This document shows positions 1-64,000 of a stretch of DNA of 64,000 bases, in pieces (position 1 is the stretch's first letter; each line of letters opens with the position of its first letter). The stretch is taken from the sequence record ON529853.1. The stretch is one strand, 5' to 3'. The notes beneath the pieces are model-generated. The model did not search any database, was not told the origin of the DNA, and saw only the letters and a list, made by a program, of their open reading frames with translations. The translations under genes and the position numbers were made by a program.

Positions 1-305
1 TCCGCATCGTCCAGGGCGCGGCGCGCCTCGCTGACGAGTGGAGCGGCCAGTGGGCGCTGGCGCGCCACCACCCGATGCAGCCGGTGCCGATCGACCCGCG
101 CTTCGACGGCGACGACCTGGACGCGCCCTACCAGCGCAACCAGCGCATGGCGGATCACTTCCCGCCCTATGCCTGCGTCGGGTTTCCCGGCGGCAACGGC
201 ACCCTCAACATGATGACCATCTGCCACGAACTCGGCGTGCCCGTCGCCGATGTCGACCTCAATCACGACGGGACGTTTGAAATCCATTGGTGGCCTCAGA
301 AATGA
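1..305 (+). CDS. SLOG/DUF2493 (YspA-like) family protein, 5' partial
   Basis: Frame is open from base 3 (RIVQGAARLADEW...) into the 75-305 ORF. It has an IVxGxAxxAD-like start and an FPGGNGT motif typical of the family. Confidence 0.6.
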   Translation, partial: RIVQGAARLADEWSGQWALARHHPMQPVPIDPRFDGDDLDAPYQRNQRMADHFPPYACVGFPGGNGTLNMMTICHELGVPVADVDLNHDGTFEIHWWPQK

Positions 306-1567
306 CCGACTTCGCCTTCGTCTACGCCAAACCGCGCCAGCATCTACTGACCGAGGACGGCGCGCTGGAACGCCACCGCCCGATCTACAAGGTCGACGCC
401 CTGGGCAAGATGCGCGTCTGGTTCATGGAGCGCCAGGACGAGAAGCACCGCGTCGTCTCCGGCTTCGACGGCGGCTCGCTGGTGGCGAACGCCTGGACCG
501 TGTGCAAGTCCAAAGGCAAGGGCAAGGCCCAGACCACGCCGCTGCAACAGTGCGCCAAGGAGGTCGAGGCCCTCTACAAGAAGGCGCTGGAGCGCGACTA
601 TTACGAGACCCATGCAGAGGCCAAGGGTCCGCCGCGCAACTACCTGCCCATGCTGGCCGAAAGCTGGAAGGACACCACCTGGGACAAGTGGGTCGCCCGA
701 CTGAAGAAGGCGGGCTCCACGCCGCTGCCGGGCACGACCGGGGTCTACTTCCAGCCCAAGCTGGACGGCTACTGCTGCATTTCCTACGACCGCAAGATGC
801 AGTCGCGCGAAGGCCTGCCGATCCTGACGGCGCCGCATGTCGTCGCCGCGCTGGAATCCTTCTACGCGATGTTCCCCGGACGGCCGCTTCACGGCGAACT
901 CTACAACCACGACCTCAAGGAAGAGTTCGAGGCGCTCGGTTCGCTTCTGAAGAAGCAAAAGGACATCACCCAGGACCACATCGACGAAGTCGTCGCCAAG
1001 GTCCAGTTCCACGTCTACGATTATCCGGGCGCCGGCGAACACCTGCCGTTCGGCGAGCGGATCGCCGCGCTGAAACGCGATCTGATCGCGGCCGGCGTTG
1101 ATCTCGACAGCGGCGTCATCCAGATCGTGGAGACGACTGAGGTCCAGGACGAGGCGCACCTGGAGACGCTGTGCGGCCTTGCCCTGGAAGCCGGATACGA
1201 AGGCGGCATCGGCCGCCTGCACCTGATCTACGAGAAGGCCAAGCGCTCCTGGAGCGTCATCAAGATCAAGATTTTCGATGACGCCGAGTTCGAGGTGGTG
1301 ATGGTGCTGGAGGGCGAAGGCAACTACGCCGGTTACGCCAAGGCGGTGGTCTGTTGGCTGCCCGGCGCGGACCAGGAGGAGGGGCCGACCAAGGACAACA
1401 CCTTCAAGGCCGGGATCAAGGGTCAGAAAAACCAGCGTCTCAAGGACCTGCTGACCGAGGAGAACCGGATCGTGACGATCCGCTACTTCGGCTACACCTA
1501 CGGCGGCACGGGCAAACCGCGCTTCGCCGTCGCCACCAAATGGCACGGCCTGGAACGGGTGCTGTGA
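302..1567 (+). CDS. ATP-dependent DNA ligase
   Basis: Motif I QPKLDG, HGELY, FHVYD, GYEG and C-terminal KIK plus OB-fold (TIRYFG). ATG at 302 overlaps the upstream stop. Confidence 0.85.
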   Translation: MTDFAFVYAKPRQHLLTEDGALERHRPIYKVDALGKMRVWFMERQDEKHRVVSGFDGGSLVANAWTVCKSKGKGKAQTTPLQQCAKEVEALYKKALERDYYETHAEAKGPPRNYLPMLAESWKDTTWDKWVARLKKAGSTPLPGTTGVYFQPKLDGYCCISYDRKMQSREGLPILTAPHVVAALESFYAMFPGRPLHGELYNHDLKEEFEALGSLLKKQKDITQDHIDEVVAKVQFHVYDYPGAGEHLPFGERIAALKRDLIAAGVDLDSGVIQIVETTEVQDEAHLETLCGLALEAGYEGGIGRLHLIYEKAKRSWSVIKIKIFDDAEFEVVMVLEGEGNYAGYAKAVVCWLPGADQEEGPTKDNTFKAGIKGQKNQRLKDLLTEENRIVTIRYFGYTYGGTGKPRFAVATKWHGLERVL

Positions 1568-1863
1568 TGGAGACCCTCAATCGCGGCCTTGAACTGATCG
1601 GCACCGGCGCCGCCGGACTGTTGGTGCTGGCGTGCCTCATCTTCGGCGCCTGCTGGTGCGGGATGAAGGTCGGCGACGTCCTGGAGCCGCTCGCCACCAG
1701 CGCGCGCGCGCGCCAGAACGCCTGGACCGCCACGAAGGCCCTGGCCCAGGTCCTGTTCTGGATCGCCGTGATCCTGGGCGCGCTGGCGGCCCTGGGCTGC
1801 CTGGTGGAACTCCTGCTCGGCGCGCCCCTGGCGGACGCCGTCAACACTCTGGCGAGGGCCTGA
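1567..1863 (+). CDS. Small membrane protein
   Basis: ATG overlaps the ligase stop (TGATG). Two hydrophobic segments. Confidence 0.6.
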   Translation: METLNRGLELIGTGAAGLLVLACLIFGACWCGMKVGDVLEPLATSARARQNAWTATKALAQVLFWIAVILGALAALGCLVELLLGAPLADAVNTLARA

Positions 1864-1864
1864 C

Positions 1865-2128
1865 ATGAAACCTGACCCCACCTTCATCGACGTCGGCATT
1901 CTCTACCTGTTCGGCCTGGGGGCCACGGCGGCTCTGATCATCATGGGCGTCAACCTGGTGCGGCGCTTCTCGACGACCGGGTTCGCAGGCGTCTGGCGTA
2001 GCCTGCGCAATACCGCCATTGGCCTCTTCCTGACCATCGCCGCCGGAGGGATCGCCATCGGCGTCCTGTTGGCCCTCTCCTACGCGATCGGCTGGATCGT
2101 CAACCTCCTGGGCTGGTGGCCCTACTGA
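1865..2128 (+). CDS. Small membrane protein
   Basis: 87 aa, two TM-like segments, coupled to neighbours. Confidence 0.6.
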   Translation: MKPDPTFIDVGILYLFGLGATAALIIMGVNLVRRFSTTGFAGVWRSLRNTAIGLFLTIAAGGIAIGVLLALSYAIGWIVNLLGWWPY

Positions 2129-2409
2129 TGGCGGACCTGGAGCGCTATTTCAAGGCCGGCGCCTATGTGCTGATGCTCGGCGTCCTGGCGGCCTACGGGC
2201 TCTGGATCGCCTGGCTCGTCTTCGACATCACCCGGACGCGCCGCTGGCGACGCATCGCCCGCGCCGCCCATGAATGGGTCTCCCCATCCTACCCCCTGCT
2301 CGGCGCGCTGGCGGCGATCGCGTTCTTCGCCGTCCTCAGCGTCGCCATCGGCTGGACCCTCGAACTCGTCAACCTCTGGCCTTTTTGGCTGGCCCCTGTT
2401 ACAAGCTGA
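2128..2409 (+). CDS. Small membrane protein
   Basis: TGATG overlap, two TM-like segments, similar layout to the two preceding ORFs. Confidence 0.55.
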   Translation: MADLERYFKAGAYVLMLGVLAAYGLWIAWLVFDITRTRRWRRIARAAHEWVSPSYPLLGALAAIAFFAVLSVAIGWTLELVNLWPFWLAPVTS

Positions 2410-2431
2410 GCCATTAGAAGAAAGTAAGCCG

Positions 2432-2908
2432 ATGAGCACTCTGAAAGACCTTCAAGACCTCGCCCTCCAGCAGCGCAAGGCCGCCGCCCAGGGCGACGGC
2501 GGCGAACACGCCGTCTTCCTCGCCATGATCCTGTCCGACGCCGCCGGCCTCGCCAAGGCGCAGCAGCGGTCGATGACGGACGACGACGCCGAGACCGCCA
2601 TCCGGTCGACCGTCAAGGCGTTCGAAAAGACCCTGGCCGGCGACGAGGCCAAGGGATTGAAGCCGGTCGAACCCGACAGCGACTACGCTCGCAAGCTGAT
2701 CGCCCAGCGTGACGTGATCGCCGCCCTGGTGCCGGCGCCGCTGGAGGGACACCTGCTCGCCATGGCGATCCGCGACGCCGCCCAGGCGACCGAGAGCGAG
2801 ATCAGCCCCAAGGGCATGGGCAAGATCATGGGCTGGCTGAACGCGCAGTATCCCGGTCGGGTTGACGGCGCCAAGGTCAAGGCGGTCCTGGCCTCTGGTG
2901 TGGCCTAA
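2432..2908 (+). CDS. GatB/YqeY-domain protein
   Basis: Helical protein ending in KGMGKIMGWLNAQYPGRVDGAKVKAVL, the typical YqeY C-terminus. Confidence 0.7.
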   Translation: MSTLKDLQDLALQQRKAAAQGDGGEHAVFLAMILSDAAGLAKAQQRSMTDDDAETAIRSTVKAFEKTLAGDEAKGLKPVEPDSDYARKLIAQRDVIAALVPAPLEGHLLAMAIRDAAQATESEISPKGMGKIMGWLNAQYPGRVDGAKVKAVLASGVA

Positions 2909-2935
2909 ACGCGTCGGAGCCTGTAGGCGCAATAG

Positions 2936-2969
2936 AAAAGGCCCGCTGGATCGCTCCAGCGGGCCTTTT
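2936..2969. terminator. Bidirectional intrinsic terminator
   Basis: AAAAGGCCCGCTGGA-TCGC-TCCAGCGGGCCTTTT between convergent genes. Confidence 0.85.
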
Positions 2970-2971
2970 GT

Positions 2972-3223
2972 TTAGCGGCGCTTCTTGAATGACCGGGTCT
3001 TGGGCTTGAACCCCTTCACCATCGGGGCGCCGACGTGCCAGTGGTCGCCGTGCGGGCAGGGATAGGGCTCCACCGGCGTGGCGCCGGGTAGCGTCATCAG
3101 GTAGGCGGCGTGACGCTCGGCGTCGGCGCGCGAACGGGGGACCTTCCCTCGACACTCATCCACAGGTTCGCCGGGAAGCGTCGGCGTGGGCAGGTTCCGC
3201 AAAGAGTGCAGCAGGCTACCCAT
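2972..3223 (-). CDS. Hypothetical protein with C/H cluster (YPCPHGDHWHVG)
   Basis: ORF coupled to the upstream gene and ending at the terminator. Confidence 0.55.
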   Translation of the reverse strand: MGSLLHSLRNLPTPTLPGEPVDECRGKVPRSRADAERHAAYLMTLPGATPVEPYPCPHGDHWHVGAPMVKGFKPKTRSFKKRR

Positions 3224-3728
3224 GCGGAACCAGCCTGCCTGCCAGCGACGCCAACTCCAGGCGCCGGTTCAGATCGACGAGAGCGCGGTCCAGGTCCTCG
3301 TAGACGGGAATGCCGTAGCGTTCGCCCATGATGTCGATGTTGCCTTTGCGCCAGAAGCCCTTGGGGCAGCAGACGATCGTCTGGCGCGGTTTCAGGGCGC
3401 AGCACAGGCCGAACTCAGCCATGGTCACCGGACTCTGGGACCCCGGCAGGTAGTTGACCAGGACGAAGTCGGCGCGCTCGATCATGTCGAGTTCCCAGTG
3501 GGCCTGGTTGTTGAAGGCCTCGCTGTCGATGGTCTGTTCCCACGACGAATCCCAGGCCGGGCGGCGCGGGTTGTAGATGATCTCCGCGATGGGGCCGATC
3601 ACCGTCGACGCCTTCTCCTGCCAGTCCAGGCTGTCGCCCATATCGATGGTGCCGGCGAGGAAGACGGTGGCCTTCGAGGCCAGAGCGCCCTTGTAGCGAA
3701 TCAGGGGCGGGAAAACGACGTTGGACAT
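3216..3728 (-). CDS. Nucleoside 2-deoxyribosyltransferase-like protein
   Basis: VFLAGTID...WQ, YNPRR, WE...IERAD and SPVTMAEFG motifs. Confidence 0.75.
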   Translation of the reverse strand: MSNVVFPPLIRYKGALASKATVFLAGTIDMGDSLDWQEKASTVIGPIAEIIYNPRRPAWDSSWEQTIDSEAFNNQAHWELDMIERADFVLVNYLPGSQSPVTMAEFGLCCALKPRQTIVCCPKGFWRKGNIDIMGERYGIPVYEDLDRALVDLNRRLELASLAGRLVPHG

Positions 3729-4168
3729 TAGACCTCGCGTGGCGGCTGCTGGCCCGGCAGGGGTTCCAGCGCCGTGGTGATGGCGTCGACCGCCTCCCCG
3801 ACTTGAGACAGGCCCGCGTAGGGCATGCCGTGCAGGTCCATCAGCTTGGCGAGCGCGACGATGCGCTCGGTGATGATGAACTGGAGGTGGCGGGCGACGG
3901 GCGGATTCAGGTCGCGCGACTTGTTGAGGTAACGCGTGACCTGGGATTTGGAGCAGCCGATCGCCTTGGCGATGTCGGCCTGCCAGTGATCCCCGTTGAG
4001 CGTGGAGCCGATCAGCCGGAAGTCCTCCGGGCTCAGAATTGGCGGCGCGGGGGCCACGGCAGGCGCCTTAGCAGGGCGAGCGCCCGCTGCTCGCGCAGGC
4101 CGTCCAGGGGACTTGGCGGCGGCAGGCGCACGGCGGGCGGGGGGCGTAAGGGTGGGGGCGTCCGGCAT
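3728..4168 (-). CDS. HTH (XRE-like) DNA-binding protein
   Basis: WQADIAKAIGCSKSQVTRYL helix-turn-helix. Confidence 0.65.
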   Translation of the reverse strand: MPDAPTLTPPARRAPAAAKSPGRPARAAGARPAKAPAVAPAPPILSPEDFRLIGSTLNGDHWQADIAKAIGCSKSQVTRYLNKSRDLNPPVARHLQFIITERIVALAKLMDLHGMPYAGLSQVGEAVDAITTALEPLPGQQPPREV

Positions 4169-4169
4169 G

Positions 4170-4835
4170 TCATGCAGTCTCCGGGAGGGCGCCGCCCTTG
4201 AGCAGGGCGGCGTATTCGAACAGGGTCATCGGTGCGTCAGCGGCCCGATTGGTCCAGGCGGCGGCGGTCCCGCCCACCTGGACGGAGGCCCCCGCGCCCA
4301 GGGTTTCCGCCAGGGCGAAGGCTTGAACGCCGGCGGTGGTGGGATAGTAGCGGGTGCGGCGCATCTGGTAGCCGACGTGCTGGTCGGTGGTGCGCAGCGC
4401 GCCGCCCTTGACCAGGCTGCGCACGGCGCCCGCGACGGACCCGCACAGGTCAGCCTGCCCCGTGTCTTCCAGGCGGGCGTGAATGTCCTTGACGGTCACG
4501 CCGGGATCGTCGGCGCCCTGGACGCGTCGGGCGGACCAGGCGCCCCAGACGGCCTTGAAGATCGGCAGGTGGCTCAAGGTGAGCCGCACGGCGGGCTGAT
4601 CGACCTTGCGCAGGACGACCGCGTCGCGTTTGCCGCCCGCCGGCGCGCCGCTGAGACGGCCGCCGGGACGGGCCTGAGCGATCGCCGTCATCTCGACCGG
4701 GCGAACGATCTTGCGGCGCGCGCGAGCGCCCACCACTTCGGCGGCGCCGTCGTCGTTGTCGTCAAAAGCCTGCATATGCACTCCGCGCCCCCGATGGGGA
4801 TCAAGGGGCTTAACCATATTGGAGACGCCTGTCAA
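4170..4835 (-). CDS. Hypothetical protein, possible winged helix; start uncertain (4777 possible)
   Basis: Long ORF with GC3 bias behind a TTGACA promoter at about 4830. Confidence 0.55.
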   Translation of the reverse strand: MTGVSNMVKPLDPHRGRGVHMQAFDDNDDGAAEVVGARARRKIVRPVEMTAIAQARPGGRLSGAPAGGKRDAVVLRKVDQPAVRLTLSHLPIFKAVWGAWSARRVQGADDPGVTVKDIHARLEDTGQADLCGSVAGAVRSLVKGGALRTTDQHVGYQMRRTRYYPTTAGVQAFALAETLGAGASVQVGGTAAAWTNRAADAPMTLFEYAALLKGGALPETA

Positions 4836-4836
4836 C
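4810..4836 (-). promoter_or_regulatory. Promoter (-35 TTGACA) with CtrA-type TTAACCAT box
   Basis: TTAACCATATTGG at 4810 and TGTCAA at 4831. The same arrangement occurs at 47060. Confidence 0.55.
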
Positions 4837-4922
4837 GATCTCGGTCACAAGACGTCGAGTGTTGACTGACAGCAAAGTTATGTCATACTTGCCGTCACCC
4901 CGCAACGAAGGAGTATCGCTTC

Positions 4923-5234
4923 ATGCAGATCAACACCCGAGGCGTGCTCCTGATCGGCGCTGTCGCTCTCATTGTCCTCAAACTCGCCGGCGTGATCACC
5001 TGGCCCTGGCTGGCGGTCCTTGTGCCCGCCCTCGTCTACCTGACGCCGTTCATCTGGTCGCTCGCCTGCGCCCTGGCGGCCGTCGCCGTCGGCGCGGTCT
5101 TCCTGATCGGCGTGCTGATCATGGGCCTCGGCGCCAGCCTGATCGAGGCGGCGCGGTCGCACCGCTGGAAGAAGGCGCGCCAGGCCCAGTTGAAGGCCGG
5201 CGCCGTCGAAGGCCCCTGGGACTACCCCGCCTGA
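4923..5234 (+). CDS. Small membrane protein
   Basis: SD GAAGGAG upstream, hydrophobic ORF. Confidence 0.7.
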   Translation: MQINTRGVLLIGAVALIVLKLAGVITWPWLAVLVPALVYLTPFIWSLACALAAVAVGAVFLIGVLIMGLGASLIEAARSHRWKKARQAQLKAGAVEGPWDYPA

Positions 5235-5482
5235 TGGGCATGGCGACAGCCTCCTCGGGCAGCAACACCATGCCGGACTGGGTCCATGTCTACGACACCG
5301 CCGTCATCCACGCCAACAACGCCTCCGGGACTGACGACAAGCCCGCGCCCCGGCCGAAGCGCCGCAAGCGGGCCAAGGCCCGCCAGAAGACCGTCGAGCA
5401 TCTCTACGCCGACCTGATCAAGGCGGGGATCGTGCGGATCGAGCGCAAGAAGGGTCATCCGCCCAAAATCATCTGGCTCTGA
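5234..5482 (+). CDS. Small basic hypothetical protein
   Basis: TGATG overlap, ends just before the terminator. Confidence 0.55.
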   Translation: MGMATASSGSNTMPDWVHVYDTAVIHANNASGTDDKPAPRPKRRKRAKARQKTVEHLYADLIKAGIVRIERKKGHPPKIIWL

Positions 5483-5484
5483 TA

Positions 5485-5523
5485 GAAAAACCCCGGAGGC
5501 GTGAGCCACCGGGGTTTCTTTTT
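5485..5523. terminator. Bidirectional intrinsic terminator
   Basis: AGAAAAACCCCGGAGG...CCACCGGGGTTTCTTTTT. Confidence 0.8.
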
Positions 5524-5739
5524 GCGGCGGACGCAGACGTCGCGAACGCCTGGCGGCCGCCGAGGCCTGGCTTTTTGACCGACTTTCACGGTCGGGTTGG
5601 TAAAATACGCTGGCCCACCTAACCCGATGGCCCCTGTTCATGAGGCGCGGCCTTGGCCCGTCGACTGACTGTACCGCACCCCCACCCTAACGGGCGACCT
5701 GCCCAACGTCAAGATTTACGTCACTCACCCTGGAACGCC

Positions 5740-5770
5740 AAAGGCCCCGGCGACGAGCGCCGGGGCCTTC
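5740..5770 (-). terminator. Terminator downstream of primase-helicase
   Basis: AAGGCCCCGGCG-ACGAG-CGCCGGGGCCTT. Confidence 0.7.
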
Positions 5771-5816
5771 ATGATCCTGCCGTATTCCCACCCGGCAGGA
5801 CCGCCCGCCAATCCCC

Positions 5817-8800
5817 TTAGGCAGCGAGGGGATCGGGCTGGGGCTGCTCTTCCAGGTACTGTTCCACCCGTTGCAGGAAGAACATCGGATCGCCCTCCTC
5901 CGACAGGCCCGAACGGACCAGATAGTCGAGGTTGTCGATCCGGAAGGCGCGGCCGTCGAGGTTGTGCATCTTCTTCTGGAACATGCGCTTCTTCTGGTCG
6001 TCGTTGTTGCCTTCGATGATGTCCATCTCCATGCCGTAGGCGTGGTTGAACAGGTCGCCGGTGAGCACCTTGTTGAAGCCGTACTTCTTGATCCACTCCT
6101 TGACGAAGGCGCGGATCGCGGTCTCGTCCATGTCGGCGATGGCGCTGGCGCGGTTGTCGAGGAAGCCTTCGATGCCGCAGGCCTGGAGCACGCCGCCCAC
6201 CTTGCGCGACCAGTCCTCGAACGAGGCCCGTTTGCGCTCTTCGAACATCGGCTTCTCCAGATCGATCCAATACTGGATCATGGTCAGGATGTAGCCGACG
6301 ATCTTGGAGCGGTTCGAGTTGAGGAAGTCGGTGAAGTCCTTGTGGCGGAAGACCCGTGTCTGGATGTCGACCGTCTTGCCGTTCAGGCGCACCCAGACGA
6401 TCCGGCGCTCCATTTCCGACAGCACGATCGGGTTGTTGCCGGTGCCGATCCAGTTGAACAGGTTCGGACGGCTGATGTTGGCCGTCTTGCCCAGCATGCG
6501 CCCGCCAATTTCCTGCGCCGTGATCGACTGAAGCAGGGCGCGGTTGTTGAACTCCTTCACGTCATCGAAGAACAGGTGAGAACGAGTCTCAATAATCGCC
6601 GACAGCAGCGACTTCTGCATCTCCTCCTCGTTCTGCGTGTAGCGCATCGGGGCGCTCTCCTGGCCGTCGAACAGCAGCATCGGCAGCTTGCCCAGCAGGG
6701 TGCCGCCGGTGCCCGGCGTCGGCTTGGAGACGAAGAAGACCGGCGTACAGCCGTTGATCATCCGACGCATGAAGGGCGTGATGATCATCGCCAGGGCGTT
6801 CGCCTCCGACGGATCGCGCCGCTCGGTGCCGTTCGTGTCGTAGTCCAGGAACGGGAAGTCGATCAGGACCTCCTCGCGCAGGAAGGCGACCGCCTCCTCG
6901 ACCTCGGCCCAGGTCGGCGACTGCGGCACCGCGACGGTGAAGTTGATGTTCGCCATCAGGATGTTGAGGTCGGCCTTGTAGCCCGGCGTCATCACCAGAT
7001 CGCCGTCGGCGGTGAACAGGGGCGTGTAGATGATTTCCGGCGACTGCGGCAGTTCATTGTAGCACTGCTGATAGACGTATTCGCCGACTTCCTTCGGGAT
7101 GGCCTCACGGGTGCCGTCGCCCTTCTCGGACCGGCGCATGAAGGTCATGCGCTTGTTCATCTCCGAACGCATCGCCGCCTCGTTGAGGACGTCAAAGGAA
7201 ATGCGGCCGGTCTTGGCGTTCCGGTTCAGGCGCACAGGATCAGTCTGGACGCAGGAGAAGGTCGGCTCCTTGTCCTTCTTGTTGGTCATGGTCAGGGTGC
7301 GGAAGCAGGCGTCGAAGGCTTCGTCGAAGTTGTAGCTGCTCTCGTACTCGAAGACCTCGCGGCCTTTCGGGTCCTTGATCGAGCCCTTTTCGTTCTTCGC
7401 GCGCGAAATCTCCGCCCGCGCCGACTTCAGCAGCTTGGTGACGTTGGGCTGCGAGAGTTTCAGCGCCTTTCTGATCTTGGCCTCGATCTGGATGCTGCGG
7501 CGCGTCGGCAGGTTGGCCTCGATCACCGCGCGCAGGCAGTCGTCGACATCCTCTTCCGAGGAATCCTCCGTCAGCCCGTCGACCAGCTTCTCGTAGACCT
7601 CGCGCGCGTCGTCCTCGACCTTGATCTTCTCGCCTTCCGGCGACAACCCTTCGGAGCCCTCTTCCAGGAGGGCGTTGTAGGTCGGGTCGTCGATGGTGTC
7701 GCGATCGAACCAGTCGTCCTTGAGCATCTTGCCCAGGAAGTCGAGATTGGTCCGCTGCGAGCAGCTATCGTGCTGGCACTTGATCGTGAAGATTTCGCTG
7801 GGGCCGTCGCCGGCGTTGACCGCGAAGCAGCCCTTGTCTTCCGGGTTGCCCGGATCGGAGTGATCCTCGTCGAAGGGGCACTCGATGTCGATCTTGTGGG
7901 CGCCGTTGGTGCGGATGCGGTCGTCGGCGTGGTCCTTGATCAGGTCCACGATCTGGAAGCCGCCGGCCGCCTTGATCGACCAGCGCCCCAGGTCGCGGCC
8001 TTCCTCGGTGGTCGACTTGGACTTCGGCTTGGACTTGTCCGTCGCCTTCACCTCGTTCAGCACCAGGTCGAGCAGGGCGTCGCCCGTGGGGGCGTCGTCG
8101 GCTCCGCCCTGCGCCAGTTCCAGCGACTTCCAGTCCAGCAGATCGCCGCCGACGATGCGCGCCTCGAACGGCCGGTTGGCGGCGTGGCGCGGGAAGTAGA
8201 ACAGGCGCGAGGGGTCGACGGCCGACCGGTCGAGCGGCAGGTCGCCCAGGGCCTTCGCCAGCGCATGGCAGACCTCGCCCCACATCTTCATGCCTTCGTC
8301 GTGGGTCTTCGCCACGGCGGTGGGCACGAAGGGCTCGGTCAGGGGCAGCACGATGCGGTGCTTGGGCATCGGGATGTGGTCAAGCTGGACCATGAACCCT
8401 TCGGGATCATGGACGTCGTCGACGTATTCGACCGTCTTGATGATCGATTCGTCCCAGCGCATGGTGGGCTCTTCACGCAGGAAGCGCTCGATCGACTGCT
8501 GGGTCACGCCCTCGGCGATGTCGTGCTTCTTGCACCACTTGGCGATGCGGTCCTTCAGCATCTTGGTCGAGGTCTTGGCGTGGCTGTGGGTGGTGTAGCG
8601 CACCGCCAGCTTGCCCAGCTTGACCAGGGCCTCGTCGATCACGGCGCCCGAAACGCCCACGTCGATGTCGAGCCCGACGCCGTAACAGGCCTTGACGGCG
8701 GCTTTCCGGCGCTGGTTGCCGACGATCTCGGCCAGCACGAAGGCCATCCCATCCTTCTTCTTGTCCTCGCGGTGGCGCGAGAGCATGTCGACGAAGGTCC

Positions 8801-9473
8801 ACACCGGCATGGCCTTGGGCGTCCACTTGACGGATTCGCGGTTGGCGCCGATGGAGACGGTCAACTCCTGCGCGTAGCGCGGGTCGTCAAGCTGGAACGG
8901 GCTCAACAGCTTGGCGTCGTTCAGCGCGCCGTGGTCTTCCTCTTCCCACGGCAGGGCGTAGCCTTCAGTCTGGACGGCCGGGGTGTCGATCAGGACTTCG
9001 GGCGCCGGCGGCGCGTCCTCGACGTAGACCTCGGCCAGTTGGGTGAAGGTGACGTAGTGTTCTGGGTCGAGGTGGACGACTTCCCAGCCGTTGGCGCCGG
9101 GGGTCGGCACGGGGTCGGTCAGATAGCCCGCCATCGCATCCGCGATGGCCGTCACCTCCGGCGTGACCTGGGCCGCCGCGTCCAGGGCGTAGGCGCAGAT
9201 CAGCAGGCCGTCCTTGAACAGGACCGCCGTCGGCTTGACGACGTCGTCCTGCCATTGGTCGGGCTGGGCGTTCTCGGTATAGGAGTAGAGGAACGGCACA
9301 TCGCCGTTGGCGGTCACCGGGTCCAGGTAGAGCGGCTCGGCGCCGGCGGCGGCCACGGCCGCCTCCAGGGATTCGGGGGTGGTGATTTCTGCGGTGACGT
9401 CACCGTAGATCAGGCGAAACGCGTCTTCGGTTGCGCTGACCAGCGCCGACAGGAATTCGTTCAGGGCTGCCAT
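5817..9473 (-). CDS. Multidomain primase-helicase-like replication protein
   Basis: 1218 aa. AEP-like segment (YTTHSH, PKHRIVLPL, DPSRLFYFP), Zn finger (CPFDEDHS...CQHDSC), and C-terminal P-loop-like domain (PTPGTGGT, FFDDV, GTGNNP, ERRIV). Confidence 0.7.
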   Translation of the reverse strand: MAALNEFLSALVSATEDAFRLIYGDVTAEITTPESLEAAVAAAGAEPLYLDPVTANGDVPFLYSYTENAQPDQWQDDVVKPTAVLFKDGLLICAYALDAAAQVTPEVTAIADAMAGYLTDPVPTPGANGWEVVHLDPEHYVTFTQLAEVYVEDAPPAPEVLIDTPAVQTEGYALPWEEEDHGALNDAKLLSPFQLDDPRYAQELTVSIGANRESVKWTPKAMPVWTFVDMLSRHREDKKKDGMAFVLAEIVGNQRRKAAVKACYGVGLDIDVGVSGAVIDEALVKLGKLAVRYTTHSHAKTSTKMLKDRIAKWCKKHDIAEGVTQQSIERFLREEPTMRWDESIIKTVEYVDDVHDPEGFMVQLDHIPMPKHRIVLPLTEPFVPTAVAKTHDEGMKMWGEVCHALAKALGDLPLDRSAVDPSRLFYFPRHAANRPFEARIVGGDLLDWKSLELAQGGADDAPTGDALLDLVLNEVKATDKSKPKSKSTTEEGRDLGRWSIKAAGGFQIVDLIKDHADDRIRTNGAHKIDIECPFDEDHSDPGNPEDKGCFAVNAGDGPSEIFTIKCQHDSCSQRTNLDFLGKMLKDDWFDRDTIDDPTYNALLEEGSEGLSPEGEKIKVEDDAREVYEKLVDGLTEDSSEEDVDDCLRAVIEANLPTRRSIQIEAKIRKALKLSQPNVTKLLKSARAEISRAKNEKGSIKDPKGREVFEYESSYNFDEAFDACFRTLTMTNKKDKEPTFSCVQTDPVRLNRNAKTGRISFDVLNEAAMRSEMNKRMTFMRRSEKGDGTREAIPKEVGEYVYQQCYNELPQSPEIIYTPLFTADGDLVMTPGYKADLNILMANINFTVAVPQSPTWAEVEEAVAFLREEVLIDFPFLDYDTNGTERRDPSEANALAMIITPFMRRMINGCTPVFFVSKPTPGTGGTLLGKLPMLLFDGQESAPMRYTQNEEEMQKSLLSAIIETRSHLFFDDVKEFNNRALLQSITAQEIGGRMLGKTANISRPNLFNWIGTGNNPIVLSEMERRIVWVRLNGKTVDIQTRVFRHKDFTDFLNSNRSKIVGYILTMIQYWIDLEKPMFEERKRASFEDWSRKVGGVLQACGIEGFLDNRASAIADMDETAIRAFVKEWIKKYGFNKVLTGDLFNHAYGMEMDIIEGNNDDQKKRMFQKKMHNLDGRAFRIDNLDYLVRSGLSEEGDPMFFLQRVEQYLEEQPQPDPLAA

Positions 9474-9585
9474 TCAAACTTCGGGGGGCGGGGGTGAGCC
9501 GAGGGTGGGGACCTCGTAATGAAGCCGCACCCTCGGTCATCCCGCCTCGAATGTCAAGATTGACGTCAGTGAATGCCGTGATTTC

Positions 9586-10260
9586 TCACCAATTGGTGAC
9601 GTTGACCAGATCGCGCTGGAACTCGCTGGGCTCGATATAGGCGGCGGTGGTTTCCAGCCGCTTGTGACCCATCAGCTTCTGGACGTCCAGGATCGAGCAC
9701 TTCTTCTGGTTCGCCATGCGGGCGCGCACGGTGCCGAAGGTGCGGCGGCCGCTGTGCGACGACGCGCCGTCCAGCGAGGCCTTGGCGTAGAGGCGGCGGA
9801 ACCACTGCACCACCGCGTTCGGCGTCACCGATCCCGGCACGAAATCCTTGTCGATGGTGCTGACCGGGCGGTCGTTGCGGGTGCGCTTGACCTTGCCCTC
9901 GGCGGTCTTGGCCTTGGGCGGCATATAGTTGTGCACGGCGTAGAAGACGAACTCGTCCTCAGGGCGGGCCTGGCGCAGGCGTTGGAGCACCGAGGCCAGT
10001 TCCGGCGTGATCGGGATCAGACGCTCGACCGAGCGCTTGCCGACGTCGCCGGTGATCGCCAGGGTGGTGCGGACCTTGCCGGCGGCGTCCAGCACGTTGG
10101 TGCGCCAGCGCAGCTTGGCGATCTCCGAGGCCCGCAGGCCGGCGAAGAAGGACAGGCGCAGGGCGGCTTCATCGCGCAGCGGATGATCGCTGGCGCGGGT
10201 GATCTTCAGGGCCGCCTTGAACTGCTGGCCGGTCAGGGTCTGGGCGCGCTTGGTAGCCAT
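9586..10260 (-). CDS. Tyrosine recombinase (Xer/integrase family, catalytic domain only)
   Basis: GLRASEI, HSGRRT, LMGH and TTAAY give the R-H-R-H-Y catalytic set. Confidence 0.85.
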   Translation of the reverse strand: MATKRAQTLTGQQFKAALKITRASDHPLRDEAALRLSFFAGLRASEIAKLRWRTNVLDAAGKVRTTLAITGDVGKRSVERLIPITPELASVLQRLRQARPEDEFVFYAVHNYMPPKAKTAEGKVKRTRNDRPVSTIDKDFVPGSVTPNAVVQWFRRLYAKASLDGASSHSGRRTFGTVRARMANQKKCSILDVQKLMGHKRLETTAAYIEPSEFQRDLVNVTNW

Positions 10261-10363
10261 GGGAAAGTTCCTCCGTTGATGTCGTCACGGAGTCACATAA
10301 AGAAGGCCGACGTGACTGTCAAGCGTCTGTCAACGATCTCACGCCAAAATCGTCAGAGCGGCT

Positions 10364-10747
10364 TTAGGCCGGGTAGCGCCGGCCGGTGTTGACGCCGTCC
10401 TGGGTCGCGGTGGGCGCCGGCTCCACGCCGGTCTTGCCGTCCATGAAGCGGGCGCGGTGCGACGCCTTGGCCCCGGCCAGGGCCTTCGTCAGCAGAGCGC
10501 GATCGTCGCCGATCGACGCCTTGAAGGCGGTTTCGAAACGGTCCATGGCGACGTCCAGGCCCACATCCATCTTCACCTGGTAGACCGGCACGTCCTCATG
10601 GACGAACTGGGTCCAGCGCGGCTGACGCCGGCCCTGACTGTCGTAACCCGGCTTGATGATATGGAAGGTCTCGCCGCCGAGGACAAAGGCGCCGATCTTG
10701 TTCGCCTTGAGCGCCCCGTCGTAGAGGGCGTGCGACTGCCGGCTCAA
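10364..10747 (-). CDS. Hypothetical protein
   Basis: ATGA overlap with upstream ORF, phage-like codon bias. Confidence 0.6.
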   Translation of the reverse strand: MSRQSHALYDGALKANKIGAFVLGGETFHIIKPGYDSQGRRQPRWTQFVHEDVPVYQVKMDVGLDVAMDRFETAFKASIGDDRALLTKALAGAKASHRARFMDGKTGVEPAPTATQDGVNTGRRYPA

Positions 10748-11187
10748 TGGACGACTCGGCTGTCAGGCATGAGGACGCCGTGCACGCGCTTGCCGTATTC
10801 GCGGTTGAAGGCGCGGTTCCAGTATTCCGCCGCCGCGTGATTCGACCAGGCTTCGCTCGTCGCCAGTTCGGGGTTCTCGTCCAGCAGCCGGGCGAAGAAC
10901 ACCGCGCGCAGGTAGGAGAAGTAGAGCCCGGCGCTGATCAGGCTCAGGTCGTCCGACAGTTGCCAGTCGTCGAGCGGCAGCGGCAGATCGAGGTGGAAGT
11001 GCTCCGGGTGCAGGCGCAGGGCGTCGGCGATATAGGCCGCCTTGGCCTTGTTGCTGATGCCCGATTGGAAGGCCTCGTCGGGCGAATCGTCGGTCAGGAT
11101 TGCGGCGTGGAGTTTGTCGTACTTGTGGCCGTAGCTGGGGGTTCGCTGGGGTCCGTCACCGTCACCGTGATTCCGTGGATTTCGCAT
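10744..11187 (-). CDS. Hypothetical protein
   Basis: SD GAGGA, strong GC3 bias. Confidence 0.6.
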   Translation of the reverse strand: MRNPRNHGDGDGPQRTPSYGHKYDKLHAAILTDDSPDEAFQSGISNKAKAAYIADALRLHPEHFHLDLPLPLDDWQLSDDLSLISAGLYFSYLRAVFFARLLDENPELATSEAWSNHAAAEYWNRAFNREYGKRVHGVLMPDSRVVH

Positions 11188-11535
11188 GACTTCCTCGCAT
11201 ACCAGACAGGCTTCGACGCATCGCCGGGGCCAAAGATTTCGACAAATTCATTCCGCGCCGCACGCTCTTGGCAGATGCAGCCTTCCACACCACGCTGGGG
11301 GAGTTCGGGATGACGGGGGAAACGCCCGCGCACCTTGGCGGGGGTCGTTTCCTGCGTGATGTTTCGCATTCAGCAATTCTGACTGAAATCCCGGCAAACG
11401 TCAAGAATTACGGCAGAGTTCGGGGCTTTGGTGGCGTTTATGCGTTGACAGTCGGCGTCCGCAAGGCCTATGCCGTCATTACCGTCATCGCCTACCGGAG
11501 TTCCCGCCTTGCGCTACGCCTATAAGCCCGACCAA

Positions 11536-13662
11536 ATGGAGGCCTCGGGCGTCCTGGCTGTCCGGAAATCGTCCACGCACACCTCGCGCAAGACGATTCG
11601 CATGCAGATCAACGATCTCTATTCCGACAAGGTCGGCGCCATCGTGCGCGAGATCACCGCCAACGCGGACGATTCGCATCGACGCGCCGGTCAGGAGCGC
11701 CCCTTCTACGTCCACGCCCCGACGGCTCTGGAGCCCGAGTTCTTCGTACGCGACTTCGGCTGCGGCATGACCGACCAGGTCATGGAAGAGGTCTATATCG
11801 TCATCGGCCTGAGCGACAAGGACGAGAGCGACGCCGAGACCGGCATGTGGGGCCTGGGCTCCAAGACGCCCTTCTCCTACGCGGACCAATACACCATCAC
11901 CTGTTTCGACGGCGAGACCGCGCGACACTACGGCTACGGCATCGCTGACGACGGCATCCCCAACCTCTACACCCTGGCGATCGAGCCTTCCTCCGAGCCC
12001 TGCGGCGTGCGCATCGGCCTGGCGGTCGAGGCCCAGGACTTCCACCTGTTCGAGACGGCGGTCAAGCACAGCGCCGTCGCCCATGAGGGCCGGTTCGAGC
12101 ACAACCTGGGCGACATCAACATCGGCACGGTCGCCTATCACGGCGCCGGGTGGACCGCGCTCAGCGAGGCGCCGCTGACCGGCGCCAGCGCCTACAACGA
12201 CACCTGGTGGGTGCGCCAGGGCTGCGTCATCTACCCGATCAAGGATTCGCAGATCGCCCTGCCGCAGAGTTCGCGGATGGACGGGCGTCTCACCTACATC
12301 CTGGACTGCCCGATCGGCTCGGTGCGCATGACGCCGTCGCGTGAAGCCCTCCAGTATGACGCGGAAGGGGTCGACTACCTCCGAGCGCGCATCGAAAACG
12401 TCAAGGCGGAGATCGGCGACGCCGTTCATGAGGCGACCAAGGACATCGTCTCGGTCGTGGACTATTTCGAGAAGGTGGCGAAGCTGAAGCCCGGCTTCCT
12501 CCAGCGGGACTTCACCCACCCCCTCACCGGCATGACCGGCTATTCGCTGACGTTGGGCTGGCCCTCGCTGATCTATAGCGCGGAGCGCCGCGCCGCCACG
12601 GGCGAATGGATGTTCGACATGCCCGGCGCGCTCGATCTGCGCTTCACGCGCGCGGACCACCGTCGGGTCTTCATCCTGGACGACATCCGGCCCCTGCTGG
12701 ACCCCTCGCGCGGGGAAAACGACGCCGCCAAGGGGGCGACCAAGTGGCTGACGCGCAGCGAACTGCGCCGGGTGAGCCGTTTCGTCCGCCATTACCTGGA
12801 ATCGAAGTCCATCAGCCAAGCGATCCTGGTCTGCAACGTCGATTGGAGCGACGATTACATCCAGGCCTTCAGCCACCAGAAGGGTCAGCCGGTCGCCAAC
12901 TTCAAACGCCTGTCGTTTGACGACCTGCGCGCGGCGGTTCCCCGTCGCCTGGCGCCGCCCACGGTGAGCGCCCCCACGCCGCCGATCCGGGGGCTGGCGC
13001 TCGCCAAGGCCGCCGGCGAACAGAAGCCGGTCTTCACTGTGAGCGAACCGGGCGAAAAATACGCCTGGGTGGGGTCCGACGAATACCGCAAGCAGGCCGG
13101 CGCCGTGTTCAAACTGGCGCGCAAGGCCGGGATTGAGGCGCTCTACATCGCCGCAGAGGGCGCCGCCCAGAAACAGGTAATCGACGCCGGGCACCCCCAC
13201 CTGTCGATCCCCCTGGGCAAGATGTTCACCCGCGCCGGATGGACGATGGCGACGCACGAGTTCGTGCGCCTGACCTTCCCGTCGGACTATTCGAACAAGA
13301 CGTCGGACTTCCTGCGCACCTTGAAACAGGTCAGCCCCGAGCAATACGACCGACTGGCCCAGGGCGACGGCGTCTACTCCAAACTGGCGGCCGCCTTGAG
13401 CAAGGTGATCGCCAAGCCTCTGGTCAGCCTCTCGGATGACGAGCGCCGGGTGATGGAGGTGCTGCTGCCCAAGCCCGAGATGAAGGTGACCAAGAAGCTT
13501 CAAGAGGCCCAGGCGCTCTACAAGACTCTGGAGTCCCACTACCACAACCCGACGAGCAAGTTCGTCAGCGAACTGAAACTCACCAAGGACCGGGCCGAGG
13601 ATTACGTCAGCGCCGTCCTGGCGCTTCAGTCCATCATCCCGCCCACCGCCCGCCACTCCTGA
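11536..13662 (+). CDS. rIIA: rIIA-like protein (GHKL/HSP90-type ATPase N-terminus)
   Basis: LYSDKVGAIVREITANADDSH, RDFGCGM and GMWGLGSKTPFSY motifs; adjacent to rIIB. Start chosen at ATG 11536. Confidence 0.85.
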   Translation: MEASGVLAVRKSSTHTSRKTIRMQINDLYSDKVGAIVREITANADDSHRRAGQERPFYVHAPTALEPEFFVRDFGCGMTDQVMEEVYIVIGLSDKDESDAETGMWGLGSKTPFSYADQYTITCFDGETARHYGYGIADDGIPNLYTLAIEPSSEPCGVRIGLAVEAQDFHLFETAVKHSAVAHEGRFEHNLGDINIGTVAYHGAGWTALSEAPLTGASAYNDTWWVRQGCVIYPIKDSQIALPQSSRMDGRLTYILDCPIGSVRMTPSREALQYDAEGVDYLRARIENVKAEIGDAVHEATKDIVSVVDYFEKVAKLKPGFLQRDFTHPLTGMTGYSLTLGWPSLIYSAERRAATGEWMFDMPGALDLRFTRADHRRVFILDDIRPLLDPSRGENDAAKGATKWLTRSELRRVSRFVRHYLESKSISQAILVCNVDWSDDYIQAFSHQKGQPVANFKRLSFDDLRAAVPRRLAPPTVSAPTPPIRGLALAKAAGEQKPVFTVSEPGEKYAWVGSDEYRKQAGAVFKLARKAGIEALYIAAEGAAQKQVIDAGHPHLSIPLGKMFTRAGWTMATHEFVRLTFPSDYSNKTSDFLRTLKQVSPEQYDRLAQGDGVYSKLAAALSKVIAKPLVSLSDDERRVMEVLLPKPEMKVTKKLQEAQALYKTLESHYHNPTSKFVSELKLTKDRAEDYVSAVLALQSIIPPTARHS

Positions 13663-13678
13663 TCGGACCTCAGCCCTC

Positions 13679-15322
13679 ATGACCGACACCTCCGCCCCGA
13701 AGGCGCCTGCCGCCATGCCGATCGCCTTCATGATCGGCAAGGAACGCGTCAGCTTCGTGCTGAACTCGCGCCACCGCTCCTACCACCTGAAGTCCCAGCA
13801 GGGGCAGGACCTGGTCGCCCTGCTGCGCGCCGTGCCCCAGGACGTCGAACGCATCGGTGAACTGGCGGACATCATCACCTATATCGCCAAGCAGTCGAAC
13901 GGCCGCGTGACGGTGGACGACTGCGACCGCCTGCGCCTGGACGGCAAGCTGATCGACTACGGCCTGTCGGGGCGCATGGCCCAGGTCGTGGAAGCGGGCG
14001 TGCCGTTCGACGCGCTCAGCCGTTTCATCGAGAAGGTCTCCGAGAACCCCGACAAGACGGTGGCCGAAGATTTGTATCGCTTTATGGAGAAGGGCGGTAT
14101 CCCGCTGACTCCGGACGGCAACATCCTGGTCTTCAAGAAGGTCGATCCGAACTACTACTCCTATGCCTCGGGCACGACGATGGCGCGCGCCACCCTGGCC
14201 GACGGCACGGTCAAAGAGATGACCGGCAAGGTTCTCTACCCGCTGGGCGGCTACGTCGAAATGGATCGCGAAGACTGCGACCCGAACCGCCAGCGCACCT
14301 GCTCCAAGGGCCTGCACGGCTGCTCGCCGGAATACCTGAACTTCTGGTACAAGCAGGCGGGCATCGTCCTGATCGGCGAGGTCGATCCCAAGGACGTCAC
14401 CGCGATCCCGGCGGACCACAACGACCAGAAGCTGCGCTGCTGCCGCATGAAGATCGTCGGCGAAATCCCCGAGAGCGACGCCAAGACCCACTTCCCTTCG
14501 GTGATTGAGCGCCGTTACGAGACGTCCTACCCGTCCTGGGACCTGTCGGACGACGGCCGCCGCGCCGGCGGCCCGGCGATGGACGCCGAAGGCCGGACGC
14601 AGGCCTGGATCAAACGCGATGACGTCATGGTCTGGGGCGTGGCGGACGACGAAGAGGGTGAACCCACGGCGCCGGCGGACGCCGTCAACGACCGCATCCC
14701 CAACGCGGCCACCGAGACGGCGCTGGAGGCGGTCGAGGCGGGCGACGTGACCCGTCACGACACGGTCGACGACCTGATGGCGGACCTGAACGCGCCGGAG
14801 GGGCATACGCCGCTCCAGTTCGTCGCCACGGACGAGGACGACAACGAGTTCGACGCCTGGGGCTGCGGCGAGGGCGAGGGGCTGATCGCGGGCCGACAGG
14901 ACAAGGCGAACGGCTATCCGGCCGACGACACCATCCTCAGCGAACCGCGCAACCTCGACGCCGACAACCTGAAATACTATCGCGAGGGCTATGCCGACGG
15001 CTACGCCAGGGGCTACGACGAGCCCGCCGACGAGACTCTGGCCGACGCCGACGGCGAAGGTCGCTGGACCCTGGCGCGCGTGCTCCAGGAGGCCCGCAAG
15101 GCGGGGTCGGACGAGGCCAAGAAGAGTGCGTCCGGCGAACTGACCTACGCCAACGACCCCTGGGACGCCTACGACATCCTGACGGCGCTGACCGACTGGC
15201 TGAACGACGTCCTGCCGGCCGAGGCCAATACGGACGACCACGCCTTCGTCAAGGCGTTCGAGCGCGCCTACCGCGACGCCTACCATACGGCCTGGAACGC
15301 GCACGAGGACGCGTCCGCCTGA
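13679..15322 (+). CDS. rIIB: rIIB-like protein with acidic C-terminal extension
   Basis: LYRFMEK..IPLTPDGNILVFKKV, CSKGLH and EVDPKDVTAIPADHNDQKLRCCR motifs. Confidence 0.85.
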   Translation: MTDTSAPKAPAAMPIAFMIGKERVSFVLNSRHRSYHLKSQQGQDLVALLRAVPQDVERIGELADIITYIAKQSNGRVTVDDCDRLRLDGKLIDYGLSGRMAQVVEAGVPFDALSRFIEKVSENPDKTVAEDLYRFMEKGGIPLTPDGNILVFKKVDPNYYSYASGTTMARATLADGTVKEMTGKVLYPLGGYVEMDREDCDPNRQRTCSKGLHGCSPEYLNFWYKQAGIVLIGEVDPKDVTAIPADHNDQKLRCCRMKIVGEIPESDAKTHFPSVIERRYETSYPSWDLSDDGRRAGGPAMDAEGRTQAWIKRDDVMVWGVADDEEGEPTAPADAVNDRIPNAATETALEAVEAGDVTRHDTVDDLMADLNAPEGHTPLQFVATDEDDNEFDAWGCGEGEGLIAGRQDKANGYPADDTILSEPRNLDADNLKYYREGYADGYARGYDEPADETLADADGEGRWTLARVLQEARKAGSDEAKKSASGELTYANDPWDAYDILTALTDWLNDVLPAEANTDDHAFVKAFERAYRDAYHTAWNAHEDASA

Positions 15323-15726
15323 TGCCGGTTCTGTTCCAGAAGATCGTCAAGCGCGAGGACCTGCGGCGCAACCCGCAGGTGCTCTACGTCTTCGGCGACA
15401 ACGTCCAGCGCGTCGGCCTGGGCGGCCAGGCCGGCGAGATGAGGCATGAAGTCAACGCCGTCGGCGTGGCGACGAAATATTCGCCGCGCGACTACTTCGG
15501 CGAGGACCCCGCCGAGGTCTCGGCGCAGAACCGGATCATCGACGGGGACATGAAGCCCCTGTTCGAGAAGGTGAACCAGGGCGGGGTCGTCGTCTGGCCC
15601 GCCGACGGCATCGGCACGGGCCTGGCGGACCTGCCGCGTGTGGCGCCCTCCACCTTCGCCTATCTCAACCAGAAGCTGGCGGCGTTGCTGAAGGCGGCCG
15701 ACCTGTTCGACAAGGAGTCGGCATGA
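15322..15726 (+). CDS. Macrodomain-like phage protein
   Basis: YVFGDN...GLGGQA...NAVGVATK and DGIGTGLA motifs. The fold call is tentative. Confidence 0.5.
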   Translation: MPVLFQKIVKREDLRRNPQVLYVFGDNVQRVGLGGQAGEMRHEVNAVGVATKYSPRDYFGEDPAEVSAQNRIIDGDMKPLFEKVNQGGVVVWPADGIGTGLADLPRVAPSTFAYLNQKLAALLKAADLFDKESA

Positions 15727-15995
15727 CCTTGCCCGCCCTGACCGTGGACCATTACAGCCGCGCCGCCCAGCGCGCCAAGCCGGTGCTGAAGCGCGGCGAC
15801 AAGGTCTACATGATCGCACACGGCGCCGACGGCAACGGCTTCGCCACCTACACCTTCGATCACTGGGACGAACACGCGCCCGGCGGCGACTTCTTCGTCT
15901 CGAAATCCGGGATCGACGAACTGCATCCGTTCAACATCGCGCGTCTCAACGGCGTGGCGGTCAACTTCCGGGACGAGGGTCATGTCGAGGCCTGA
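15723..15995 (+). CDS. Hypothetical protein
   Basis: ATGA-coupled ORF in the operon. Confidence 0.6.
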   Translation: MTLPALTVDHYSRAAQRAKPVLKRGDKVYMIAHGADGNGFATYTFDHWDEHAPGGDFFVSKSGIDELHPFNIARLNGVAVNFRDEGHVEA

Positions 15996-16209
15996 AGAAA
16001 ACCCATTCGATTCCATCCACGCCTGCATCGCCTTCTCGCCGCACGACTGGTCGGAGAACCACCGCATGGCGTGGATTTACGGCATCGTGTGCGGCTGGGA
16101 CGCTGCGTCGATGGAGGAGGTGGCGGCCAAGCATCGCTGGGGACCGGATGAAGTCGCGCGCCTGAGGCGGCTGCACATCCGCTACCAGGGACAGAAGAAG
16201 GACGCCTGA
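15982..16209 (+). CDS. Hypothetical protein
   Basis: SD GAGGG, coupled ORF. Confidence 0.6.
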   Translation: MSRPEENPFDSIHACIAFSPHDWSENHRMAWIYGIVCGWDAASMEEVAAKHRWGPDEVARLRRLHIRYQGQKKDA

Positions 16210-16210
16210 C

Positions 16211-16813
16211 ATGGCGAACTACTGGAACCCGCTCTTCTACACCAAGGCGGACTATGACGGGTTCATGGTTCCGGCGGCCGAGGGCGGCCGAGGCCCCGAC
16301 AACGCGCGCCACGAACTGGGTCTGGAGATCGACCACCACGCCGGCATGAAGACGGTGGCGCTGCTGCCGGGCGAGAGCGTCGAGCAGGCCGCCTATCGCG
16401 CCATGCGCGAGAGCCACGCCTTTCTGACCGACGACAATCACGCCTGGGAGGTCGTTCCGGGCGAGCAGGCGCATTGGATGTCGCGCCTGCGGGTCATAAA
16501 GAATGAGAAGTCCGGCTACTTCACCCGCATCCCCGGCCTGTCGTGGATGATCCTGGAGGACGGCCCCGGCGCCCACTGGTTCGACATGCGCTTCCGCCTC
16601 GCCACCGTCGGCATGATCGCCGCCGAGATCGAGGCCGACCGGGTGAAGGCCTTGGAGTATGACGCCGAGGCGGACGCCTGCAACGATTCCATCCGGGGCC
16701 GCAAGCGCGCCCGGACGGCGCGCAATTGCGCCCATTCGGCCCGGTTTCGCGGCGAGGTCGCGCCGGGGCGGCGCTGGCCGGACCACTTCACCCGCGAGGC
16801 GGAGGCGGCGTGA
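16211..16813 (+). CDS. Hypothetical protein
   Basis: 200 aa ORF, strong GC3 bias. Confidence 0.65.
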   Translation: MANYWNPLFYTKADYDGFMVPAAEGGRGPDNARHELGLEIDHHAGMKTVALLPGESVEQAAYRAMRESHAFLTDDNHAWEVVPGEQAHWMSRLRVIKNEKSGYFTRIPGLSWMILEDGPGAHWFDMRFRLATVGMIAAEIEADRVKALEYDAEADACNDSIRGRKRARTARNCAHSARFRGEVAPGRRWPDHFTREAEAA

Positions 16814-17364
16814 TGAAGGTCGTCTTGCTGGACGCTGCGGGATCGGTCGTCGGGTATACGGCGGCGGGCGCCTTGCCGGACGAAGTCGCGCAGCAAATTC
16901 CCGATCTTCTGGAGCATCGCGGCGTCTACTACGCCCTGCAACCGCGAGAGGCCTACCCGGAGGCCTTGGGCAACTGCGAGGCGGTCTTCAAGCAAGCCAT
17001 CCTGGGCGACATCACGACCCCGGTCTATGCCGACAAGGTCGACGGCCTGGCGCTGAGGACGCTGCAAGACTTGAAGTGGTTTCTGACGCAACCGCGCAGC
17101 ATCGTCCTGATCGATGATCCGCAGACGGAGGCCGTAGTTGCTCGGGGTGAAGCCCTCCTGGCGGCGACGACGCCGCTGCGCCCACACAACGCTCAGGTCC
17201 TTCAGGACCTCCGCGTCGCAGTCGCCGAGGCCCGCTACTGGATGAAGCCGGACCCCGGCACCGCCAGGGGCGTGGTTCAGGCGCGCGACCGGCGTCACAT
17301 CAACACCGCCCGATCGGACTTCGCTCAGGCGATGCTCCACCCGCAAAACGAGGGACACGGATGA
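16813..17364 (+). CDS. Hypothetical protein
   Basis: TGATG overlap (MKVVLLD...). Confidence 0.6.
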   Translation: MKVVLLDAAGSVVGYTAAGALPDEVAQQIPDLLEHRGVYYALQPREAYPEALGNCEAVFKQAILGDITTPVYADKVDGLALRTLQDLKWFLTQPRSIVLIDDPQTEAVVARGEALLAATTPLRPHNAQVLQDLRVAVAEARYWMKPDPGTARGVVQARDRRHINTARSDFAQAMLHPQNEGHG

Positions 17365-17675
17365 ACTGGATTTTCTACGGGCAGGACCCGGACACCCCAC
17401 GCGGGCCGTGCCGGCGCCGTTATCTGCTGGTGACCCTCGCGGCCGCCGCCGCCCTGTCGGGCTGCAAGGGCGTGGCCGAGGAAATCCAGGCGGTCGGCAT
17501 GCAGGCCCGCGACGACCTGATCGCGGGGAACTCCTACCACTACGACCCCCGTGTGAACCTCTGTTTCGCGGTCGGCTCCTATGCCCGCACCGGAAACTTC
17601 ACCGACAACCTGACCCAGACCTATGTGCCCTGCACCGACGAGGTCATGGCCCAAGCCCTGAAAGACGCCCCGTGA
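17361..17675 (+). CDS. Putative lipoprotein
   Basis: RRRYLLVTLAAAAALSGC lipobox. Confidence 0.65.
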   Translation: MNWIFYGQDPDTPRGPCRRRYLLVTLAAAAALSGCKGVAEEIQAVGMQARDDLIAGNSYHYDPRVNLCFAVGSYARTGNFTDNLTQTYVPCTDEVMAQALKDAP

Positions 17676-18529
17676 GTTATATCGCCCCCGTCCTGCCGCA
17701 CGACGTCTACGGCGAGGCCAATATGCGCCTCGGCCGCGTCGAGGCTGAAGAGAACGTCACCATCCTGTTCGCGGTGGAGTCCGGGTCGCGCGCCTGGGGC
17801 TTCCCCTCGCCCGACAGCGACAACGACGTGCGCTTCTTCTACGTGCGCCCGATCAGCCACTACCTGGGCCTGGAGACCCCGCGCGACGTCATCGAGCGGC
17901 CGATCGAGGACCCGTGGGACCTGAACGGCTGGGACCTGCGCAAGGCCCTGCAACTGCTGGTCAAGGGCAACGCCACCGCCATGGAATGGCTGTCGAGCCC
18001 GCTGATCTACCGGGAGCACGGTCCGCTGCCGGCGCGCCTGCGCGACCTGATCAAGCGCCACGCCTCGCCGGAATCCAGCGCCCGCCACTACTACGGGCTG
18101 ACCCGGCAGTGCTACGCCGGCGAGATCGGCAATCGGCCGACCGCCGCCCAGAACGCCCGGAACGAGGCTGACGGCGTCATCGTCAAGGGCCTGACCCAGG
18201 TCAACCTGAAGAAGTACCTCTATGCGGTGCGCGGCGCCATGTCGATCGCCTGGATCGCCCGCTACAAGGAGGTGCCGCCGATGACGATGCCGGCCCTGAT
18301 GAGCCACGCCGTAGCCTCCGAAGCCGTTGCGGCCGAGATCACCACCCTGCTGCGGCGCAAGTCGACCATGGGCGAGTTCGGTCACGGCGACCGCATCGCG
18401 GTGCTGGATGAGTTCATCGAAGCCCAGATGGAATGGGTCAAAGCCCAGGGCTTCGACCGGCTGCCGATGAGCGAGGCCTTCGCCGCCGAGGCCGAACAGC
18501 TTCTGCTCGACGCCCTGGGGATCGGCTGA
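17672..18529 (+). CDS. Pol-beta-family nucleotidyltransferase (YcgL-like)
   Basis: ILFAVESGSRAWGFPSPDSDNDVRFFY, DLNGWDLRKAL and WLSSPLIY motifs. Confidence 0.85.
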   Translation: MSYIAPVLPHDVYGEANMRLGRVEAEENVTILFAVESGSRAWGFPSPDSDNDVRFFYVRPISHYLGLETPRDVIERPIEDPWDLNGWDLRKALQLLVKGNATAMEWLSSPLIYREHGPLPARLRDLIKRHASPESSARHYYGLTRQCYAGEIGNRPTAAQNARNEADGVIVKGLTQVNLKKYLYAVRGAMSIAWIARYKEVPPMTMPALMSHAVASEAVAAEITTLLRRKSTMGEFGHGDRIAVLDEFIEAQMEWVKAQGFDRLPMSEAFAAEAEQLLLDALGIG

Positions 18530-18744
18530 TGGCGATGCTTCGTCTGCGCATCGTCGAGGTCGGAGCCGAAGGCGGCTTCCTGATCGAGCGGCGCCGGTGG
18601 TGGGGATGGGACGCCGTCGCCGTGCATGACACTGTGTCTGAAGCCCATGACGACGCGATCGCCATGGGCGTGATGTGGCGGCGGGTCCGGGGCTACGCGG
18701 ATACGGCCCGCGTGCGCATCGTTGCGAACCACGCCTACGCATGA
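18529..18744 (+). CDS. Hypothetical protein
   Basis: TGATG-coupled small ORF. Confidence 0.55.
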   Translation: MAMLRLRIVEVGAEGGFLIERRRWWGWDAVAVHDTVSEAHDDAIAMGVMWRRVRGYADTARVRIVANHAYA

Positions 18745-18992
18745 GCGCCCAGGCCATTCATCTGCTGGCGCTGATCGTGCTGTTTCCGACCACGATCGCG
18801 TCGTTCGTCTGGTTCCTCATGGCGTGGGGTTTCCGGGGCGGCTTCGGCGTCACCTGGCGCTCGGTCATCCTGTCCGGCGGCGTCTTCCTGTCGCTGTTCA
18901 TCGCCCTGGGCGTGGTCCTCTACCATCCCTACGCCCTGCCGAACCTCCTGTCGGGCATCGTCCTGCCGCCCAACCCCTTCAAGGTGTCCTGA
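18741..18992 (+). CDS. Small membrane protein
   Basis: ATGA overlap, two TM-like segments. Confidence 0.6.
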   Translation: MSAQAIHLLALIVLFPTTIASFVWFLMAWGFRGGFGVTWRSVILSGGVFLSLFIALGVVLYHPYALPNLLSGIVLPPNPFKVS

Positions 18993-18993
18993 A

Positions 18994-19344
18994 ATGGCCG
19001 TCGAGATCATCCAAGCCTACGCCGCCTTCGAGACCACGGATGAATTCGGTCGGCTCGGTGGAGTCTACGGCTATTATCAGAGCGAAATCGCCGCACAGGC
19101 GGCGGCGGCGTGCATCGGTTGGTGGGGCGGTCCGGGGACGGTCGTGCCGCACACGCTGATCGTCGCCGACGGGCGGTGCTACCCGATCAAGTCCGGACAG
19201 GAAGCGGGATTCGACCGCGACCTCCTCGACAAAAACCTGATTGAGGAATCCCGCAAGACCAAGTTGGCCGCCTGGCGCAAAATCCAGGCGACGCTGACGC
19301 CGGATGAGATCGAAGAACTCGGCCTGAAGGAGCCCAAGGCATGA
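18994..19344 (+). CDS. Hypothetical protein
   Basis: Operon ORF. Confidence 0.6.
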   Translation: MAVEIIQAYAAFETTDEFGRLGGVYGYYQSEIAAQAAAACIGWWGGPGTVVPHTLIVADGRCYPIKSGQEAGFDRDLLDKNLIEESRKTKLAAWRKIQATLTPDEIEELGLKEPKA

Positions 19345-19706
19345 CCAATCCCGTCGTCCTGATCGTCGAGGAGACGATCCAGCGCGCCTACAAGCTGGAC
19401 CTCGATAATCCCGCCCACGCCGAACTGGTGGACCGGGTGCTGAACAATCCTCTGGACCGCCCAGCGGTGTTCGCCTTCGATCGCCACACCCCGCCGGCGC
19501 TGCTGGGCAAGCGCGCCCTCAAGGGCAATCGCACGCCCTGGATCAGCGCGACGACCGCCAAGGGCCACCAGGTGCGCCTGGACCCGGACGCTGAGCACGC
19601 CGTCAACTCGATGATGACGCTGCTGCACGTCGACGAGAAGGGCAAGGCCTATCATCAGGTCAAGATCAAGCGCACCACGGTGGAGCGCGGGCCGGTGAAG
19701 TCGTGA
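19341..19706 (+). CDS. Hypothetical protein
   Basis: ATGA-coupled ORF. Confidence 0.6.
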   Translation: MTNPVVLIVEETIQRAYKLDLDNPAHAELVDRVLNNPLDRPAVFAFDRHTPPALLGKRALKGNRTPWISATTAKGHQVRLDPDAEHAVNSMMTLLHVDEKGKAYHQVKIKRTTVERGPVKS

Positions 19707-20020
19707 GTGCTGTGATGCTTTGCCCTGAAAACGCCATGACGGTGGTCGCCGCGCCGCGCGACAAGAGCGGCCCGATCCTCCTGCGCCTGCACGCCAGTCA
19801 CTACGCCCAGGCGGTGCAGGCGCTTCTGGAAGAGACGGCCGCCGATCTGCGCGACGATCTGAGCCCCGAAGAAGAGGCGGACCCCCAGGCCCAGGCCGAC
19901 GCCGACCAGCAGGCTTGGAACGACGCCTGCGACCACTTCACCTCGGTGAAGGTCTATCGCGGACACCCGCCGGAAGGATCGGATGTCGTGGCGTCGCTCC
20001 CGCTGATCCACGAGGAATAG
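19703..20020 (+). CDS. Hypothetical acidic protein
   Basis: GTGA-coupled ORF. Confidence 0.55.
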   Translation: MSAVMLCPENAMTVVAAPRDKSGPILLRLHASHYAQAVQALLEETAADLRDDLSPEEEADPQAQADADQQAWNDACDHFTSVKVYRGHPPEGSDVVASLPLIHEE

Positions 20021-20099
20021 GTGGCGCCTCACGCCCTGATCACCCACCGCACGGTCGAGATGTGCCGCACCATCCACCGAGACGTCTACGAAGCGCGCA

Positions 20100-20366
20100 A
20101 TGAATGAACCTCTGACACCTGCCGAGATCGATGAAGGCTGGAGGGCCGAGCCCTGCGGCTGCGCCTATCACCCTGGCTCCAGCACCCCACGCCGCATCGA
20201 CGGCGGCATGGTCGTGGTCAACGAAGGGTTCCGGCGACGGTGGTGTCAGGCGCACACCGACGAGATCATGCAAAAGCGCGACGCCCTGCGCCAGCGCCTG
20301 TTCGAAGCGGCGGACCTGCCGACGCCCAGCCCGATGACGTTGTGGCTGCGGCGGAACCGCTGCTGA
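20100..20366 (+). CDS. Hypothetical protein
   Basis: ATGA-coupled ORF. Confidence 0.5.
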   Translation: MNEPLTPAEIDEGWRAEPCGCAYHPGSSTPRRIDGGMVVVNEGFRRRWCQAHTDEIMQKRDALRQRLFEAADLPTPSPMTLWLRRNRC

Positions 20367-20367
20367 C

Positions 20368-20838
20368 ATGGCGGTTCTCGACATCGGCTCGTGGAAGCCC
20401 TGGCCCTCGGGCGCCTTGTCCAACTTCCCGCCCCACGCCTTCGTGTTCGAAGACGTCGAGTGCGCCTCCATGGAGGGGCTGGTCCAGGCGTTCAAGTTCA
20501 ATGAGCCCTATAAGCAGGTCATCACCTGCAAGGCCGTGGGCGAGGCCGCCAAAAACATGGGCCGCCGGCGCAACCTGCATTGGCAGCGCGCCCAGACCCT
20601 GTGGTGGAAGTCCGACGCCTACGACCGGCATGGCCCCGAATATCAGGCCCTGCTGGATCGCGCCTACAACGCCCTGGCGACCAACCCCGATTTCCGCGAC
20701 GCCTTGCTCGCGACGGGCGATCACTTCCTGACCCATTCGATCGGCGGGCGTGACCCGCACGAGACCATCCTGACCGAAGCCGAGTTCTGCACCCGGCTGA
20801 TGCGGCTGCGCCGCGAAATCCGCGAAGGCCTGAGATGA
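20368..20838 (+). CDS. NADAR (YbiA-like) family protein
   Basis: LSNF...SMEGLVQAFKF, AKNMGR and FRDALLATGDHFLTH motifs. Confidence 0.65.
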   Translation: MAVLDIGSWKPWPSGALSNFPPHAFVFEDVECASMEGLVQAFKFNEPYKQVITCKAVGEAAKNMGRRRNLHWQRAQTLWWKSDAYDRHGPEYQALLDRAYNALATNPDFRDALLATGDHFLTHSIGGRDPHETILTEAEFCTRLMRLRREIREGLR

Positions 20839-21089
20839 CCGCCCCTTGCATCTATCTGACGGCCCCGGCCGAACTGCATGAGGCCAAACGCTTCGGCGAC
20901 GGTTGGCGCCCGGTCGCGCAGCCGGACCGCTTCTTGTGCGCCTGGGCCACCTACCACGAGGACGCGGTCGCCGCGTTGTCGAAGGCGCCGCCCTGGCTGG
21001 TGACCAACGCCCTCGCCGGCCACCTGGTGCGGGCGAGCAAGGATTGCCCCCGGTGCCCCTACTACCAGGCGGGCGATCCGGTCGAATAG
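20835..21089 (+). CDS. Hypothetical protein
   Basis: ATGA-coupled ORF. Confidence 0.55.
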   Translation: MTAPCIYLTAPAELHEAKRFGDGWRPVAQPDRFLCAWATYHEDAVAALSKAPPWLVTNALAGHLVRASKDCPRCPYYQAGDPVE

Positions 21090-21120
21090 CCGTAAATCCT
21101 GACATTTTCTGCCGTATTTC

Positions 21121-21149
21121 TTGACACCAACCACGGCGTTAACCATAGT
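21121..21149 (+). promoter_or_regulatory. Sigma70-like promoter with embedded TTAACCAT box
   Basis: TTGACA-17 nt-CATAGT upstream of the RNA ligase gene. Confidence 0.7.
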
Positions 21150-21181
21150 CCGAGGCTTGAACCCCGACCTCAGGACTTGCC

Positions 21182-22381
21182 GTGAGCACCTTTGCTGTTC
21201 CGATCCTCGCGATCGACGACGTCTACGATCACCCCAACGCTGATCGCCTCTCCATCATCCGTATTCGCGGCTACGAAGCCGTCGCCGGCAAGGCCGAGGA
21301 CGGCTCGCACCGCTTCGCCAAGGGCGAGCGCATCATCTACGTGCCCGAGGGCGCGGTGGTGCCGGACCAGCACCTGAAAGAGCGCGGATACTGGAACGAG
21401 GCCAAGGGCGTCGGTCTGCTGGCGGGCACAAAAGGCAACCGCGTCAAGGCCATCACCCTGCGCGGGGTGCTGAGCCAAGGCCTGGTGTGGAAATCCTACC
21501 GGCTTCCGGGTGAATCGCTGTTCAGCGATCGCGTGCACGCTTCCTACTCGGCGGGTGAGGGTCGCGTGGCCCTGCACACCTACGGCGTCGGCGACGACGT
21601 CGCCGACTTCTTCGGCATCACCAAGTACGACCCGCCGATCCCGCCGGGCCTGGACGGCGACGTCGTCGGCATCTTCGAATCGATGTTCAACTACGACATC
21701 GAGAACGCCAAGGCCTTCCCGAACCTGTTCACCGAGGACGACATCGTCACGGTGACGGAGAAGCTGCACGGCACCTTCTGCCGCATGACCTACATGCCCG
21801 GCATCGAGCCGCGCGAGGACCTGTTCGGCGACGGCCGCGTGGCGATCACCTCCAAGGGTCTGGGCGCCGACGGCCTGGTGTTCAAGAACACCGCCTTCAA
21901 TCGCCAGAAGAACGTCTACGTGCGCAACATGCTGCCCCTGGTGGACCACTTCGTCTCGGCCTGCAACCAGGACGCCAAGGGCCTGACGGTTCACCTGATG
22001 GGCGAGGTCTACGGAGCCGGCGTGCAGGACCTGAAGTACGGTCGCACCGAGGACCAGGGCTTCGCCGCCTTCGACGTCTGGATCGAGAAGTCGGGATTCC
22101 TGGCCGAGGTCGAGAAGGACTACGCCTGCATCGCCTTCGGGGTGGAGCGAGTGCCGGTCCTGTTCGAGGGCTTCTACGACAAGGCGCTGATCGAAGACTT
22201 CGCCAAGGGCGACACCACGATCGACGGCGCCGAGAACATCCGCGAAGGCGTCGTCGTGACCCTGACCGGCGAGCAGGACAAACGCCCCGACGGCAACGGC
22301 CTGGGCGGCACCCTGCGCCCGATCTGCAAGGTCGTGTCGGAAGCCTACCTGACCCGCAAGGGCGGGACCGAACTGCAATAG
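21182..22381 (+). CDS. RNA ligase, Rnl2/DRB0094-like family
   Basis: N-terminal HPNADRL OB-like domain, TEKLHGT (motif I), GEVYG, FDV and REGVV. Confidence 0.85.
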   Translation: MSTFAVPILAIDDVYDHPNADRLSIIRIRGYEAVAGKAEDGSHRFAKGERIIYVPEGAVVPDQHLKERGYWNEAKGVGLLAGTKGNRVKAITLRGVLSQGLVWKSYRLPGESLFSDRVHASYSAGEGRVALHTYGVGDDVADFFGITKYDPPIPPGLDGDVVGIFESMFNYDIENAKAFPNLFTEDDIVTVTEKLHGTFCRMTYMPGIEPREDLFGDGRVAITSKGLGADGLVFKNTAFNRQKNVYVRNMLPLVDHFVSACNQDAKGLTVHLMGEVYGAGVQDLKYGRTEDQGFAAFDVWIEKSGFLAEVEKDYACIAFGVERVPVLFEGFYDKALIEDFAKGDTTIDGAENIREGVVVTLTGEQDKRPDGNGLGGTLRPICKVVSEAYLTRKGGTELQ

Positions 22382-22396
22382 GAGTCACGTTTTCCG

Positions 22397-22741
22397 ATGC
22401 AGTCGCTTCAGGACGGCCTGGTTGAATGGGCCACCTACGCCTTCGGGCGTGAAACGATCGACGACCAGCGCCAGCGCGCCATGCGTTGCCTGGAAGAGGC
22501 GATCGAACTGGCCCAGGCCCTGGGCGTAGATGAGGCGGCCTGCCACCGGCAGGTCGTCCACACCTACGGCCGCCCCGTCGGCGATCCCGCCCAGGAGGTC
22601 GCCGGGGTCATCAACGGCGCCCTGATGGCGGCCGAGAGCATCGGCGTCGACGGCCTGCTGGTCGCCGAGGCCGAACTGGAGCGCGTCTGGCTCTGCGTGG
22701 ATGAAATCCGCATCAAGCAACTGGCGAAGGTTCAGCCCTAA
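22397..22741 (+). CDS. MazG-like all-alpha NTP pyrophosphohydrolase
   Basis: CLEEAIELAQA...QEVAGV acidic helix pattern. Confidence 0.55.
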   Translation: MQSLQDGLVEWATYAFGRETIDDQRQRAMRCLEEAIELAQALGVDEAACHRQVVHTYGRPVGDPAQEVAGVINGALMAAESIGVDGLLVAEAELERVWLCVDEIRIKQLAKVQP

Positions 22742-22744
22742 GCC

Positions 22745-24679
22745 GTGGCCCACATCGACTATGAGAACAACCTGTTCCTCGGACGCGGCACGTTCGAGGA
22801 GCGGGAAATCTTCCGGGACGTCCTGGGCAAGTTCCAGGGCTTCACCTTCTCCAAGGAATACGGCTGCTGGACGACCGGCGACGTCGTGATGGCCCAGGCC
22901 GTCAAGGGCGTGGTCTGGACCGACCGCGCCATGGCGCGCCTGCGCACCCTGCTGGAAGCCGCCAAGATCAGCGAAGAACTGTCGTGGCGATCGGATACGA
23001 CCTATGTGCCGCCATCGCCGCCGGGTTTGAGTTACCTCCCCTACCAGCGCGCCGGTATTGAGTATGCACTTATGCGCAAAGATACTCTTATTGCCGATCA
23101 GCCTGGTCTGGGCAAGACTATACAGGCCATCGGTGTCTTGAATGCTGATGAAACTATCAACTCTGCTCTATTCATCGTTCCCGCATCTCTAAAGATCAAC
23201 TGGCACCGCGAGATCGACAAGTGGATGCTGCCGAACCTGACCTTCGGCATCGCCGAGGCCAAGCGGATCGACAAGGAGTTGATCGGCTACGCCAAGGCCT
23301 ATGAACATGTCGAGGACGGCGTCTACAAGTCCGGCCCCAAGGCCGGGCAGCCGAAGTTCAAGAAGGTCGAGGTCCAGGGCAAGCCCAAGTATCGCAACGT
23401 CGAGACGTCGGACTACTGGCCCGACACCGACATCGTCATCATCAACTACGACATCCTGGAACGTTTCGCGGTCCAGATCAAGGAACGCAACTGGGACTAC
23501 CTGGTCTGCGACGAGTGCCACGCGCTCAAGAGCGCCGCGACGGGGCGCACCCTGTTCGTCCTCGGCGGCAAACAGGAGTTCAACAAGACCCAGCGCGACA
23601 AGCGCAAGGCCGAGGGCCTGTCGACGCGCCCCGTCTGGCACCGCGCCATCGACGCCAGTCGCCGCGTCTTCCTGTCGGGCACGCCGATGATGTCGCGCCC
23701 GATCGAGTTGTGGCCGGTGGCGCACGCCTTCAACCCCTCTGGCCTGGGCCGGGACTACAACGACTTCGCCTACCGCTACTGCGCCGCCTGGACGACCGCC
23801 TACGGCCTGGACGTCTCGGGCGCCTCGAACCTGGAGGAACTAGGTCAGAAGGCGCGCGCCAGCTTCATGGTGCGCCGGCTGAAACGCGAAGTGCTGCCGG
23901 AACTGCCGCCCAAGCGCCGGATCGTGGTCACGCTGGACAGCCCGGAAATCCGCGACCTGGTCGCCCGTGAGGACGAACTGGCCCAGGCGCTGCGACTCTA
24001 CGAGAACGTCACCCTCAACAAGGGCGCGGTGGTCGACGAGATCAACCACGGCATCCAGATCGTCAATCACATGACGCGGATGGGGATGACGGACGAGTTC
24101 GATCCGGACAACCCGAACTGGCGCTCCCTCGATCTGGACTACGCCGCCTCCGTCGCCGGCCTGGAGCCGCCGGCCGTCGCCATCCTGTTCGAGGAGATGG
24201 CGAAGGTGCGCCGCGACCTCGGGCTCGCCAAGCTGAGCGCGCTCAAGCCGTGGATGGACGACTTCCTGGAGGGCGGCGAGAAGCTGCTGATGTTCGCCTA
24301 CCACTCCGACGTGGTCAAGGCGCTGGCGCTGGCGGCCGAGAAGTGGAACCCGGCGGTGATCTGGGGCGGCACGCCGCTGCACAAGCGCCAGGGCGAGGTC
24401 GACAAGCTGCAAGGCGACGAAAGCTGCCGCCTGTTCATCGGCAACATCCAGGCGGCCGGCGTCGGCTTCACCATGACGCGCGCCCATGACGTCGCCTTCG
24501 CCGAGGGCGACTGGGTGCCTAGCCAGATCGAACAGTGCGAGGACCGCGCCTGCCGCATCGGCCAGACGGCCGAGAAGATCAACAGCTACTTCCTGGTCGC
24601 CAACGGCTCGCTGGATTCCCGCATCGCCCAGGCCGCCAAGGCCAAGGAAGACAACATCAACCTGGCGATGGGCGCGTGA
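22745..24679 (+). CDS. SNF2-family (HARP/SMARCAL1-like) helicase
   Basis: DQPGLGKT, VCDECH, LSGTP, GVGFTMT and QCEDRACRIGQ motifs. Confidence 0.88.
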   Translation: MAHIDYENNLFLGRGTFEEREIFRDVLGKFQGFTFSKEYGCWTTGDVVMAQAVKGVVWTDRAMARLRTLLEAAKISEELSWRSDTTYVPPSPPGLSYLPYQRAGIEYALMRKDTLIADQPGLGKTIQAIGVLNADETINSALFIVPASLKINWHREIDKWMLPNLTFGIAEAKRIDKELIGYAKAYEHVEDGVYKSGPKAGQPKFKKVEVQGKPKYRNVETSDYWPDTDIVIINYDILERFAVQIKERNWDYLVCDECHALKSAATGRTLFVLGGKQEFNKTQRDKRKAEGLSTRPVWHRAIDASRRVFLSGTPMMSRPIELWPVAHAFNPSGLGRDYNDFAYRYCAAWTTAYGLDVSGASNLEELGQKARASFMVRRLKREVLPELPPKRRIVVTLDSPEIRDLVAREDELAQALRLYENVTLNKGAVVDEINHGIQIVNHMTRMGMTDEFDPDNPNWRSLDLDYAASVAGLEPPAVAILFEEMAKVRRDLGLAKLSALKPWMDDFLEGGEKLLMFAYHSDVVKALALAAEKWNPAVIWGGTPLHKRQGEVDKLQGDESCRLFIGNIQAAGVGFTMTRAHDVAFAEGDWVPSQIEQCEDRACRIGQTAEKINSYFLVANGSLDSRIAQAAKAKEDNINLAMGA

Positions 24680-25098
24680 CCTTCCGCAGCGCGTGGCAGA
24701 AAGAGATCGACGACCAGTTCTGGGGCGGCGAACCGTTCGCCGTCCGTCAACGCCGGGTTGAGGCTGAACGCCGCGAGCGGTGGTTCCAGGAAGTGCGCAT
24801 CAATCCGTCGGCCGAGGTCCTGGTCGGGCTGTGCCGTACAGCGCGGTCACAGGGTCTGCGTGGCATGCTGCACCAGGGAGACCTCTACTGGTGGCAGGCC
24901 TATTACGCCACGCACCACGACGCCCTTCACTGGATGGCGATCCCCGGAAACAAACTGGCGTCCGGCGTGGAGTTGCACGTCTTCGACGACGACGGCGTAG
25001 GCCTGACCGCGTTCGAGCCAGCGGCTTTCGAAGCGTGTTTGATCCACCCGAGCCTGATCGGCCGGATCGACGCTGAAGGCGTCTTGATCAACACCTGA
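24676..25098 (+). CDS. Hypothetical protein
   Basis: GTGA overlap with the helicase stop. Confidence 0.55.
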   Translation: MTFRSAWQKEIDDQFWGGEPFAVRQRRVEAERRERWFQEVRINPSAEVLVGLCRTARSQGLRGMLHQGDLYWWQAYYATHHDALHWMAIPGNKLASGVELHVFDDDGVGLTAFEPAAFEACLIHPSLIGRIDAEGVLINT

Positions 25099-25180
25099 CG
25101 GGCGCCGGCGTTTTTCGCAACGCAACAAAAACGTGATAAGGGCGTTTCTTCAAGCTGTTCACTTCAGCTTCAGGGCCGTC

Positions 25181-25510
25181 ATGCATACCCGTAATCCAGA
25201 AGAGTTCTCACGCATCCTCGACGAGGCGGCCGAGTATATCGCGCGGCAGCCGATCCATCCCGGCCAGACCATGCCGGGGCTGTGGAGCCTGGATGACGGC
25301 TCGCACGAGCCGGCGCGGCTGATCGGCGTGATCGTGGCCCTGGCGCTGGCGCAGGTCTGCAAGGCCGGCGATTGCGACCTCCAGGCCGCGCTCTCCAGCT
25401 ACGCCGCCGTCACCCACAACATCCCCCTGATCGCCAAGGGCGGGCCGGACGTGATCGCCGCGCAGAACCTGCGCGACGCCGCCCGGACCCTGCGAGAAGC
25501 GAGTCACTGA
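25181..25510 (+). CDS. Hypothetical protein
   Basis: ATG at 25181, ends before the terminator. Confidence 0.55.
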   Translation: MHTRNPEEFSRILDEAAEYIARQPIHPGQTMPGLWSLDDGSHEPARLIGVIVALALAQVCKAGDCDLQAALSSYAAVTHNIPLIAKGGPDVIAAQNLRDAARTLREASH

Positions 25511-25515
25511 CACGA

Positions 25516-25549
25516 AAAAGGCCCGTCGCTGTCGAGCGCCGGGCCTTTG
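25516..25549. terminator. Bidirectional terminator closing the RNA island
   Basis: AAAAGGCCCG...CGGGCCTTTG. Confidence 0.7.
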
Positions 25550-25556
25550 ATCGTGA

Positions 25557-25643
25557 TGGAGGTGCGACCTGGACTCGAACCAGGATGAGGGTTTCCCCTA
25601 CGGCTTATGAGGCCGCTGCCTATTCCAGCCGCGCCACCGCACC
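25557..25643 (-). tRNA. tRNA with CAT anticodon and long variable arm (Met or Ile2 unresolved)
   Basis: Acceptor GGTGCGG/TCGCACC + TCCA; anticodon arm GCGGC-CTCATAA-GCCGT; variable arm AGGG-GAAA-CCCT; T arm CCTGG-TTCGAGT-CCAGG. The D stem is weak. Confidence 0.7.
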
Positions 25644-25644
25644 A

Positions 25645-25830
25645 AAAAGAAGTCCAGGCGTGCTCCCGTTACACTAAACCGGCGAGGGTCATGACCCTCG
25701 GGCGCCGGCTGCGGGGTTGAACCGCTCTGCCTGTGTTTCCGCCGCTGCGCCATGCGAGCGCCGGCCGCGAAGCCAACGCCTGAGGGCTCGAACCCCGGCG
25801 ACGAAGATTCGGACCAGCCCGTCGGCCGGT
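25645..25830 (-). ncRNA. Two tandem circularly permuted tRNA-like modules (YrlA-like)
   Basis: Each reads T arm, then loop-closed acceptor stem, then D arm. Example: GCGG-TTCAACC-CCGC, AGCCGGC..GCCGGTT, GTGT-AACGGGA-GCAC. Confidence 0.5.
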
Positions 25831-25873
25831 CCACGAACGCCGCTGCGCCGAGGGAGGCGCCGAGGCGATCGAA

Positions 25874-25951
25874 TGGGAGCGGGGACACGATTCGAACGTG
25901 CGATCTCTTGGTTATGAGCCAAGAATGTTGACCGGGCTACACTACCCCGCG
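25874..25951 (-). tRNA. tRNA-Met(CAT), initiator-like
   Basis: CGCGGGG 5' end with 1:72 mismatch, CTTGG-CTCATAA-CCAAG, GCACG-TTCGAAT-CGTGT, encoded CCA. Confidence 0.85.
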
Positions 25952-25962
25952 ACTCTTAGGCG

Positions 25963-26263
25963 CCAGTTCCGACGGCAGTGCGCCGGCTGGTACTCAACGG
26001 ACTCCTCCGCCGACCCTGCGCCAGGAACCATGGCAGACACAGGATCAAGACGAAGGCGTTGCTTTACACCCACCTTGGACGTCGGACCCGTCGGGCCGAC
26101 GAAACTTTGACCAGGGGTTGTGGGACGAGTAATCCCGCCCTCTGGCCCGGCGGACTACTAGGCCTGCCCTTGCCTGGGCTCCCCCAGACGTCCGGCACGA
26201 CTTTTGGTCAACCAACCTTTACTCACGGAGACGGACGTAGCACCCGGCGTGGATCGGAACTGG
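25963..26263 (-). ncRNA. Unassigned structured RNA of about 300 nt
   Basis: Ends pair (CCAGTTCCGA/TCGGAACTGG, then CGCCGG/CCGGCG). No credible ORF. It lies between the tmRNA and tRNA-Met. Strand inferred from neighbours. Confidence 0.5.
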
Positions 26264-26339
26264 TAGGCCCCTCTCCTGAACGGGCCGCCGTGCTCTGGCG
26301 GTGGTCCGTCGTCATCGCCGCCGGCGTCCGCCTGCGAGA

Positions 26340-26685
26340 GTAAAGTGGGGAACTTTCTGTTCCAAGGCCCGGCAAGCCGGGGTTCCCCATACCCGTGGTC
26401 GCCCTTAGGCGGCCAGGAGGACTCGTTCGCCAGCGGCGAAGTTGTCGTTGTGTGCTTCGACAGTTGTCAAAGTTGGATCGTGAGCAGCCCGAAGACCACC
26501 ATGCAGACCCTAGCACTCGCCATTCAATCCCGTCACCAACGTCAATCGATACTGTTCGGCCCCTCAAACCGCGCCCGTCTCCCATTATAGGAGGGGGATT
26601 GGTGGAGCCGACGGGATTCGCACCCGTGTCTTGTCCGTCTGTTTCGTTCTCTCTGCTTCGGTCCGAAGACCTCCGCGCGACGAAA
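26340..26685 (-). ncRNA. ssrA: Two-piece (circularly permuted) tmRNA
   Basis: The acceptor piece ends ...CCCGTCGGCTCCACCA at 26600. After an intervening segment the coding piece starts GGGGCCGA at 26563, giving G3:U70. Tag frame 26455-26405 reads AHNDNFAAGERVLLAA*. Outer boundaries are approximate. Confidence 0.9.
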
Positions 26686-26689
26686 TGCC

Positions 26690-26729
26690 TGTATACAGAG
26701 TCCGTTTCTGAGTGTCAAGCATTACGTCA
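26690..26729 (-). promoter_or_regulatory. Sigma70-like tmRNA promoter
   Basis: TTGACA-17 nt-TATACA. Confidence 0.8.
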
Positions 26730-26738
26730 AAGATTTTT

Positions 26739-26825
26739 TGGAGGGACGGGTGAGAATCGAACTCACGCCAGGCTTTCGCCAGGAGGATTTGCAGTCCCCC
26801 GCCTTACCACTCAGTCCACCGTCCC
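26739..26825 (-). tRNA. tRNA-Cys(GCA) with long variable arm
   Basis: GGGACGG/CCGTCCC + TCCA (U73); GGGGA-CTGCAAA-TCCTC; GGC-GAAA-GCC variable arm; GTGAG-TTCGATT-CTCAC. Confidence 0.85.
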
Positions 26826-26831
26826 CTGGTG

Positions 26832-26973
26832 TCGTTCTGGAGAGGGGAGCCCGCCCGTATCCGCCGCAGGTCCCGTGGTCGGTCCCGGCGGCGTCAGGGT
26901 TTCACGGCCCCAGGTCGACCCTCTCCCGTGATAGAGGGCGATACGCTGCGGACGGGCTCGCCTCTCCAGACGA
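26832..26973. ncRNA. Unassigned rod-shaped RNA of about 140 nt
   Basis: TCTGGAGAGGGGAGCCCG pairs with CGGGCTCGCCTCTCCAGA, with internal hairpins. Confidence 0.45.
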
Positions 26974-27205
26974 GAAGGACCGCCCTGTTGCACTCCCCGG
27001 AGGGATCGTGTGGCGGCCCGTGACCCTCGTCTTATAGCAGAGGCGCCCCGACCCCGCAACCGGGAAATGCCGGCTATGTCGAAAATCCCGACACTTCCCG
27101 CCCATTTTGACAAGAAAATAGAGGATTGAACTTTATGTTAAGTCGTGCTACGCTCTTCGAGCGGCCGACATTAGTGCGCCGCGTCCTGCCAACGGAGACA
27201 ACCAG

Positions 27206-27943
27206 ATGCTACACAGTGTTCATGGCGCCGTTCCCAAGCTTAAGCGCTGGTGCGGACCTTCCGCCATTTCCATCATTACCGGGCAACCCTATCACCATGC
27301 CCTGGCGTTGCTCAAAGACGTCAAGGCGTCCAGGCGCACTTACCGCATAGCGAAGGAGCCCGTCATCAAGGGCGCCTCGTCGCCCAGCGTCCGCACCGTC
27401 CTGAAGGACCTGGGCTATCTGACGACGCAGCGGGTGACGCCTGAGGGCATCACCGTCGCGGCCTGGCTGGCGGCCCGCCGTCCCGCCGATCTGTTCACGA
27501 CCTTTCTGATCGTGGCGGCCAATCACTGGATGGTGGTGCGCGGCGACGAAGCCTGCTGCGGCATTCTCGGGACGCCGACGCCGGTCGAGCGCATGAAGTT
27601 CCGGCGCGGCGTCGTCACCGAGTGCTGGGTGGTTGAGGCGTCCGCGCAGGGCGTGGCGCCGATCGTCACCGAGGTGCGGGCCAAACCGAGGGCGGCGGCG
27701 TCCGCCTGGGACCGGCGTGAGGCGAGCGACCGCCGCGCTTTCGCCAAGCTGGCGCGCCAACAGGGGTTCACCTACAAGATCGTGCGCGACTGCGACACGA
27801 TCCGCTACATGGAAATCGACGCCTGCGCCCCGTTCCCTCAAGGTCTCGCCACCCTGCACCACGACTGGGCGGAGACCCTGGACCGGGTCCGGCACTGTCT
27901 GGAGCATCCCGAGGACGCCGCCGAAGGCAGCTACGGCCGCTGA
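27206..27943 (+). CDS. Hypothetical protein
   Basis: 245 aa ORF ending at a terminator. An N-terminal WCGP and later NHW hint at a papain-like fold. Confidence 0.65.
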   Translation: MLHSVHGAVPKLKRWCGPSAISIITGQPYHHALALLKDVKASRRTYRIAKEPVIKGASSPSVRTVLKDLGYLTTQRVTPEGITVAAWLAARRPADLFTTFLIVAANHWMVVRGDEACCGILGTPTPVERMKFRRGVVTECWVVEASAQGVAPIVTEVRAKPRAAASAWDRREASDRRAFAKLARQQGFTYKIVRDCDTIRYMEIDACAPFPQGLATLHHDWAETLDRVRHCLEHPEDAAEGSYGR

Positions 27944-27948
27944 ACGCA

Positions 27949-27983
27949 AGAGCCCCGACCGATGTCTCGGCCGGGGCTTTTTC
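27949..27983. terminator. Bidirectional terminator
   Basis: AAGAGCCCCGACCGA...TCGGCCGGGGCTTTTT. Confidence 0.75.
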
Positions 27984-28247
27984 TCGCCGTCGTCTGTGTC
28001 TCGGCCGGCGCAGCGTCAGGAGGGTGTGTCGCGAGACCTCCGTCACGGCTCCAGGGCGCTGGGTCCCCTGAAGCAATCCTCACCTGAACCGGGCTTTCCT
28101 CCCCAAGGGGCTGAAGGTGGCGGCGTCCTGGCGACCCTGCGGGGCTCACACGGCAAGGTCGCTTCTCAATGCCAGGCATAGAAGTCGACAGGAGAAAGGG
28201 TTTTCCTATTCTCCGTCATTGGCGTGGTCCGATGTCGATGTAGCACA

Positions 28248-28798
28248 GCCTCTGGCTGCCGTCACGCCTGGTTCCCATTTCTAGGACGGCGTTCTCCTCA
28301 GAAGACGGGTCCGGGTAGACCTCGTGTGGCTCTTCAGCGCCTGACGGAACTCGACGACGTGGTTGCCGGCCGTCTGAACTGGCGTCCCCAAGCGCTCCCA
28401 GGGGCATGCCGTAGGAGTGTGGCAGGGTCCGCCCCACGCTGTGTCAGGATATACGACAATGAAGAGGGGGAAGTCAATACCGCCTCTGGCGGCCGTCACG
28501 CCTGGTCGTTCGTCTCGGGCGGCGTTCCCGTCAGGCCTGATTGTCCCCGGCCGAGGTTTGTTCGGGGGAGCGGTGCGGTCAATCACCCCGACTCACGTTC
28601 TCTCGTAACCCGGCAGTACGGGCTTAAGCGCGCACGAGCGCTGCAAGGCAGTCACGCGGTGGTCCGCCTGTGGTGGGGCTTCAAATCCAGACGCGCAATC
28701 CCCGCCTGTATGTCAGGATTGTCGTCAACGGTCAAGGTGAAAGGGCGCTCTCTCCCGGTCACGCCTTGTCCTGATGTCTCAGCCGGCGTTCGCTTCAG
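28248..28798. repeat. Three dispersed copies of GTCACGCC-N19/20-GGCGTTC-N3-TCAG
   Basis: Copies at 28261, 28495 and 28758. The first two also share 24 of 25 nt over 28248-28272 and 28482-28506. Confidence 0.7.
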
Positions 28799-28973
28799 AC
28801 AGTACGGCATTCTCGGGGCCGTCCCACTCACCCGCTGTCGTCGGGCCTGTTCCCAGAGGAAGGTCTACCCCAGGACAGATTGCTCCAGAGGCCAGGTCAG
28901 GGCGAACCCTGTGTGCTGCGCCATAAGGACCTTCAGCAAGCGGTTAGCCTATCAGGATCGGGGCCAGAGGGCA

Positions 28974-29008
28974 AAGAAAAACGGCCCTGATCCGAAGATC
29001 AGGGCCGC
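28974..29008 (-). terminator. Terminator after the Ro60/TROVE gene
   Basis: Minus strand GCGGCCCTGATC-TTCG-GATCAGGGCCGT-TTTTCTTT. Confidence 0.85.
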
Positions 29009-29064
29009 CTCAAACTTACGTTGTAGCGTAATTCCGCACGCGGATTACGAATACCCGTGCCGGA

Positions 29065-30450
29065 TCAGCCGACGACGTTTCCGTCCGAGAAATCCATCGC
29101 TTCGACTTCCCGGATATAGCGCAGGACGCTCTCCGAGAAGCCGTCGATGTGGACCCACCCGTTGCCGTACCCGACACCATTCTGGTGGCTGGCGACGTTG
29201 ATCATATAGGCCTTGCCGGCCTTAGGCGCCGGCAGTCGTCCTCCGCCCATGGTGCTGCTCAGGGCGCCGTTCGCCTGTTCGTCAGTGATGACGATCAGGC
29301 GGTCGCAGGCGAACTGGCGGTTCACCACGTCCACGGCCTGGGCCAGGGCGGTGCCGTTGTGCGGCTGCGAACGGATCACCGCATCGACCCCCGCCATGCC
29401 CTTGCGGGCCGGCACTTCCACGAGGCCGTTGGAGAAGGTCACGACGCGCACGTCGCCCGGCAGGATCGACGCCAGCGTCGCCGCCGCGTCCATCCGGGTC
29501 AGGTCCGACTTTCCGGACAGCTTGTTCCGCATGGAATAGGAGACGTCGACCATGACCACGGTCGATCCCGTGAAGGGTTCGGCCTGGTTGATCGAGGCCA
29601 CCAGGGCGTCGTCCAGCGCCCGCTCGAACGAGGGCGCATAGCGCGCCGCCGCCGTGAAGCGGAAGGGCAGGACGCGATCCGCGCCCTTGCGCGCCCGGAT
29701 CGCGGCGTTGACCAGATCGCGATCGACGCCGGCCTGCTCCATGTTGCGCAGGTTGCGCAGCAGGGCGAGGTAGCCCAGCTTGCCGTCGGTCAGCAGACGC
29801 GTGAACGTCGCCTTCTTGTCCGCGCCGCCCGACAGGGCGACTTCCCAGGTGTCGGGCGCCGCCAGTTCGTTGTCGACCAGCTTCTTGTAGAGGGTCTCGC
29901 GGTCATCGTTCGCCGGCTTGGCGTGCGCCAGGAACAGGACGTCGCGCAGACGCACCGACTTGGCCCGATCGTATTTGGCGATCTGGTAGGCGTCGAAGTT
30001 GCCGAAGGCCATCGACAGGCCCTTCTTCACCTGGGCCGACAACGGCGCCTTCTTGCCGTTCGAGCGCAGCGGGTTCAGCGCCCAGTAGAGGGCCAGGAAC
30101 TCGCTCAGTTCGTCAGCGCGCTGAATGACGCGCGCGATGGTGAGCGACACCAGGGCCGAACCTGAGCCGCGCTGGGCCAGCACGACGAGCAGCAGAAGGG
30201 GAACGTGACGCAGCTTGGCGTCCTCGCGGGCCTCGACGGCGATCTGGGCGAGGGTCTCGACCGGAACCTCCTTGGCGAGGCTCTGGATACGGTCGGCGAT
30301 CGACACGCCGCTCTCGTAGAAATTGTCTTCCCAGAGCAGGCAGGACATGACCGACCGGCGCAGGGCCTGCGTCTTGGTCATCCGATCGGCCGGCGCGCCT
30401 TCATGAGTTCGCGCGGTGGTCGCTTTGGGCTTTGCGTTGATCGACGCCAT
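29065..30450 (-). CDS. rsr: Ro60/Rsr TROVE-domain RNA-binding protein with C-terminal vWA domain
   Basis: THEGAPA, LRRSVMSCLLWEDNFYESG, KY, TWEVALS, LGYLALLRNLRNM, VLPFRF and MIDAS-like VDVSYSM...ITDEQ. SD AGGAGG upstream. Confidence 0.9.
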   Translation of the reverse strand: MASINAKPKATTARTHEGAPADRMTKTQALRRSVMSCLLWEDNFYESGVSIADRIQSLAKEVPVETLAQIAVEAREDAKLRHVPLLLLVVLAQRGSGSALVSLTIARVIQRADELSEFLALYWALNPLRSNGKKAPLSAQVKKGLSMAFGNFDAYQIAKYDRAKSVRLRDVLFLAHAKPANDDRETLYKKLVDNELAAPDTWEVALSGGADKKATFTRLLTDGKLGYLALLRNLRNMEQAGVDRDLVNAAIRARKGADRVLPFRFTAAARYAPSFERALDDALVASINQAEPFTGSTVVMVDVSYSMRNKLSGKSDLTRMDAAATLASILPGDVRVVTFSNGLVEVPARKGMAGVDAVIRSQPHNGTALAQAVDVVNRQFACDRLIVITDEQANGALSSTMGGGRLPAPKAGKAYMINVASHQNGVGYGNGWVHIDGFSESVLRYIREVEAMDFSDGNVVG

Positions 30451-30483
30451 GATGGGTCCCCTCCTAAGTGTCTGTCGGCAGGA

Positions 30484-30656
30484 TGACCTTGAGGTTGGGG
30501 AGGAAAAGTCGAAAACCCTTTCATACCGGTGCGTCTACCGTTTCCGCCACCCGCGCATTGTGGCGCGCGAGCCAGGACTTGAACCTGGAAGCCCTTGACG
30601 GGCGCCGGTTCCAGACGAAGTATGGGCTCTCTGCGCCATCCCCGACCTCGCGGTCA
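30484..30656 (-). ncRNA. Y-RNA-like element with permuted class II (Leu-like) tRNA domain
   Basis: Terminal stem GAGGTCGGGGA/TCCCCAACCTC; variable arm GCCC-GTCAA-GGGC; T arm CCAGG-TTCAAGT-CCTGG; CTCGCGC-GCCA-caat-GCGCGGG; D region GGTGGCGGAAACGGTAGACGC. Confidence 0.75.
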
Positions 30657-30661
30657 GTGAA

Positions 30662-30812
30662 CTCTCCGGCGCTCTGGTAGGAAGGCGGGGGAACATACGC
30701 AGCCGGATAGCGGGATCGAACCGCGAGACCGGGGGTTTGAATCCCGGCTTATCAACCAGCGATGTAACCGACCGCTTTCACCACCCGCCCACCAACCAGG
30801 GCGCCGGAAAAG
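30662..30812 (-). ncRNA. Y-RNA-like element with T-loop
   Basis: Roughly 25-bp imperfect terminal stem, GTGGTGAAAG motif, T arm GCGG-TTCGATC-CCGC. Confidence 0.65.
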
Positions 30813-30817
30813 CAGAA

Positions 30818-30970
30818 ACATGAAGGCGGTGGGGGAATAAGCGACCCCACTCTTTTTTAGGCGTGCTACCGTTACACCAAACGCCGCTAGGCGACGTTGC
30901 GGAATCGAACCGCTCATCCCGCTCCACATGCGATGAAAGTGACGTCTGTCGCCACCCACCGCCTTCATGC
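30818..30970 (-). ncRNA. YrlA-like Y RNA (permuted tRNA domain)
   Basis: 16-bp terminal stem GCATGAAGGCGGTGGG/CCCACCGCCTTCATGT; GTGGCGACAG motif; T arm; loop-closed acceptor stem AACGTCGC-CTA-GCGGCGTT; D arm GTGT-AACGGTA-GCAC. Confidence 0.75.
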
Positions 30971-30979
30971 TGTTGGTCC

Positions 30980-31155
30980 AGAAGCGTATGGTGGATCGAC
31001 AGGGGAACCGGCGGAAAGGCGCCGTTTGGACTATCGTTCTAACCAACTGAACTACCGCCGCGCCCGAGGGTGCGCCGGGTGGGACTCGAACCCACGACCT
31101 ACAGTGTGCGAAGAATGCCTCTCCTTCACCACCTGTCGACCCGCCATACGCTTCT
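30980..31155 (-). ncRNA. YrlA-like Y RNA (permuted tRNA domain)
   Basis: 24-bp terminal stem; GTGGTGAAGG motif; T arm GTGGG-TTCGAGT-CCCAC; loop-closed acceptor stem; D arm GTTC-AGTTGGTTA-GAAC. Confidence 0.8.
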
Positions 31156-31161
31156 CGACCC

Positions 31162-31307
31162 TGTCCGCGACAGTCCCGAGGACTGACCCCGCAGAGAACC
31201 GGAGTTCTCTTGCGGGGTCAAGTCGTCCGGGAATAGGCGGAACCGAGAGCGGGGCCAAGGCCCCAACGTACCAAAAACGAAGAACTCGGTCCCTGTCGCC
31301 ACGGACA
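31162..31307 (-). ncRNA. Y-RNA-like element without tRNA domain
   Basis: TGTCCG-tgg-CGACAG pairs with CTGTCG-CGGACA. It carries the GTGGCGACAG motif and three internal hairpins, just behind a TTGACA promoter. Confidence 0.55.
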
Positions 31308-31372
31308 ATGACTGTGTGCCCGATCCCGTTCATTGTGTCAACAACGACGACAGAAAAAGTTGGGATTTGCGG

Positions 31373-31407
31373 CAAAAAGAAACCCCCGGATCGCTCCGGG
31401 GGTTTCC
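31373..31407 (-). terminator. Terminator after the repressor-like gene
   Basis: Minus strand GGAAACCCCCGGAG-CGA-TCCGGGGGTTTCTTTTT. Confidence 0.8.
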
Positions 31408-31438
31408 ACGACGTCTGACGTCGGCGGGGGTTCCAGGG

Positions 31439-32155
31439 TCAGACGCCGATCTTGCCCACCACCTTGCCCAGCAGGGTGATGCTCTTGGCGGGGACGTCGC
31501 GGTGTCCGCGACGGTCCTGATCGAAGATGCGGTAGGGGCCGTTGGCGCTGGGGCGGGTGAGGTGGTCGACGCGGACCTCGCCGTCCAGGGCGTAGACGAA
31601 GGTGGCGCCCGTGGGGGTGGGGGTCGCCTCGCGCTGCACGAAGGCCATCTCGCCCGGTTGCAGGTTCTCGGCGAAATCGTCGATCCGGATCAGGGCGAGG
31701 GATTCGGTCGGCACGTCGAACTGGGTTTGCAGCCAGTCGGCGAACATGGGCCAGGCGCGGGCGGCGGTGAAGCCCTTGCGCGGGCCGGCGAACTCGACTT
31801 CTTGCAGGGTGACGAGGTCTTCGATCCCGTCGGCCAGCCATTGCGGCGCGGTTTGCAGCGCCTCGGCGAGGATGTCAGCCTTCTGGGTGCCGAACGCCAG
31901 CCACTCCGGCGAACATTGCAGGGCCTCGGCCAGGGTGACGATCTTCTCGATGTCCGGCAGAACGTCCCCGGTCTCGTACATGCAGTAGGCGGAGCGGGAC
32001 AGGACCTTCCACTCGGCCTGGCGGCGGTTGTAGAATCTGATCTTGGCCGCAACCTCGGCCTGGGACATGTCCAGTTCCATGCGGCGCGACGTCATGCGCT
32101 CCTGCATGGTGGTGGGGTTATCGATCATTCCCTTGAGCGACCCCTTGCGATGCAT
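31439..32155 (-). CDS. XRE-HTH / S24-domain CI-like repressor
   Basis: RRMELDMSQAEVA...YCMYETG..LPDIEKIVTLAEALQCSPEWLAFG HTH, with a degenerate S24-type C-terminus. Start uncertain. Confidence 0.75.
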   Translation of the reverse strand: MHRKGSLKGMIDNPTTMQERMTSRRMELDMSQAEVAAKIRFYNRRQAEWKVLSRSAYCMYETGDVLPDIEKIVTLAEALQCSPEWLAFGTQKADILAEALQTAPQWLADGIEDLVTLQEVEFAGPRKGFTAARAWPMFADWLQTQFDVPTESLALIRIDDFAENLQPGEMAFVQREATPTPTGATFVYALDGEVRVDHLTRPSANGPYRIFDQDRRGHRDVPAKSITLLGKVVGKIGV

Positions 32156-32348
32156 GGGTCCTTTCTCCTTGAGAACGGCAGACTTAATAGGGCGGGTCGC
32201 TTCCAGCGTGCTCGGCATCTCTTATAGTCCTCTTCTTAGGCGACCGGTCCCCCGGCCTGCGGCGCCATGTCAACAGCGGTAACCGCGACTGACAGGAATG
32301 GTTGCAGAGGCTTGTATCGATTGTCTGGCAACGAATCAACGCCAGACA

Positions 32349-32397
32349 ACGAAAAAACCCCGGCGACACGCGATATAGGCGCTGTCACCGGGGCTTC
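32349..32397 (-). terminator. Terminator after dUTPase
   Basis: Minus strand GCCCCGGTGACAGCGC...GCGTGTCGCCGGGG-TTTTTT. Confidence 0.7.
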
Positions 32398-32554
32398 AAC
32401 CATCAGTCTGAGGCGATCTTGTGTCCGAGCCGATTCCCTTAAAAGCCCGTCAGATCACAGATATTGGTGTTTTTCTTGACGCCTACCGCCAGCCATCCTC
32501 ACAGGAATGGGGTGCGACACTCTGTCGCACCCTTATCCACGCAACTCTGCGCGA

Positions 32555-33199
32555 TCAGGCTTGACCGGTAGACCCGAATCCGCCTTCGCCGCGCCGAGTC
32601 GGGCTCAGCGTCTCGACTTCGACCCAGCGCGCCTGGATGACGGGCGACACCACCGCCTGGGCGATTCGATCCCCACGCTGGATCGGGAACGGCTCCTCGC
32701 CCGCGTTGAACAGGATGACCTTGATCTCGCCGCGATAGTCGGCGTCGATCGTGCCGGGCGCGTTCAGGACGAAGACGCCGTGCTTGGCCGCCAGCCCCGA
32801 GCGCGAGCGCACCTGGAGTTCGTAGCCGGCGGGGATGGCGACATTGAACCCGGTCGGCACCAGGACCCGCTTGCCGGGCTGGAGGTAGATGTCGGCGCCC
32901 GCCTTGATCGCCGCGCGCAGGTCCATGCCGGCCGCCTGGGCGGTCTCATAGGCCGGCATGGGGAGATCGACGCCGTAAGGCAGGGCGACGAACTCGATCG
33001 GCACGGCCCTGTCGAGGCCTTGCAGGTAGAGCGCCGCGTCGTGCCAGGTCATCCGCGTGCCCGACGGCAGGACGACGGCGTCCTGCTCGCCGTAGCCGAC
33101 ATGGATGTTGTCGAAACCAGCGGCGACGAACTGGCGCCGCAGGGCCTCGGCCGCCTCATGGCGACCGGACCGCACGTACTGGATCAGGACTTCGCTCAC
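32555..33199 (-). CDS. dut: Trimeric dUTPase with an N-terminal extension of about 70 aa
   Basis: AAGMDL, QVRSRSGLA, GTIDADYRGEI, DRIAQ and RGEGGFGSTG. Confidence 0.92.
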   Translation of the reverse strand: MSEVLIQYVRSGRHEAAEALRRQFVAAGFDNIHVGYGEQDAVVLPSGTRMTWHDAALYLQGLDRAVPIEFVALPYGVDLPMPAYETAQAAGMDLRAAIKAGADIYLQPGKRVLVPTGFNVAIPAGYELQVRSRSGLAAKHGVFVLNAPGTIDADYRGEIKVILFNAGEEPFPIQRGDRIAQAVVSPVIQARWVEVETLSPTRRGEGGFGSTGQA

Positions 33200-34530
33200 G
33201 CGGTCAGAACCTTTTCGAGTTCGGCTGCGCCGCCGAGGAATTCGGCTTCGTGGAAGAACTCCTCGGTGCCGGCGCCGACGTTGGCGTGGACGGCGCCGAC
33301 GTCGAACACCAGCGGGAAGGTGCGCCAGCCGGGCTTGGCCGCTTCCTTCAGCCGCGCGCGTTCTTCCGCATCCTCGATCAGGTGGAACTCGACCTTATGG
33401 TCCGATCCCAGCAGCAGGGCCTTGGCCTTGTCGCAGTAGGGGCAGTTCGGCATGGTGTAGACCACGAACGCCTTCGGCAGGGTCGTGATCAACGTCTTGG
33501 CGATCTTGCCGGCGCCGCCCTCGACCAGCAACGGCCCGCGCTTCAGGAAGCTGAAGGCGTTGTCCCAGCCCTGGGTCTCGCCCTTGCCGTATTCCGTCGA
33601 GCGCTGCTCGAAGAAGTTGGTGTGGGTCGGCGCGTTCATGATCCAGTCCAGCCAGTCGAACGGGTTCTCCTTGACGCCGTAGTTGGCCTTCAGCCCCAGT
33701 TGCAGCAGGCGGCGGTCGGCGATGTAGCGGATGTAGGCCTTGGCCTCGGCGGGCGTCACGCCGTCCACGCCGCCCAGCGAGAAGGCCTGGTCGATGAAGG
33801 CGTCTTCCAGGTCCACCATGTCGCGGCAGGCCTGATAGATGCGCTGCTTGGTCTCATCGTTCCAGATGCGCGGGTGCTCCTTGATCAGTTCGTGGAGCAG
33901 CTTGATCATCGATTCGACGTGGTGGCTCTCGTCGCGGATCGACCATTCGACGATCGTCGTCATGCCCTTCATCAGGCCGCGACGCTGGAACGACATCAGC
34001 AGGGCGAACGAGGAGAACAACTGCATGCCTTCGCCGAAGGCCGAGAAGACGGCGATGTCGACGGCCAGGTCGGAGATGCCCTTGCCGGTGTTGCGCTCGA
34101 ACATGTATTCGTGCTTGGAGCGCATCGCGGCGTAGTCCTGAAACGCCTTGAACTCGATTTCGGGCAGGCCCAGCGTGTCGATCAGCGTGGCGTAGGCGTC
34201 GATGTGGTTCGCCTCGGCCGCAATGAACGACCCGATCATCATGCGCAGTTCAGGATGCTGGAAGCGCAGGGCGTACTTTTCGAAGTAACCGCGCGCAACA
34301 TCGACATCAGCTTGCGTGAAGAATCGGAAAAGCTGGGTGAGCAGCGACTTCTCGTTGTCGCTCAGCTTCTTCTGCCAGTCCTTGACGTCGTCCGCCATGG
34401 GGGCTTCGTGCGGCAGCCAGTGCATGGACTGCATCGTCTTGTAGGCCTGGTAGGCCCAGGGGTAGGCGAAGGGCTTGTAGTAGTCGCGGGGCTCAAGGAG
34501 CGAAGGCTGGACGTGGGGGACGGTGGTCAT
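33196..34530 (-). CDS. nrdB: Ribonucleotide reductase beta subunit fused to a C-terminal glutaredoxin
   Basis: FRFFTQAD, EANHIDAY, EGMQLFSSF, RDESHH and NFFE motifs, then VVYTMPNCPYC. Confidence 0.92.
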   Translation of the reverse strand: MTTVPHVQPSLLEPRDYYKPFAYPWAYQAYKTMQSMHWLPHEAPMADDVKDWQKKLSDNEKSLLTQLFRFFTQADVDVARGYFEKYALRFQHPELRMMIGSFIAAEANHIDAYATLIDTLGLPEIEFKAFQDYAAMRSKHEYMFERNTGKGISDLAVDIAVFSAFGEGMQLFSSFALLMSFQRRGLMKGMTTIVEWSIRDESHHVESMIKLLHELIKEHPRIWNDETKQRIYQACRDMVDLEDAFIDQAFSLGGVDGVTPAEAKAYIRYIADRRLLQLGLKANYGVKENPFDWLDWIMNAPTHTNFFEQRSTEYGKGETQGWDNAFSFLKRGPLLVEGGAGKIAKTLITTLPKAFVVYTMPNCPYCDKAKALLLGSDHKVEFHLIEDAEERARLKEAAKPGWRTFPLVFDVGAVHANVGAGTEEFFHEAEFLGGAAELEKVLTA

Positions 34531-34537
34531 GTCTATC

Positions 34538-35107
34538 TCAGGTTTGGATGGGGTCAGGGGCCTGGTCGCCCCAGAGCGCCCAGCCGGGACGAGCGCGGCG
34601 GGCGAAAAGTTCGATCTTGGACGCCTCGGGGTAGAGGGCCTCGATCCGTTCGTGGACGTCGTCCGGCTTGCGGGAATGTTCGGTGCGCGGGGCGAAGACG
34701 GTCTGGACCACCTTCTCGCTCGCCAGCTTCATCGGACGGCCCTTGGCGACCGGAGAGGCCGCCAGGACGTATTCGGTCAGCGGCTTCACGATGGAAGGGC
34801 GCACCCCCTGGGCGCCGATGGGCGAGCCGTCCATCTTGGTCTTGATCCAGACGAAGGCGACGCCGCGATAGTGCAGCTTCCAGGCGCGCAGGCAGTCGAG
34901 CGCGAAGTCCAGGCGCGGCGAGGTCACCCACATGAACAGGACGCCGTTGTCGGACAGTAGCTGGCGCATCGGAAACGCCAGCAGGTCCGCGTCGGGCATC
35001 GTGTTGTAGTGGTTCGCCGCCGCGCCCATCTTGTCCTGCTGGCCGTGGTATTCCCACGGCGGGTCGGCCAGCACGACATCGAAGGTCCCCTGGGGGAGGG
35101 CGATCAC
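34538..35107 (-). CDS. MT-A70 family adenine methyltransferase
   Basis: FDVVLADPPW, LFMWVT, HSRKP and IELFAR. Confidence 0.85.
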   Translation of the reverse strand: MIALPQGTFDVVLADPPWEYHGQQDKMGAAANHYNTMPDADLLAFPMRQLLSDNGVLFMWVTSPRLDFALDCLRAWKLHYRGVAFVWIKTKMDGSPIGAQGVRPSIVKPLTEYVLAASPVAKGRPMKLASEKVVQTVFAPRTEHSRKPDDVHERIEALYPEASKIELFARRARPGWALWGDQAPDPIQT

Positions 35108-35110
35108 GCC

Positions 35111-37930
35111 CTACCCCTCACACGCGACGCAGGTGCTGTCGTCGAGCGGGTTGGCGCTGAGCGCCAGTCCTTGCGGGACTTCGGCGATCACCTTGCGCTC
35201 CACCTTCGAGTTGGTGTTCTCGGCGCGGCGCGGCGTCGTCGAGCGGTAGTAGTAGAGGCTCTTCAGCGGCGCGCCTTCGCCGTCGGGGTCCCAGGCCATG
35301 TAGTGGACCTCGGTGGCGTAACCGGCGTCGGCGTCGTGCGGGAAGGCCAGGTTGATCGACTGCGCCTGGTCGATCTCGCCCTGACGGTCACGGGCGTGCT
35401 GGACGACCCAGCGCATGTCCAGTTCCGTGAAGGTCTTGAACACGGCGCGGACGTGTTCCCAGTCGTCGGCGTCCACGAAGGTGCCGAAGATGTCGTAGAC
35501 CGCCGGCTCGCCCAGCTTCTCGATGCGGATGCCCAGGTTCTGGATCGACCCTTCGTCCGCGACGATGGCTTTCCAGACTTCGGCCGTGTCCAGGTTCCGC
35601 TTGCGCAGTTCACGGATCAGGAAGGGGTTCTTGACCGCGAAGGACCCCGACAGGGTCTTCTGGAGGTAGGCGTTGGCGCGCCACGGCTCGACCGACGGCG
35701 AGGTGTTGCCGCACAGGATCGAGGACGAGGCGTTCGGGGCGATCGCCAGCTTGTGCGCGAAGCGCTCGCCGGTGCCGGCCATGTCCGGCGCCTCGCCGCG
35801 CTCGGCGCCGAGGTCCAGCGACGCCTGGTCGGCGTCCGCGCGGATGTGGCGGAAGATCAGCTTGTTGATCTCACGCGCCGCATTCGATTCGAACGCGATC
35901 ATCTTGCGCTGGAGCAGGGCGTGGAAGCCCAGCAGGCCCAGGCCCACCGACCGTTCCTGGGTCGCCGAATAGACCGCATAGGCCAGTTCCGGCGGCGCAT
36001 CGTTGATGAAGACCTCCAGGCAGTTGTCGAGCATCCGCATCAGGTCGGGGATGAACTCCGGCACGGTGCTCCACTCGGGGTACTTCTCGCCGTTCACCGA
36101 CGACAGGCAGCAGACGGCGGTGCGCTTGGCGCCGGTGTCGTCGCGGCCGGTCGCCAGGGTGATCTCGGTGCAGTTGCCGGTCAGGACGCCGTTGAAGACG
36201 CCGCGCGAACGCTGGGACTCGGTGAAGCAGAAGGTGTCCGACTTCCAGGCCAGGGGCTGGACGTCGACGACGACCGGCAGCGGCGTCAGCTTGCCGATGT
36301 GATCTTCCGGCAAACGTGACTCCTGCTTGACCAGCAGGCCCTTGTTCGCCAGGCGATGCACGTCATAGACGTTCAGCATGAAGCCGGCGCCGGTGTCGGT
36401 GATGCGCACGCGCGGGGTCAGCCCGGCTTCGAGCGCCGCCAGACGCATCTCGCGCACCAGATCAGCGTCGGCCGTCGCGACCGACAGGTAGTCCCGGAAG
36501 CCGGTGGCGTCCGCCTGCTCCAGTTCGATCCACTCGCCGGCGGCGTCCATGACGCCGGCGAACCAGGCCAGACGGGCGTCCTGCGACCAGCGCAGGGGCG
36601 CGCGGCCCGACGGGATCGTCTGGGGCTCGAAGCGGATATAGAGGCCTTCCGCGACCGTGTCGGCCTGGGAGTCCACCGACACCGACAGCAGGCGCTTCAG
36701 CACGCCGACATCGGTTTCACGCGCGAACACCGACAGACGGTTCTTGTCTTCGAAACCGGTGAAGGTGGCGTAGCCCGCCGTATAGGCGGTGTCGATCGAA
36801 TGGTCAGCGTCGTTCGGGTTGACGACGGTCGGGTGGTGAGCCGGCTCCAGGCGCAGGCCCGCCGTCAGTTCGCCGGCGCGCTTCAGGCCTTCGGTGGTGT
36901 AGAACTTGTGGTGGGGCGTGCAGTCGAGGTGCGAGCCGTCCTCGAACCAGACGCGCACCAGTTCCTGGGCCGTGCCGGTCTGCTCGACCGTGGTGACGCT
37001 CCAGTCCTCACCGTTCCAGACCTCGACCTGCTGGCCCTTGAGGGCGCCGATCGGCGCATAGCCGTCGCGCGTCAGGATTTCCGTCTGCGGCGTGACGCAC
37101 AGGTTGGACTGGTTGACGCGAAGGCCTTTGGCCTTCTGCGTTGCCGGCAGGGCGGCGTTGGCGTGGTCGACGAAGAACAGATAGGGCTCGCCCGTCTGCT
37201 TGCGCGTCTCGATGATCAGGCGCCACAGCGCGCGGGCGTCCACCGTCTCGGTGACCGCCTTGGTCTTGGGATCGACCAGATCGAACGCGCCTTCATCGGC
37301 GACGGCCCGCATGAACTCGTCGGTGATGCAGACGGCGTTGTGCAGGTTGGTGAACTTGCGGTTCTCGTCGCCGCCGGTCGGCTTGCGGCCGGTGATGAAC
37401 TCGACCACCTCGGGGTGGCTGATGTCCAGATAGGCCGCATAGGAGCCGCGACGGGTCCCGCCCTGGCTGACCGACAGGATCAGGCGATCGACGGTGGCGA
37501 TGAAGGGCACCACGCCGGTCGAGGCCGAGCCCTTGGAGGTCTTGGCGCCGTTCGAGCGCAGGCCGCCCCAGTAGCCGCCGACGCCGCCGCCGACCGACGA
37601 CAGCCAGCCCGTCTCGGCCCAGTGGTCGAAGATGCCGGCGCGGCTGTCTTCGGCGGTGGTCAGGAAGCAGGAGATCGGCAGGCCGCGATCCGTGCCGCCG
37701 TTCGACAGCAGCGGCGTCGCGAACATGAACCAGCCCTGCGAGACGTAGTCGTACAGGCGCTGCGCATGGGCCTCGTCGTCGGCGAAGGCCGCCGAAGCGC
37801 GTGCAAAAGCTTCCTGGGGCGAGGTCTCGCCAGGGATCAGGTAACGGTCCCGGAACGTCTGGAGGGTGAATTCATCGAACACCTCGTCACGCGTGAGATT
37901 AAGGCGAATAGACGAGCGGTCGACAGACAT
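35111..37930 (-). CDS. nrdA: Ribonucleotide reductase alpha subunit (intein-containing)
   Basis: FATPLLSNGG, PISCF, SQGGTRRG, NQSNL[intein]CTEI, AIAPNASSS, DQAQSIN and KSLYY. Confidence 0.93.
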   Translation of the reverse strand: MSVDRSSIRLNLTRDEVFDEFTLQTFRDRYLIPGETSPQEAFARASAAFADDEAHAQRLYDYVSQGWFMFATPLLSNGGTDRGLPISCFLTTAEDSRAGIFDHWAETGWLSSVGGGVGGYWGGLRSNGAKTSKGSASTGVVPFIATVDRLILSVSQGGTRRGSYAAYLDISHPEVVEFITGRKPTGGDENRKFTNLHNAVCITDEFMRAVADEGAFDLVDPKTKAVTETVDARALWRLIIETRKQTGEPYLFFVDHANAALPATQKAKGLRVNQSNLCVTPQTEILTRDGYAPIGALKGQQVEVWNGEDWSVTTVEQTGTAQELVRVWFEDGSHLDCTPHHKFYTTEGLKRAGELTAGLRLEPAHHPTVVNPNDADHSIDTAYTAGYATFTGFEDKNRLSVFARETDVGVLKRLLSVSVDSQADTVAEGLYIRFEPQTIPSGRAPLRWSQDARLAWFAGVMDAAGEWIELEQADATGFRDYLSVATADADLVREMRLAALEAGLTPRVRITDTGAGFMLNVYDVHRLANKGLLVKQESRLPEDHIGKLTPLPVVVDVQPLAWKSDTFCFTESQRSRGVFNGVLTGNCTEITLATGRDDTGAKRTAVCCLSSVNGEKYPEWSTVPEFIPDLMRMLDNCLEVFINDAPPELAYAVYSATQERSVGLGLLGFHALLQRKMIAFESNAAREINKLIFRHIRADADQASLDLGAERGEAPDMAGTGERFAHKLAIAPNASSSILCGNTSPSVEPWRANAYLQKTLSGSFAVKNPFLIRELRKRNLDTAEVWKAIVADEGSIQNLGIRIEKLGEPAVYDIFGTFVDADDWEHVRAVFKTFTELDMRWVVQHARDRQGEIDQAQSINLAFPHDADAGYATEVHYMAWDPDGEGAPLKSLYYYRSTTPRRAENTNSKVERKVIAEVPQGLALSANPLDDSTCVACEG
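36173..37099 (-). mobile_element. Intein (309 aa) in NrdA with degenerate LAGLIDADG region
   Basis: Starts CVTPQTEILTR, ends GVFNGVLTGN before Cys+1. Internal WFAGVMDAAG motif. Confidence 0.9.
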
Positions 37931-38101
37931 AGGCGTTTCCGTAGAAAAGGCTCTGCCCAGCAAAAAGTGCTGTCTAAACAGAGCCTTAGAGATTTAGTGA
38001 AAGGTGGTCACTCTATCGAGAAACCGGCTGATTGTCAATTATTACGGCAGTCAGTTAGGGAGATTGATTCCTTGACAGGCACTCATCCCGAAACGTGACT
38101 C

Positions 38102-38323
38102 CTACTCGTCCGCGTACTTCAGATTGGCCGCGCGCAGGATGTCCCTGACATTGCACAGCTTTCCATCCAGGGTGTAGCCCAGCTTGGTCTCTTTCATGCG
38201 CGGACCGAGGATCGCCTGGGCGATCTCCATCAGCGGCGGCGGATCATTGAAGGGCACCACGGGGTGATTGTCCTCGCGCGGCAGACGCTTGGACAGCTTC
38301 TCGTTGACGGGTTTGCGAGCCAT
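38102..38323 (-). CDS. Hypothetical protein
   Basis: Operon ORF. Confidence 0.55.
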   Translation of the reverse strand: MARKPVNEKLSKRLPREDNHPVVPFNDPPPLMEIAQAILGPRMKETKLGYTLDGKLCNVRDILRAANLKYADE

Positions 38324-38326
38324 AGG

Positions 38327-38608
38327 CTAGGCGGCTCCTTTACAGGTCTGGGGGTGGGCGTTGTCCGGGACGACGCAGACGCGTTCGGTGCGAACGCAGA
38401 TTTGGCGCGGGTGATCGACGGCGATCCATTGACCCTGGATCAGGCGGCGCACCTGGCCCGGCTCCGTGCGGTAGGCGGCGCAGGTCGTCTCCCAGTACGG
38501 CCGGGGCTTGACCACCCCGACCGCCTTGGTGATTTCATAAACGCCGCCCAGCGCGCCCGCGAGGACCACGCACCAGAACGCAATGCGAATCTGGGTGATG
38601 ACCCGCAT
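38327..38608 (-). CDS. Small membrane-anchored protein
   Basis: TGATG overlap, N-terminal TM segment. Confidence 0.55.
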   Translation of the reverse strand: MRVITQIRIAFWCVVLAGALGGVYEITKAVGVVKPRPYWETTCAAYRTEPGQVRRLIQGQWIAVDHPRQICVRTERVCVVPDNAHPQTCKGAA

Positions 38609-39033
38609 CAGGCGCCGCGCACCCGGTCGTGGTGGGAGGTCTGGATCGGGCAGGGCGCCGTGATCTTGACCTTGGTGACCCGATGGGGCGGATAGTGGAC
38701 CAGCACATGGGGCTGGTTCGTCTGGACCGAGCGATAGCCCGTTGCGACGATGGCCGAGGCGTGCTCGCGCGCGGCCTGCATCGACGGCAGATCATAGTCG
38801 TAGACGACGCCGTCGTCGATGTAGACCGAGACGATCCAGTTCTGTCGAATCGCGCCGCCGCCGCTGGCCGCGCCGCCGGCGCCTTGATAGACGTCGCGGG
38901 GCACGGCGCTGCCGCCGCCAAGGGTGGAGACCGCCGCTTCGCCGCCGCCCACGACGACCGGGACGTCGGCGGCGGACGCGTAGGGCCGCCCGGCGGCGTC
39001 TTCGCGGTCCATGCCCAGGAAACCGGGGCTCAC
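38608..39033 (-). CDS. Hypothetical protein
   Basis: Operon ORF. Confidence 0.6.
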   Translation of the reverse strand: MSPGFLGMDREDAAGRPYASAADVPVVVGGGEAAVSTLGGGSAVPRDVYQGAGGAASGGGAIRQNWIVSVYIDDGVVYDYDLPSMQAAREHASAIVATGYRSVQTNQPHVLVHYPPHRVTKVKITAPCPIQTSHHDRVRGA

Positions 39034-39036
39034 GCC

Positions 39037-39411
39037 CTAGCCCTCGACGGTCGAGACGGCCCCGGCCAGGGCTTCGTCGGCGGCGTCCGCGACCGCGTCT
39101 TCGTCCGCGCCGGCTTCAAGCTGACGGGTGACGTCGCGCAGGGTCTCGTTGACCAGGTTGACGGCGCTGCGGAAGTCTTCCGGCTGCGTCTGGATGATGT
39201 TCGACACCGCCAGGGCGATCACGTCGACGATCGACACCGGGAACGACTTGTCCGGGTAGAGTTCGTTCATCTTGGCGCCGTGCAGGCCGAGGCCGACGGT
39301 GAAACCGCCGCCGGGGGCTTCGGTCAGGGTGATGATGGACTTGGGGGCTTCGGTCATGGCGGACTTCTTGGCTTGACGGCGCTGGAGGCGCGACTTGGAG
39401 GCGGTGGTCAT
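39037..39411 (-). CDS. Hypothetical protein
   Basis: SD GAGG, GC3 bias. Confidence 0.65.
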   Translation of the reverse strand: MTTASKSRLQRRQAKKSAMTEAPKSIITLTEAPGGGFTVGLGLHGAKMNELYPDKSFPVSIVDVIALAVSNIIQTQPEDFRSAVNLVNETLRDVTRQLEAGADEDAVADAADEALAGAVSTVEG

Positions 39412-39423
39412 GGGGACCCTCGG

Positions 39424-39726
39424 TTAGGCTGCGGGCGGCTCGTCGTCGCGCCGCAGCAGGTGTTGGATGCGGTTGGCCGCGTCGACCTCGTTGATCGAGC
39501 CCGACGCCAGCAGTTCATCCATGCGGTCAGCGATCAGCCCCTCTTCGTCGAGGGACAGGACCGCCAGAAGGTAAAGACCGGCCAGAGAGACGTGCTTGCG
39601 AATGTCCGGCCGCTCGGGGAGGTTGACGATCAGTTCCACGTCCGCTTCTTCGTCGTCGCCGATGTCGAAGAGGTTGAGCGTATATTGCCGCAGCGAAAAC
39701 AGATCGGCGGTGGAAGAAGAGGTCAT
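39424..39726 (-). CDS. Hypothetical acidic protein
   Basis: Operon ORF, start uncertain. Confidence 0.55.
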   Translation of the reverse strand: MTSSSTADLFSLRQYTLNLFDIGDDEEADVELIVNLPERPDIRKHVSLAGLYLLAVLSLDEEGLIADRMDELLASGSINEVDAANRIQHLLRRDDEPPAA

Positions 39727-39808
39727 GACCGGCGGGCTCCAGATCGTCATTGCCGTAATTGTTGGCAATCAATGTCACGATGGCTGACGCCGGTCAACGC
39801 GGTTTGAC

Positions 39809-40078
39809 CTAAGAAACCCTGCTGGTTGAGGCGGTTGAGCCGAAACGCGCAGGAGGGTGCGGCAGCGGCGTCCACCATTCGTGGTAGCCCGGCCAGCCGC
39901 CCAGATCGACCACGGTGGTGAAGTCGCCGATCGACAGTTCGTAGCCCCGCCCCTGACACAGGGGCGAGCCGACATAGGGCGCCTCGGAGACCGGGTTGGT
40001 CCACCACAGGACGTCGCCCATGTCTTCGTGCCACTCGTCGATATGGCGGGCGTCAGGGGTCGGCGGACGCGCGGTCAT
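39809..40078 (-). CDS. Hypothetical protein
   Basis: MTARPPTP..., ATGA-coupled. Confidence 0.5.
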   Translation of the reverse strand: MTARPPTPDARHIDEWHEDMGDVLWWTNPVSEAPYVGSPLCQGRGYELSIGDFTTVVDLGGWPGYHEWWTPLPHPPARFGSTASTSRVS

Positions 40079-40296
40079 GCCCATTCTCCCCGGTGCAGAC
40101 GCGCGTCGCCGTATTGGCGCTCGCGCGGGTCCTTGAAGATCACCTCTTCGACGCCGTGCAGCTTCCTGGCGTAGTCCGGCACGAACAGGCCGGCGAGGCT
40201 CGGATCGTCGAGCCAGGCCTGCCAGTCGGCGCGCCGGGCGTGCTCGACCAGGAACCACATCCCCTCGACCTGGGTCAGGAAGTAGTAGCCCTTCAT
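40075..40296 (-). CDS. Hypothetical protein
   Basis: MKGYYFL..., start overlaps the thyX stop. Confidence 0.5.
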   Translation of the reverse strand: MKGYYFLTQVEGMWFLVEHARRADWQAWLDDPSLAGLFVPDYARKLHGVEEVIFKDPRERQYGDARLHRGEWA

Positions 40297-41231
40297 TACA
40301 GGCACTCGTTGGGCACGAACTTGCGGAACTGGGCGAAGCCCTTGAGATTGCCCTGCACCCAGTCGGGCTCGACGTCGAAGGCGATGCGGGCCTGGTGCTC
40401 CAGGGGCGAGGCGTGCAGCGGCGTGGCGCCGGCCAGGCGCAGATAGAGGTTGAGGTCGGTGTCGATCTCGGGGCGGGCGCCGTCGTGCTTGGAATAGCTG
40501 ACGCGGCAGCAGCGGGCGGTGGAGATCGCCAGCAGCAGTGCATCGACCGGCGACACGCGCTCGAACGGTCCGCCCAGGTTCTCGACGCCGCACAGGGTGT
40601 CGATGATCTGGTAGGCGAGCGGGTGACGATTGAGTTCAAGCACCACGCGCTTGGCGTCGGCGATGTCGTCTTCGGTGACATAGGGCAGGTGCCAGTCGCC
40701 TTCGCGCAGCAGGCGCGGTTCGGCGTCCTGGCGCGCCTGCTTGATCGCCTGGGCCAGATGCATGATCTCGTCCTGGGCGTCGGTGTGGTCGCGCAGGGCG
40801 TCGAAGTTCGACCAGGTGGTCGAGGTGGCGACCACCTCGATATAGCCGAACCACTCCAGCGGGCGGTTGACCCACTGCTTGTGCACGTTCAGGCCGTCCT
40901 TGGCCGCCAGCAGGCGGGTCTTCTCCAGGACGAAGTCCGCCATTTCGCGCCAGATCGCCTCAGCCTCGGCCTGCTGGGACGGCGACAGGAAGTCGCCCGG
41001 CTGCATGCCCGGCTGATTGACCCGGAACTGCGGGACATAGATGTCGGCGTCGCGGATCGTCAGCGAGGCGTGGGGAATGGCGCGGCTCGACGAGGCGTTG
41101 CGGCTGAAGACGCGGTGCGTCATGAAGTCGGCGTGCACCATGCGCGGGTAGCGCAGTTGCAGGGTGTCGATGCGCTCGCCGTCCTCGGTGATCGAGGAGG
41201 CGATGGATTTGGCGGTGATTTGAGGAATCAT
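40296..41231 (-). CDS. thyX: Flavin-dependent thymidylate synthase
   Basis: THRVFSRNASSSR signature, HKQWVNRPLE and HASPLEHQA. Confidence 0.85.
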   Translation of the reverse strand: MIPQITAKSIASSITEDGERIDTLQLRYPRMVHADFMTHRVFSRNASSSRAIPHASLTIRDADIYVPQFRVNQPGMQPGDFLSPSQQAEAEAIWREMADFVLEKTRLLAAKDGLNVHKQWVNRPLEWFGYIEVVATSTTWSNFDALRDHTDAQDEIMHLAQAIKQARQDAEPRLLREGDWHLPYVTEDDIADAKRVVLELNRHPLAYQIIDTLCGVENLGGPFERVSPVDALLLAISTARCCRVSYSKHDGARPEIDTDLNLYLRLAGATPLHASPLEHQARIAFDVEPDWVQGNLKGFAQFRKFVPNECL

Positions 41232-41470
41232 TCGGAAGGCTTCCAGTCCTTGGACCAGCTTTGCTTGATCGCGGCGGTGAAGAGTTGAACGGGGCGGCTG
41301 TAGAAGTCGGCGAAGGCGTCCCAGGCGTCACCCAGGGCGCTGGGGAGAACCCAGAGCACGGTCGGGGTCATGCCGAGCACCATCACCGGCACGGCGACGA
41401 AGATCACCGCCAGCCGGCGCAGGAAGGTGGACCGGATGCCGCCGATCAGGCCGTTGGGACCGAGGGCCAT
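41228..41470 (-). CDS. Small membrane protein
   Basis: Coupled hydrophobic ORF. Confidence 0.55.
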   Translation of the reverse strand: MALGPNGLIGGIRSTFLRRLAVIFVAVPVMVLGMTPTVLWVLPSALGDAWDAFADFYSRPVQLFTAAIKQSWSKDWKPSE

Positions 41471-42090
41471 CAGAGGTCCTTGCCCGGAGCGGCGAAGGTC
41501 GCCAGCGGCACGGCGCTGGCCGGCGCCAGCAGCAGGGCGGTGTCGCGCAGGTCGCGGGCCGTGCGATCGTTGATGATCGTCATGGACACGGGCAGGAGAG
41601 GGATTTCGCGTTCCGACGCGTGGGCGCCGTAGACGTCCACGATCTTCTGATCGTCGCCGTGGTTGTTCATCTTGCGCGGGTCGGTGATGCGGATCAGCGA
41701 GGCCCCCATGGCGCGCAGCATGGCGGCCTCGTTCAGGAAGCGGCAGTCTGAGCAGACCACGCCTTCGGCGCCGTCGCGCAACAGGTCGTTGACGGTGCGC
41801 TCGAACGCCTTGACCCAGGTGTCGTCGAGGTAGCCCCGGAACATCTCGGTGCCGATCCGCTGGAGCAGTTCGCGCGGCGACTTGAACGGATAGCGATCCA
41901 GGACCGTCTCCTTCAGCACCGGGTCGAGCATCTCGATGTAGGAGACGCCGTACACACGGTGGCAGACGTCGCGCACCGGATCGGCGAAGTTGACGTGGGC
42001 GTAGCCGTAGGTTTCGGTCAGGGCTTCGGCGGCGGTGGTCTTGCCGTGGCCGCGCAGCCCGGTGAACGCGATGATGGGGCGGGCGCTCAT
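41470..42090 (-). CDS. Deoxynucleoside monophosphate kinase
   Basis: IAFTGLRGHGKTT, PRELLQRIGTE, SDCRFLNE and HASE. Confidence 0.82.
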   Translation of the reverse strand: MSARPIIAFTGLRGHGKTTAAEALTETYGYAHVNFADPVRDVCHRVYGVSYIEMLDPVLKETVLDRYPFKSPRELLQRIGTEMFRGYLDDTWVKAFERTVNDLLRDGAEGVVCSDCRFLNEAAMLRAMGASLIRITDPRKMNNHGDDQKIVDVYGAHASEREIPLLPVSMTIINDRTARDLRDTALLLAPASAVPLATFAAPGKDL

Positions 42091-42115
42091 GGGCGCAGTC
42101 CTTTCGGGCAGGAGA

Positions 42116-43462
42116 TCAAACAAGGATTTTGAGGGTTTCGGCCGCACGGGTGATGCCGGTGTAGAGGTGCTTGTCGGCGTCCTCGCGGAAGCAGCCCGAC
42201 TCGTCGATGAGCACGACATGGTCCGACTGCGAGCCCTGGAAGTTGTGCACCGTCAGCGCATAGGCCCAGTCGAGTTGGATCAGACGCTGCTTGGCGCGGT
42301 AGGCCGAGCGGCTGTCGGTCGAGAAGGAGTTCTTCTTGGTCGTGTAGTGCTCTTCGAACAGACCCTGGAACACGGCCTTGTCCATGTATTGCGCGCCGTC
42401 CTCGTCCTCGAAGGACATGCGGCAGGCGTTCTGGCCCGGCGAGAGGTTGACCTGCTCCGACAGGCAGGTCGCCAGGGCGCCGTTGACCAGCGCCGGGTGC
42501 TCCTTGGAGTTCTTGCGCACGATCAGCGGCTCGCCGCCGACCGGTCCCGAGGCCAGGCCTTCGCGATACATCCGCGTGATGCGCCAGCGCGTCCGGTTCG
42601 TGCCGCACAGCACCTGGGGCACCTCGACGTCGAGGCCCTGACGCCGCTCCGCCGCCGCCTGGATGGCGCTCTCGGGGTCATAGTCGCGGCGGCTCATGAC
42701 CTCGGCGCGCACGACGCCCGAGGAATCCTTGAACTGCCCCATCGGCAGGTCCTTGCCCTGACGGGCCAGGGTGGCAAGCTGGATGATGGGGTTGTCGGCG
42801 GCCTGGCGGTGGATTTCGGTCAGGAAGAAATCGGGGTCGCCCGCCGTCAGACCGGGCTTGTCGCCGACCGGCGGAAGCTGGCCCGGATCACCCATGGCGA
42901 TGATCGGCACCTTGAACGACATCAGGTCACGCGTCATCTGGAGGCCGACCATGGAGGCCTCGTCGACGACGATCACCTTCTTGTTGGCGATCGCGCTGTC
43001 GCCGTTCAGTTGGAAGTTGATGCGGTCCTCGACGTAGCAGTTCTCCAGATCGGCTTCGAGACGCCGGATCGTGGCCTGGACCTTGACGATCTCGGCGTGG
43101 GCGCCGCCCGACTTCAACAGGGCGTCGCGCGCGACCTGGGCGGCGTACAGTTCGTTCTCCAACTGACCCACGGGCGCCGGCTTGGCGCGGTAGATCGCCG
43201 AGTGAATCGTCGAGGCGAACGGCAGGGCGAACTTCTGCGCCTTCAGCTTGGCGCTCATGATCTTGGCGGCCTTGCCGGTCGGCGCGCAGAAGCCGATCTC
43301 TTCCGGGCTGAAGCCCAGATCGTCCAGGATGAAGGGCAGGATGGTCGACTTACCGGTGCCCGCGAAGCCGCCGATGTAGGTGACTTCCTCCGGGTACTCG
43401 CCTTTCAGGCGGGCCGTGACGACGCGCACGGCGTCGCCCTGGTGTTCGGTAAGGGTGGTCAT
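42116..43462 (-). CDS. RecD/Dda-like SF1B helicase
   Basis: GFAGTGKS, VDEASMV, GDPGQLPPV, TEIHRQA, YALTVHNFQGS and YTGITRA. Confidence 0.87.
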   Translation of the reverse strand: MTTLTEHQGDAVRVVTARLKGEYPEEVTYIGGFAGTGKSTILPFILDDLGFSPEEIGFCAPTGKAAKIMSAKLKAQKFALPFASTIHSAIYRAKPAPVGQLENELYAAQVARDALLKSGGAHAEIVKVQATIRRLEADLENCYVEDRINFQLNGDSAIANKKVIVVDEASMVGLQMTRDLMSFKVPIIAMGDPGQLPPVGDKPGLTAGDPDFFLTEIHRQAADNPIIQLATLARQGKDLPMGQFKDSSGVVRAEVMSRRDYDPESAIQAAAERRQGLDVEVPQVLCGTNRTRWRITRMYREGLASGPVGGEPLIVRKNSKEHPALVNGALATCLSEQVNLSPGQNACRMSFEDEDGAQYMDKAVFQGLFEEHYTTKKNSFSTDSRSAYRAKQRLIQLDWAYALTVHNFQGSQSDHVVLIDESGCFREDADKHLYTGITRAAETLKILV

Positions 43463-43634
43463 ATCCGAAAGGTGCGCCAAGGGGCCTTGGACGGGATCAC
43501 ACTGCGGGAGGTCGGCGGCCGTTCAGGCGCACGCACGCTCCCCCAGTCGAGCCGACTGAGAGCGATGAAGAGGAAACGGGTGGGAGGGGAAGCGCCCCGC
43601 CCGGCGAACCGGGCGGGGCCTTCAGTCGCGTCGC

Positions 43635-44468
43635 TTAGAAGCGACGGCCACGGCCGGCGGGGGCCGCAGCGGGAGCCGCCTGCTCCTGGGTTTCAGCCGG
43701 AGCGGCGTTGGCCGAGCGGGGGGTGCCCGCCGAGGCCGGCGCGTCGCGGCGTCCGCCACGCTTGGGGGCTTCGGCGGCCGGTTCCGGCGTGGGTTCCGGA
43801 GCCGGCAGCGCCGCCTGCTGAGCCGCCGGTTCGTCAGCGACGTAGTCGTCGGCGTTGGAGCCTTCGCCTTCCTTGTAGCCGGCGAACTCGTCCTGGGTGA
43901 TCCAGCCCTTGATCACGAACTTCGGCGCGTGCTTCTTGACCTTGCGGCCGCCGTCGCGGGGCTTGGCCTCGAACTCGTTGGCGCCGAGTTCGATGACCGG
44001 CACCATGCCGGGGTTGCTCTTGAACTGACGCGCGAAGTCTTTCATGACCGCTTCCAGCGCGTTCATCTTCGAGCGGTTGTTCGCCTGGAACAGCAGGGCC
44101 GGGGCGTCGCCTTCGATCGGCACGAACTCGATCGTCTTCTGCTCCGACCAGCCGTCGTCCTGGCCGTAGGGGCCATAGTCGGGCAGCAGGTGCTTCTGCG
44201 GCGGCACGCCCTCTTCGAGGGTCATCATGATCTCTTCCTGGACCTTGCCGTCCTTCCAGCAAATCCAGCCGCGCTTCAGCGTGCGCGGGTCCATCGCCGC
44301 CTGGGTGCCGATCTCCAGATCGGTGTCATCGGCGCCGTAGCTGTAATAGCCGTCGTTGCCGTTGAACTTCAGGAAGGCCGATCCGCCGCCACCGCCACGG
44401 TAGCTTTGGGCTTCGGCCGCGAGGGCGGCGTAATAGTCGTCCGTGGACGTAACGAGAGCGTTGCTCAT
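43635..44468 (-). CDS. Probable single-stranded DNA-binding protein
   Basis: FLKFNG...RGWICWKDG domain with an acidic, low-complexity tail ending in Phe; located in the replication module. Confidence 0.55.
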   Translation of the reverse strand: MSNALVTSTDDYYAALAAEAQSYRGGGGGSAFLKFNGNDGYYSYGADDTDLEIGTQAAMDPRTLKRGWICWKDGKVQEEIMMTLEEGVPPQKHLLPDYGPYGQDDGWSEQKTIEFVPIEGDAPALLFQANNRSKMNALEAVMKDFARQFKSNPGMVPVIELGANEFEAKPRDGGRKVKKHAPKFVIKGWITQDEFAGYKEGEGSNADDYVADEPAAQQAALPAPEPTPEPAAEAPKRGGRRDAPASAGTPRSANAAPAETQEQAAPAAAPAGRGRRF

Positions 44469-44673
44469 CTTCTTCTACTTCTAATTCTAAGACTAAGTCT
44501 AAGGTTGGGGGTTATCCCGCCCGACTACGCGCCGGGCGGGAGTTGTCCTTCCGACTACGCGCCGGATGGACGGGGTCTTTCGTCAGACCGCTTTGCGTTT
44601 ATTTGTTATTGTCGAGAGGTGGCTTCGACGAATATAGTCTTAGCACAAATCTCATCTTGGCGGAAGTAAAACG

Positions 44674-45771
44674 CTACTCCTCGTCAGAGATTTTTGGACC
44701 CTTTTCCTTAATGGTCAGACGATCATGACCTTCGGACGTCTTGGTGAAATCTTCCACCGGAAGCCCTGCGGCCCGCATGGCTTCAACGTCGTAGGTCTTC
44801 CTGCCCTTCATCCAGGAGAGGGAAACCTTCGCCAGACCGGGCACCTCGGCCCGACGAACTCCAACGTCGCGGAACCAGGCCTTAAGTCTCTCTGAGGCTG
44901 ACCTGTATGCCGCTTCCGAGGTCTTGCGCGCTGCGGACGCCGCCCGCTCTTCGCGCAAGATGTCCTCGAATTCCTTCATGATCGGCAGCGCCATGTTGCT
45001 GGCGTTCGCCTCGCCCGACGTGGGGGTCGACAGCCGCGACGCCTTGGCGCATGCCTGGGTGAACTTGCAGTAGGTGCAGCCGCCGTCGACCTTGCCCTCG
45101 GGGTAGACCTGACCGACATCCTTGATCTTGTAGACAGACCGAGCGCGCTCCTTGGCGATGTCGTATTCGATCTGATCGAACGGGATCACGAACACTTCGA
45201 TGTCGTCGAAGAAGGAGGCGTCGATATAGACGATGACCGCGTAGTTGGGCTTGTAGTCTGTCGTCTCGCGAATCGTTCCCATCTGCACCTGGGTCTGGCC
45301 CCGGTGAATGCTTTTCTCTTCCTTCAGATTCACCCGAGGGTCGATCGACTTGATCTCGAAGTTGAAGCAGCCGGAGCCGCCGAGACTGGGGATGCCGTAG
45401 ACCGCCAGGGCGTCGTCGTCGGCGTCGATCACCAGACCGTCGGGCGTGGCGGTCAGGGGCGCGTCGGCCGCCTTGAACGTCTGCTGGTCGTCGCCGCCCC
45501 AGATCAGGCGCGTGTCCCAGAAGTGGTTCTCCAGGAACCACTTGACGGCGGGCTCGGCGAAATGCTGCTCGATCAGGTCGCCGCGTTGCAGGGCGCCCCA
45601 GCTTTCGACATAGTCCTTGTCGACCTCGCCGCCGTGTTTGGCGAACCACGTCTTGCGCAGGCAGCCGAACGCCTCGGACGCGCCGACCGTCTTGGAGCGG
45701 TCGTGCGCCCAGACCTTCTGGTGGCCTTTGACCCAGGTGTCGTAGGCTTCCTTGAAGTCAATTGCTGCCAT
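44674..45771 (-). CDS. Cas4-like PD-(D/E)xK exonuclease
   Basis: ASEAFGCLRK, ATPDG, EIKS, QTQVQM and CTYCKF..AC cysteine cluster. Confidence 0.7.
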   Translation of the reverse strand: MAAIDFKEAYDTWVKGHQKVWAHDRSKTVGASEAFGCLRKTWFAKHGGEVDKDYVESWGALQRGDLIEQHFAEPAVKWFLENHFWDTRLIWGGDDQQTFKAADAPLTATPDGLVIDADDDALAVYGIPSLGGSGCFNFEIKSIDPRVNLKEEKSIHRGQTQVQMGTIRETTDYKPNYAVIVYIDASFFDDIEVFVIPFDQIEYDIAKERARSVYKIKDVGQVYPEGKVDGGCTYCKFTQACAKASRLSTPTSGEANASNMALPIMKEFEDILREERAASAARKTSEAAYRSASERLKAWFRDVGVRRAEVPGLAKVSLSWMKGRKTYDVEAMRAAGLPVEDFTKTSEGHDRLTIKEKGPKISDEE

Positions 45772-45908
45772 TACGGATTTCGTGACTCATTCAAACCGGC
45801 GCGGCGCCGGACGTGTTGGGCGGGTCGCCGGGCATGAAGAGCGCGACGAGCAAAAGCAGGAGGGCCAGGGCTTCCATCAGTCCGGCAAGGCCCGGTGCAG
45901 GGCCTCGG

Positions 45909-46523
45909 TCATGCCGCCGCCTCGGCCTTGGCGGCGCGTTCGGCCGCCAGGTGGTCCTGGATGAACCAGAAGAGGTCGCGGCAGTCGATGACGTCGCCGA
46001 TCGCCTGGTGCGCCGAGGTCGGTTCGCGGTGCAGCAGCTTGCGCACCGCGTCTTCCAGCTTGGGCCAGGCGTAGCCCTGGTAGCCGTTCTTGTTGGGGAA
46101 CTTGCAGATCGGGATGCCGGTCTGCATGGTGCAGAACTGATTCTTACCCTGGAAGACGTCGAGCGACGAATTGCCCGACAACAGCCGAGCGGCGTTGTTG
46201 ATGATGTTGACGTCGAACTCGATGTTGTGCGCCACCACCACGTCCGCGACCGCGACCATGTCGCAGAACACGTCCAGAACCGGGCCTTCCGTCAGACCGA
46301 TCGCCCGAGACACCGCCGTGGTCGTGCCGTGCACATTGGACGAAGCGAGCGGGATCGGCTGGTCGCGATAGACGATCATGTCCATACGCATGAGTTCGGC
46401 GCGCGTCTCGCTGTCCTGGAGGATGGCGGCGATCTGGACGATGCGCGGCTGGTCCTGATGACCGCACGCCATGCGCTTGTTCCACAGACCGGTGGTTTCG
46501 GTGTCGAAGAAGAGCAGGTTCAC
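45909..46523 (-). CDS. DEDDh 3'-5' exonuclease (DnaQ-like)
   Basis: FFDTETTG, AHNIEFD and AHQAIGD. Confidence 0.85.
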   Translation of the reverse strand: MNLLFFDTETTGLWNKRMACGHQDQPRIVQIAAILQDSETRAELMRMDMIVYRDQPIPLASSNVHGTTTAVSRAIGLTEGPVLDVFCDMVAVADVVVAHNIEFDVNIINNAARLLSGNSSLDVFQGKNQFCTMQTGIPICKFPNKNGYQGYAWPKLEDAVRKLLHREPTSAHQAIGDVIDCRDLFWFIQDHLAAERAAKAEAAA

Positions 46524-46524
46524 G

Positions 46525-47031
46525 TCACGCGTCTCCCGAGGGCTTCGGGTTCTTCAGGGCGTCGAGCCGCTCCTTGAGGAAGTCGGACATATAGGCGACA
46601 GACCCCTCGGGCGCGGGGCGCTCCGCCGGCTGGGCGGCGCGATTCTCGGCGACCATCTGGTCTTGCGCCGCCGCCATGGCGTTGGCCTGAGCCTGGGCGT
46701 AGGCCGCCAGGGTCGTCAGGACGTGCGCGACGATCAGGGTATAGCCTTCAAACGCACCGCGCGTGCGGGCGGCGACCAGATGGTTGATCAACGCCCAGGC
46801 GGCGTTGAAGACGAACCAGCCGACCGCCGCCAGCCAGGTGATCCGATACAGCCCCGCCGTCGGGGCGCCGATGAAGCCGGGCGCCAAAGCATGGCCGACG
46901 GTGAAGAACAGCGTCAGCCCGCCGGTGATCAGCAGCAGCAGCGTCGTCAGCGCGCGGAAGCCTGCCGCATCGGCGGCGGGCTGGTAGGGCGCCGGTTTCG
47001 GCGGGGTGTTCGGGGGAGTGTCGGGGGACAT
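46525..47031 (-). CDS. Membrane protein (three TM-like segments)
   Basis: Hydrophobic ORF behind a promoter at 47060-47087. Confidence 0.55.
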   Translation of the reverse strand: MSPDTPPNTPPKPAPYQPAADAAGFRALTTLLLLITGGLTLFFTVGHALAPGFIGAPTAGLYRITWLAAVGWFVFNAAWALINHLVAARTRGAFEGYTLIVAHVLTTLAAYAQAQANAMAAAQDQMVAENRAAQPAERPAPEGSVAYMSDFLKERLDALKNPKPSGDA

Positions 47032-47122
47032 CGGGGCGTCTCGCTCTTGAGGGACCTTGTTAACCATATTGGCGGTGAATGTCAACATTCCCGGCAGTGA
47101 TCCGCCGGAAAATGTGACTCCA

Positions 47123-49606
47123 TCAGTGCGTTTCCGACCAGCGGCGGCCGAACTTGGTGTCCACGTCGACCGGCAGGCGGAAACCGAACCCGGCGCCGGC
47201 GTCGTAGGCCGCGTCCTTGATGTTTTTCTCGCAGATCGCCATGATCCGGGCGTCATCGCGGACCGCCACCTGGAGTTCGTCGTGAATCCAGGCCACGATG
47301 GCGAAGTCGCCGTCCCAACCGTGTTTCAGGCCGTCTTCCAGGCAGTATTCGTGGAAGTTCACGCACCACTGCTTGGCGATCGTCGCGCCGGCGCCCTGGA
47401 GCAGGGTGTTCAGCGCGGCGTGCTGCGCCCGCACGAACAGGCGGCGCCCGTCCATCGCATCCAGCATGCCGGACTTGGCCTGCTTCTGGATGTTCTTGAC
47501 CACCATGCCCAGAGCGGGAATGCGGGTCATCAGACGGCGGCGCATTTCGGCCCCGACCTTCTTGGCCTCGGTCGGCCGCAGCGCCAGCGCCGGGTCGATG
47601 ACCGTGCCCAGCTTGAAGTCCTGGGCGCCGTAGATGAGGGCGTAGATGAAGGTCTTGGCGGTGTCGCGGTTGTTCAGTTCGAGCGCGGCCGTGTGCAGGT
47701 CGTGCGGGTCGGATTCGACCACCAGGCGGCCGTAGACGCCGTCGTCGAACTCGGCCATGAAGTGACCCAGGGCGCGCAGTTCGATGCCCTTCTGGTCGGA
47801 ACCCATGAGAATCCAGCCCTGGGGCACGATGAAGAGGTCGCGGCAGTTCCAGCCGTGATCGCCCGGACGGCCCTTCAGCATCTGCTTCTTGGTCAGGACC
47901 TTCTGACCCTCATCCAGCAGATACCAGCCGTCGCGGCCCTCGATCGCCTCGACCCGGACGAACTCGCCCTTCTCGTTGACGTAGCCGTTCAGGCCGTCGC
48001 GCACGATGACGTCGAGCGGCGAACCGTCCTTCATCTTGGCCTTGGCGGGGTTGCCCTCAAGCTGTTTGCCGGTCAGCGGATCAAGCAGCGGCGTCAGGTC
48101 GGCGCGGTGCTCGAAGACCTGCTTGTCGTCAGGACCGTCGACCCAGTAGCCGTAGATGATCTTGCCCTTCTGGAAGTCGATGCCGACCCCCGGCTCCAGC
48201 CACTGCTTCAGCTTCTTGAAGACGACGCGCGGGACCTGGGCGATGTTCGGATTGGCGTGCGAGGCGCGGTTGGTCACCGTCCCCCCGACGTTGAACGTCG
48301 GGTGGATGCGACCGTCGCCGCGCTCCATCGCCTTGCCGATCCAGCCGTTCTTGCCGTCGACAAGCTGGCCGAGCCGCTTGTTGTAGTAGAACAGTTCGGC
48401 CAGTTCGTCGCAGATCGGGATCGTCTGGGCGAGGTCGCGCAGGATTTCGTCGTTGACGGCGATGCCGCCGGCCTCCGTCTTGTCGCGGTCGTCGTGGTCC
48501 CAGCCGTAGACCTTTTCCAGGCGCTCGATGATCTGCGGGCGCGAGCCGGGGTTGAACTCCTTCAGTTCCACCGGGCAGTAGGCGCAGCCTTCCATCCGGT
48601 CCGGCTTGCCCGAGCCCGGCTTGAACTTCATCGTCTTCTTGGGAACCGTGATGTCGCCCCAGTTGGAGCGACCCAGGTCTTCGCCGTGCTCGGTGCGCGG
48701 CTTGTAGGCGATCTTGGTCTTCTTGATCTTGCCGTTGTCGTCCAGCAAGGGCTTGCCGGTCTCGGGGTCGAGCATCTCGACCGTGTATTCCTTGCCGATC
48801 GTCTTCCACTTGGACGGCACCCACCATTCGCCGAAGTGCGCGATCGCCTTGCGCTCCTTCTCCTCGACGACGGCGCGCAGTTCCGCTTCCAGGGCGCGCG
48901 CGGCCTCCATGTCGAAGGGGAAGCCGTTGTTGGTGACTTCCTCCATCAGGGCGTGGACCCGATGCTCCAGCGTGATCGACTGTTCGGAGTGACGACGCGG
49001 GTCGACCTCCATCAGGCGCCACAGGGCCTCGTTGACGTTCAAGTCCTGAACGCAGTAATCCTCCATCTCCTGGCTCCATTCGGACCAGACGAGACGGATC
49101 AGTTCTTCCTTGGGATAGTCCGGGTAGAGGGACTTGTAGTAGGCCTGCTTGGTCTTGGCGTAGTCGCCCTTGGGGAAGCCCAAGCGCTGGCCCCAGGCCT
49201 CCAGGCCGTGTCGGCCGATCTGGGCGCCTTCGATCTCGTCGCGCTTGAAGCGGCGGAAGTCGCGCTCTTTCTCGTCCGCGTAGAAGATGCGGCTGAGCAC
49301 CATGGTGTCGCGCACCAGGGCGTTGCACTGGAACTGCGGGTAGAGCAGTTCGATCGCGGGAATATCGAAGCCGACGATGTTGTGCCCGACGAGCAGATCA
49401 GCCTCGGCCAGCATCGCCACGCCGCGCGCGATCTGGTCCGTCCGCTTGTTCTTGCGGAAGACGTGCGTCTGACGCGTGGTCAGATCGCGGATCGCGAGGA
49501 TGTGGATACGGCTCTTGACGTCGTCGCCCTTGTGGGCGGTCAGATAGGGCAGCAGGCCCGTCGTTTCGATGTCGAAGAGGTACTGCTTACCGGGGGGCAG
49601 TTGCAT
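47123..49606 (-). CDS. Family A DNA polymerase, T7-like
   Basis: FDIET and GHNIVGFD exonuclease motifs; SDQKGIELR, KTFIYALIYG (Tyr at the E. coli 762-equivalent position), NTLLQG and WIHDE. Confidence 0.93.
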   Translation of the reverse strand: MQLPPGKQYLFDIETTGLLPYLTAHKGDDVKSRIHILAIRDLTTRQTHVFRKNKRTDQIARGVAMLAEADLLVGHNIVGFDIPAIELLYPQFQCNALVRDTMVLSRIFYADEKERDFRRFKRDEIEGAQIGRHGLEAWGQRLGFPKGDYAKTKQAYYKSLYPDYPKEELIRLVWSEWSQEMEDYCVQDLNVNEALWRLMEVDPRRHSEQSITLEHRVHALMEEVTNNGFPFDMEAARALEAELRAVVEEKERKAIAHFGEWWVPSKWKTIGKEYTVEMLDPETGKPLLDDNGKIKKTKIAYKPRTEHGEDLGRSNWGDITVPKKTMKFKPGSGKPDRMEGCAYCPVELKEFNPGSRPQIIERLEKVYGWDHDDRDKTEAGGIAVNDEILRDLAQTIPICDELAELFYYNKRLGQLVDGKNGWIGKAMERGDGRIHPTFNVGGTVTNRASHANPNIAQVPRVVFKKLKQWLEPGVGIDFQKGKIIYGYWVDGPDDKQVFEHRADLTPLLDPLTGKQLEGNPAKAKMKDGSPLDVIVRDGLNGYVNEKGEFVRVEAIEGRDGWYLLDEGQKVLTKKQMLKGRPGDHGWNCRDLFIVPQGWILMGSDQKGIELRALGHFMAEFDDGVYGRLVVESDPHDLHTAALELNNRDTAKTFIYALIYGAQDFKLGTVIDPALALRPTEAKKVGAEMRRRLMTRIPALGMVVKNIQKQAKSGMLDAMDGRRLFVRAQHAALNTLLQGAGATIAKQWCVNFHEYCLEDGLKHGWDGDFAIVAWIHDELQVAVRDDARIMAICEKNIKDAAYDAGAGFGFRLPVDVDTKFGRRWSETH

Positions 49607-49741
49607 CAGAAGTGACCAGTTGGCGCAGGTCCCCGGCCGTGAGCGGGCCGGGGCTGAGCAGTTGTTGGATCAGGGCGGCGGACAAGCCCTCCGCCCTCAG
49701 AATCGTCGCGGGGTCGCGGGACATCAGCAGCGGCGGAGGAG

Positions 49742-50749
49742 TCACGCTGCTTCGCGTTTCATGACTCCATCCAGACGTTCGCCGAGCCAGCGGACGACCG
49801 GAACGGCCAGGGAGTTGCCGATGGCGGTGCGGCGCGCCGTCACCGAGGCGCCGGGGATGTCGGTGTAGCCGTCCGGCATCCCTTGCAGGCGCTCGTACTC
49901 CACCGGGGTCAGGGCGCGCACGACCCAACGCCCTTCGTGCTGGGTCAGGACCTGGGCGACGGAGCCGCCGCCGGCGGCCGTGCGCAGGCAGTTGGACACT
50001 TCGTCGCCTTGCTCGATCTGCTGGGCCTTGACGCCCTTCAGGACGCGTCCCCGGATGGCGATGCGATAGGCAGGGGCGACAGCGCCTCCAGCAGGGCCGG
50101 CGACAGCGTCCGTCCCGCCGCCCGCGCGTTCGCCAGCAAGGTCGCCTTGCGGTCCTCGCTCAAAAAGAACGTCGCGGGGATCGATTCCGCCCCGAGGACA
50201 CGCGACAACGTAGACGCGCTCGCGTTGTTGGGGCAGGCCGAAGTGTTGTGCGTCCAGGACTCGCCAAGCAATGGCCCGTTTGGGGCCAAGCACATAACCA
50301 GAGTTCGTCCACCGATCCCCTGACGGGACGAGGTTCCCAAACTCTCCGGCCAGGGCTCCGAGGAATTGTCCAAAGGCGTTGCAGTCATCGGTAAGCAGTC
50401 CGGGCACGTTTTCGAAGAAGAAGACATCAGGATCGATCTCGTCGATCAGCTTGATGCCAGCGAGGGTGAGGAAGCCGCGACCGCCGTCGACGCCGGCCTT
50501 CTTGCCGGCTTCGGAGAAGTCCTGGCAGGGGAAGGAGGCCCACAGGATGTTGACGGCCTTGCGGAAGGCTTCGCCGTCGATCGTCAGCAGGTTGCCCAGG
50601 TTCGGCGTTTCGCCGTAGCGGTGATGCAGGAAACGGGTGGGGAAGGCGGCGTTGTCGGCGAAAAAGACCGGCGTCAGCTTGAGGTCCTTCCACGCCAGCG
50701 AGACGGCTTCAATGCCGGAGCAGAGGGTGGCGAAGGTGCGTTGGGTCAT
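49742..50749 (-). CDS. C5-cytosine DNA methyltransferase (alpha chain)
   Basis: LCSGI, SFPCQDFS, ENVPG, QQRERVY, RALTPVEYERLQG and GNSLAVPV. Confidence 0.88.
   Translation of the reverse strand: MTQRTFATLCSGIEAVSLAWKDLKLTPVFFADNAAFPTRFLHHRYGETPNLGNLLTIDGEAFRKAVNILWASFPCQDFSEAGKKAGVDGGRGFLTLAGIKLIDEIDPDVFFFENVPGLLTDDCNAFGQFLGALAGEFGNLVPSGDRWTNSGYVLGPKRAIAWRVLDAQHFGLPQQRERVYVVACPRGGIDPRDVLFERGPQGDLAGERAGGGTDAVAGPAGGAVAPAYRIAIRGRVLKGVKAQQIEQGDEVSNCLRTAAGGGSVAQVLTQHEGRWVVRALTPVEYERLQGMPDGYTDIPGASVTARRTAIGNSLAVPVVRWLGERLDGVMKREAA
50038..50427 (-). CDS. Overlapping alternative-frame ORF resembling the M.EcoHK31I beta subunit
   Basis: ESWTHNTSACPNNASASTLSRVL...FFLSE...LLANARAAGRTLSPALLEAL, nested in the methyltransferase gene. 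Confidence 0.6.
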   Translation of the reverse strand: MSSSSKTCPDCLPMTATPLDNSSEPWPESLGTSSRQGIGGRTLVMCLAPNGPLLGESWTHNTSACPNNASASTLSRVLGAESIPATFFLSEDRKATLLANARAAGRTLSPALLEALSPLPIASPSGDAS

Positions 50750-50810
50750 GGGTCCGGTATGGTTAACGAATGCCGTGGATGGAGTCAAGGATTGACGGGA
50801 AAGCTGACAA

Positions 50811-51596
50811 TCACTCCACCTGACCCGGCCAGACCCGGTCAGCCAGGCGCAGCAAGGCGCCGATGACCAGCTTCTTGTCCTTGCCGTTGACGAAGGGGCT
50901 CATCGTCTCGGGCCAGCGCGGGGGCAGGCCCATGAAGGGCAGGGTGCGCTCGGCCGCCGCGAACTCCGAGGCGGCGAAGCCGGCGACCTGGTGGAGGCCG
51001 ACGGCGTAGGAGTGCAGGCCGTAAAGCTTCTCGTTGTCCCCGTCGTGGTAGCCCATGCCGAGGCGGATTTTCTCGATCTCGCTGTCGTAGGCCATCCAGC
51101 AGAAGCGGCCGTCGGGCAGGTCCAGATGCTGGGTGTCCCAGTCGAGCGGATGCCCGAAGGCGTCGATGCGGCACCGGTCGACCGCCTGGGCGAAGGGCGC
51201 CAGGCGGCCGATCGCCTTGATGGTCGCAACCAGCGGCATAAACCGCCCCGCCGACAGTTCCAGGCAGGGGGTCCGGTCCAGCAGGGCGCGGTATTCCGCC
51301 ACCGTCTGGCCGGCGCTCGACAGCGGATGGCGCTTGCCTTCGACCTGCTCACGCAGCAGCAGGCCGTCGACGGGATCGCGCGACGCCAGCCAGTCCACGA
51401 AGGCCGAGACGTGGTATTCGTGCACCTGCGGCCCCAGGATATGGGCGCGCTGGAGTTCGTTGACCGATTCCATGCCGAAGCCGATGTGCAGGCTGTTGTT
51501 CTCGTCCTGATGCAGGGCGTAGAGGAACAGCCGGCTCGCGCCGGTGGCCTTCAAAGGCGTGCGTTCATAGGCGTTGAGGAGGCTCACAGGCGCCAC
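50811..51596 (-). CDS. Hypothetical protein
   Basis: 261 aa ORF, GC3 bias. Confidence 0.7.
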   Translation of the reverse strand: MAPVSLLNAYERTPLKATGASRLFLYALHQDENNSLHIGFGMESVNELQRAHILGPQVHEYHVSAFVDWLASRDPVDGLLLREQVEGKRHPLSSAGQTVAEYRALLDRTPCLELSAGRFMPLVATIKAIGRLAPFAQAVDRCRIDAFGHPLDWDTQHLDLPDGRFCWMAYDSEIEKIRLGMGYHDGDNEKLYGLHSYAVGLHQVAGFAASEFAAAERTLPFMGLPPRWPETMSPFVNGKDKKLVIGALLRLADRVWPGQVE

Positions 51597-53296
51597 TTCG
51601 CTCCCTGCATGGTGATGATCTGCCGGTGACCGTTGCGCAGGGTCACGACGTGGGAATGGGACCAGCCCGACAGGCCCTTGTTGTACCCCATGTCCAGCTT
51701 GGACGTGGTGCCCGCCACATAGGCCCCGTCGATGATCTGACAGGCGTGGGTGTGGCCGGTGGTCGACTTGGCGCCAGCGCGGGTGAACTGCTTGGGCGCC
51801 CCGCGCGCGCCATTGGCGCCCAGGTGGCCGTGCATGCCCTTCTCGATGTCCATGACCATGAAGGATTCGTCTTCACGGAGGAACCGAACGCCTTCGCAGG
51901 AGACGTCGTCGAAATGGTCGGTCAGGACGTATTCGAAGACCGAGAAGCCCTTCTCGCGCTCGCGGATCGACTGATAGGTGCGCCGCTGGCACGCCAGGAA
52001 GAACTCGGCGTTGCGCGGATCATGGCGATAGTCGGCTTCCTTGAGCCAGCGCTTCAGCGCCAGGTCGTGGTTGGATTCCACCACCACGGTCTGGCAGAAG
52101 TCCCGGCGCGTCTTCTGGATGAAGTCGCCGACCTCGTGCAGTTCGGTCTCCACCGAATCCGCGCCGTCCACGTAGAGCGAGAACATGTGGTGCGGATCGC
52201 GCAGGTTGTGGTGATTGCGCGCCTGGAAGTCGCAGACGTCGTGGAAGAATTGATACGACGGGCGCAGAGCATCCAGGATCGGCATCGGATCGCCGGACGT
52301 AATCGTGTCCCAGCGGCGCCCTTGTCCCCGGCCCTTGTCGTCGAGCGGATAATAACCGAAGCAGGCCTTGGCGACGACGGGGTCGATCTGCGCGACGTGC
52401 AGGTCGCCCCAGTTGACGGAGGCGACGCGGTGGCGGCTGGTGATCACCGGCGTATTGCCCCGCGTCGACTTGTCCAGGCGCGTCTCGACGCGCACGTCCA
52501 GGTCCATGAAGGACCCGTCCGGCTCGGCGAACAGGTGCCGGCAGAAGAACTCGCCCTGGTCGTTCATCTCGACCAGTAGCGCCGCGACTTCATGGTGGAA
52601 GGCCGCCTTGATGCCCGCCTTCTTCTTCACATAGTTCGGCAGGGTGATCGAGCCGGTGGTCATGTTCAGCTTGGTCGGGGCGTGCTTCATCGTCGGCACC
52701 GACTGAAGCTGGACCTTGGCGTGGGGGAAGATGCCCCAGCGATGCTTGGTGTAGGTCTCAAAGCCGCTGAGCGGATTGACCGCCGTCGGCTGGGTGTTCA
52801 TCTCGCCGCAGTAGTCGATCTTGTCGCCCAGCCGGATGCGCTTGTTCGAGATATAGGGAATGACCCGGAAGTGGTGGCTGGGCTCCTTCTCGTTCTTGCC
52901 GCGATCGTCGCCGTCCTTGGCGTGGCCCCGGTACAGCTTCTTGTTGTAGGTGTAGCCCGAGATCATGATCTCGCACGGCCCGTCCTTGGCGAGGTGGTCC
53001 CGATAGACTTCCAGGTTGGTCAGGAAGTCCTCGTGGATCGCCGTTTCGGTCTGGGCCGAGGTCAGGATGAAGCGCCGGACGGTGCCGGGCTCCACCACGA
53101 TCTTCTGCGGATCGACCGGCGGGATGTAGCTGAACGGGTCGCGATGCACCTTGTGCAGGCGCAGTTGCAGGGTCGAGCGCGCCACGCCATAGTGGCGGCT
53201 GAACTGCCGCTGACCGCCCATGTCGGTGACGATGCGGTCAAGTTCCTCGGGCGAGACGGAGTCGAGGTCGAAGGACCCCTTGGCTTCAGCCGGCAA
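51584..53296 (-). CDS. HTH plus calcineurin-like metallophosphoesterase protein
   Basis: N-terminal RQFSRHYGVARSTLQ HTH; WGDLH, HDV, SNHD, MHGH and GHTH. Confidence 0.65.
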   Translation of the reverse strand: MPAEAKGSFDLDSVSPEELDRIVTDMGGQRQFSRHYGVARSTLQLRLHKVHRDPFSYIPPVDPQKIVVEPGTVRRFILTSAQTETAIHEDFLTNLEVYRDHLAKDGPCEIMISGYTYNKKLYRGHAKDGDDRGKNEKEPSHHFRVIPYISNKRIRLGDKIDYCGEMNTQPTAVNPLSGFETYTKHRWGIFPHAKVQLQSVPTMKHAPTKLNMTTGSITLPNYVKKKAGIKAAFHHEVAALLVEMNDQGEFFCRHLFAEPDGSFMDLDVRVETRLDKSTRGNTPVITSRHRVASVNWGDLHVAQIDPVVAKACFGYYPLDDKGRGQGRRWDTITSGDPMPILDALRPSYQFFHDVCDFQARNHHNLRDPHHMFSLYVDGADSVETELHEVGDFIQKTRRDFCQTVVVESNHDLALKRWLKEADYRHDPRNAEFFLACQRRTYQSIREREKGFSVFEYVLTDHFDDVSCEGVRFLREDESFMVMDIEKGMHGHLGANGARGAPKQFTRAGAKSTTGHTHACQIIDGAYVAGTTSKLDMGYNKGLSGWSHSHVVTLRNGHRQIITMQGAKWRL

Positions 53297-54023
53297 AATA
53301 CATCTCCGCCTTGGCGTGCGGGGCGGTCAGGGCCTTGCGCCAGTCCCAGACGTACCAGGCGTAGGAGAAGCGCGGGCTCTTGGAGTCCTCGCCCGCCTTC
53401 TTCTCGATCCAGACCGGACGGAAGCGCAGGGTGATCTTGGCGATGAAGGCGGGGTGGTCGATCAGGTGGGCGCGACCCTTGGCCGTGTCCCACTCATGGC
53501 GCATCAGCATGGCGACGTAGCCCTGCTCGGCCTCCATCAACTCCAGCGCCTTCTCAACCGCCAGCACGGCTTCCTTGCCGTAGGGCGGGTTGGTGATGAT
53601 GCAGTCCGGGCGGAAGCCCAGGGCCGCCTCGACCTCGGACATGGAGATCGGACGGGCGGGCGCTTCGTTTTTCGTGACTCCGCCGTCCAGCGTCGCCTTG
53701 TCGATCGTGCGCTCCCAGGCCGCCACGGCGATTTCGTGGGCGTCGCCGTCGGCGTAGATGTTGAAGAAGTCCAGCATCGCCGTGGGGTCGAGGCCCTCGT
53801 AGCGGTGAATGTCGCTGGTGGCTTCCAGCCGGCACAGCGGGCCGACCAGTCGGGAAATGGCGCCGTTGCCGGCAAAGGGCTCCCAGAAGGCCATCTGCTC
53901 CAGGTCGTCCTCGACCACAGAGATGAAGGCCTCGGTCGCGCGGGCCGGGGTCGGGTAGAAGTCCAGGGCGTTCCGGGGGTAGTTCGTACCCCCCAGCATG
54001 GAGGGGTCTTGACGCGTGGTCAT
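53286..54023 (-). CDS. Amino (N6A/N4C) methyltransferase-like protein
   Basis: DFYPTP, WEPFAGNG and ITNPPY. Confidence 0.75.
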   Translation of the reverse strand: MTTRQDPSMLGGTNYPRNALDFYPTPARATEAFISVVEDDLEQMAFWEPFAGNGAISRLVGPLCRLEATSDIHRYEGLDPTAMLDFFNIYADGDAHEIAVAAWERTIDKATLDGGVTKNEAPARPISMSEVEAALGFRPDCIITNPPYGKEAVLAVEKALELMEAEQGYVAMLMRHEWDTAKGRAHLIDHPAFIAKITLRFRPVWIEKKAGEDSKSPRFSYAWYVWDWRKALTAPHAKAEMYFAG

Positions 54024-54576
54024 TCAGCAGGCCGTTTTGATGAAGGGGATGCGCGGTCGGAGCGCTTGCGGCCTTCTTGGTCTCACGATTAACCACGAAC
54101 GTCAAGATTTACGTCAATGGGAGTCAGTTACACTGGCACACTTGCGCCGGGGCCGCCCTTGGTCTATTCGGTGGGCTTCGAGAAGACGACGAGGATCGTC
54201 GAGCGTCTCCTGGCCGCGCATGGGTCAGGATCAACGCCGTCGTCTCAGGGAGACGCGGACCTAAGGCGATAGGGCTCCGCGTCAATGGGTGAAGTGAGGA
54301 ACGGACGGCGCATCCGTGTTGGAGCCATAGTCCAGGTGGGCGATTCACTGCCTTACCCGGTCCGAGTCGCGGTGATCGAATACCGCCGCGTGACGTGACG
54401 CCGACCGACAGTAGAGGATGGCGTGACCTAAGGGGAGAGGCCCATGCAGGGCGGACCGCGTCGGACGCGGCCGCCGACTAGCCGGAGGGGCTGCACACCC
54501 GATGGACAGGATCGCCCCGCCCGCGAAGAAGCGAATGGGGGATGACGCCGGCGCGGCCGACACAGACGACGCGCAC

Positions 54577-54610
54577 GAAAAAGGCCCCGATCTTGCGATC
54601 GGGGCCTTTT
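54577..54610. terminator. Bidirectional terminator
   Basis: AAAAAGGCCCCGATC-TTGC-GATCGGGGCCTTTT. Confidence 0.85.
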
Positions 54611-55160
54611 GAGTCGTGGCGGGGTCCTCGGTTTTCATCGTCGCGGCCGGCGTGCCTTTCGCTAAACGATCCCGCATCTCTTCGCGCCGGGCGGACCCGG
54701 ACTACTTTACCGCCGGCCCCCATACGGTGAACCTAGAAGGCAGGGCCTCAAGCGCATCCTAGCAGCGCCATAGCGGTGTGTGAGGAAGGGCTTCTCACCT
54801 CACGACCTTGGAAGTGGACGACCGGGGAAGCGTCCCGCCGGCCTGGTCGTCCGGGCATTGCGCCCTTGAAAGCGAAACGGCAGGTGGGGACGGACCCGAC
54901 CTGCCGCTCTGTGACCAGGGGAGTGGCGTACCTGTCCCGTTGGTCGGTGCGGCGGCGCATGGTCCGAAGACCAGAGGAGCCTGTGATCAGGGGTAACTCG
55001 AAAGTCCCGCGCGCTCACCCGCTGCTGTTTATTCTGATGCCCCGTCGTTCCAGCCGGGGACTGCGTGTGGCCGTCGCCAATACCGCCTTGGTCCGTTCCA
55101 GGAGCCACCCTGCCTGAGCAGTCGCCAGCGAAGCCGTACTATAAGCGCCTCGCCGAGAAG
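54611..55160 (-). ncRNA. Candidate large structured RNA of about 550 nt
   Basis: Bounded by a consensus promoter and a terminator. No credible ORF. Many hairpins and long-range complements. Confidence 0.5.
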
Positions 55161-55167
55161 AGGCCGG

Positions 55168-55207
55168 ACTATAATCGTAGTTTTCTGTTATGTCAAGATC
55201 GACGGCA
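55168..55207 (-). promoter_or_regulatory. Sigma70-like promoter
   Basis: TTGACA-17 nt-TATAGT. Confidence 0.8.
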
Positions 55208-55213
55208 GAAAAA

Positions 55214-55573
55214 TTAGCGGCCGAAGCGGAAAAATCGCTTCAGCGGCGATTCCGTCTCGCGCTTGTATTGCTCGGCGTAGTCGGCCTTGCGTTTCTTGGT
55301 CTCGCCGACGGTGTCATGGCAATCCGCCCAGGCGCCGTGCAGGTCCCGATCGTAGGCGGCCTTGTCCTCATCCAGACGCGGCAGTCCCGGCGCGGGGCGC
55401 GGGGGCACGACGGGCTCGTCCCGGCACTCGGTGATCGAGTCCGGGTAGAGGCTGTCAGGGGACAACAACACCGTCGGGCTGCTTGCGCAGGCCGACAGCA
55501 GCAGGCTGGTCGTCAGCAGGAGCGCCGCCAGTCGGGCGGGCTTGCGCTTCCGCGCGGCGGTCGAGGGCTTCAT
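55214..55573 (-). CDS. Outer-membrane spanin (Rz1-like lipoprotein)
   Basis: LLLSAC lipobox, Pro-rich, overlaps the 3' end of the i-spanin gene. Confidence 0.7.
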   Translation of the reverse strand: MKPSTAARKRKPARLAALLLTTSLLLSACASSPTVLLSPDSLYPDSITECRDEPVVPPRPAPGLPRLDEDKAAYDRDLHGAWADCHDTVGETKKRKADYAEQYKRETESPLKRFFRFGR

Positions 55574-55988
55574 CTTGGGCTCCGTGATAGTCGGGTCGTT
55601 CGGCGGCGATGCCGTCAAGGGCGGCGTCGTGTTTGCGGCCCTGGGGGGCCTGTTCAATCCGCGTGGTGATGCGGTCGTTCTGGGTGCGGCGCACGTCGCG
55701 CTGGGCGGCGCGCCGCGTCTGGGATTTCTGGGCGTCCTCGTCCGCCTGGGCCTGGCGGGCGGCGCCGGCGATCTGGGCCTCAAGGGCGTCGGCGCGCTTC
55801 TCCGAGTGGGCGAAGGCCAGGACCGCCAGAACCAGGCCCAGGACGAACCAGGTGCGGATGTCGGCCGCGATCTTCATGACGAACGCCGGCCCCACCGTGA
55901 ACCACAGGGCGACCACGGCGGCGCAGACCGCCGCAATCGTCCACAGGGTGGCGGGGTTGAGCAGGAGGGCCAGAAGGATGGAGAACAT
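55455..55988 (-). CDS. Inner-membrane spanin (Rz-like)
   Basis: N-terminal TM segments and a coiled-coil periplasmic domain, in the lysis cassette. Confidence 0.65.
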   Translation of the reverse strand: MFSILLALLLNPATLWTIAAVCAAVVALWFTVGPAFVMKIAADIRTWFVLGLVLAVLAFAHSEKRADALEAQIAGAARQAQADEDAQKSQTRRAAQRDVRRTQNDRITTRIEQAPQGRKHDAALDGIAAERPDYHGAQDEALDRRAEAQARPTGGAPADDQPAAVGLRKQPDGVVVP

Positions 55989-56449
55989 CAGCGCTTGAAC
56001 GTCACAGGGTGGATGCCCTGGCGATAGCCTGAGCCGTTGTAGGTCAGGTTCTGCCGGCGCATCCGGGGGTTGAAGGAGATGTGTACCCACCAGGCGCCGT
56101 TGGGCTTGCGCTCGTGGATCAACTGGTCGTAGTCCAGTTCGGAGGCGGCGATCTCGCGGCAGATCGCCAGGGGATCGCCGAAGCCGGGGCAGGTGAAGTC
56201 GACGGCCCAGCCCAGGGCGTGGTCGGAGTTGGGCACGCCGCCCACGGCGCGGTTGACGGCCGGGTTGCGGTAGGCCGAGTTGACCCGGATGGCGTTGTCG
56301 CCCAGCACCCAGCGCACCTGCTCCATCCGCTGGGCGGTCTGGCGCATATTCTCCAGGTGGGCTGGGGTCGGCATGTTGTCGTTGCGCAGACGAGCGGCGG
56401 CGTCTGACCGCACAAACTCTGCAAGCGTGAAATGGTCAGACAGACGCAT
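55988..56449 (-). CDS. Peptidase M15A-type endolysin
   Basis: SAYRNPAVNRAVGG..NSDH..GWAVD and WVHISF zinc motifs. Confidence 0.85.
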   Translation of the reverse strand: MRLSDHFTLAEFVRSDAAARLRNDNMPTPAHLENMRQTAQRMEQVRWVLGDNAIRVNSAYRNPAVNRAVGGVPNSDHALGWAVDFTCPGFGDPLAICREIAASELDYDQLIHERKPNGAWWVHISFNPRMRRQNLTYNGSGYRQGIHPVTFKR

Positions 56450-57018
56450 CAGTCCGTCACCCCCGTGTCCGAGGCCTTGTCGTCATCGACAGAGGGCATG
56501 GGGCGTCCGCCCCGGAAATCATTGCGTCCGCCGTATCCGCCGTATCCGCCGCCGAAGCCCCCGCCGCTGTAGTCGTCGTCCTTCTTGCCGCCGCCGAAGC
56601 CGTAGTCGACGTTGCGCGAGGTGGACGGGTCGACGTCCGGATCATCGGCGGTGGTGACCAGGGTCAGGCCGGCTCCGCCCGGTCCCTTCAGCGACAGGCC
56701 CTTGATCGTGCCCAGCATCGAGATGATGACCAGGGCGTAGAGACCCAGGAAGATGTAGCCGTAGTTGATCAGGCCGGTGATGATCTGGGTCTGGAGGCCG
56801 TTGTAGGCGCCGGTGTAGGTGACGCCGAACCAGACCAGCACGATGATCATGCCGATGAAGAGCGGGAACAGCGACATGCCCGACAGGATGATCGACACGC
56901 GCTGGAGGTGGTCCGGGCGATCGCACAGGACGTCCATGGTGTCGCGCATCCAGCGGAAGAAGCGGCTCATGTTGTGGCGCAGCCGCAGCGGCGACGGCGA
57001 GGTCGGCCAGCCGGACAT
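56449..57018 (-). CDS. Holin-like membrane protein with Gly-rich tail
   Basis: Two TM segments, located between the two endolysins. Start at 57018 or 56970. Confidence 0.55.
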   Translation of the reverse strand: MSGWPTSPSPLRLRHNMSRFFRWMRDTMDVLCDRPDHLQRVSIILSGMSLFPLFIGMIIVLVWFGVTYTGAYNGLQTQIITGLINYGYIFLGLYALVIISMLGTIKGLSLKGPGGAGLTLVTTADDPDVDPSTSRNVDYGFGGGKKDDDYSGGGFGGGYGGYGGRNDFRGGRPMPSVDDDKASDTGVTD

Positions 57019-57626
57019 CAGCGGTAGGACCAGGCGGTCTGAAGCGACTGGGCGGCGGGGTGGCCGCCGTAGACCATCAGTTCGGCCAGGCGGCGGCGAT
57101 AGAGCCCCAGCGCCCACTTGCCGTTGGCGTTGGACCAGCGGGCGAAGGCGATCTGGATGTTGACCGGTTCGGCCTTGGCCTTGGACTGCGCCGCCAGGCC
57201 CGACATGGAGATGTTGCCGACCTTGCGGGCGCCCTGGGCGTGCAGACGCGCGACCGCCGAGGAGCGGAACCCGGCGGTGCCGATGTTGAAGCACATGGAG
57301 ACCATGGCGTCGAACTCGCCCTGGTAGGTGCGGGCGTCGGCGATCCGGTTGACCTCGGCGACGTAGCGCTTGAGGTCGTCGGTCAGCAGGGCGTCGGCTT
57401 CGGCGACGGTGATGCGCTGTTTGCCGAACATCCGCTGCATGGCTTCGCGGGTCAGTTGATCCGCGCGCGGGCGGCCGAAGACGTCATAGTCGATGATCTG
57501 TCCCGTCGGCGTCGTCAGGGCGTGGCCCCAGCCGATGGTCGAGACGTGGGCCGAGCAGTAATAAGGCTCGGCCTCGAACTGCTCGGTGGACTGAATCAGC
57601 TTCAGCCCTTCCGAGGAAATTTGCAT
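57018..57626 (-). CDS. GH24 lysozyme (endolysin)
   Basis: ISSEGLKLI..E..PYYCSAHVSTIGWGH, FDAMVSMCFNIG and GLYRRR. Confidence 0.85.
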   Translation of the reverse strand: MQISSEGLKLIQSTEQFEAEPYYCSAHVSTIGWGHALTTPTGQIIDYDVFGRPRADQLTREAMQRMFGKQRITVAEADALLTDDLKRYVAEVNRIADARTYQGEFDAMVSMCFNIGTAGFRSSAVARLHAQGARKVGNISMSGLAAQSKAKAEPVNIQIAFARWSNANGKWALGLYRRRLAELMVYGGHPAAQSLQTAWSYR

Positions 57627-57726
57627 TGTAATGGAGACACGGGCTGTCAAAAAGTCTGGCAGATTGTGCCAGACATATTGACATTCGTCAAGAACTCCAC
57701 TAGGGGCGCGCCCGCGTCGCGCCGAC

Positions 57727-58851
57727 TCAGTCCTCGGGCGGCAGCAGCGTCAGGCCCGGCGGCACGGGCGCGCGAGGATCGATCCCGGCGGCGGTCCAGG
57801 CCCGATGCGGCACCTGGAGCGTCGATCGCCCTTCCAGCGCGCGCTCCAGCGCCTGGCTGAAGCGGGGCAGGGCCAGGCCGGTGCCGTAGGTCCAGATGTG
57901 GTCGCCGTGCCGGCGCAGGCCGAAGGAGCCGATCTCAATGCCCGCCAGCATCAGATCGCGGCCCTCGTCGGTCTTCTCCTGGGACAGGGCGGCCTCTGGC
58001 GCGCCGAGGCGAAGCGCCAGTGCATGGGCGTCGGCCAGCATCGCCTTCCAGCCCGTGTCGCTGGCGTAGGTGGCGTCGTAGAGTTCGACCTTCATGAAGG
58101 TCGGAAAGTGCAGGTCGTCCTCGGCGTCGCCCAGCCGGAAGCAGGGCGTGCAGGCGACCATGGGGCCGTGGCCGATGGCGCCGTCTTTATCCAGGTGGAG
58201 GAAGGACTGTTCGGCGGAGCCCACCAGATAGCCCAGTCCCTCCACCCGCGCGGCGTATTCGGGGTTCGGGCAGGTGATGTCGACGGTGTCCTTGGACACC
58301 GCCCAGGGCGTCTCGACATAGCGGTAACCCTCGGCCTCGTAGAAGGCCAGGGCTTCGCCCAGCAGGGCGTAGTCGATGCGCGGCATCCGGGGCAGGTCTT
58401 TGTGAGCCGTGATGACAGGATGGCGCCCGCGCATCTGGCTGATCTCGTTGCGGATCACGCCGACCCAGCGCGACTGCTTGGGCGAGCCGGTCTCGGCGTG
58501 ATCGATCGCCTCCAGCGGCTGGTCGTTGAGGTGCGCCAGCGGGGCCGACAGGCCGTAGCGCTTGTGAATTTGCGCGCGCACATAGTCGGGCCACTCAATA
58601 TCGCTGGCCCGATAGAAGCGCCAGTCCGGCGGCGGCGGCGGGCTCGGACGGCGGACCTGCTCCGCCGCTATCAGGGCGCGCAGCTTGGCCTCCAGCTTGG
58701 GACCGTAGCCGGATTGGAACCAGGGCGTGGGCCGCGCCATCATGTCGTCCAGCGTCACCGTGGGGTGAAACTCCGAGGTGAAGACCGCCTCCTCTAACCG
58801 CTCCAGGTCCAGGTCGATCACAAAAACAGAACGCCAGTCAGCGTCGTCCAT
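57727..58851 (-). CDS. Class II aminoacyl-tRNA-synthetase-like catalytic core (SerRS-like) with unknown N-terminal region
   Basis: YLVGSAEQSFL, TPCFR...FMKVEL (motif 2), EIGS and YGTGLALPR (motif 3). Confidence 0.6.
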   Translation of the reverse strand: MDDADWRSVFVIDLDLERLEEAVFTSEFHPTVTLDDMMARPTPWFQSGYGPKLEAKLRALIAAEQVRRPSPPPPPDWRFYRASDIEWPDYVRAQIHKRYGLSAPLAHLNDQPLEAIDHAETGSPKQSRWVGVIRNEISQMRGRHPVITAHKDLPRMPRIDYALLGEALAFYEAEGYRYVETPWAVSKDTVDITCPNPEYAARVEGLGYLVGSAEQSFLHLDKDGAIGHGPMVACTPCFRLGDAEDDLHFPTFMKVELYDATYASDTGWKAMLADAHALALRLGAPEAALSQEKTDEGRDLMLAGIEIGSFGLRRHGDHIWTYGTGLALPRFSQALERALEGRSTLQVPHRAWTAAGIDPRAPVPPGLTLLPPED

Positions 58852-59314
58852 TGACGAAAGCCCTTTCGGTGATGTCGGCCATGGTGTCCAGGTCCGCCAT
58901 GGTGAGATTGAAGCGGGCGAGATAAGCCCGGATGGCGCCCTGGAGGTCCGCCAGTTCGACCAGGCCCATGATGGTGGCGCCCTGCTGGACCGCGTCGGCG
59001 AACTCAGCCGCCTCTTCGATGATCTTGGAGGGTTCGCCGAGCACGCCCTTGGCGATCGGGGTCAGGTGGTAGCCCGGTCTAACTTCCTCAGCCGCCTCGA
59101 ACGGCCTCATCACCTGGGCGAACTCGTGGGCGGTCATTCCGCCGTCGTTCAGGCCGTCAAGGGCTGCGCTGGCATAGCGATCATATTGGTCTTTGTTCGG
59201 CCCTTCTCGCGACGTATCGCCGAACTCGCGCAGGCTCTCGTAGTCATGGCCGTCCCGGCGCGCGAGATGCGTCACGATTGCCGTGAACTGGCGTTGGTAG
59301 AGGTCGTCTAACAT
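58838..59314 (-). CDS. Protein with C-terminal MazG-like domain
   Basis: KIIEEAAEFADA...LVELADLQGAI. Confidence 0.6.
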   Translation of the reverse strand: MLDDLYQRQFTAIVTHLARRDGHDYESLREFGDTSREGPNKDQYDRYASAALDGLNDGGMTAHEFAQVMRPFEAAEEVRPGYHLTPIAKGVLGEPSKIIEEAAEFADAVQQGATIMGLVELADLQGAIRAYLARFNLTMADLDTMADITERAFVNGRR

Positions 59315-59345
59315 CCGCCACGGTTACGTCAGAGACCCGCTGGTG

Positions 59346-59975
59346 TCAAGCAACCTGACGGTGGTTGACGGGAATCTCGTCATCCGCCAGCAGGTCCGCC
59401 AGCGGGCGTTCCGGAATATAGGTCAGCGACGACGGCGTCGCGCGCACGATCTCGATCCCGCGTGCCTGGAGCGCCGCGATCAGGGGCGGATAGAGAGGGC
59501 CGAAGGCCTTGGTGTAGTTGGTTTCCTTGGTCGGCACCGGATGACCGGCGTGCCAGTGGGAGGCCGTGCCGCCCTGGAACCCCATGTCGTAGCCCAGCAG
59601 GACGATCCGGGCGACGCCCAGGTGCAGGCACAGGTTCAGCGCCATGTAGCCGCTGTCGTGGCCGGCGAGGTGTTCAGGATCAGTCGACAGCACCGGGCCG
59701 CCGGCCTCGAAACGCATGTCGCGGTAGAGGCGTTCGACCCGACGATCGACGGTCGGCGAGGGCGTGAGGATGCGGCCCGAGAAGGTCGGCGGCACACGGT
59801 CGCGATGCCAGTCCCACCAGCGGGCGTCGGCGAAGAAGAGGATGTCGGGGTCGGGGACGATCTGGTAGGCGTTGTTCAGCGCGATCGTGCGCCGGTCGCG
59901 CAGACCGCTCAGGTCCATGCCCTTCAGGCTCGGTCCGCCGCCGATAATGTATGCCGTCTCGCCGCGCCAGTCCAT
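59346..59975 (-). CDS. DUF115/MAF-type glycosyltransferase-like protein
   Basis: AYIIGGGPSL, IALN, SGYMALNL..HLG...IVLLGYDM. Confidence 0.55.
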   Translation of the reverse strand: MDWRGETAYIIGGGPSLKGMDLSGLRDRRTIALNNAYQIVPDPDILFFADARWWDWHRDRVPPTFSGRILTPSPTVDRRVERLYRDMRFEAGGPVLSTDPEHLAGHDSGYMALNLCLHLGVARIVLLGYDMGFQGGTASHWHAGHPVPTKETNYTKAFGPLYPPLIAALQARGIEIVRATPSSLTYIPERPLADLLADDEIPVNHRQVA

Positions 59976-60055
59976 GCGTCCCCTCTGTCAACGATCGCCG
60001 TCAGAGCCCTCATAGAGGACCCGACGGCGTTGTCAACAAGGACGGCAATGAAGGC

Positions 60056-61135
60056 CTATTGCGTGACCTTCCAGCCGAACTCGGCCGCGTTGACTTCGGC
60101 GGCAGTCCAGGCGCCGCCGCCGGGGCGAGGCAGCACGGTCTGCTCGGCGCGGTAGGCGTTGGTCATCTCAATCAGGACCGCCTGGGGCGCCCCATCCGTC
60201 TCGGTCCCCGCCAGGCGGGCGACCGGTGCGATCTTGCGCGGCGACATGCCCGGCGTCCGCGCCGTCATCGTGGCGACGACCGCGTGAACGGTGGCGGTCG
60301 CCGCCCCCGCCGTCAGGTCGCCGTAGACGTAGGTGTCCTTGGACCCGACGGTGCTGATCGCGGCGTAGGAGGTGTCGTTGTTCGGCACCACTTCGGAGAC
60401 CGCCTGCCAGGCCGTCGCCGCGCCGGTCGGCGTGGACTGGGTCGTGGTGCCGGGACCGGTCGGCCGGATCGTCTCCATGACCAGGTCGCCCAGGAAGCCG
60501 TTCATCGTCGACCCTGCCGAATTATGGATCAGAGGGTCGTCCAGTCGCCAGCTACCGCTCGTGTGGAACGAGGCGCTGTAGATCGACTTCGGCCCTACCT
60601 GATAGAGGTCTCCAGTGAAGTCGATGACGGTGACGCCGTTAAGACGGATTTCGGCGGTGCCGCCCGTATCATCGATATTGGCGACGCGCATCTCGACGCG
60701 CAGCCACGCCCCCAGCGCCAAGGGCATGTCAGCCGTGGCGATGACCGTGTTGTTTCGCAGCAGCACAAGCTGCCCCGTGACGTTGATCCCGACGCAAACC
60801 CAGGTGTCCAGCGTGCCGGCGGGGTTCGATCCCGTGGTCGATGACGGGCCGGTATTGACGGCGCTCATGAGGTGCCGAAGGTTGGTCGGGGTCGACAACA
60901 TGTAGATGGAGGCAGACAAAAACAGCGTATCTTGGCCCACGCCGCAATGCGGCGTCGGGAGCGCTTTCGAGAGAATGCCCTGGGCGGTCGCCGAGGACCC
61001 CGTGAGGCTGACGCCCCCCAGGCGCCCGGTCGTGGTCGAGAGCGTCTGTGAGGTCGTCGGCGCCGCGTCCCACTTGCGCGCGAGGTCGGCGACCGCCGCG
61101 TGGGAGTCGAGAGAGTCGTTGAAGATATGCGCCAT
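60056..61135 (-). CDS. Probable virion structural protein (beta-rich)
   Basis: Thr/Gly-rich 359 aa ORF in the tail-gene neighbourhood. Confidence 0.6.
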   Translation of the reverse strand: MAHIFNDSLDSHAAVADLARKWDAAPTTSQTLSTTTGRLGGVSLTGSSATAQGILSKALPTPHCGVGQDTLFLSASIYMLSTPTNLRHLMSAVNTGPSSTTGSNPAGTLDTWVCVGINVTGQLVLLRNNTVIATADMPLALGAWLRVEMRVANIDDTGGTAEIRLNGVTVIDFTGDLYQVGPKSIYSASFHTSGSWRLDDPLIHNSAGSTMNGFLGDLVMETIRPTGPGTTTQSTPTGAATAWQAVSEVVPNNDTSYAAISTVGSKDTYVYGDLTAGAATATVHAVVATMTARTPGMSPRKIAPVARLAGTETDGAPQAVLIEMTNAYRAEQTVLPRPGGGAWTAAEVNAAEFGWKVTQ

Positions 61136-61138
61136 GTC

Positions 61139-62212
61139 TTAAGGGGTCCGAATGATTTCAATCGTTTGTTGGGTCGTCTGGACGGCCTGCGCGGCGCGGG
61201 CCACAAGGACCTCCATCGTCTCTTGGGTCACGCGGGTCGGCTGGGCCGTCCGCACCGTGAGGGCCTCCAAGACGTGATGCGTCAGGCGCACGGGTTGGGG
61301 ATCGTCCGCGTGAGCGCGGATGACCATCACGCCTGCACGCCCCGCCGTGGCGTAAGGCCCGCCATAGCCGAATTCGCTTCCGGGGTAGTCTGTGTCGGTG
61401 ATGTTGACCGGCGTGCGGCTGATCCCGCCCCCCGCAAATTGCGGCAGGTCGTAATAGAGATGGTAGCCGTCCAGGCGCCACGACGATCCGCCACCCGCCG
61501 GACCGCTGTAGAGGGTGTCGTTGCGGTAACCGCCGCCGCCGCCGTAATAACCGCCGCCGCCGCCGCCGCCGCCGTTCTCAAACGCCCGGATCGACGTCGT
61601 ATATCCCAGCCCGCCTTGCAGATACCCGCCGCGCGACAGGGGATTGACGTTGAGCGGCAGGCCCTCGCCCCCCTCTGTCTGGGTGCCGCCCGTGGCGTGC
61701 GCGCTGGAGCCGCCGACGGCGCCACCGCCGCGTCCCGCATAGGTGTTCAGGTTGCCGGCTCCGCCGCCGCCCGCCGCCACCAGGGCCAGTTGGCCTTGAA
61801 GCCACAGGCGGGTCGAGCCGCCGCCGCCGCCCGAGATGGAGGCGATCGTACTACCCGTATGACGCCCGCGCCCGCCGTCGCCGCCGTCAGGCCAGCCGCC
61901 ATAGCCGCCGCGAACGTCGCCCGTGAGAAGGCCGAGTTCGCCGCCGCCGCCGACTTCGATAGCGATCACCTCGCCCGGCGTCACCTCGAAGACCCGCGAA
62001 ATGTAACCCCCGGCGGCGCCGACGATCGAGCCAAAGGTGCCGTGGGGGACGCTGGCGCCGCCCGCCCCCCAGGCCTTGACCTCGATCAACTTGCATCCTG
62101 CGGGGATTTTGCGAAGTTCGCGAGTCCGCGTGAAGTTGATGATGTTCAGGCCCAGCGTGAGCGGGACGGCCGAGGCGCTACGCGCGGCGGCGACGAAGCC
62201 AGGGATCAACAT
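61139..62212 (-). CDS. Glycine-rich virion/tail fibre protein
   Basis: WGAGGA, GGWPDGG, GGGGGST, GGTQTEGG and GGGGYYGGGGG blocks. Confidence 0.7.
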   Translation of the reverse strand: MLIPGFVAAARSASAVPLTLGLNIINFTRTRELRKIPAGCKLIEVKAWGAGGASVPHGTFGSIVGAAGGYISRVFEVTPGEVIAIEVGGGGELGLLTGDVRGGYGGWPDGGDGGRGRHTGSTIASISGGGGGSTRLWLQGQLALVAAGGGGAGNLNTYAGRGGGAVGGSSAHATGGTQTEGGEGLPLNVNPLSRGGYLQGGLGYTTSIRAFENGGGGGGGGYYGGGGGYRNDTLYSGPAGGGSSWRLDGYHLYYDLPQFAGGGISRTPVNITDTDYPGSEFGYGGPYATAGRAGVMVIRAHADDPQPVRLTHHVLEALTVRTAQPTRVTQETMEVLVARAAQAVQTTQQTIEIIRTP

Positions 62213-64000
62213 CAGACCGGCTCCAGATCGCCGAACAGCGTCCAGACGTCGGGCGCGGTCTGCACCAGCGACGCCACGGAATGAGGCCTACGCAGACGCG
62301 GCATCATGTCCGCCGGATATTCCAGCGTGACGCCCGCTCCGGCCAGGACCGTGAGGGTCCCGGCGGCGCCGCGTTTCACCGAGACCGAGGCGCCCACAGG
62401 GAAGGCCACAGCCGAATGCGGAGGCACCGTGACGGTCCGGTTGAACGTCGAGGCGAAGGTGCGGAAACCGCGCCGGTCGTCCAGCGTGAGGACATAGTCC
62501 CCGTCTGCTTCAGCCTGGACGCTGATCTTCAACAGGTCCTGCTCGAACGCCGGAGCGAGATCGTCGGTCGTCGTCAGACGCCGCCACCCTTGCACCGGCG
62601 GAGTCGAGACCATGACGATCTGGCCCGGCGCGCCGGGCACACCGGACGCGGGCGTGTTCGTCGGCGGAACGCCAATGCCGATCCCGGTCTGATAGTGGGG
62701 ATCATCCGTACCGCCAGGCACGAGCCGATCGCCCGCAACGAGGGTGCCGACAACGCCTGCGGCTGCGTTCAGGTAGCCAGACCCGCCGCCGCCCGCGCGA
62801 CCATCGCCGCCGCCGCCGCCGCCGCCGTAATAGCCGCCGCCGCCGCCCGCGCCATCGTCCGCCGTCGTCACGAAGCGATCAGCGCCCGCGCCGCCGACGC
62901 CGCCCATCAGGTAGCCGCCGAACTTGTCCGACGCCGCCGGTGTGGCGGCGGCATAACCGCCCGCCGTCTGCGTGCCGCCCGTGCCGCCGCTGCTGCTGGC
63001 GTTTTGACCCGCCACGCCGCCGCCGGCGCCGCCGGCCGTGACATAGCCGCTGCCGCCGCCGCCGCCGCCAGCGACCGCCATCAGGACGCCATTCTTCCAT
63101 ACACGGGCCGAACCGCCGCCGCCGCCGGGCATGACGTCGCCCATGCGGCCTTCGCCGCCGTCAGGCCAGCCGCCGAAGCCCGCGCCAACAGACCCCGGCG
63201 TGCGAATCCCTGCGCCGCCGCCCGTGGGAACGTCCAGTTCGATGACGTCACCGTCCGCGACCGGAATGGTCGCCACGGTGAACCCGCCTGCGCCTGACGT
63301 TCCCCCCTGGGAGCCGCTATAGGAGCCGCCGCCGCCGCCCGCGCCCCACATGTGGAACGTCAGGCTGGTGTAGGGTCCGACGACCGTGAAGGTCTGCCGG
63401 GCGCCGGTGGCCTGATAGGTCTGGGTCGCGGGCAGGGTGTTGGGCACCAGAGTCGCAACCCAGGCCTCGCCAATGTCGTCGCGACGCTGATAGATGGTCC
63501 CGAGCGGCGCGACGACTTCCGGCTCGCCCGTGCCGGCCACGCCGGTTTCCGGCGTTTCCGGCGTCCACTGGCCGTCCCGGTAGGTCAGCACCGTCCCTTG
63601 AGTCGCCGCCGTGTCGGCGACGTTGACCAGGTCCGTCAGCGACAGATTTCCGGTATAGCGCGACCACCCGCCCTGCGGCTCCGCCGGCCCCTTCAGGATC
63701 ACGGAGACAAAGCCCGCCTCCGTCATGCCCGTGAAGGCCGCCTTCGGGGCGATCGACGCGGAAGCCGAGACGACGGCCGAAGCCAGGACGGCGCGGCGGT
63801 TTGAAGTGCTCACCGTGCCGGAGTCCTGCGCCAGGACGGTCCAGGGCGCGGTGACCGTCAGGGTCGCCGAGGACGGTCGTACGGCATAGAGCGCCAGGGC
63901 CAGAGAATCATGGTTCTCCGGGGCCGTCAGCGGTGCGCGGTCGACCCCGGAGGCCGACGCCAGGTAGGTCGTCTGATCTTCCCAGACGATTCCCGCGACG
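62212..64000 (-). CDS. Glycine-rich virion/tail fibre protein, 5' partial
   Basis: The frame stays open from 63999 through the listed GTG at 63813, so the start lies outside the window. Same Gly-rich blocks as the neighbour. Confidence 0.7.
   Translation of the reverse strand, partial: VAGIVWEDQTTYLASASGVDRAPLTAPENHDSLALALYAVRPSSATLTVTAPWTVLAQDSGTVSTSNRRAVLASAVVSASASIAPKAAFTGMTEAGFVSVILKGPAEPQGGWSRYTGNLSLTDLVNVADTAATQGTVLTYRDGQWTPETPETGVAGTGEPEVVAPLGTIYQRRDDIGEAWVATLVPNTLPATQTYQATGARQTFTVVGPYTSLTFHMWGAGGGGGSYSGSQGGTSGAGGFTVATIPVADGDVIELDVPTGGGAGIRTPGSVGAGFGGWPDGGEGRMGDVMPGGGGGSARVWKNGVLMAVAGGGGGGSGYVTAGGAGGGVAGQNASSSGGTGGTQTAGGYAAATPAASDKFGGYLMGGVGGAGADRFVTTADDGAGGGGGYYGGGGGGGDGRAGGGGSGYLNAAAGVVGTLVAGDRLVPGGTDDPHYQTGIGIGVPPTNTPASGVPGAPGQIVMVSTPPVQGWRRLTTTDDLAPAFEQDLLKISVQAEADGDYVLTLDDRRGFRTFASTFNRTVTVPPHSAVAFPVGASVSVKRGAAGTLTVLAGAGVTLEYPADMMPRLRRPHSVASLVQTAPDVWTLFGDLEPV

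What the first reader, a model, noticed from the sequence alone, without database searches (positions are those of the whole stretch)
29065..31330. Phage Ro60/Rsr gene preceded by an array of five structurally diverse Y-RNA-like elements
Seen: five back-to-back elements of about 145-176 nt (31162-31307, 30980-31155, 30818-30970, 30662-30812, 30484-30656), each closed by a 12-25 bp terminal helix. Each carries a related motif on its 5' side: GTGGCGACAG, GTGGTGAAGG, GTGGCGACAG, GTGGTGAAAG, ATGGCGCAG. They lie between a TTGACA promoter (about 31340) and the rsr SD, with a terminator after rsr. Three contain a tRNA domain in permuted order (T arm, loop-closed acceptor stem, D arm); one has only a T arm and one has none. 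Established: bacterial Rsr binds Y RNAs, and YrlA-class Y RNAs have this permuted tRNA-mimic domain. Inference: one phage operon encodes Ro60 plus an interchangeable set of tethers, possibly recruiting different host RNases or acting as tRNA decoys against anticodon-nuclease defences. Five different Y RNAs in one array is well beyond the one or two I know of per bacterial locus.
Basis: partly seen in the sequence, partly recalled or inferred. Interest (0 to 1): 0.92.

Follow-up and report, generated by a model that had tools for sequence, protein, structure and literature searches.

The report
Phage Ro60 gene with Y-RNA array
A giant phage of the water bacterium Brevundimonas carries a gene for the ring-shaped RNA-binding protein Ro60. 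Just upstream lie five different small structured RNAs of the kind that partner with Ro60, four of them built from rearranged or mimicked tRNA. This is an unusually large version of a known protein–RNA partnership.

Summary
The finding is real. The window is Brevundimonas jumbo phage vB_BpoS-Bambus. ORF 29065-30450(-) is a Ro60/Rsr protein by domain content and by predicted fold.

The 988-nt spacer upstream holds exactly five co-oriented RNA modules, and they share one scaffold:
- a terminal helix
- an invariant bulged U
- a GG:CC pair
- a 4-5 x 7 nt internal loop (5' YGNA / 3' GNNNNUU)
- a 7-9 bp second helix
- a (U)UACUUC-type box

This scaffold covaries strongly, both across 23 modules of four phage lineages and across 108 further modules from 49 other rsr loci. 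A model trained only on those 108 finds the same five modules and nothing else in the 64 kb.

- Element 1 is an 86-90 nt module (31221-31310) followed by a separate hairpin.
- Element 4 is a cloverleaf-like domain in the normal arm order.
- Element 3 carries all four tRNA arms, including an anticodon-like loop.

Close relatives carry 5, 6 or 8 modules in conserved order. Other rsr loci mostly carry 1-3.

Phage Ro60 with Y-like RNAs is already published, including for CcrColossus. What is new is the array size, the mixture of tRNA topologies and the scaffold signature. Function remains inferred.

The parts
31374..31407 (-). Intrinsic terminator of the upstream HTH gene: an 11-bp GC-rich stem, a 6-nt loop and UUUUU. 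It isolates the array from upstream transcription.
   Evidence: Read directly from the sequence. Matches the terminator portions of several Rfam leader models. Conserved in position in all 9 phages.
31336..31341 (-). Conserved TTGACA (-35-like hexamer), about 30 nt upstream of module 1. This is the putative array/rsr promoter.
   Evidence: Identical in all 9 related phages at a near-constant distance from module 1. No E. coli-type -10 was found, so the promoter is inferred.
31221..31310 (-). Module E1: a minimal Y-like RNA. It has P1 (7 bp), a bulged U at 31301, GG:CC, an internal loop CGACA/GCCUAUU, a 9-bp P2, the box UUCUUCG and a small GC hairpin. It has no tRNA arms.
   Evidence: R1 51.6 bits, R2 40.4 bits with E=1.6e-8. 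The scaffold is in the MFE. The local closing helix is conserved in 9 phages.
31184..31220 (-). Stand-alone 16-bp hairpin between E1 and E2. It occupies the slot where the Gurke and Colossus lineages carry an extra module ('1b').
   Evidence: Fold of -39.1 kcal/mol, z=-5.2. Alignment and module lists.
30980..31155 (-). Module E2: a YrlA-like Y RNA. A ~23-bp terminal helix encloses the scaffold (GG at 31130-31129). It contains a class-I tRNA domain permuted at the anticodon loop: T arm, loop-closed acceptor, D arm.
   Evidence: Best Rfam YrlA hit, 32.6 bits, E=1.4e-4. R1 104 bits, R2 88.1 bits. ARAGORN calls it a 76-nt tRNA only after re-permutation. P2 covaries between lineages.
30817..30971 (-). 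Module E3: a 19-bp terminal helix plus scaffold (GG at 30953-30952). All four tRNA arms are present, permuted at the D-arm/anticodon-arm junction. The native 7-nt anticodon-like loop is AUGUGGA.
   Evidence: R1 102.8 bits, R2 74.8 bits. The scaffold is in the MFE. Re-permutation with no added bases is called a tRNA by ARAGORN.
30663..30810 (-). Module E4: a long interrupted terminal helix plus scaffold (GG at 30782-30781). It holds a tRNA-like cloverleaf in normal order, where P2 serves as an 8-bp acceptor-like stem. This is followed by a D-like hairpin, an anticodon-like arm with a 9-nt loop, and a T arm.
   Evidence: Fold. R1 63.5 bits, R2 52.5 bits. Weak tRNA-Sec match, 21.9 bits. The stems covary among the Bambus, Gurke and Colossus copies. 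ARAGORN does not call it.
30484..30656 (-). Module E5: scaffold (GG at 30637-30636) plus a class-II (long variable arm, Leu-type D arm) tRNA domain permuted at the anticodon loop. It is the orthologue of CcrColossus module 7.
   Evidence: R1 97 bits, R2 63.7 bits. ARAGORN calls it an 88-nt class-II tRNA after re-permutation. P2 shows compensatory changes between Bambus and Domovoi.
30460..30465 (-). Shine-Dalgarno AGGAGG, 9 nt before the rsr ATG.
   Evidence: Read directly from the sequence. Conserved in the relatives.
29065..30450 (-). rsr: a Ro60-type protein of 461 aa with a HEAT-repeat TROVE ring and a vWA domain. The MIDAS motif DxSxS (DVSYS) is intact.
   Evidence: Pfam TROVE 2.6e-12 and VWA_2 2.4e-6. 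PHROG 850, 2.7e-63. phmmer against phage phiLo Ro60 gives 1.7e-19. The AF2 model has pLDDT 88, and the top 13 Foldseek hits are all Ro60.
28973..29005 (-). Intrinsic terminator after rsr: a 10-bp stem, a UUCG loop and a U-run.
   Evidence: Read directly from the sequence.

Best explanation
The region is a single transcription unit of a jumbo phage. It encodes a Ro60/Rsr ring protein preceded by five non-identical Y-RNA-like modules.

Each module folds on its own into a common docking scaffold:
- a terminal helix
- a bulged U
- a GG:CC pair
- an asymmetric internal loop
- a second helix
- a (U)UACUUC-type box

By position and by its GGYGNA(N)G motif, this scaffold corresponds to the Ro60-binding stem of known Y RNAs.

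The apical part differs in each module:
- E1: none
- E2: a class-I tRNA permuted at the anticodon loop
- E3: a four-arm tRNA permuted at the D/anticodon junction
- E4: an unpermuted cloverleaf-like domain
- E5: a class-II tRNA permuted at the anticodon loop

Inferred mechanism. The transcript is cut into separate 90-175 nt RNAs. The long terminal duplexes and tRNA-like ends are plausible substrates for RNase III, RNase P or RNase E. Each RNA binds the outer face of the phage Ro60 ring through the scaffold. Its tRNA-like head then docks the RNP onto a host tRNA- or RNA-handling protein. Polynucleotide phosphorylase is the precedent, from D. radiodurans, Salmonella and phage phiLo. In this way the phage would make several differently addressed Ro60 RNPs that redirect or restrain host RNA decay and quality control during infection.

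Shown here: protein identity, RNA architecture, covariation, conserved order and linkage to rsr. Inferred: transcription, processing, Ro60 binding and partner recruitment.
For: Protein:
- TROVE and VWA_2 domains.
- The predicted fold matches Ro60 structures, with TM 0.74 to phiLo Ro60, 0.63 to D. radiodurans Rsr and 0.59-0.66 to Xenopus and human Ro60.

RNA scaffold:
- All 31 modules in five phages share it, with very different helix sequences.
- On alignment A1, 91.2% of cells are paired against 64.8% when shuffled and 46-53% when slid. 24 of 28 pairs show changes on both sides, and 0 of 500 shuffles reach the observed score.
- On 108 modules from loci not used for training, 91.5% are paired against 61.2%. 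There are 854 double-change cells against 272, again 0 of 500.
- Near-invariant positions include the bulged U (99/108), the G in GGYG (108/108), and U35, C37 and U39 of the box (108/108 each).

Specificity:
- R1 and R2 each give exactly 5 hits in 64 kb, all in the array.

Linkage:
- 49 of 51 non-redundant rsr loci have at least one module directly upstream on the same strand.
- No protein-coding neighbour of rsr is conserved.

Conservation:
- Modules 1-4 occur in the same order in 9 phages whose Rsr is only about 70% identical. The tail of the array varies.

tRNA mimicry:
- Sub-threshold YrlA hits.
- ARAGORN re-permutation tests.

Precedents:
- Y RNA tethers Rsr to PNPase, and YrlA mimics tRNA (PMC4201824).
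- phiLo Ro60 binds two upstream Y-like RNAs and host PNPase (PMC12135203).
- Highly transcribed regions lie upstream of an Rsr-like gene in Listeria phage CKA15 (PMC12282133).
Against: - There are no expression, processing or binding data for this phage.
- No element reaches the Rfam YrlA gathering score (32.6 against 69 bits).
- The E. coli-consensus scans found no -10 element and no terminator.
- E1 alone folds only marginally better than shuffles (z=-1.95).
- For E2, the scaffold fold is 2.2 kcal/mol above the MFE.
- Alignment A2 was fitted to model R1, so its pair counts lean towards the structure. R2 is only semi-independent because R1 collected its training set.
- The nine isolate phages represent only four lineages.
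- PNPase as the partner rests purely on analogy.
Confidence: 0.72

Rival explanations
1. The modules act mainly as a panel of tRNA decoys. Their elbows, acceptor-like stems and (in some) anticodon-like loops would soak up or report host tRNA-targeting enzymes such as anticodon nucleases, other tRNases or modification enzymes. Ro60 would serve only as a stabiliser or as a sensor of damaged decoys. The nearby nick-sealing RNA ligase could provide repair.
For: - E3 has a native 7-nt anticodon-like loop, and E4 has an anticodon-like arm.
- Of 108 independent modules, 62 begin a hairpin at the box. 34 of those have 7-nt loops with pyrimidine-32 (29/34), U33 (27/34) and purine-37 (26/34), yet carry 24 different central triplets.
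- The E3 loop differs among orthologues: AUGUGGA, UAUGGGA, AUCUGGA and AUUAGGA.
- A DraRnl-type RNA ligase lies at 21182-22381.
- In some genomes rsr and its array sit inside tRNA gene arrays.
Against: - E2 and E5 have no anticodon loop, and E1 has no tRNA part at all.
- The E4 loop is 9 nt and is not conserved.
- The hairpin scan was heuristic and favoured 7-nt loops.
- Variable triplets may simply be unconstrained.
- The strict linkage to rsr and the invariant Ro-type scaffold show that Ro60 binding is central, not accessory.
Confidence: 0.15
2. The array is chiefly a cis-acting structured leader of the rsr mRNA. Ro60 would bind its own leader to autoregulate translation or mRNA stability, and no stable free small RNAs would accumulate.
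For: - There is no terminator between the array and rsr, and the last module ends 19 nt before the Shine-Dalgarno.
- Modules always lie upstream on the same strand.
Against: - Five to eight different, individually conserved modules, with complete tRNA-like domains and conserved order, are far more than an autoregulatory site needs.
- In Salmonella, Y RNAs are co-transcribed with rsr yet accumulate as separate RNAs (established knowledge; PMC4201824).
- phiLo Y-like RNAs bind Ro60 in trans in vitro (PMC12135203).
Confidence: 0.08
3. The spacer is a decayed phage tRNA gene cluster (pseudo-tRNAs) that happens to lie next to rsr.
For: - GenBank annotators called a 'tRNA-Ser' (Gurke, Kikimora) and a 'tRNA-Gln' (CcrColossus) inside the homologous arrays.
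- Real tRNA genes and a tmRNA lie 2.2-4.9 kb downstream of rsr on the same strand.
Against: - ARAGORN and Rfam tRNA find nothing in the window's array.
- The arm order is permuted.
- Every module, including those without tRNA arms, carries the same non-tRNA scaffold, with covariation in more than 130 copies.
- Linkage to rsr holds in 49 of 51 loci from unrelated contexts.
Confidence: 0.02

Closest known systems
YrlA / YrlB of Salmonella Typhimurium and the Rfam family YrlA (RF02553)
   Same: - Encoded beside rsr.
- The 5' and 3' ends form a stem with a GNCGAA-type motif, followed by an internal loop and a second helix.
- The head is a tRNA mimic with a T arm, a loop-closed acceptor and a D arm (E2, E5).
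- A shorter companion RNA exists.
   Different: - The best score is 32.6 bits against a cut-off of 69.
- The motif differs by one base in every copy.
- This clade has an invariant bulged U, a fixed 7-nt 3' loop strand and a UUACUUC-type box that the Rfam consensus lacks.
- There are five modules rather than two, and they lie upstream of rsr rather than downstream.
- No rtcBA genes are attached.
Deinococcus radiodurans Yrn1/Yrn2 and the Rsr-Y RNA-PNPase (RYPER) machine
   Same: - Y RNAs lie upstream of rsr.
- More than one RNA is present: four small RNAs were originally seen upstream of rsr, with at least two regarded as Y RNAs.
- The tRNA-like arms are in a different order from YrlA, as in E4 here (PMC4201824).
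- It supplies the mechanistic model of a Y RNA acting as a tether.
   Different: - The elements here are phage-borne.
- PNPase binding is untested.
- This Rsr is closer to phage phiLo Ro60 than to D. radiodurans Rsr (TM 0.74 against 0.63).
Thermus phage phiLo Ro60 with Yrl1 and Yrl2 (PMC12135203)
   Same: - A phage Ro60 gene with Y-like RNAs directly upstream.
- It is the closest solved structure.
- Experiments show RNA binding and complexes with host PNPase.
   Different: - phiLo has two RNAs, here there are five.
- The phiLo RNAs were defined by a CGAA motif, and the passages I read do not mention permuted tRNA domains.
- Protein identity is only 24%.
Caulobacter phage CcrColossus TROVE gene and its Y-like RNA (listed by Chen et al. 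2014, as cited in PMC12135203)
   Same: A true homologue: syntenic HTH - array - rsr, with modules 1-4 orthologous to those in the window.
   Different: - CcrColossus has eight modules.
- I could not read the 2014 supplementary table, so I do not know how many were reported.
- GenBank annotates one module as tRNA-Gln.
Listeria phage CKA15 (PMC12282133)
   Same: Three very highly transcribed non-coding regions lie within 2 kb upstream of an Rsr-like gene on the same strand. The authors suggest they are Y RNAs.
   Different: - The host and phage are unrelated.
- No structural analysis was done, and I did not test these regions against the models built here.

Membership tests
Ro60 / Rsr (TROVE) proteins | TROVE domain followed by a von Willebrand A domain with a MIDAS motif | tested here: met
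   Pfam TROVE 47.1 bits (cut-off 23) and VWA_2 28.6 bits (cut-off 27). DVSYS, GT and TDEQ align with phiLo Ro60. D302, S304 and S306 are invariant in 40 homologues.
Ro60 / Rsr (TROVE) proteins | HEAT-repeat ring closed by the vWA domain (the Ro60 fold) | tested here: met
   AF2 model with pLDDT 88 and pTM 0.84. The top 13 Foldseek PDB hits are all Ro60, with E 6.6e-21 to 1.1e-10 and TM 0.56-0.74.
Ro60 / Rsr (TROVE) proteins | Binds Y RNA on the outer surface and misfolded RNA in the central cavity | not testable with these tools
   Needs EMSA, co-IP or a solved structure.
Bacterial Y RNAs (general) | Encoded next to rsr | tested here: met
   The array ends 33 nt before the rsr start codon. The same arrangement holds in 49 of 51 loci.
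Bacterial Y RNAs (general) | The 5' and 3' ends pair into a long stem, followed by a large internal loop | tested here: met
   Covariation.
Bacterial Y RNAs (general) | GNCGAAN0-1G motif on the 5' strand of the Ro-binding stem (PMC4201824) | tested here: inconclusive
   The motifs are GGCGACAG, GGUGAAGG, GGCGACAG, GGUGAAAG and GGCGCAG. Each differs from the published pattern at one position, and the clade consensus is GGYGWAG.
Bacterial Y RNAs (general) | Co-purifies with or binds Rsr | not testable with these tools
   No experimental data are available.
YrlA (Rfam RF02553) | Score at or above the gathering threshold (69 bits) | tested here: not met
   32.6 bits for E2 and no YrlA match for the other four. 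27.1-42.3 bits in the relatives. No hit at threshold in 20 genome loci.
YrlA (Rfam RF02553) | tRNA-like domain in the order T arm, loop-closed acceptor stem, D arm | tested here: met
   Met for E2, E3 and E5: ARAGORN recognises a tRNA only after circular re-permutation. Not met for E1 (no arms) or E4 (normal order).
YrlA (Rfam RF02553) | Carries tRNA modifications and is a substrate of tRNA enzymes | not testable with these tools
   T-loop UUCRANY and D-loop GG are present, but whether they are modified is unknown.
Genuine tRNA genes | Detected by ARAGORN or by Rfam tRNA at threshold in native order | tested here: not met
   None found in 30484-31310.

The most novel reading that the evidence does not exclude
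Ro60-linked Y-RNA arrays may be evolvable panels of tRNA surrogates. The same docking scaffold is fused to tRNAs cut open at different places. Many copies display an anticodon-type loop that keeps U33 and purine-37 but whose triplet changes freely between related phages. The phage would present these on Ro60 to trap, titrate or detect host enzymes that attack or modify particular tRNAs. A nick-sealing RNA ligase, a tmRNA and unusual class-II-shaped tRNAs in the same neighbourhood would complete an RNA-defence countermeasure module.
Probability: 0.13. Interest if true: 0.85.

Novelty: new variant of a known kind. Interest (0 to 1): 0.6.

Why it matters
Ro60 and Y RNAs are conserved from bacteria to humans, yet it is still unclear what the variable part of a Y RNA is for.

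This phage clade offers a natural experiment. One Ro60 protein is paired with five to eight Y RNAs. They keep an almost invariant docking scaffold but carry different tRNA-derived heads: permuted at two different sites, unpermuted, or absent. The order of these modules is conserved across phages whose Rsr is only about 70% identical, which argues that each has its own role.

The scaffold signature and the two covariance models also detect 108 modules beside rsr in 49 of 51 other viral and bacterial loci. Rfam's YrlA model reached threshold in none of the 20 genome loci scanned with it, and genome annotators sometimes label these modules as tRNAs.

If the RNAs are expressed and bind Ro60, two questions become directly testable:
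- what the heads recruit
- why phages invest in Ro60

Tried and rejected
- **Rfam at gathering thresholds.** It finds nothing in the array. Only relaxed E-value scans show YrlA-like signal.
- **E. coli-consensus promoter/terminator scan.** It found nothing, even though two clear hairpin plus U-run terminators are visible by eye. The promoter is therefore only inferred, from the conserved TTGACA.
- **Simple regex/helix scans for the motif.** They were far too permissive in this GC-rich DNA: 211 hits per strand, then 32 against 13 expected. I replaced them with covariance models.
Rejected, because it is not conserved and its 3' strand forms its own hairpin.
- **My first idea that GUAG pairs with the CUAC of the box.** Rejected, because the relevant columns do not covary.
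- **An anticodon-loop-opened model for E3.** ARAGORN did not recognise it. The D/anticodon-junction model was recognised.
- **Protein-coding reading of the spacer.** ORFs of 107-130 aa exist. It was rejected because close relatives differ by 1-nt indels and by compensatory stem changes.
- **Search for conserved protein neighbours of rsr.** None found.
- **Supplementary tables of Chen et al. 2014 and the 2020 Annual Review.** Neither was available.
Full report
**Identity of the window.** The region is 100% identical to Brevundimonas phage vB_BpoS-Bambus (ON529853.1). This is a 348-kb jumbo phage of the Dolichocephalovirinae, and window position = record position - 186000. In the GenBank record the ORF 29065-30450(-) is called 'RNA-binding protein'. 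The 988 nt between it and the upstream HTH gene carry no annotation.

**The protein.**
- The 461-aa product has a TROVE domain and a vWA domain and belongs to PHROG 850.
- Its closest solved relative by sequence is the Ro60 of Thermus phage phiLo (E=1.7e-19 over residues 11-451). The MIDAS residues align.
- An AlphaFold2 model built on 40 homologues has pLDDT 88 and pTM 0.84.
- Its 13 best Foldseek matches in the PDB are all Ro60 structures: phiLo TM 0.74, D. radiodurans Rsr 0.63, Xenopus and human Ro60 0.56-0.66.
- It is therefore a Ro60/Rsr by domain content and fold. RNA binding itself is not testable here.

- All five stretches fold with long closing helices and lower free energies than shuffled controls, with z from -3.7 to -6.4.
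- The quoted 5' motifs are present.
- Rfam finds nothing at curated thresholds. At relaxed thresholds only element 2 matches YrlA, at 32.6 bits against a threshold of 69 and E=1.4e-4.

**Relatives.** Eight further isolate phages share the synteny HTH gene - spacer - rsr: Marchewka, Domovoi, Papperlapapp, Kabachok, Gurke, Kikimora, CcrColossus and CcrPW. Together with Bambus they form four lineages. Aligning the nine spacers shows three things:
- a conserved TTGACA at a fixed distance from the first element
- a conserved terminator upstream of it
- a series of modules whose stems differ but whose junctions are conserved

**A common scaffold.** Anchoring on the motif shows that every module in every phage (31 copies) has the same layout:
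- helix P1
- an invariant bulged U
- G-G paired to C-C
- an internal loop with 4-5 nt (YGNA or YGNAN) on the 5' side and, in nearly every copy, 7 nt (G-N-N-N-N-U/A-U) on the 3' side
- helix P2 of 7-9 bp, usually starting G:C
- a box resembling UUACUUCG

The P1 and P2 sequences differ greatly between paralogues yet remain complementary. In the six P1 layers next to the motif, 23-24 of 24 copies are paired, using two to six pair types per layer. 5' strands matched with 3' strands of other module types pair at only 4.4 of 8 positions, against 7.7 for their own partners.

On MAFFT alignment A1 (23 modules) with a hand-drawn structure of 28 pairs:
- 91.2% of cells form pairs, against 64.8% when partners are shuffled and 46-53% when partners are slid.
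- 24 of 28 pairs have changes on both sides.
- 0 of 500 shuffles reach the observed score.

The scaffold is part of the unconstrained minimum-energy fold of E1, E3, E4 and E5. For E2 it lies 2.2 kcal/mol above the minimum.

**Specificity and generality.**
- Covariance model R1, built from A1, finds exactly five matches in the 64-kb window. All lie in the array on the rsr strand: 31221-31310, 30995-31140, 30825-30963, 30681-30792 and 30493-30647.
- In 39 IMG/VR contigs and 26 GTDB genome contigs encoding a relative of this Rsr (25-62% identity), R1 finds one to seven matches directly upstream of rsr on the same strand in nearly all.
- 108 such matches at E<=1e-5, none from the training phages, again show 91.5% pairing against 61.2% shuffled. 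They have 854 double-change cells against 272. This alignment was fitted to the model, which favours the structure.
- Column counts give the clade signature: bulged U 99/108; GGYG with the last G 108/108; A21 98/108; box U35 108, A36 98, C37 108, U38 99, U39 108 and C40 102; and a 3' loop strand running G (94/108), then variable positions, then U (105/108), U (99/108), CC.
- Model R2, trained only on those 108, recovers the same five elements in the window (E=1.6e-8 to 2.4e-21) and nothing else. It finds six in Gurke and eight in CcrColossus.
- Among 59 loci, the RNA array is the only thing conserved next to rsr. No protein-coding neighbour recurs.
- Rfam's YrlA model reaches threshold in none of the 20 genome loci tested.

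**Corrections to the observation.**
- *Element 1.* It is closed by a local helix (GUCCG-U-GG with CC-CGGAC) that is conserved in all nine phages, which makes it 31221-31310. In Gurke/Kikimora and CcrColossus/CcrPW an additional module ('1b') occupies that space. In Bambus a separate 16-bp hairpin remains at 31184-31220.
- *Elements 2 and 5.* These are tRNAs opened at the anticodon loop and closed at the acceptor end. If the closing loop is cut and an artificial anticodon loop is added, ARAGORN recognises a 76-nt class-I tRNA and an 88-nt class-II tRNA. It finds nothing in the native order. The amino-acid names it prints come from the loops I inserted and mean nothing.
- *Element 3.* It is opened elsewhere. 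Joining the end of its D arm to the box hairpin, with no added bases, yields an ARAGORN tRNA whose native anticodon-like loop is AUGUGGA. CcrColossus module 6 behaves the same way, with loop CUGUUAA.
- *Element 4.* It has the arms in normal order: an acceptor-like P2, a D-like hairpin, an anticodon-like arm with a 9-nt loop, and a T arm. The stems covary among lineages. It is not called a tRNA.
- The window therefore holds one minimal module and four tRNA-derived modules of three different topologies.

**Evolution of the array.** Modules 1, 2, 3 and 4 occur in that order in all nine phages. After module 4 the Bambus group keeps type 7, the Gurke group keeps type 6, and the Colossus group has 6, 7 and 8. 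Type 1b is present in the last two groups. At E<=1e-5, 33 non-redundant viral loci carry on average 2.3 modules, distributed as 1:6, 2:15, 3:10, 4:1 and 5:1. Eighteen genome loci carry 1.8 on average. Five is thus at the top of the range, and the eight in CcrColossus is the maximum at this threshold. The 'tRNA-Ser' of Gurke/Kikimora and the 'tRNA-Gln' of CcrColossus in GenBank lie inside modules and are mis-calls.

**Expression signals.** These are read from the sequence and are inferred. The HTH gene ends with a strong terminator (31374-31407). A TTGACA conserved in nine phages follows (31336-31341), but no E. coli-like -10 was found. No hairpin plus U-run separates the modules or the last module from the AGGAGG at 30460-30465. 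A canonical terminator follows rsr (28973-29005). This fits one transcript that is later processed. The 19-24-bp terminal duplexes and the tRNA-like ends are plausible RNase III, RNase P or RNase E substrates, but no processing data exist.

**Mechanism.** Published work gives the following:
- Y RNAs bind Ro60 through the stem formed by their ends and tether it to PNPase. YrlA-class RNAs mimic tRNA (PMC4201824).
- Phage phiLo Ro60 binds two upstream Y-like RNAs and forms complexes with host PNPase that damp its activity (PMC12135203).
- A Listeria phage shows very high transcription of non-coding regions upstream of an Rsr-like gene (PMC12282133).

By homology of architecture and strict genetic linkage, I conclude that the five modules are partner RNAs of the phage Ro60. 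The invariant scaffold is the likely docking site, and the variable tRNA-derived heads are the likely addressing part. Which host factors they engage is unknown.

The decoy idea gains some support. In 34 of 108 independent modules the box starts a hairpin with a 7-nt loop that keeps pyrimidine-32, U33 and purine-37 but carries 24 different triplets (a heuristic scan). The loop of element 3 differs among orthologues. However, two of the five window modules lack any anticodon loop and one lacks tRNA features entirely.

**Novelty.** Phage Ro60 genes with Y-like RNAs are published, and CcrColossus is named among them (PMC12135203, citing Chen et al. 2014). I could not see how many RNAs were listed there. 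I found no description of the following:
- arrays of five to eight modules
- the coexistence of differently permuted, unpermuted and minimal modules
- the scaffold signature with its invariant box

I rate this a new variant of a known kind.

Noticed in passing
window 26405-26662 (-): A two-piece (circularly permuted) tmRNA gene matches Rfam RF04321 at 57.9 bits (threshold 47). It is not annotated in the GenBank record. Gurke has one in the same place.
   Followed up: partly
window 26739-26825 (-) and 25557-25643 (-): The phage tRNA-Cys(GCA) and one tRNA-'Met'(CAU) are 87 nt long, with long class-II-type variable arms, U73 and an encoded CCA. That shape is normally restricted to Leu, Ser and Tyr tRNAs in bacteria. 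E5 is also class-II shaped.
   Followed up: partly
window 27950-28972: About 1 kb downstream of the rsr terminator has no annotated gene here or in the five close relatives. It contains two exact-core copies of CAGGCGTGACGGCNGCCAGAGGC on the - strand (28482-28504, 28248-28270). Their small hairpins differ by a compensatory change (CCGCC/GGCGG against CAGCC/GGCUG). A third, weaker copy is also present. No Rfam match.
   Followed up: partly
window 21182-22381 (+): The annotated 'RNA ligase' is an equivalog-level match to TIGR02306, the Deinococcus DRB0094-type RNA ligase (164 bits, cut-off 151). It also matches Pfam RNA_ligase (PF09414) and the PHA02142 OB-fold domain. It lies about 7 kb from rsr, with the tRNA and tmRNA genes in between.
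   Followed up: partly
L057, L058, L065, L067 (GTDB genome contigs): In these MAG contigs the rsr gene and its upstream Y-like modules sit inside co-oriented arrays of 14-21 tRNA genes per 7-kb locus. This suggests a mobile or prophage tRNA island.
   Followed up: no
L003 3959-4033, L009 3942-4016, L004 4609-4676: The GenBank features 'tRNA-Ser' (Gurke, Kikimora) and 'tRNA-Gln' (CcrColossus) fall inside Y-like modules (types 6 and 3). They are probably mis-annotations caused by the anticodon-like hairpin plus T arm.
   Followed up: yes
alignment A2 (108 modules from L012-L076): About 40 of the 108 modules are short (65-105 nt). They consist only of the scaffold plus a small hairpin starting at the box. 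Some loci (for example L025 2747-2965) carry three such minimal modules in tandem.
   Followed up: partly
window 54000-55213: A gap of about 1.2 kb with no annotated feature lies between a DNA methylase gene and the spanin/lysis cassette. I did not examine it.
   Followed up: no

What the first reader, a model, noticed from the sequence alone, without database searches (positions are those of the whole stretch)
30484..30656. Permuted Leu-like tRNA inside a Y RNA retains an encoded GCCA end
Seen: variable arm, T arm, then CTCGCGC-GCCA, a 4-nt linker (CAAT), GCGCGGG and a Leu-type D region. The acceptor stem is a full 7 bp with CCA intact. Inference: RNase P/Z-like cutting in the linker could yield a chargeable two-piece tRNA mimic, like the permuted tmRNA. 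The CCA may instead be a relic of recent origin from a tRNA-Leu/Ser gene.
Basis: partly seen in the sequence, partly recalled or inferred. Interest (0 to 1): 0.72.

Follow-up and report, generated by a model that had tools for sequence, protein, structure and literature searches.

The report
Phage Y RNA with permuted tRNA
Just upstream of a jumbo phage's Ro60-like gene lies a small RNA of a known class (YrlA-type Y RNA) whose core is a complete tRNA read in circularly shifted order; its built-in CCA tail recurs in a minority of such RNAs far more often than chance, which suggests these few are cut open to expose a tRNA-like end.

Summary
The window is Brevundimonas phage Bambus. On the minus strand, 30655-30485 is the last of at least five Y-RNA-like modules upstream of a Ro60/Rsr gene. 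Its core is a complete, circularly permuted class II (Leu-like) tRNA. The 7-bp acceptor stem is closed by G73-CCA-CAAU.

The architecture is already known. YrlA Y RNAs are described as permuted tRNAs. Mycobacterium smegmatis YrlA is cut by RNase P in this loop and receives CCA.

Is the CCA conserved?
- It is lost in the closest distinct relatives (Domovoi group).
- It is kept, in register, in the true orthologues in CcrColossus/CcrPW and in Rhizobium phages whose Rsr is only 37% identical.
- Across 97 distinct acceptor hairpins next to rsr, CCA sits at tRNA positions 74-76 in 10. Shuffled loops give 1.2.

The likeliest reading is an RNase P-openable Y RNA subclass, but no RNA data exist. Charging is unsupported: position 73 is G or C, whereas all nine real tRNA-Leu genes examined have A. 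A recent tRNA-gene origin is also unsupported. This is a new variant of a known kind, of moderate interest.

The parts
29065..30450 (-). rsr: Ro60-like protein gene (TROVE + vWA), 461 aa
   Evidence: Pfam TROVE E 2.6e-12 and VWA_2. Full-length match to Thermus phage phiLo Ro60, PDB 9KOP/9L5Y, E 1.7e-19. GenBank product 'RNA-binding protein' BAMBUS_03890.
30485..30655 (-). Module D (the finding): YrlA-type Y RNA with a permuted class II tRNA core
   Evidence: Sequence read. Consensus fold with compensatory pairs. Coordinates.
30636..30655 (-). 5' strand of the Y stem, with the GGAUGGCGCAG motif (a variant of GNCGAA)
   Evidence: Pairs with 30485-30503. Several pairs covary: GC/AU and CG/UA.
30485..30503 (-). 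3' strand of the Y stem (CCUCCCCAACCUCAAGGUC)
30591..30603 (-). Long variable arm (4-bp stem, 5-nt loop)
   Evidence: Also present in the Domovoi D, Colossus 5 and Rhizobium phage modules.
30572..30588 (-). T arm CCAGG-UUCAAGU-CCUGG
   Evidence: Three of its 5 pairs covary against Colossus.
30565..30571 (-). 3' acceptor strand (tRNA positions 66-72), CUCGCGC
   Evidence: 7/7 pairs with 30550-30556. Both strands change together in Domovoi, Colossus and the Rhizobium phages.
30561..30564 (-). G73-C74-C75-A76, encoded
   Evidence: Exact match located. Register fixed by the T arm on one side and U8 on the other.
30557..30560 (-). 4-nt linker CAAU; U at -1 can wobble-pair with G73
   Evidence: column pair 99-111 is C-G in five sequences and G.U in one.
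30550..30556 (-). 5' acceptor strand (positions 1-7), GCGCGGG; inferred RNase P site 5' of 30556
   Evidence: The cut itself is an inference from the M. smegmatis precedent.
30531..30547 (-). Leu-type D arm (3-bp stem, loop GAAACGGUAGA)
   Evidence: BLAST hits to the D arms of tRNA-Leu genes in many phages.
30676..30797 (-). Module C: Y frame holding an anticodon-arm-like hairpin plus a T arm (not permuted)
   Evidence: (weak tRNA-Sec-like hit).
30822..30966 (-). Module B: YrlA-type, acceptor closed by a 3-nt loop (ACGUCGC-CUA-GCGGCGU)
   Evidence: Orthologue of Colossus module 3 and the L014 proximal module, both of which carry ACCA plus a ~30-nt linker.
30990..31140 (-). Module A: YrlA-type, class I core; acceptor loop begins ACC (ACCCUCGGGC)
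   Evidence: Rfam YrlA 32.6 bits at 31011-31123, below the gathering score of 69. Also.
31225..31306 (-). Module 0: Y frame without a tRNA-like core (YrlB-like)
   Evidence: Motifs GUCCGUGGCGACAGG ... UUCCCGGAC, shared with Colossus and L014.
31374..31406 (-). Hairpin plus U-run that ends the upstream HTH gene; the array starts after it
   Evidence: Read. Weak Rfam terminator-like hits. The consensus scan did not report it.

Best explanation
Module D is a YrlA-class Y RNA: a small RNA bound by the phage's Ro60/Rsr protein.

Its long terminal stem is the Rsr-binding part. Its distal part is a complete class II (tRNA-Leu-derived) cloverleaf in circularly permuted order. The Y stem replaces the anticodon loop. 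The acceptor stem is closed by G73-CCA-CAAU.

I think the encoded CCA, the short linker and the canonical 7-bp acceptor mark a minority subclass of these RNAs. In this subclass host RNase P opens the loop 5' of G1 (30557|30556, or one nucleotide upstream because U-1 can pair with G73). 3' exonucleases or the CCA-adding enzyme then leave ...GCCA-3' at 30561. The product is a two-piece, Rsr-bound RNA with a free tRNA-like acceptor end, as shown for M. smegmatis YrlA.

Shown here: the architecture, the covariation, the genomic context, and the non-random recurrence and deep retention of CCA.

Inferred: Rsr binding, cleavage and trimming.

What the free end is for is unknown. Candidates are protection from exonucleases and recognition by a tRNA-end-binding factor. 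Aminoacylation is unlikely.
For: Context:
- The module sits in an array directly upstream of a TROVE/vWA gene on the same strand.
- The same layout occurs in 9 related phage genomes, 41 IMG/VR loci and 80 bacterial loci.

Fold:
- ARAGORN accepts the de-permuted sequence as a tRNA.
- 14 of 54 and 19 of 36 consensus pairs are compensatory.

CCA is not chance:
- Among 97 distinct acceptor hairpins, CCA lies at positions 74-76 in 10.
- At any other loop offset it occurs at most twice.
- Loop shuffling gives a mean of 1.2, and none of 20,000 shuffles reached 10.
- Two further carriers occur in Rhizobium phage TM39.
- All the carriers counted sit inside Y-RNA frames.

Deep retention:
- Bambus D has G-CCA+4 nt, Colossus/PW module 5 has C-CCA+4 nt, and Rhizobium TM39/Y65/TM30 have C-CCA+8-9 nt.
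- The CCA aligns in the same columns in all of these, while the acceptor, T, variable and anticodon stems covary.
- Colossus module 3 and L014 both keep ACCA although their 30-nt linkers are unrelated.

Carrier features:
- U at -1 in 7 of 10.
- G at +1 in 8 of 10, against 37 of 87 other hairpins.
- A purine at 73 in 8 of 10.
- From general knowledge, these match the preferences of bacterial RNase P.

Precedents:
- M. smegmatis YrlA.
- The same phage encodes a permuted tmRNA with a 'CCA + linker + 5' acceptor strand' layout.
- The phage's own tRNA genes encode CCA.
Against: - There is no RNA evidence. The only public runs holding this sequence are low-depth metagenome contigs. One contig spans the loop intact, but it is probably DNA.
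- CCA is absent from Domovoi, Papperlapapp and Kabachok (loop CUCUG) and from Colossus module 6. It is therefore dispensable for viable phages.
- N73 pairs with N-1 in every D-type lineage. That favours a closed 8-bp hairpin and, from general knowledge, can shift or hinder RNase P cleavage.
- S. Typhimurium YrlA and D. radiodurans Yrn1 are not cleaved.
- The Rfam YrlA model does not recognise module D at all.
Confidence: 0.5

Rival explanations
1. It is a closed-loop YrlA. The RNA stays uncut, and the CCA is an inherited remnant of the tandem tRNA-Leu genes from which the module arose (the dimeric-tRNA origin model). On this view it is tolerated, or used only as loop sequence.
For: - Module D aligns to the junction of tandem tRNA-Leu genes in phiCbK-like phages. 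There CCA is encoded and spacers are 5-11 nt.
- The dimeric-tRNA origin model is published.
- CCA has been lost without obvious cost in sister phages.
- N73 pairs with N-1, which extends the hairpin.
- Most YrlA acceptor stems are closed by tetraloops.
Against: - A neutral remnant should not survive in register across lineages whose Rsr is 37-70% identical while 4-6 of the 7 acceptor pairs, the linker and N73 all change.
- ACCA is kept between Colossus module 3 and L014 although their linkers are unrelated.
- The module is no closer than about 65-78% to any tRNA-Leu examined, and is not close to the neighbouring tRNA-Leu genes in TM39.
Confidence: 0.3
2. After cutting, the two-piece RNA is aminoacylated by an anticodon-independent synthetase (LeuRS or SerRS) and acts like a charged tRNA or tmRNA.
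For: - It has a complete class II body with a long variable arm, a 7-bp acceptor stem and CCA.
- From general knowledge, LeuRS, SerRS and AlaRS do not need the anticodon.
- Chen et al. raised possible aminoacylation of M. smegmatis YrlA.
Against: - Position 73 is G (Bambus) or C (Colossus, Rhizobium phages). All 9 true tRNA-Leu genes examined have A73, which from general knowledge is the main LeuRS determinant.
- G3-C70 rules out an Ala identity.
- There is no tag reading frame.
- There are no charging data.
Confidence: 0.08
3. The CCA is a chance trinucleotide in an 8-nt loop.
For: Only two near-identical genomes (Bambus and Marchewka) carry this exact loop.
Against: - In-register enrichment: 10 observed against 1.2 expected, reached by none of 20,000 shuffles.
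- CCA occupies the same columns in the Colossus and Rhizobium phage orthologues.
Confidence: 0.04
4. It is not a Y RNA but two decayed tandem tRNA genes. This is the known false-positive class for YrlA searches.
For: True tandem tRNA junctions match the same T-arm ... D-arm pattern. Chen et al. warn of this.
Against: - The 3' acceptor strand pairs with the following 5' strand, and the two covary.
- The flanks form a conserved, covarying Y stem with the Ro-binding-type motif.
- There is no second D arm upstream and no second T arm downstream.
- ARAGORN finds no tRNA.
Confidence: 0.02

Closest known systems
Mycobacterium smegmatis YrlA (Chen et al. 2014, RNA 20:1715; PMC4201824)
   Same: - A Y RNA encoded upstream of rsr.
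- T arm, then acceptor hairpin, then D arm.
- A 7-bp acceptor stem.
- The loop is opened by RNase P, the 3' end carries CCA, and both halves stay bound to Rsr.
   Different: - There, only part of the CCA is encoded and CA is added after nibbling. Here the whole N73-CCA is in the genome.
- Here the body is class II, with a long variable arm and an intact anticodon stem.
- The gene is phage-borne and sits in an array of five modules.
- Processing has not been tested here.
Salmonella Typhimurium YrlA (crystal structure 6CU1; Wang et al. 2018, bioRxiv 10.1101/312249)
   Same: A permuted tRNA-like L-shape joined to the Rsr-binding stem through the anticodon-stem position. The conserved U8, D-loop and T-loop nucleotides are present.
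   Different: Salmonella has a 6-bp acceptor stem closed by a loop, no CCA and no cleavage, and a short variable loop. The Rfam model built on such sequences does not score module D.
Two-piece (permuted) tmRNA of alphaproteobacteria; one is encoded in this same window at 26405-26662
   Same: The gene order is T arm, 3' acceptor strand, NCCA, linker, 5' acceptor strand. The linker is removed to give two base-paired pieces.
   Different: tmRNA has G3.U70 and A73, is charged with alanine, carries a tag reading frame and works with SmpB. Module D has G3-C70 and G73, no reading frame, and a full D arm, variable arm and Y stem.
Circularly permuted tRNA genes of Cyanidioschyzon merolae (Soma et al. 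2007, cited)
   Same: The 3' half precedes the 5' half, and the acceptor end is first a closed loop that RNase P and/or RNase Z open.
   Different: Those become real tRNAs by splicing-type circularisation that restores an anticodon loop. Here there is no anticodon loop, and bacteria have no known enzyme for that step.
mascRNA / MEN-beta tRNA-like RNAs
   Same: tRNA-like RNAs recognised by RNase P. From general knowledge, mascRNA also receives CCA. The T arm gives a weak Rfam hit.
   Different: They are eukaryotic, not permuted, and are released from the 3' end of a long RNA.

Membership tests
YrlA-type bacterial/phage Y RNA | Encoded within 4 kb of a Ro60/Rsr orthologue, on the same strand | tested here: met
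   The module ends at 30485 and rsr starts at 30450, both on the minus strand.
YrlA-type bacterial/phage Y RNA | T stem-loop lies 5' of the D stem-loop, with an acceptor-like stem-loop between them and a terminal stem at the anticodon position | tested here: met
YrlA-type bacterial/phage Y RNA | GNCGAAN0-1G motif near the 5' end (the presumed Rsr contact) | tested here: inconclusive
   Module D has GGCGCAG, one mismatch. Sister modules have GGCGACAG, GGUGAAAG and GGUGAAGG. Rhizobium phage modules have UUGCGAAU.
YrlA-type bacterial/phage Y RNA | Conserved tRNA tertiary-contact nucleotides (U8, A14, G18G19, A21, T-loop UUCRA) | tested here: met
   All are present in the sequence. ARAGORN accepts the de-permuted form.
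YrlA-type bacterial/phage Y RNA | Scores at or above the gathering threshold of Rfam RF02553 | tested here: not met
   No hit for module D even at E<=10 on 201 nt. Module A scores 32.6 bits against a threshold of 69. The model is built on class I, short-loop YrlAs.
YrlA-type bacterial/phage Y RNA | Bound by Rsr in vivo | not testable with these tools
   Needs immunoprecipitation.
RNase P-opened YrlA subtype (M. smegmatis type) | Seven-base-pair acceptor stem | tested here: met
   7/7 pairs.
RNase P-opened YrlA subtype (M. smegmatis type) | Cleavage 5' of position 1 and a CCA 3' end on the upstream piece | not testable with these tools
   CCA is encoded. No usable RNA reads exist.
Two-piece tmRNA | G3.U70 with A73, and a tag reading frame | tested here: not met
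   G3-C70 and G73. The Rfam tmRNA_permuted model hits only 26405-26662.
Genuine (tandem) tRNA genes | A complete cloverleaf with an anticodon loop in native order | tested here: not met
   ARAGORN and the Rfam tRNA model find nothing in 30470-30670.
tRNA-Leu identity (LeuRS substrate) | A73 discriminator | tested here: not met
   G73 here and C73 in the Colossus and Rhizobium orthologues. A73 in 9 of 9 real tRNA-Leu genes.

The most novel reading that the evidence does not exclude
Genome-encoded 'N73-CCA + linker' acceptor loops define a conserved subclass of Y RNAs in phages of alphaproteobacteria and in some alphaproteobacteria. These RNAs would be matured into two-piece RNAs with a true tRNA acceptor end. 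That end would be the functional business end, for example as a decoy or substrate for host enzymes or defence toxins that act on tRNA 3' ends. For the Ala-like members with G3.U70/A73 (Colossus module 3, L014), it could be a substrate for aminoacylation.
Probability: 0.12. Interest if true: 0.8.

Novelty: new variant of a known kind. Interest (0 to 1): 0.5.

Why it matters
The function of the tRNA-like domain of bacterial Y RNAs is an open question. The one cleaved, CCA-ended example (M. smegmatis) has been treated as an oddity.

This study adds three points:
- A fully encoded CCA, in exact tRNA register, recurs well beyond chance in rsr-linked Y RNAs.
- It is retained across very distant phage lineages in a Leu-like class II module.
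- It flips on and off between close relatives.

That last point supplies natural matched pairs for experiment: Bambus (CCA loop) against Domovoi (closed loop), on the same host genus.

The module also gives unusually literal support to the published idea that YrlA RNAs arose from dimeric tRNA transcripts. Here the acceptor stem is made of the two tRNAs' own acceptor strands, and the loop is the discriminator, the CCA and the spacer.

Tried and rejected
- Rfam at gathering and E-value thresholds: no family explains module D.
- Search for a donor tRNA of the acceptor/CCA patch inside the window: none found. BLAST of the module against 50,697 phage records finds no second copy in Bambus, only tRNA-Leu D arms and tandem tRNA-Leu junctions elsewhere.
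- Pattern scans for more orthologues. IMG/VR returned nothing, or only CcrColossus/CcrPW plus random coding matches. JGI metagenomes returned only true tandem tRNA junctions. A search with the Rhizobium phage Rsr found no IMG/VR relatives.
- My first alignment paired Bambus D with the rsr-proximal Colossus module 6 and suggested that CCA was not conserved. Re-alignment showed that module 5 is the closer homologue (69% against 60%, shared variable arm and anticodon stem) and that it does carry CCA.
- G3.U70 as an alanine-identity signal in Colossus module 3 and L014: the wobble is not enriched overall (10 of 97, like other positions), so I keep it only as a lead.
- RNA evidence: two run searches and one read-laying gave only sparse metagenome contigs.
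- Promoter and terminator consensus scan: nothing reported.
- The reviews by Sim & Wolin (2018) and Sim et al. (2020) are not held in the library. The supplementary tables of Chen et al. are not held either.

Full report
**Where the window comes from**

The 2.4-kb stretch searched (29065-31450) is 100% identical to Brevundimonas phage vB_BpoS-Bambus (ON529853.1), a 348-kb jumbo phage of the Dolichocephalovirinae. By offset, the window corresponds to roughly 186001-250000 of that record.

The finding lies on the minus strand, directly upstream of ORF 30450-29065. That ORF carries TROVE and vWA domains. It matches the Ro60 homologue of Thermus phage phiLo over its full length (PDB 9KOP, E 1.7e-19). 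It is therefore an rsr/Ro60 gene.

**Checking the observation**

The minus strand reads, in order:
- variable arm, 30603-30591
- T arm, 30588-30572
- CUCGCGC, 30571-30565
- G73-CCA, 30564-30561
- CAAU, 30560-30557
- GCGCGGG, 30556-50
- U8 and G9
- a Leu-type D arm, 30547-30531

ARAGORN sees no tRNA in the native order. When the two halves are rejoined in tRNA order, it returns a full 88-nt class II cloverleaf. The predicted ends are 30556 (G1) and 30561 (A76).

**The surroundings**

The 988-nt gap between the upstream HTH gene and rsr holds at least five modules. All share one frame:
- a 5' strand of the form ...GG(C/U)G(N)A(G)... followed by a (U)ACUUCG-like motif
- a 3' strand of the form ...UUCCCC...

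The modules are:
- Module 0 (31306-31225) has no tRNA-like core.
- Module A (31140-30990) is the only one the Rfam YrlA model detects, at 32.6 bits against a gathering score of 69.
- Module B (30966-30822) has a closed acceptor hairpin.
- Module C (30797-30676) carries an anticodon-arm-like hairpin plus a T arm.
- Module D (30655-30485) is the finding.

The same array sits upstream of rsr in eight related Brevundimonas and Caulobacter jumbo phages and in many other phages and bacteria.

**What is already known**

- Chen et al. 2014 found YrlA RNAs next to Ro60 genes in 254 bacteria and 22 phages. They showed that the core mimics tRNA, with the T arm 5' of the D arm and an acceptor-like hairpin between them. 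A 2025 paper notes that their list included CcrColossus.
- They also showed that M. smegmatis YrlA, the one with a 7-bp acceptor stem, is cut by RNase P in that loop both in vivo and in vitro. The upstream piece ends in CCA after CA is added, and both pieces co-precipitate with Rsr.
- Wang et al. [quoted passage not shown] They cite the model that these RNAs arose from dimeric tRNA transcripts.

So both the permuted tRNA inside a Y RNA and the idea of cutting the loop are known in kind.

**Is the CCA conserved?**

My first alignment, built by position, suggested it was not:
- Only Bambus and its 99.5%-identical twin Marchewka have GCCA.
- The 91%-identical Domovoi, Papperlapapp and Kabachok have CCUGCAU-CUCUG-GUGCAGG.

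CcrColossus and CcrPW, however, carry one extra rsr-proximal module. The better homologue of Bambus D there is their module 5:
- It is 69% identical, against 60% for module 6.
- It has the same variable arm and the same CCGG/CCGG anticodon stem.
- It reads CUUGAUC-C-CCA-ACAG-GAUCAUG, again N73-CCA plus a 4-nt linker.

In Rhizobium phages RHph_TM39, Y65 and TM30 the Rsr is only 37% identical. Even so, the rsr-proximal module is again a permuted class II Leu-like tRNA, with C73-CCA and an 8-9-nt linker. In the joint alignment the CCA falls in the same columns, and 19 of 36 consensus pairs show compensatory changes.

Colossus module 3 and the proximal module of IMG/VR contig L014 form a second example. 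They have the same T and D arms, and two acceptor pairs covary. Their ~30-nt linkers are unrelated, yet ACCA is kept. Bambus module B, their orthologue, has a closed loop.

The feature is therefore deeply retained in some lineages and lost in others.

**Is it more than chance?**

I scanned 1.5 kb upstream of rsr in 52 phage loci and 80 bacterial loci. I looked for a T arm followed by a 7-nt strand, and a complementary 7-nt strand directly before U8 of a D arm. Both arms therefore fix the register.

Results:
- There are 97 distinct acceptor hairpins.
- CCA occupies positions 74-76 in 10 of them, and in 9 of the 31 with loops of 7 nt or more.
- At any other loop offset CCA occurs at most twice.
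- Shuffling each loop gives a mean of 1.2. None of 20,000 shuffles reached 10.

The bacterial carriers are three Hyphomicrobiaceae loci (L081, L089, L094) and one other alphaproteobacterium (L139, GCCA+UUGU). Every carrier sits in a Y frame, not between real tRNAs.

Carriers have U at -1 in 7 of 10, G at +1 in 8 of 10 (37 of 87 elsewhere) and a purine at 73 in 8 of 10. From general knowledge, these are the preferences of bacterial RNase P. They are also simply typical of tRNA genes.

**Origin**

Module D aligns to the junction of tandem tRNA-Leu genes in phiCbK-like phages, where CCA is encoded and spacers are short. This phage's own tRNA genes also encode CCA. That fits the dimeric-tRNA model in a very literal form: the acceptor stem is the two tRNAs' acceptor strands.

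The origin is not recent:
- The module is shared by phage groups whose Rsr is 37-70% identical.
- Its halves match the tRNA-Leu genes examined at no more than 25 of 32 and 32 of 49 positions.
- The TM39 module is not close to TM39's own flanking tRNA-Leu genes.

**Mechanism**

Best reading (confidence about 0.5 for the processing step): the module is bound by Rsr through the Y stem. Host RNase P opens it 5' of G1 and the 3' side is trimmed to GCCA. The result is a two-piece RNA held together by the acceptor stem, the D/T-loop contacts and the Y stem.

The same genome encodes a permuted tmRNA with the same 'CCA + linker' layout. From general knowledge, such genes are matured into two base-paired pieces, so the host presumably processes that layout.

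Arguments against:
- CCA is dispensable in sister phages.
- N73 pairs with N-1 in all D-type lineages. That could keep the hairpin closed or shift the cut.
- There are no RNA data.

Charging is unlikely:
- Position 73 is G or C in the three lineages, but A in all 9 real tRNA-Leu genes examined.
- There is no G3.U70.

**Verdict**

The interpretation largely re-derives published YrlA biology.

What is new is modest but concrete:
- a fully encoded CCA in a class II permuted core
- its non-random recurrence and deep retention
- natural on/off pairs of phages that would make the question testable

Noticed in passing
window 26405-26662 (-): The phage encodes a circularly permuted (two-piece) tmRNA gene: Rfam tmRNA_permuted 57.9 bits against a gathering score of 47. 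ARAGORN does not report it. Its layout is T arm, CGGCUCC, ACCA, a ~38-nt hairpin linker, then GGGGCCG. This mirrors the CCA-bearing Y modules.
   Followed up: partly
window 25557-25643 (-) and 26739-26825 (-): tRNA-Met(CAU) and tRNA-Cys(GCA) are 87 nt long with long variable arms. These are class II bodies on anticodons that normally belong to class I tRNAs. Both have U73 and an encoded CCA. Related phiCbK-like phages annotate tRNA-Lys genes of 87-90 nt. Their charging identity is unclear.
   Followed up: partly
L004:3510-3690 (-) (CcrColossus module 3); L014:2290-2470 (+): An Ala-like permuted tRNA core inside a Y frame. It has G1-C72, G2-C71, G3.U70, A73 and CCA, plus a ~30-nt linker that forms its own hairpin. 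Acceptor pairs 5 and 6 covary between the two loci, while G3.U70 and ACCA are kept. G3.U70 is not enriched across all modules (10 of 97), so this is only a lead for AlaRS recognition.
   Followed up: partly
L141:560-1600 (+) (Rhizobium phage RHph_TM39; also L148, L149): An array of about seven Y modules upstream of rsr, each starting with GUUGCGA(A/C)U ... (U)UACUUCG. Two carry N73-CCA. Real tRNA-Leu genes flank the array and rsr.
   Followed up: partly
L003:2395-2537 (-) (Gurke) versus window 30485-30655: The same Y stem (GGUUGGGGAUGGCGCAG ... CCUCCCCAACC) carries a class I core closed by UUUU in Gurke and Kikimora, but the class II CCA core in Bambus. The tRNA-like cores appear to be exchanged between frames.
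   Followed up: no
CcrColossus JX100810 109217-109284; Gurke and Kikimora 'tRNA-Ser'; L014:2295-2374: Deposited or ARAGORN tRNA calls (tRNA-Gln, tRNA-Ser(gct), tRNA-Leu(tag)) overlap Y-RNA modules. They are probably false tRNA annotations. ARAGORN finds no tRNA in the CcrColossus locus.
   Followed up: partly
L140:1491-1575 (+) (Microcystis phage Mvi-JY20); L143, L145: A genuine tRNA-Leu(UAG) lies 25 nt upstream of rsr in a cyanophage. In Arthrobacter and Streptomyces phages rsr sits inside tRNA gene arrays. The link between Ro60 genes and tRNA genes in phages is tighter than I expected.
   Followed up: no
window 30614-30621 (-) and equivalents in all loci: The motif (A/U)UAC(U/A)UCG, between the Y stem and the tRNA-like core, is invariant or nearly so across Brevundimonas, Caulobacter, Xanthomonas and Rhizobium phages and alphaproteobacterial loci. 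Its role is unknown.
   Followed up: no
window 31185-31219 (-): A strong 15-bp hairpin (GACCCCGCAGAGAAC ... GUUCUCUGCGGGGUC) lies between module 0 and module A. It has no U-run and its function is unknown.
   Followed up: no
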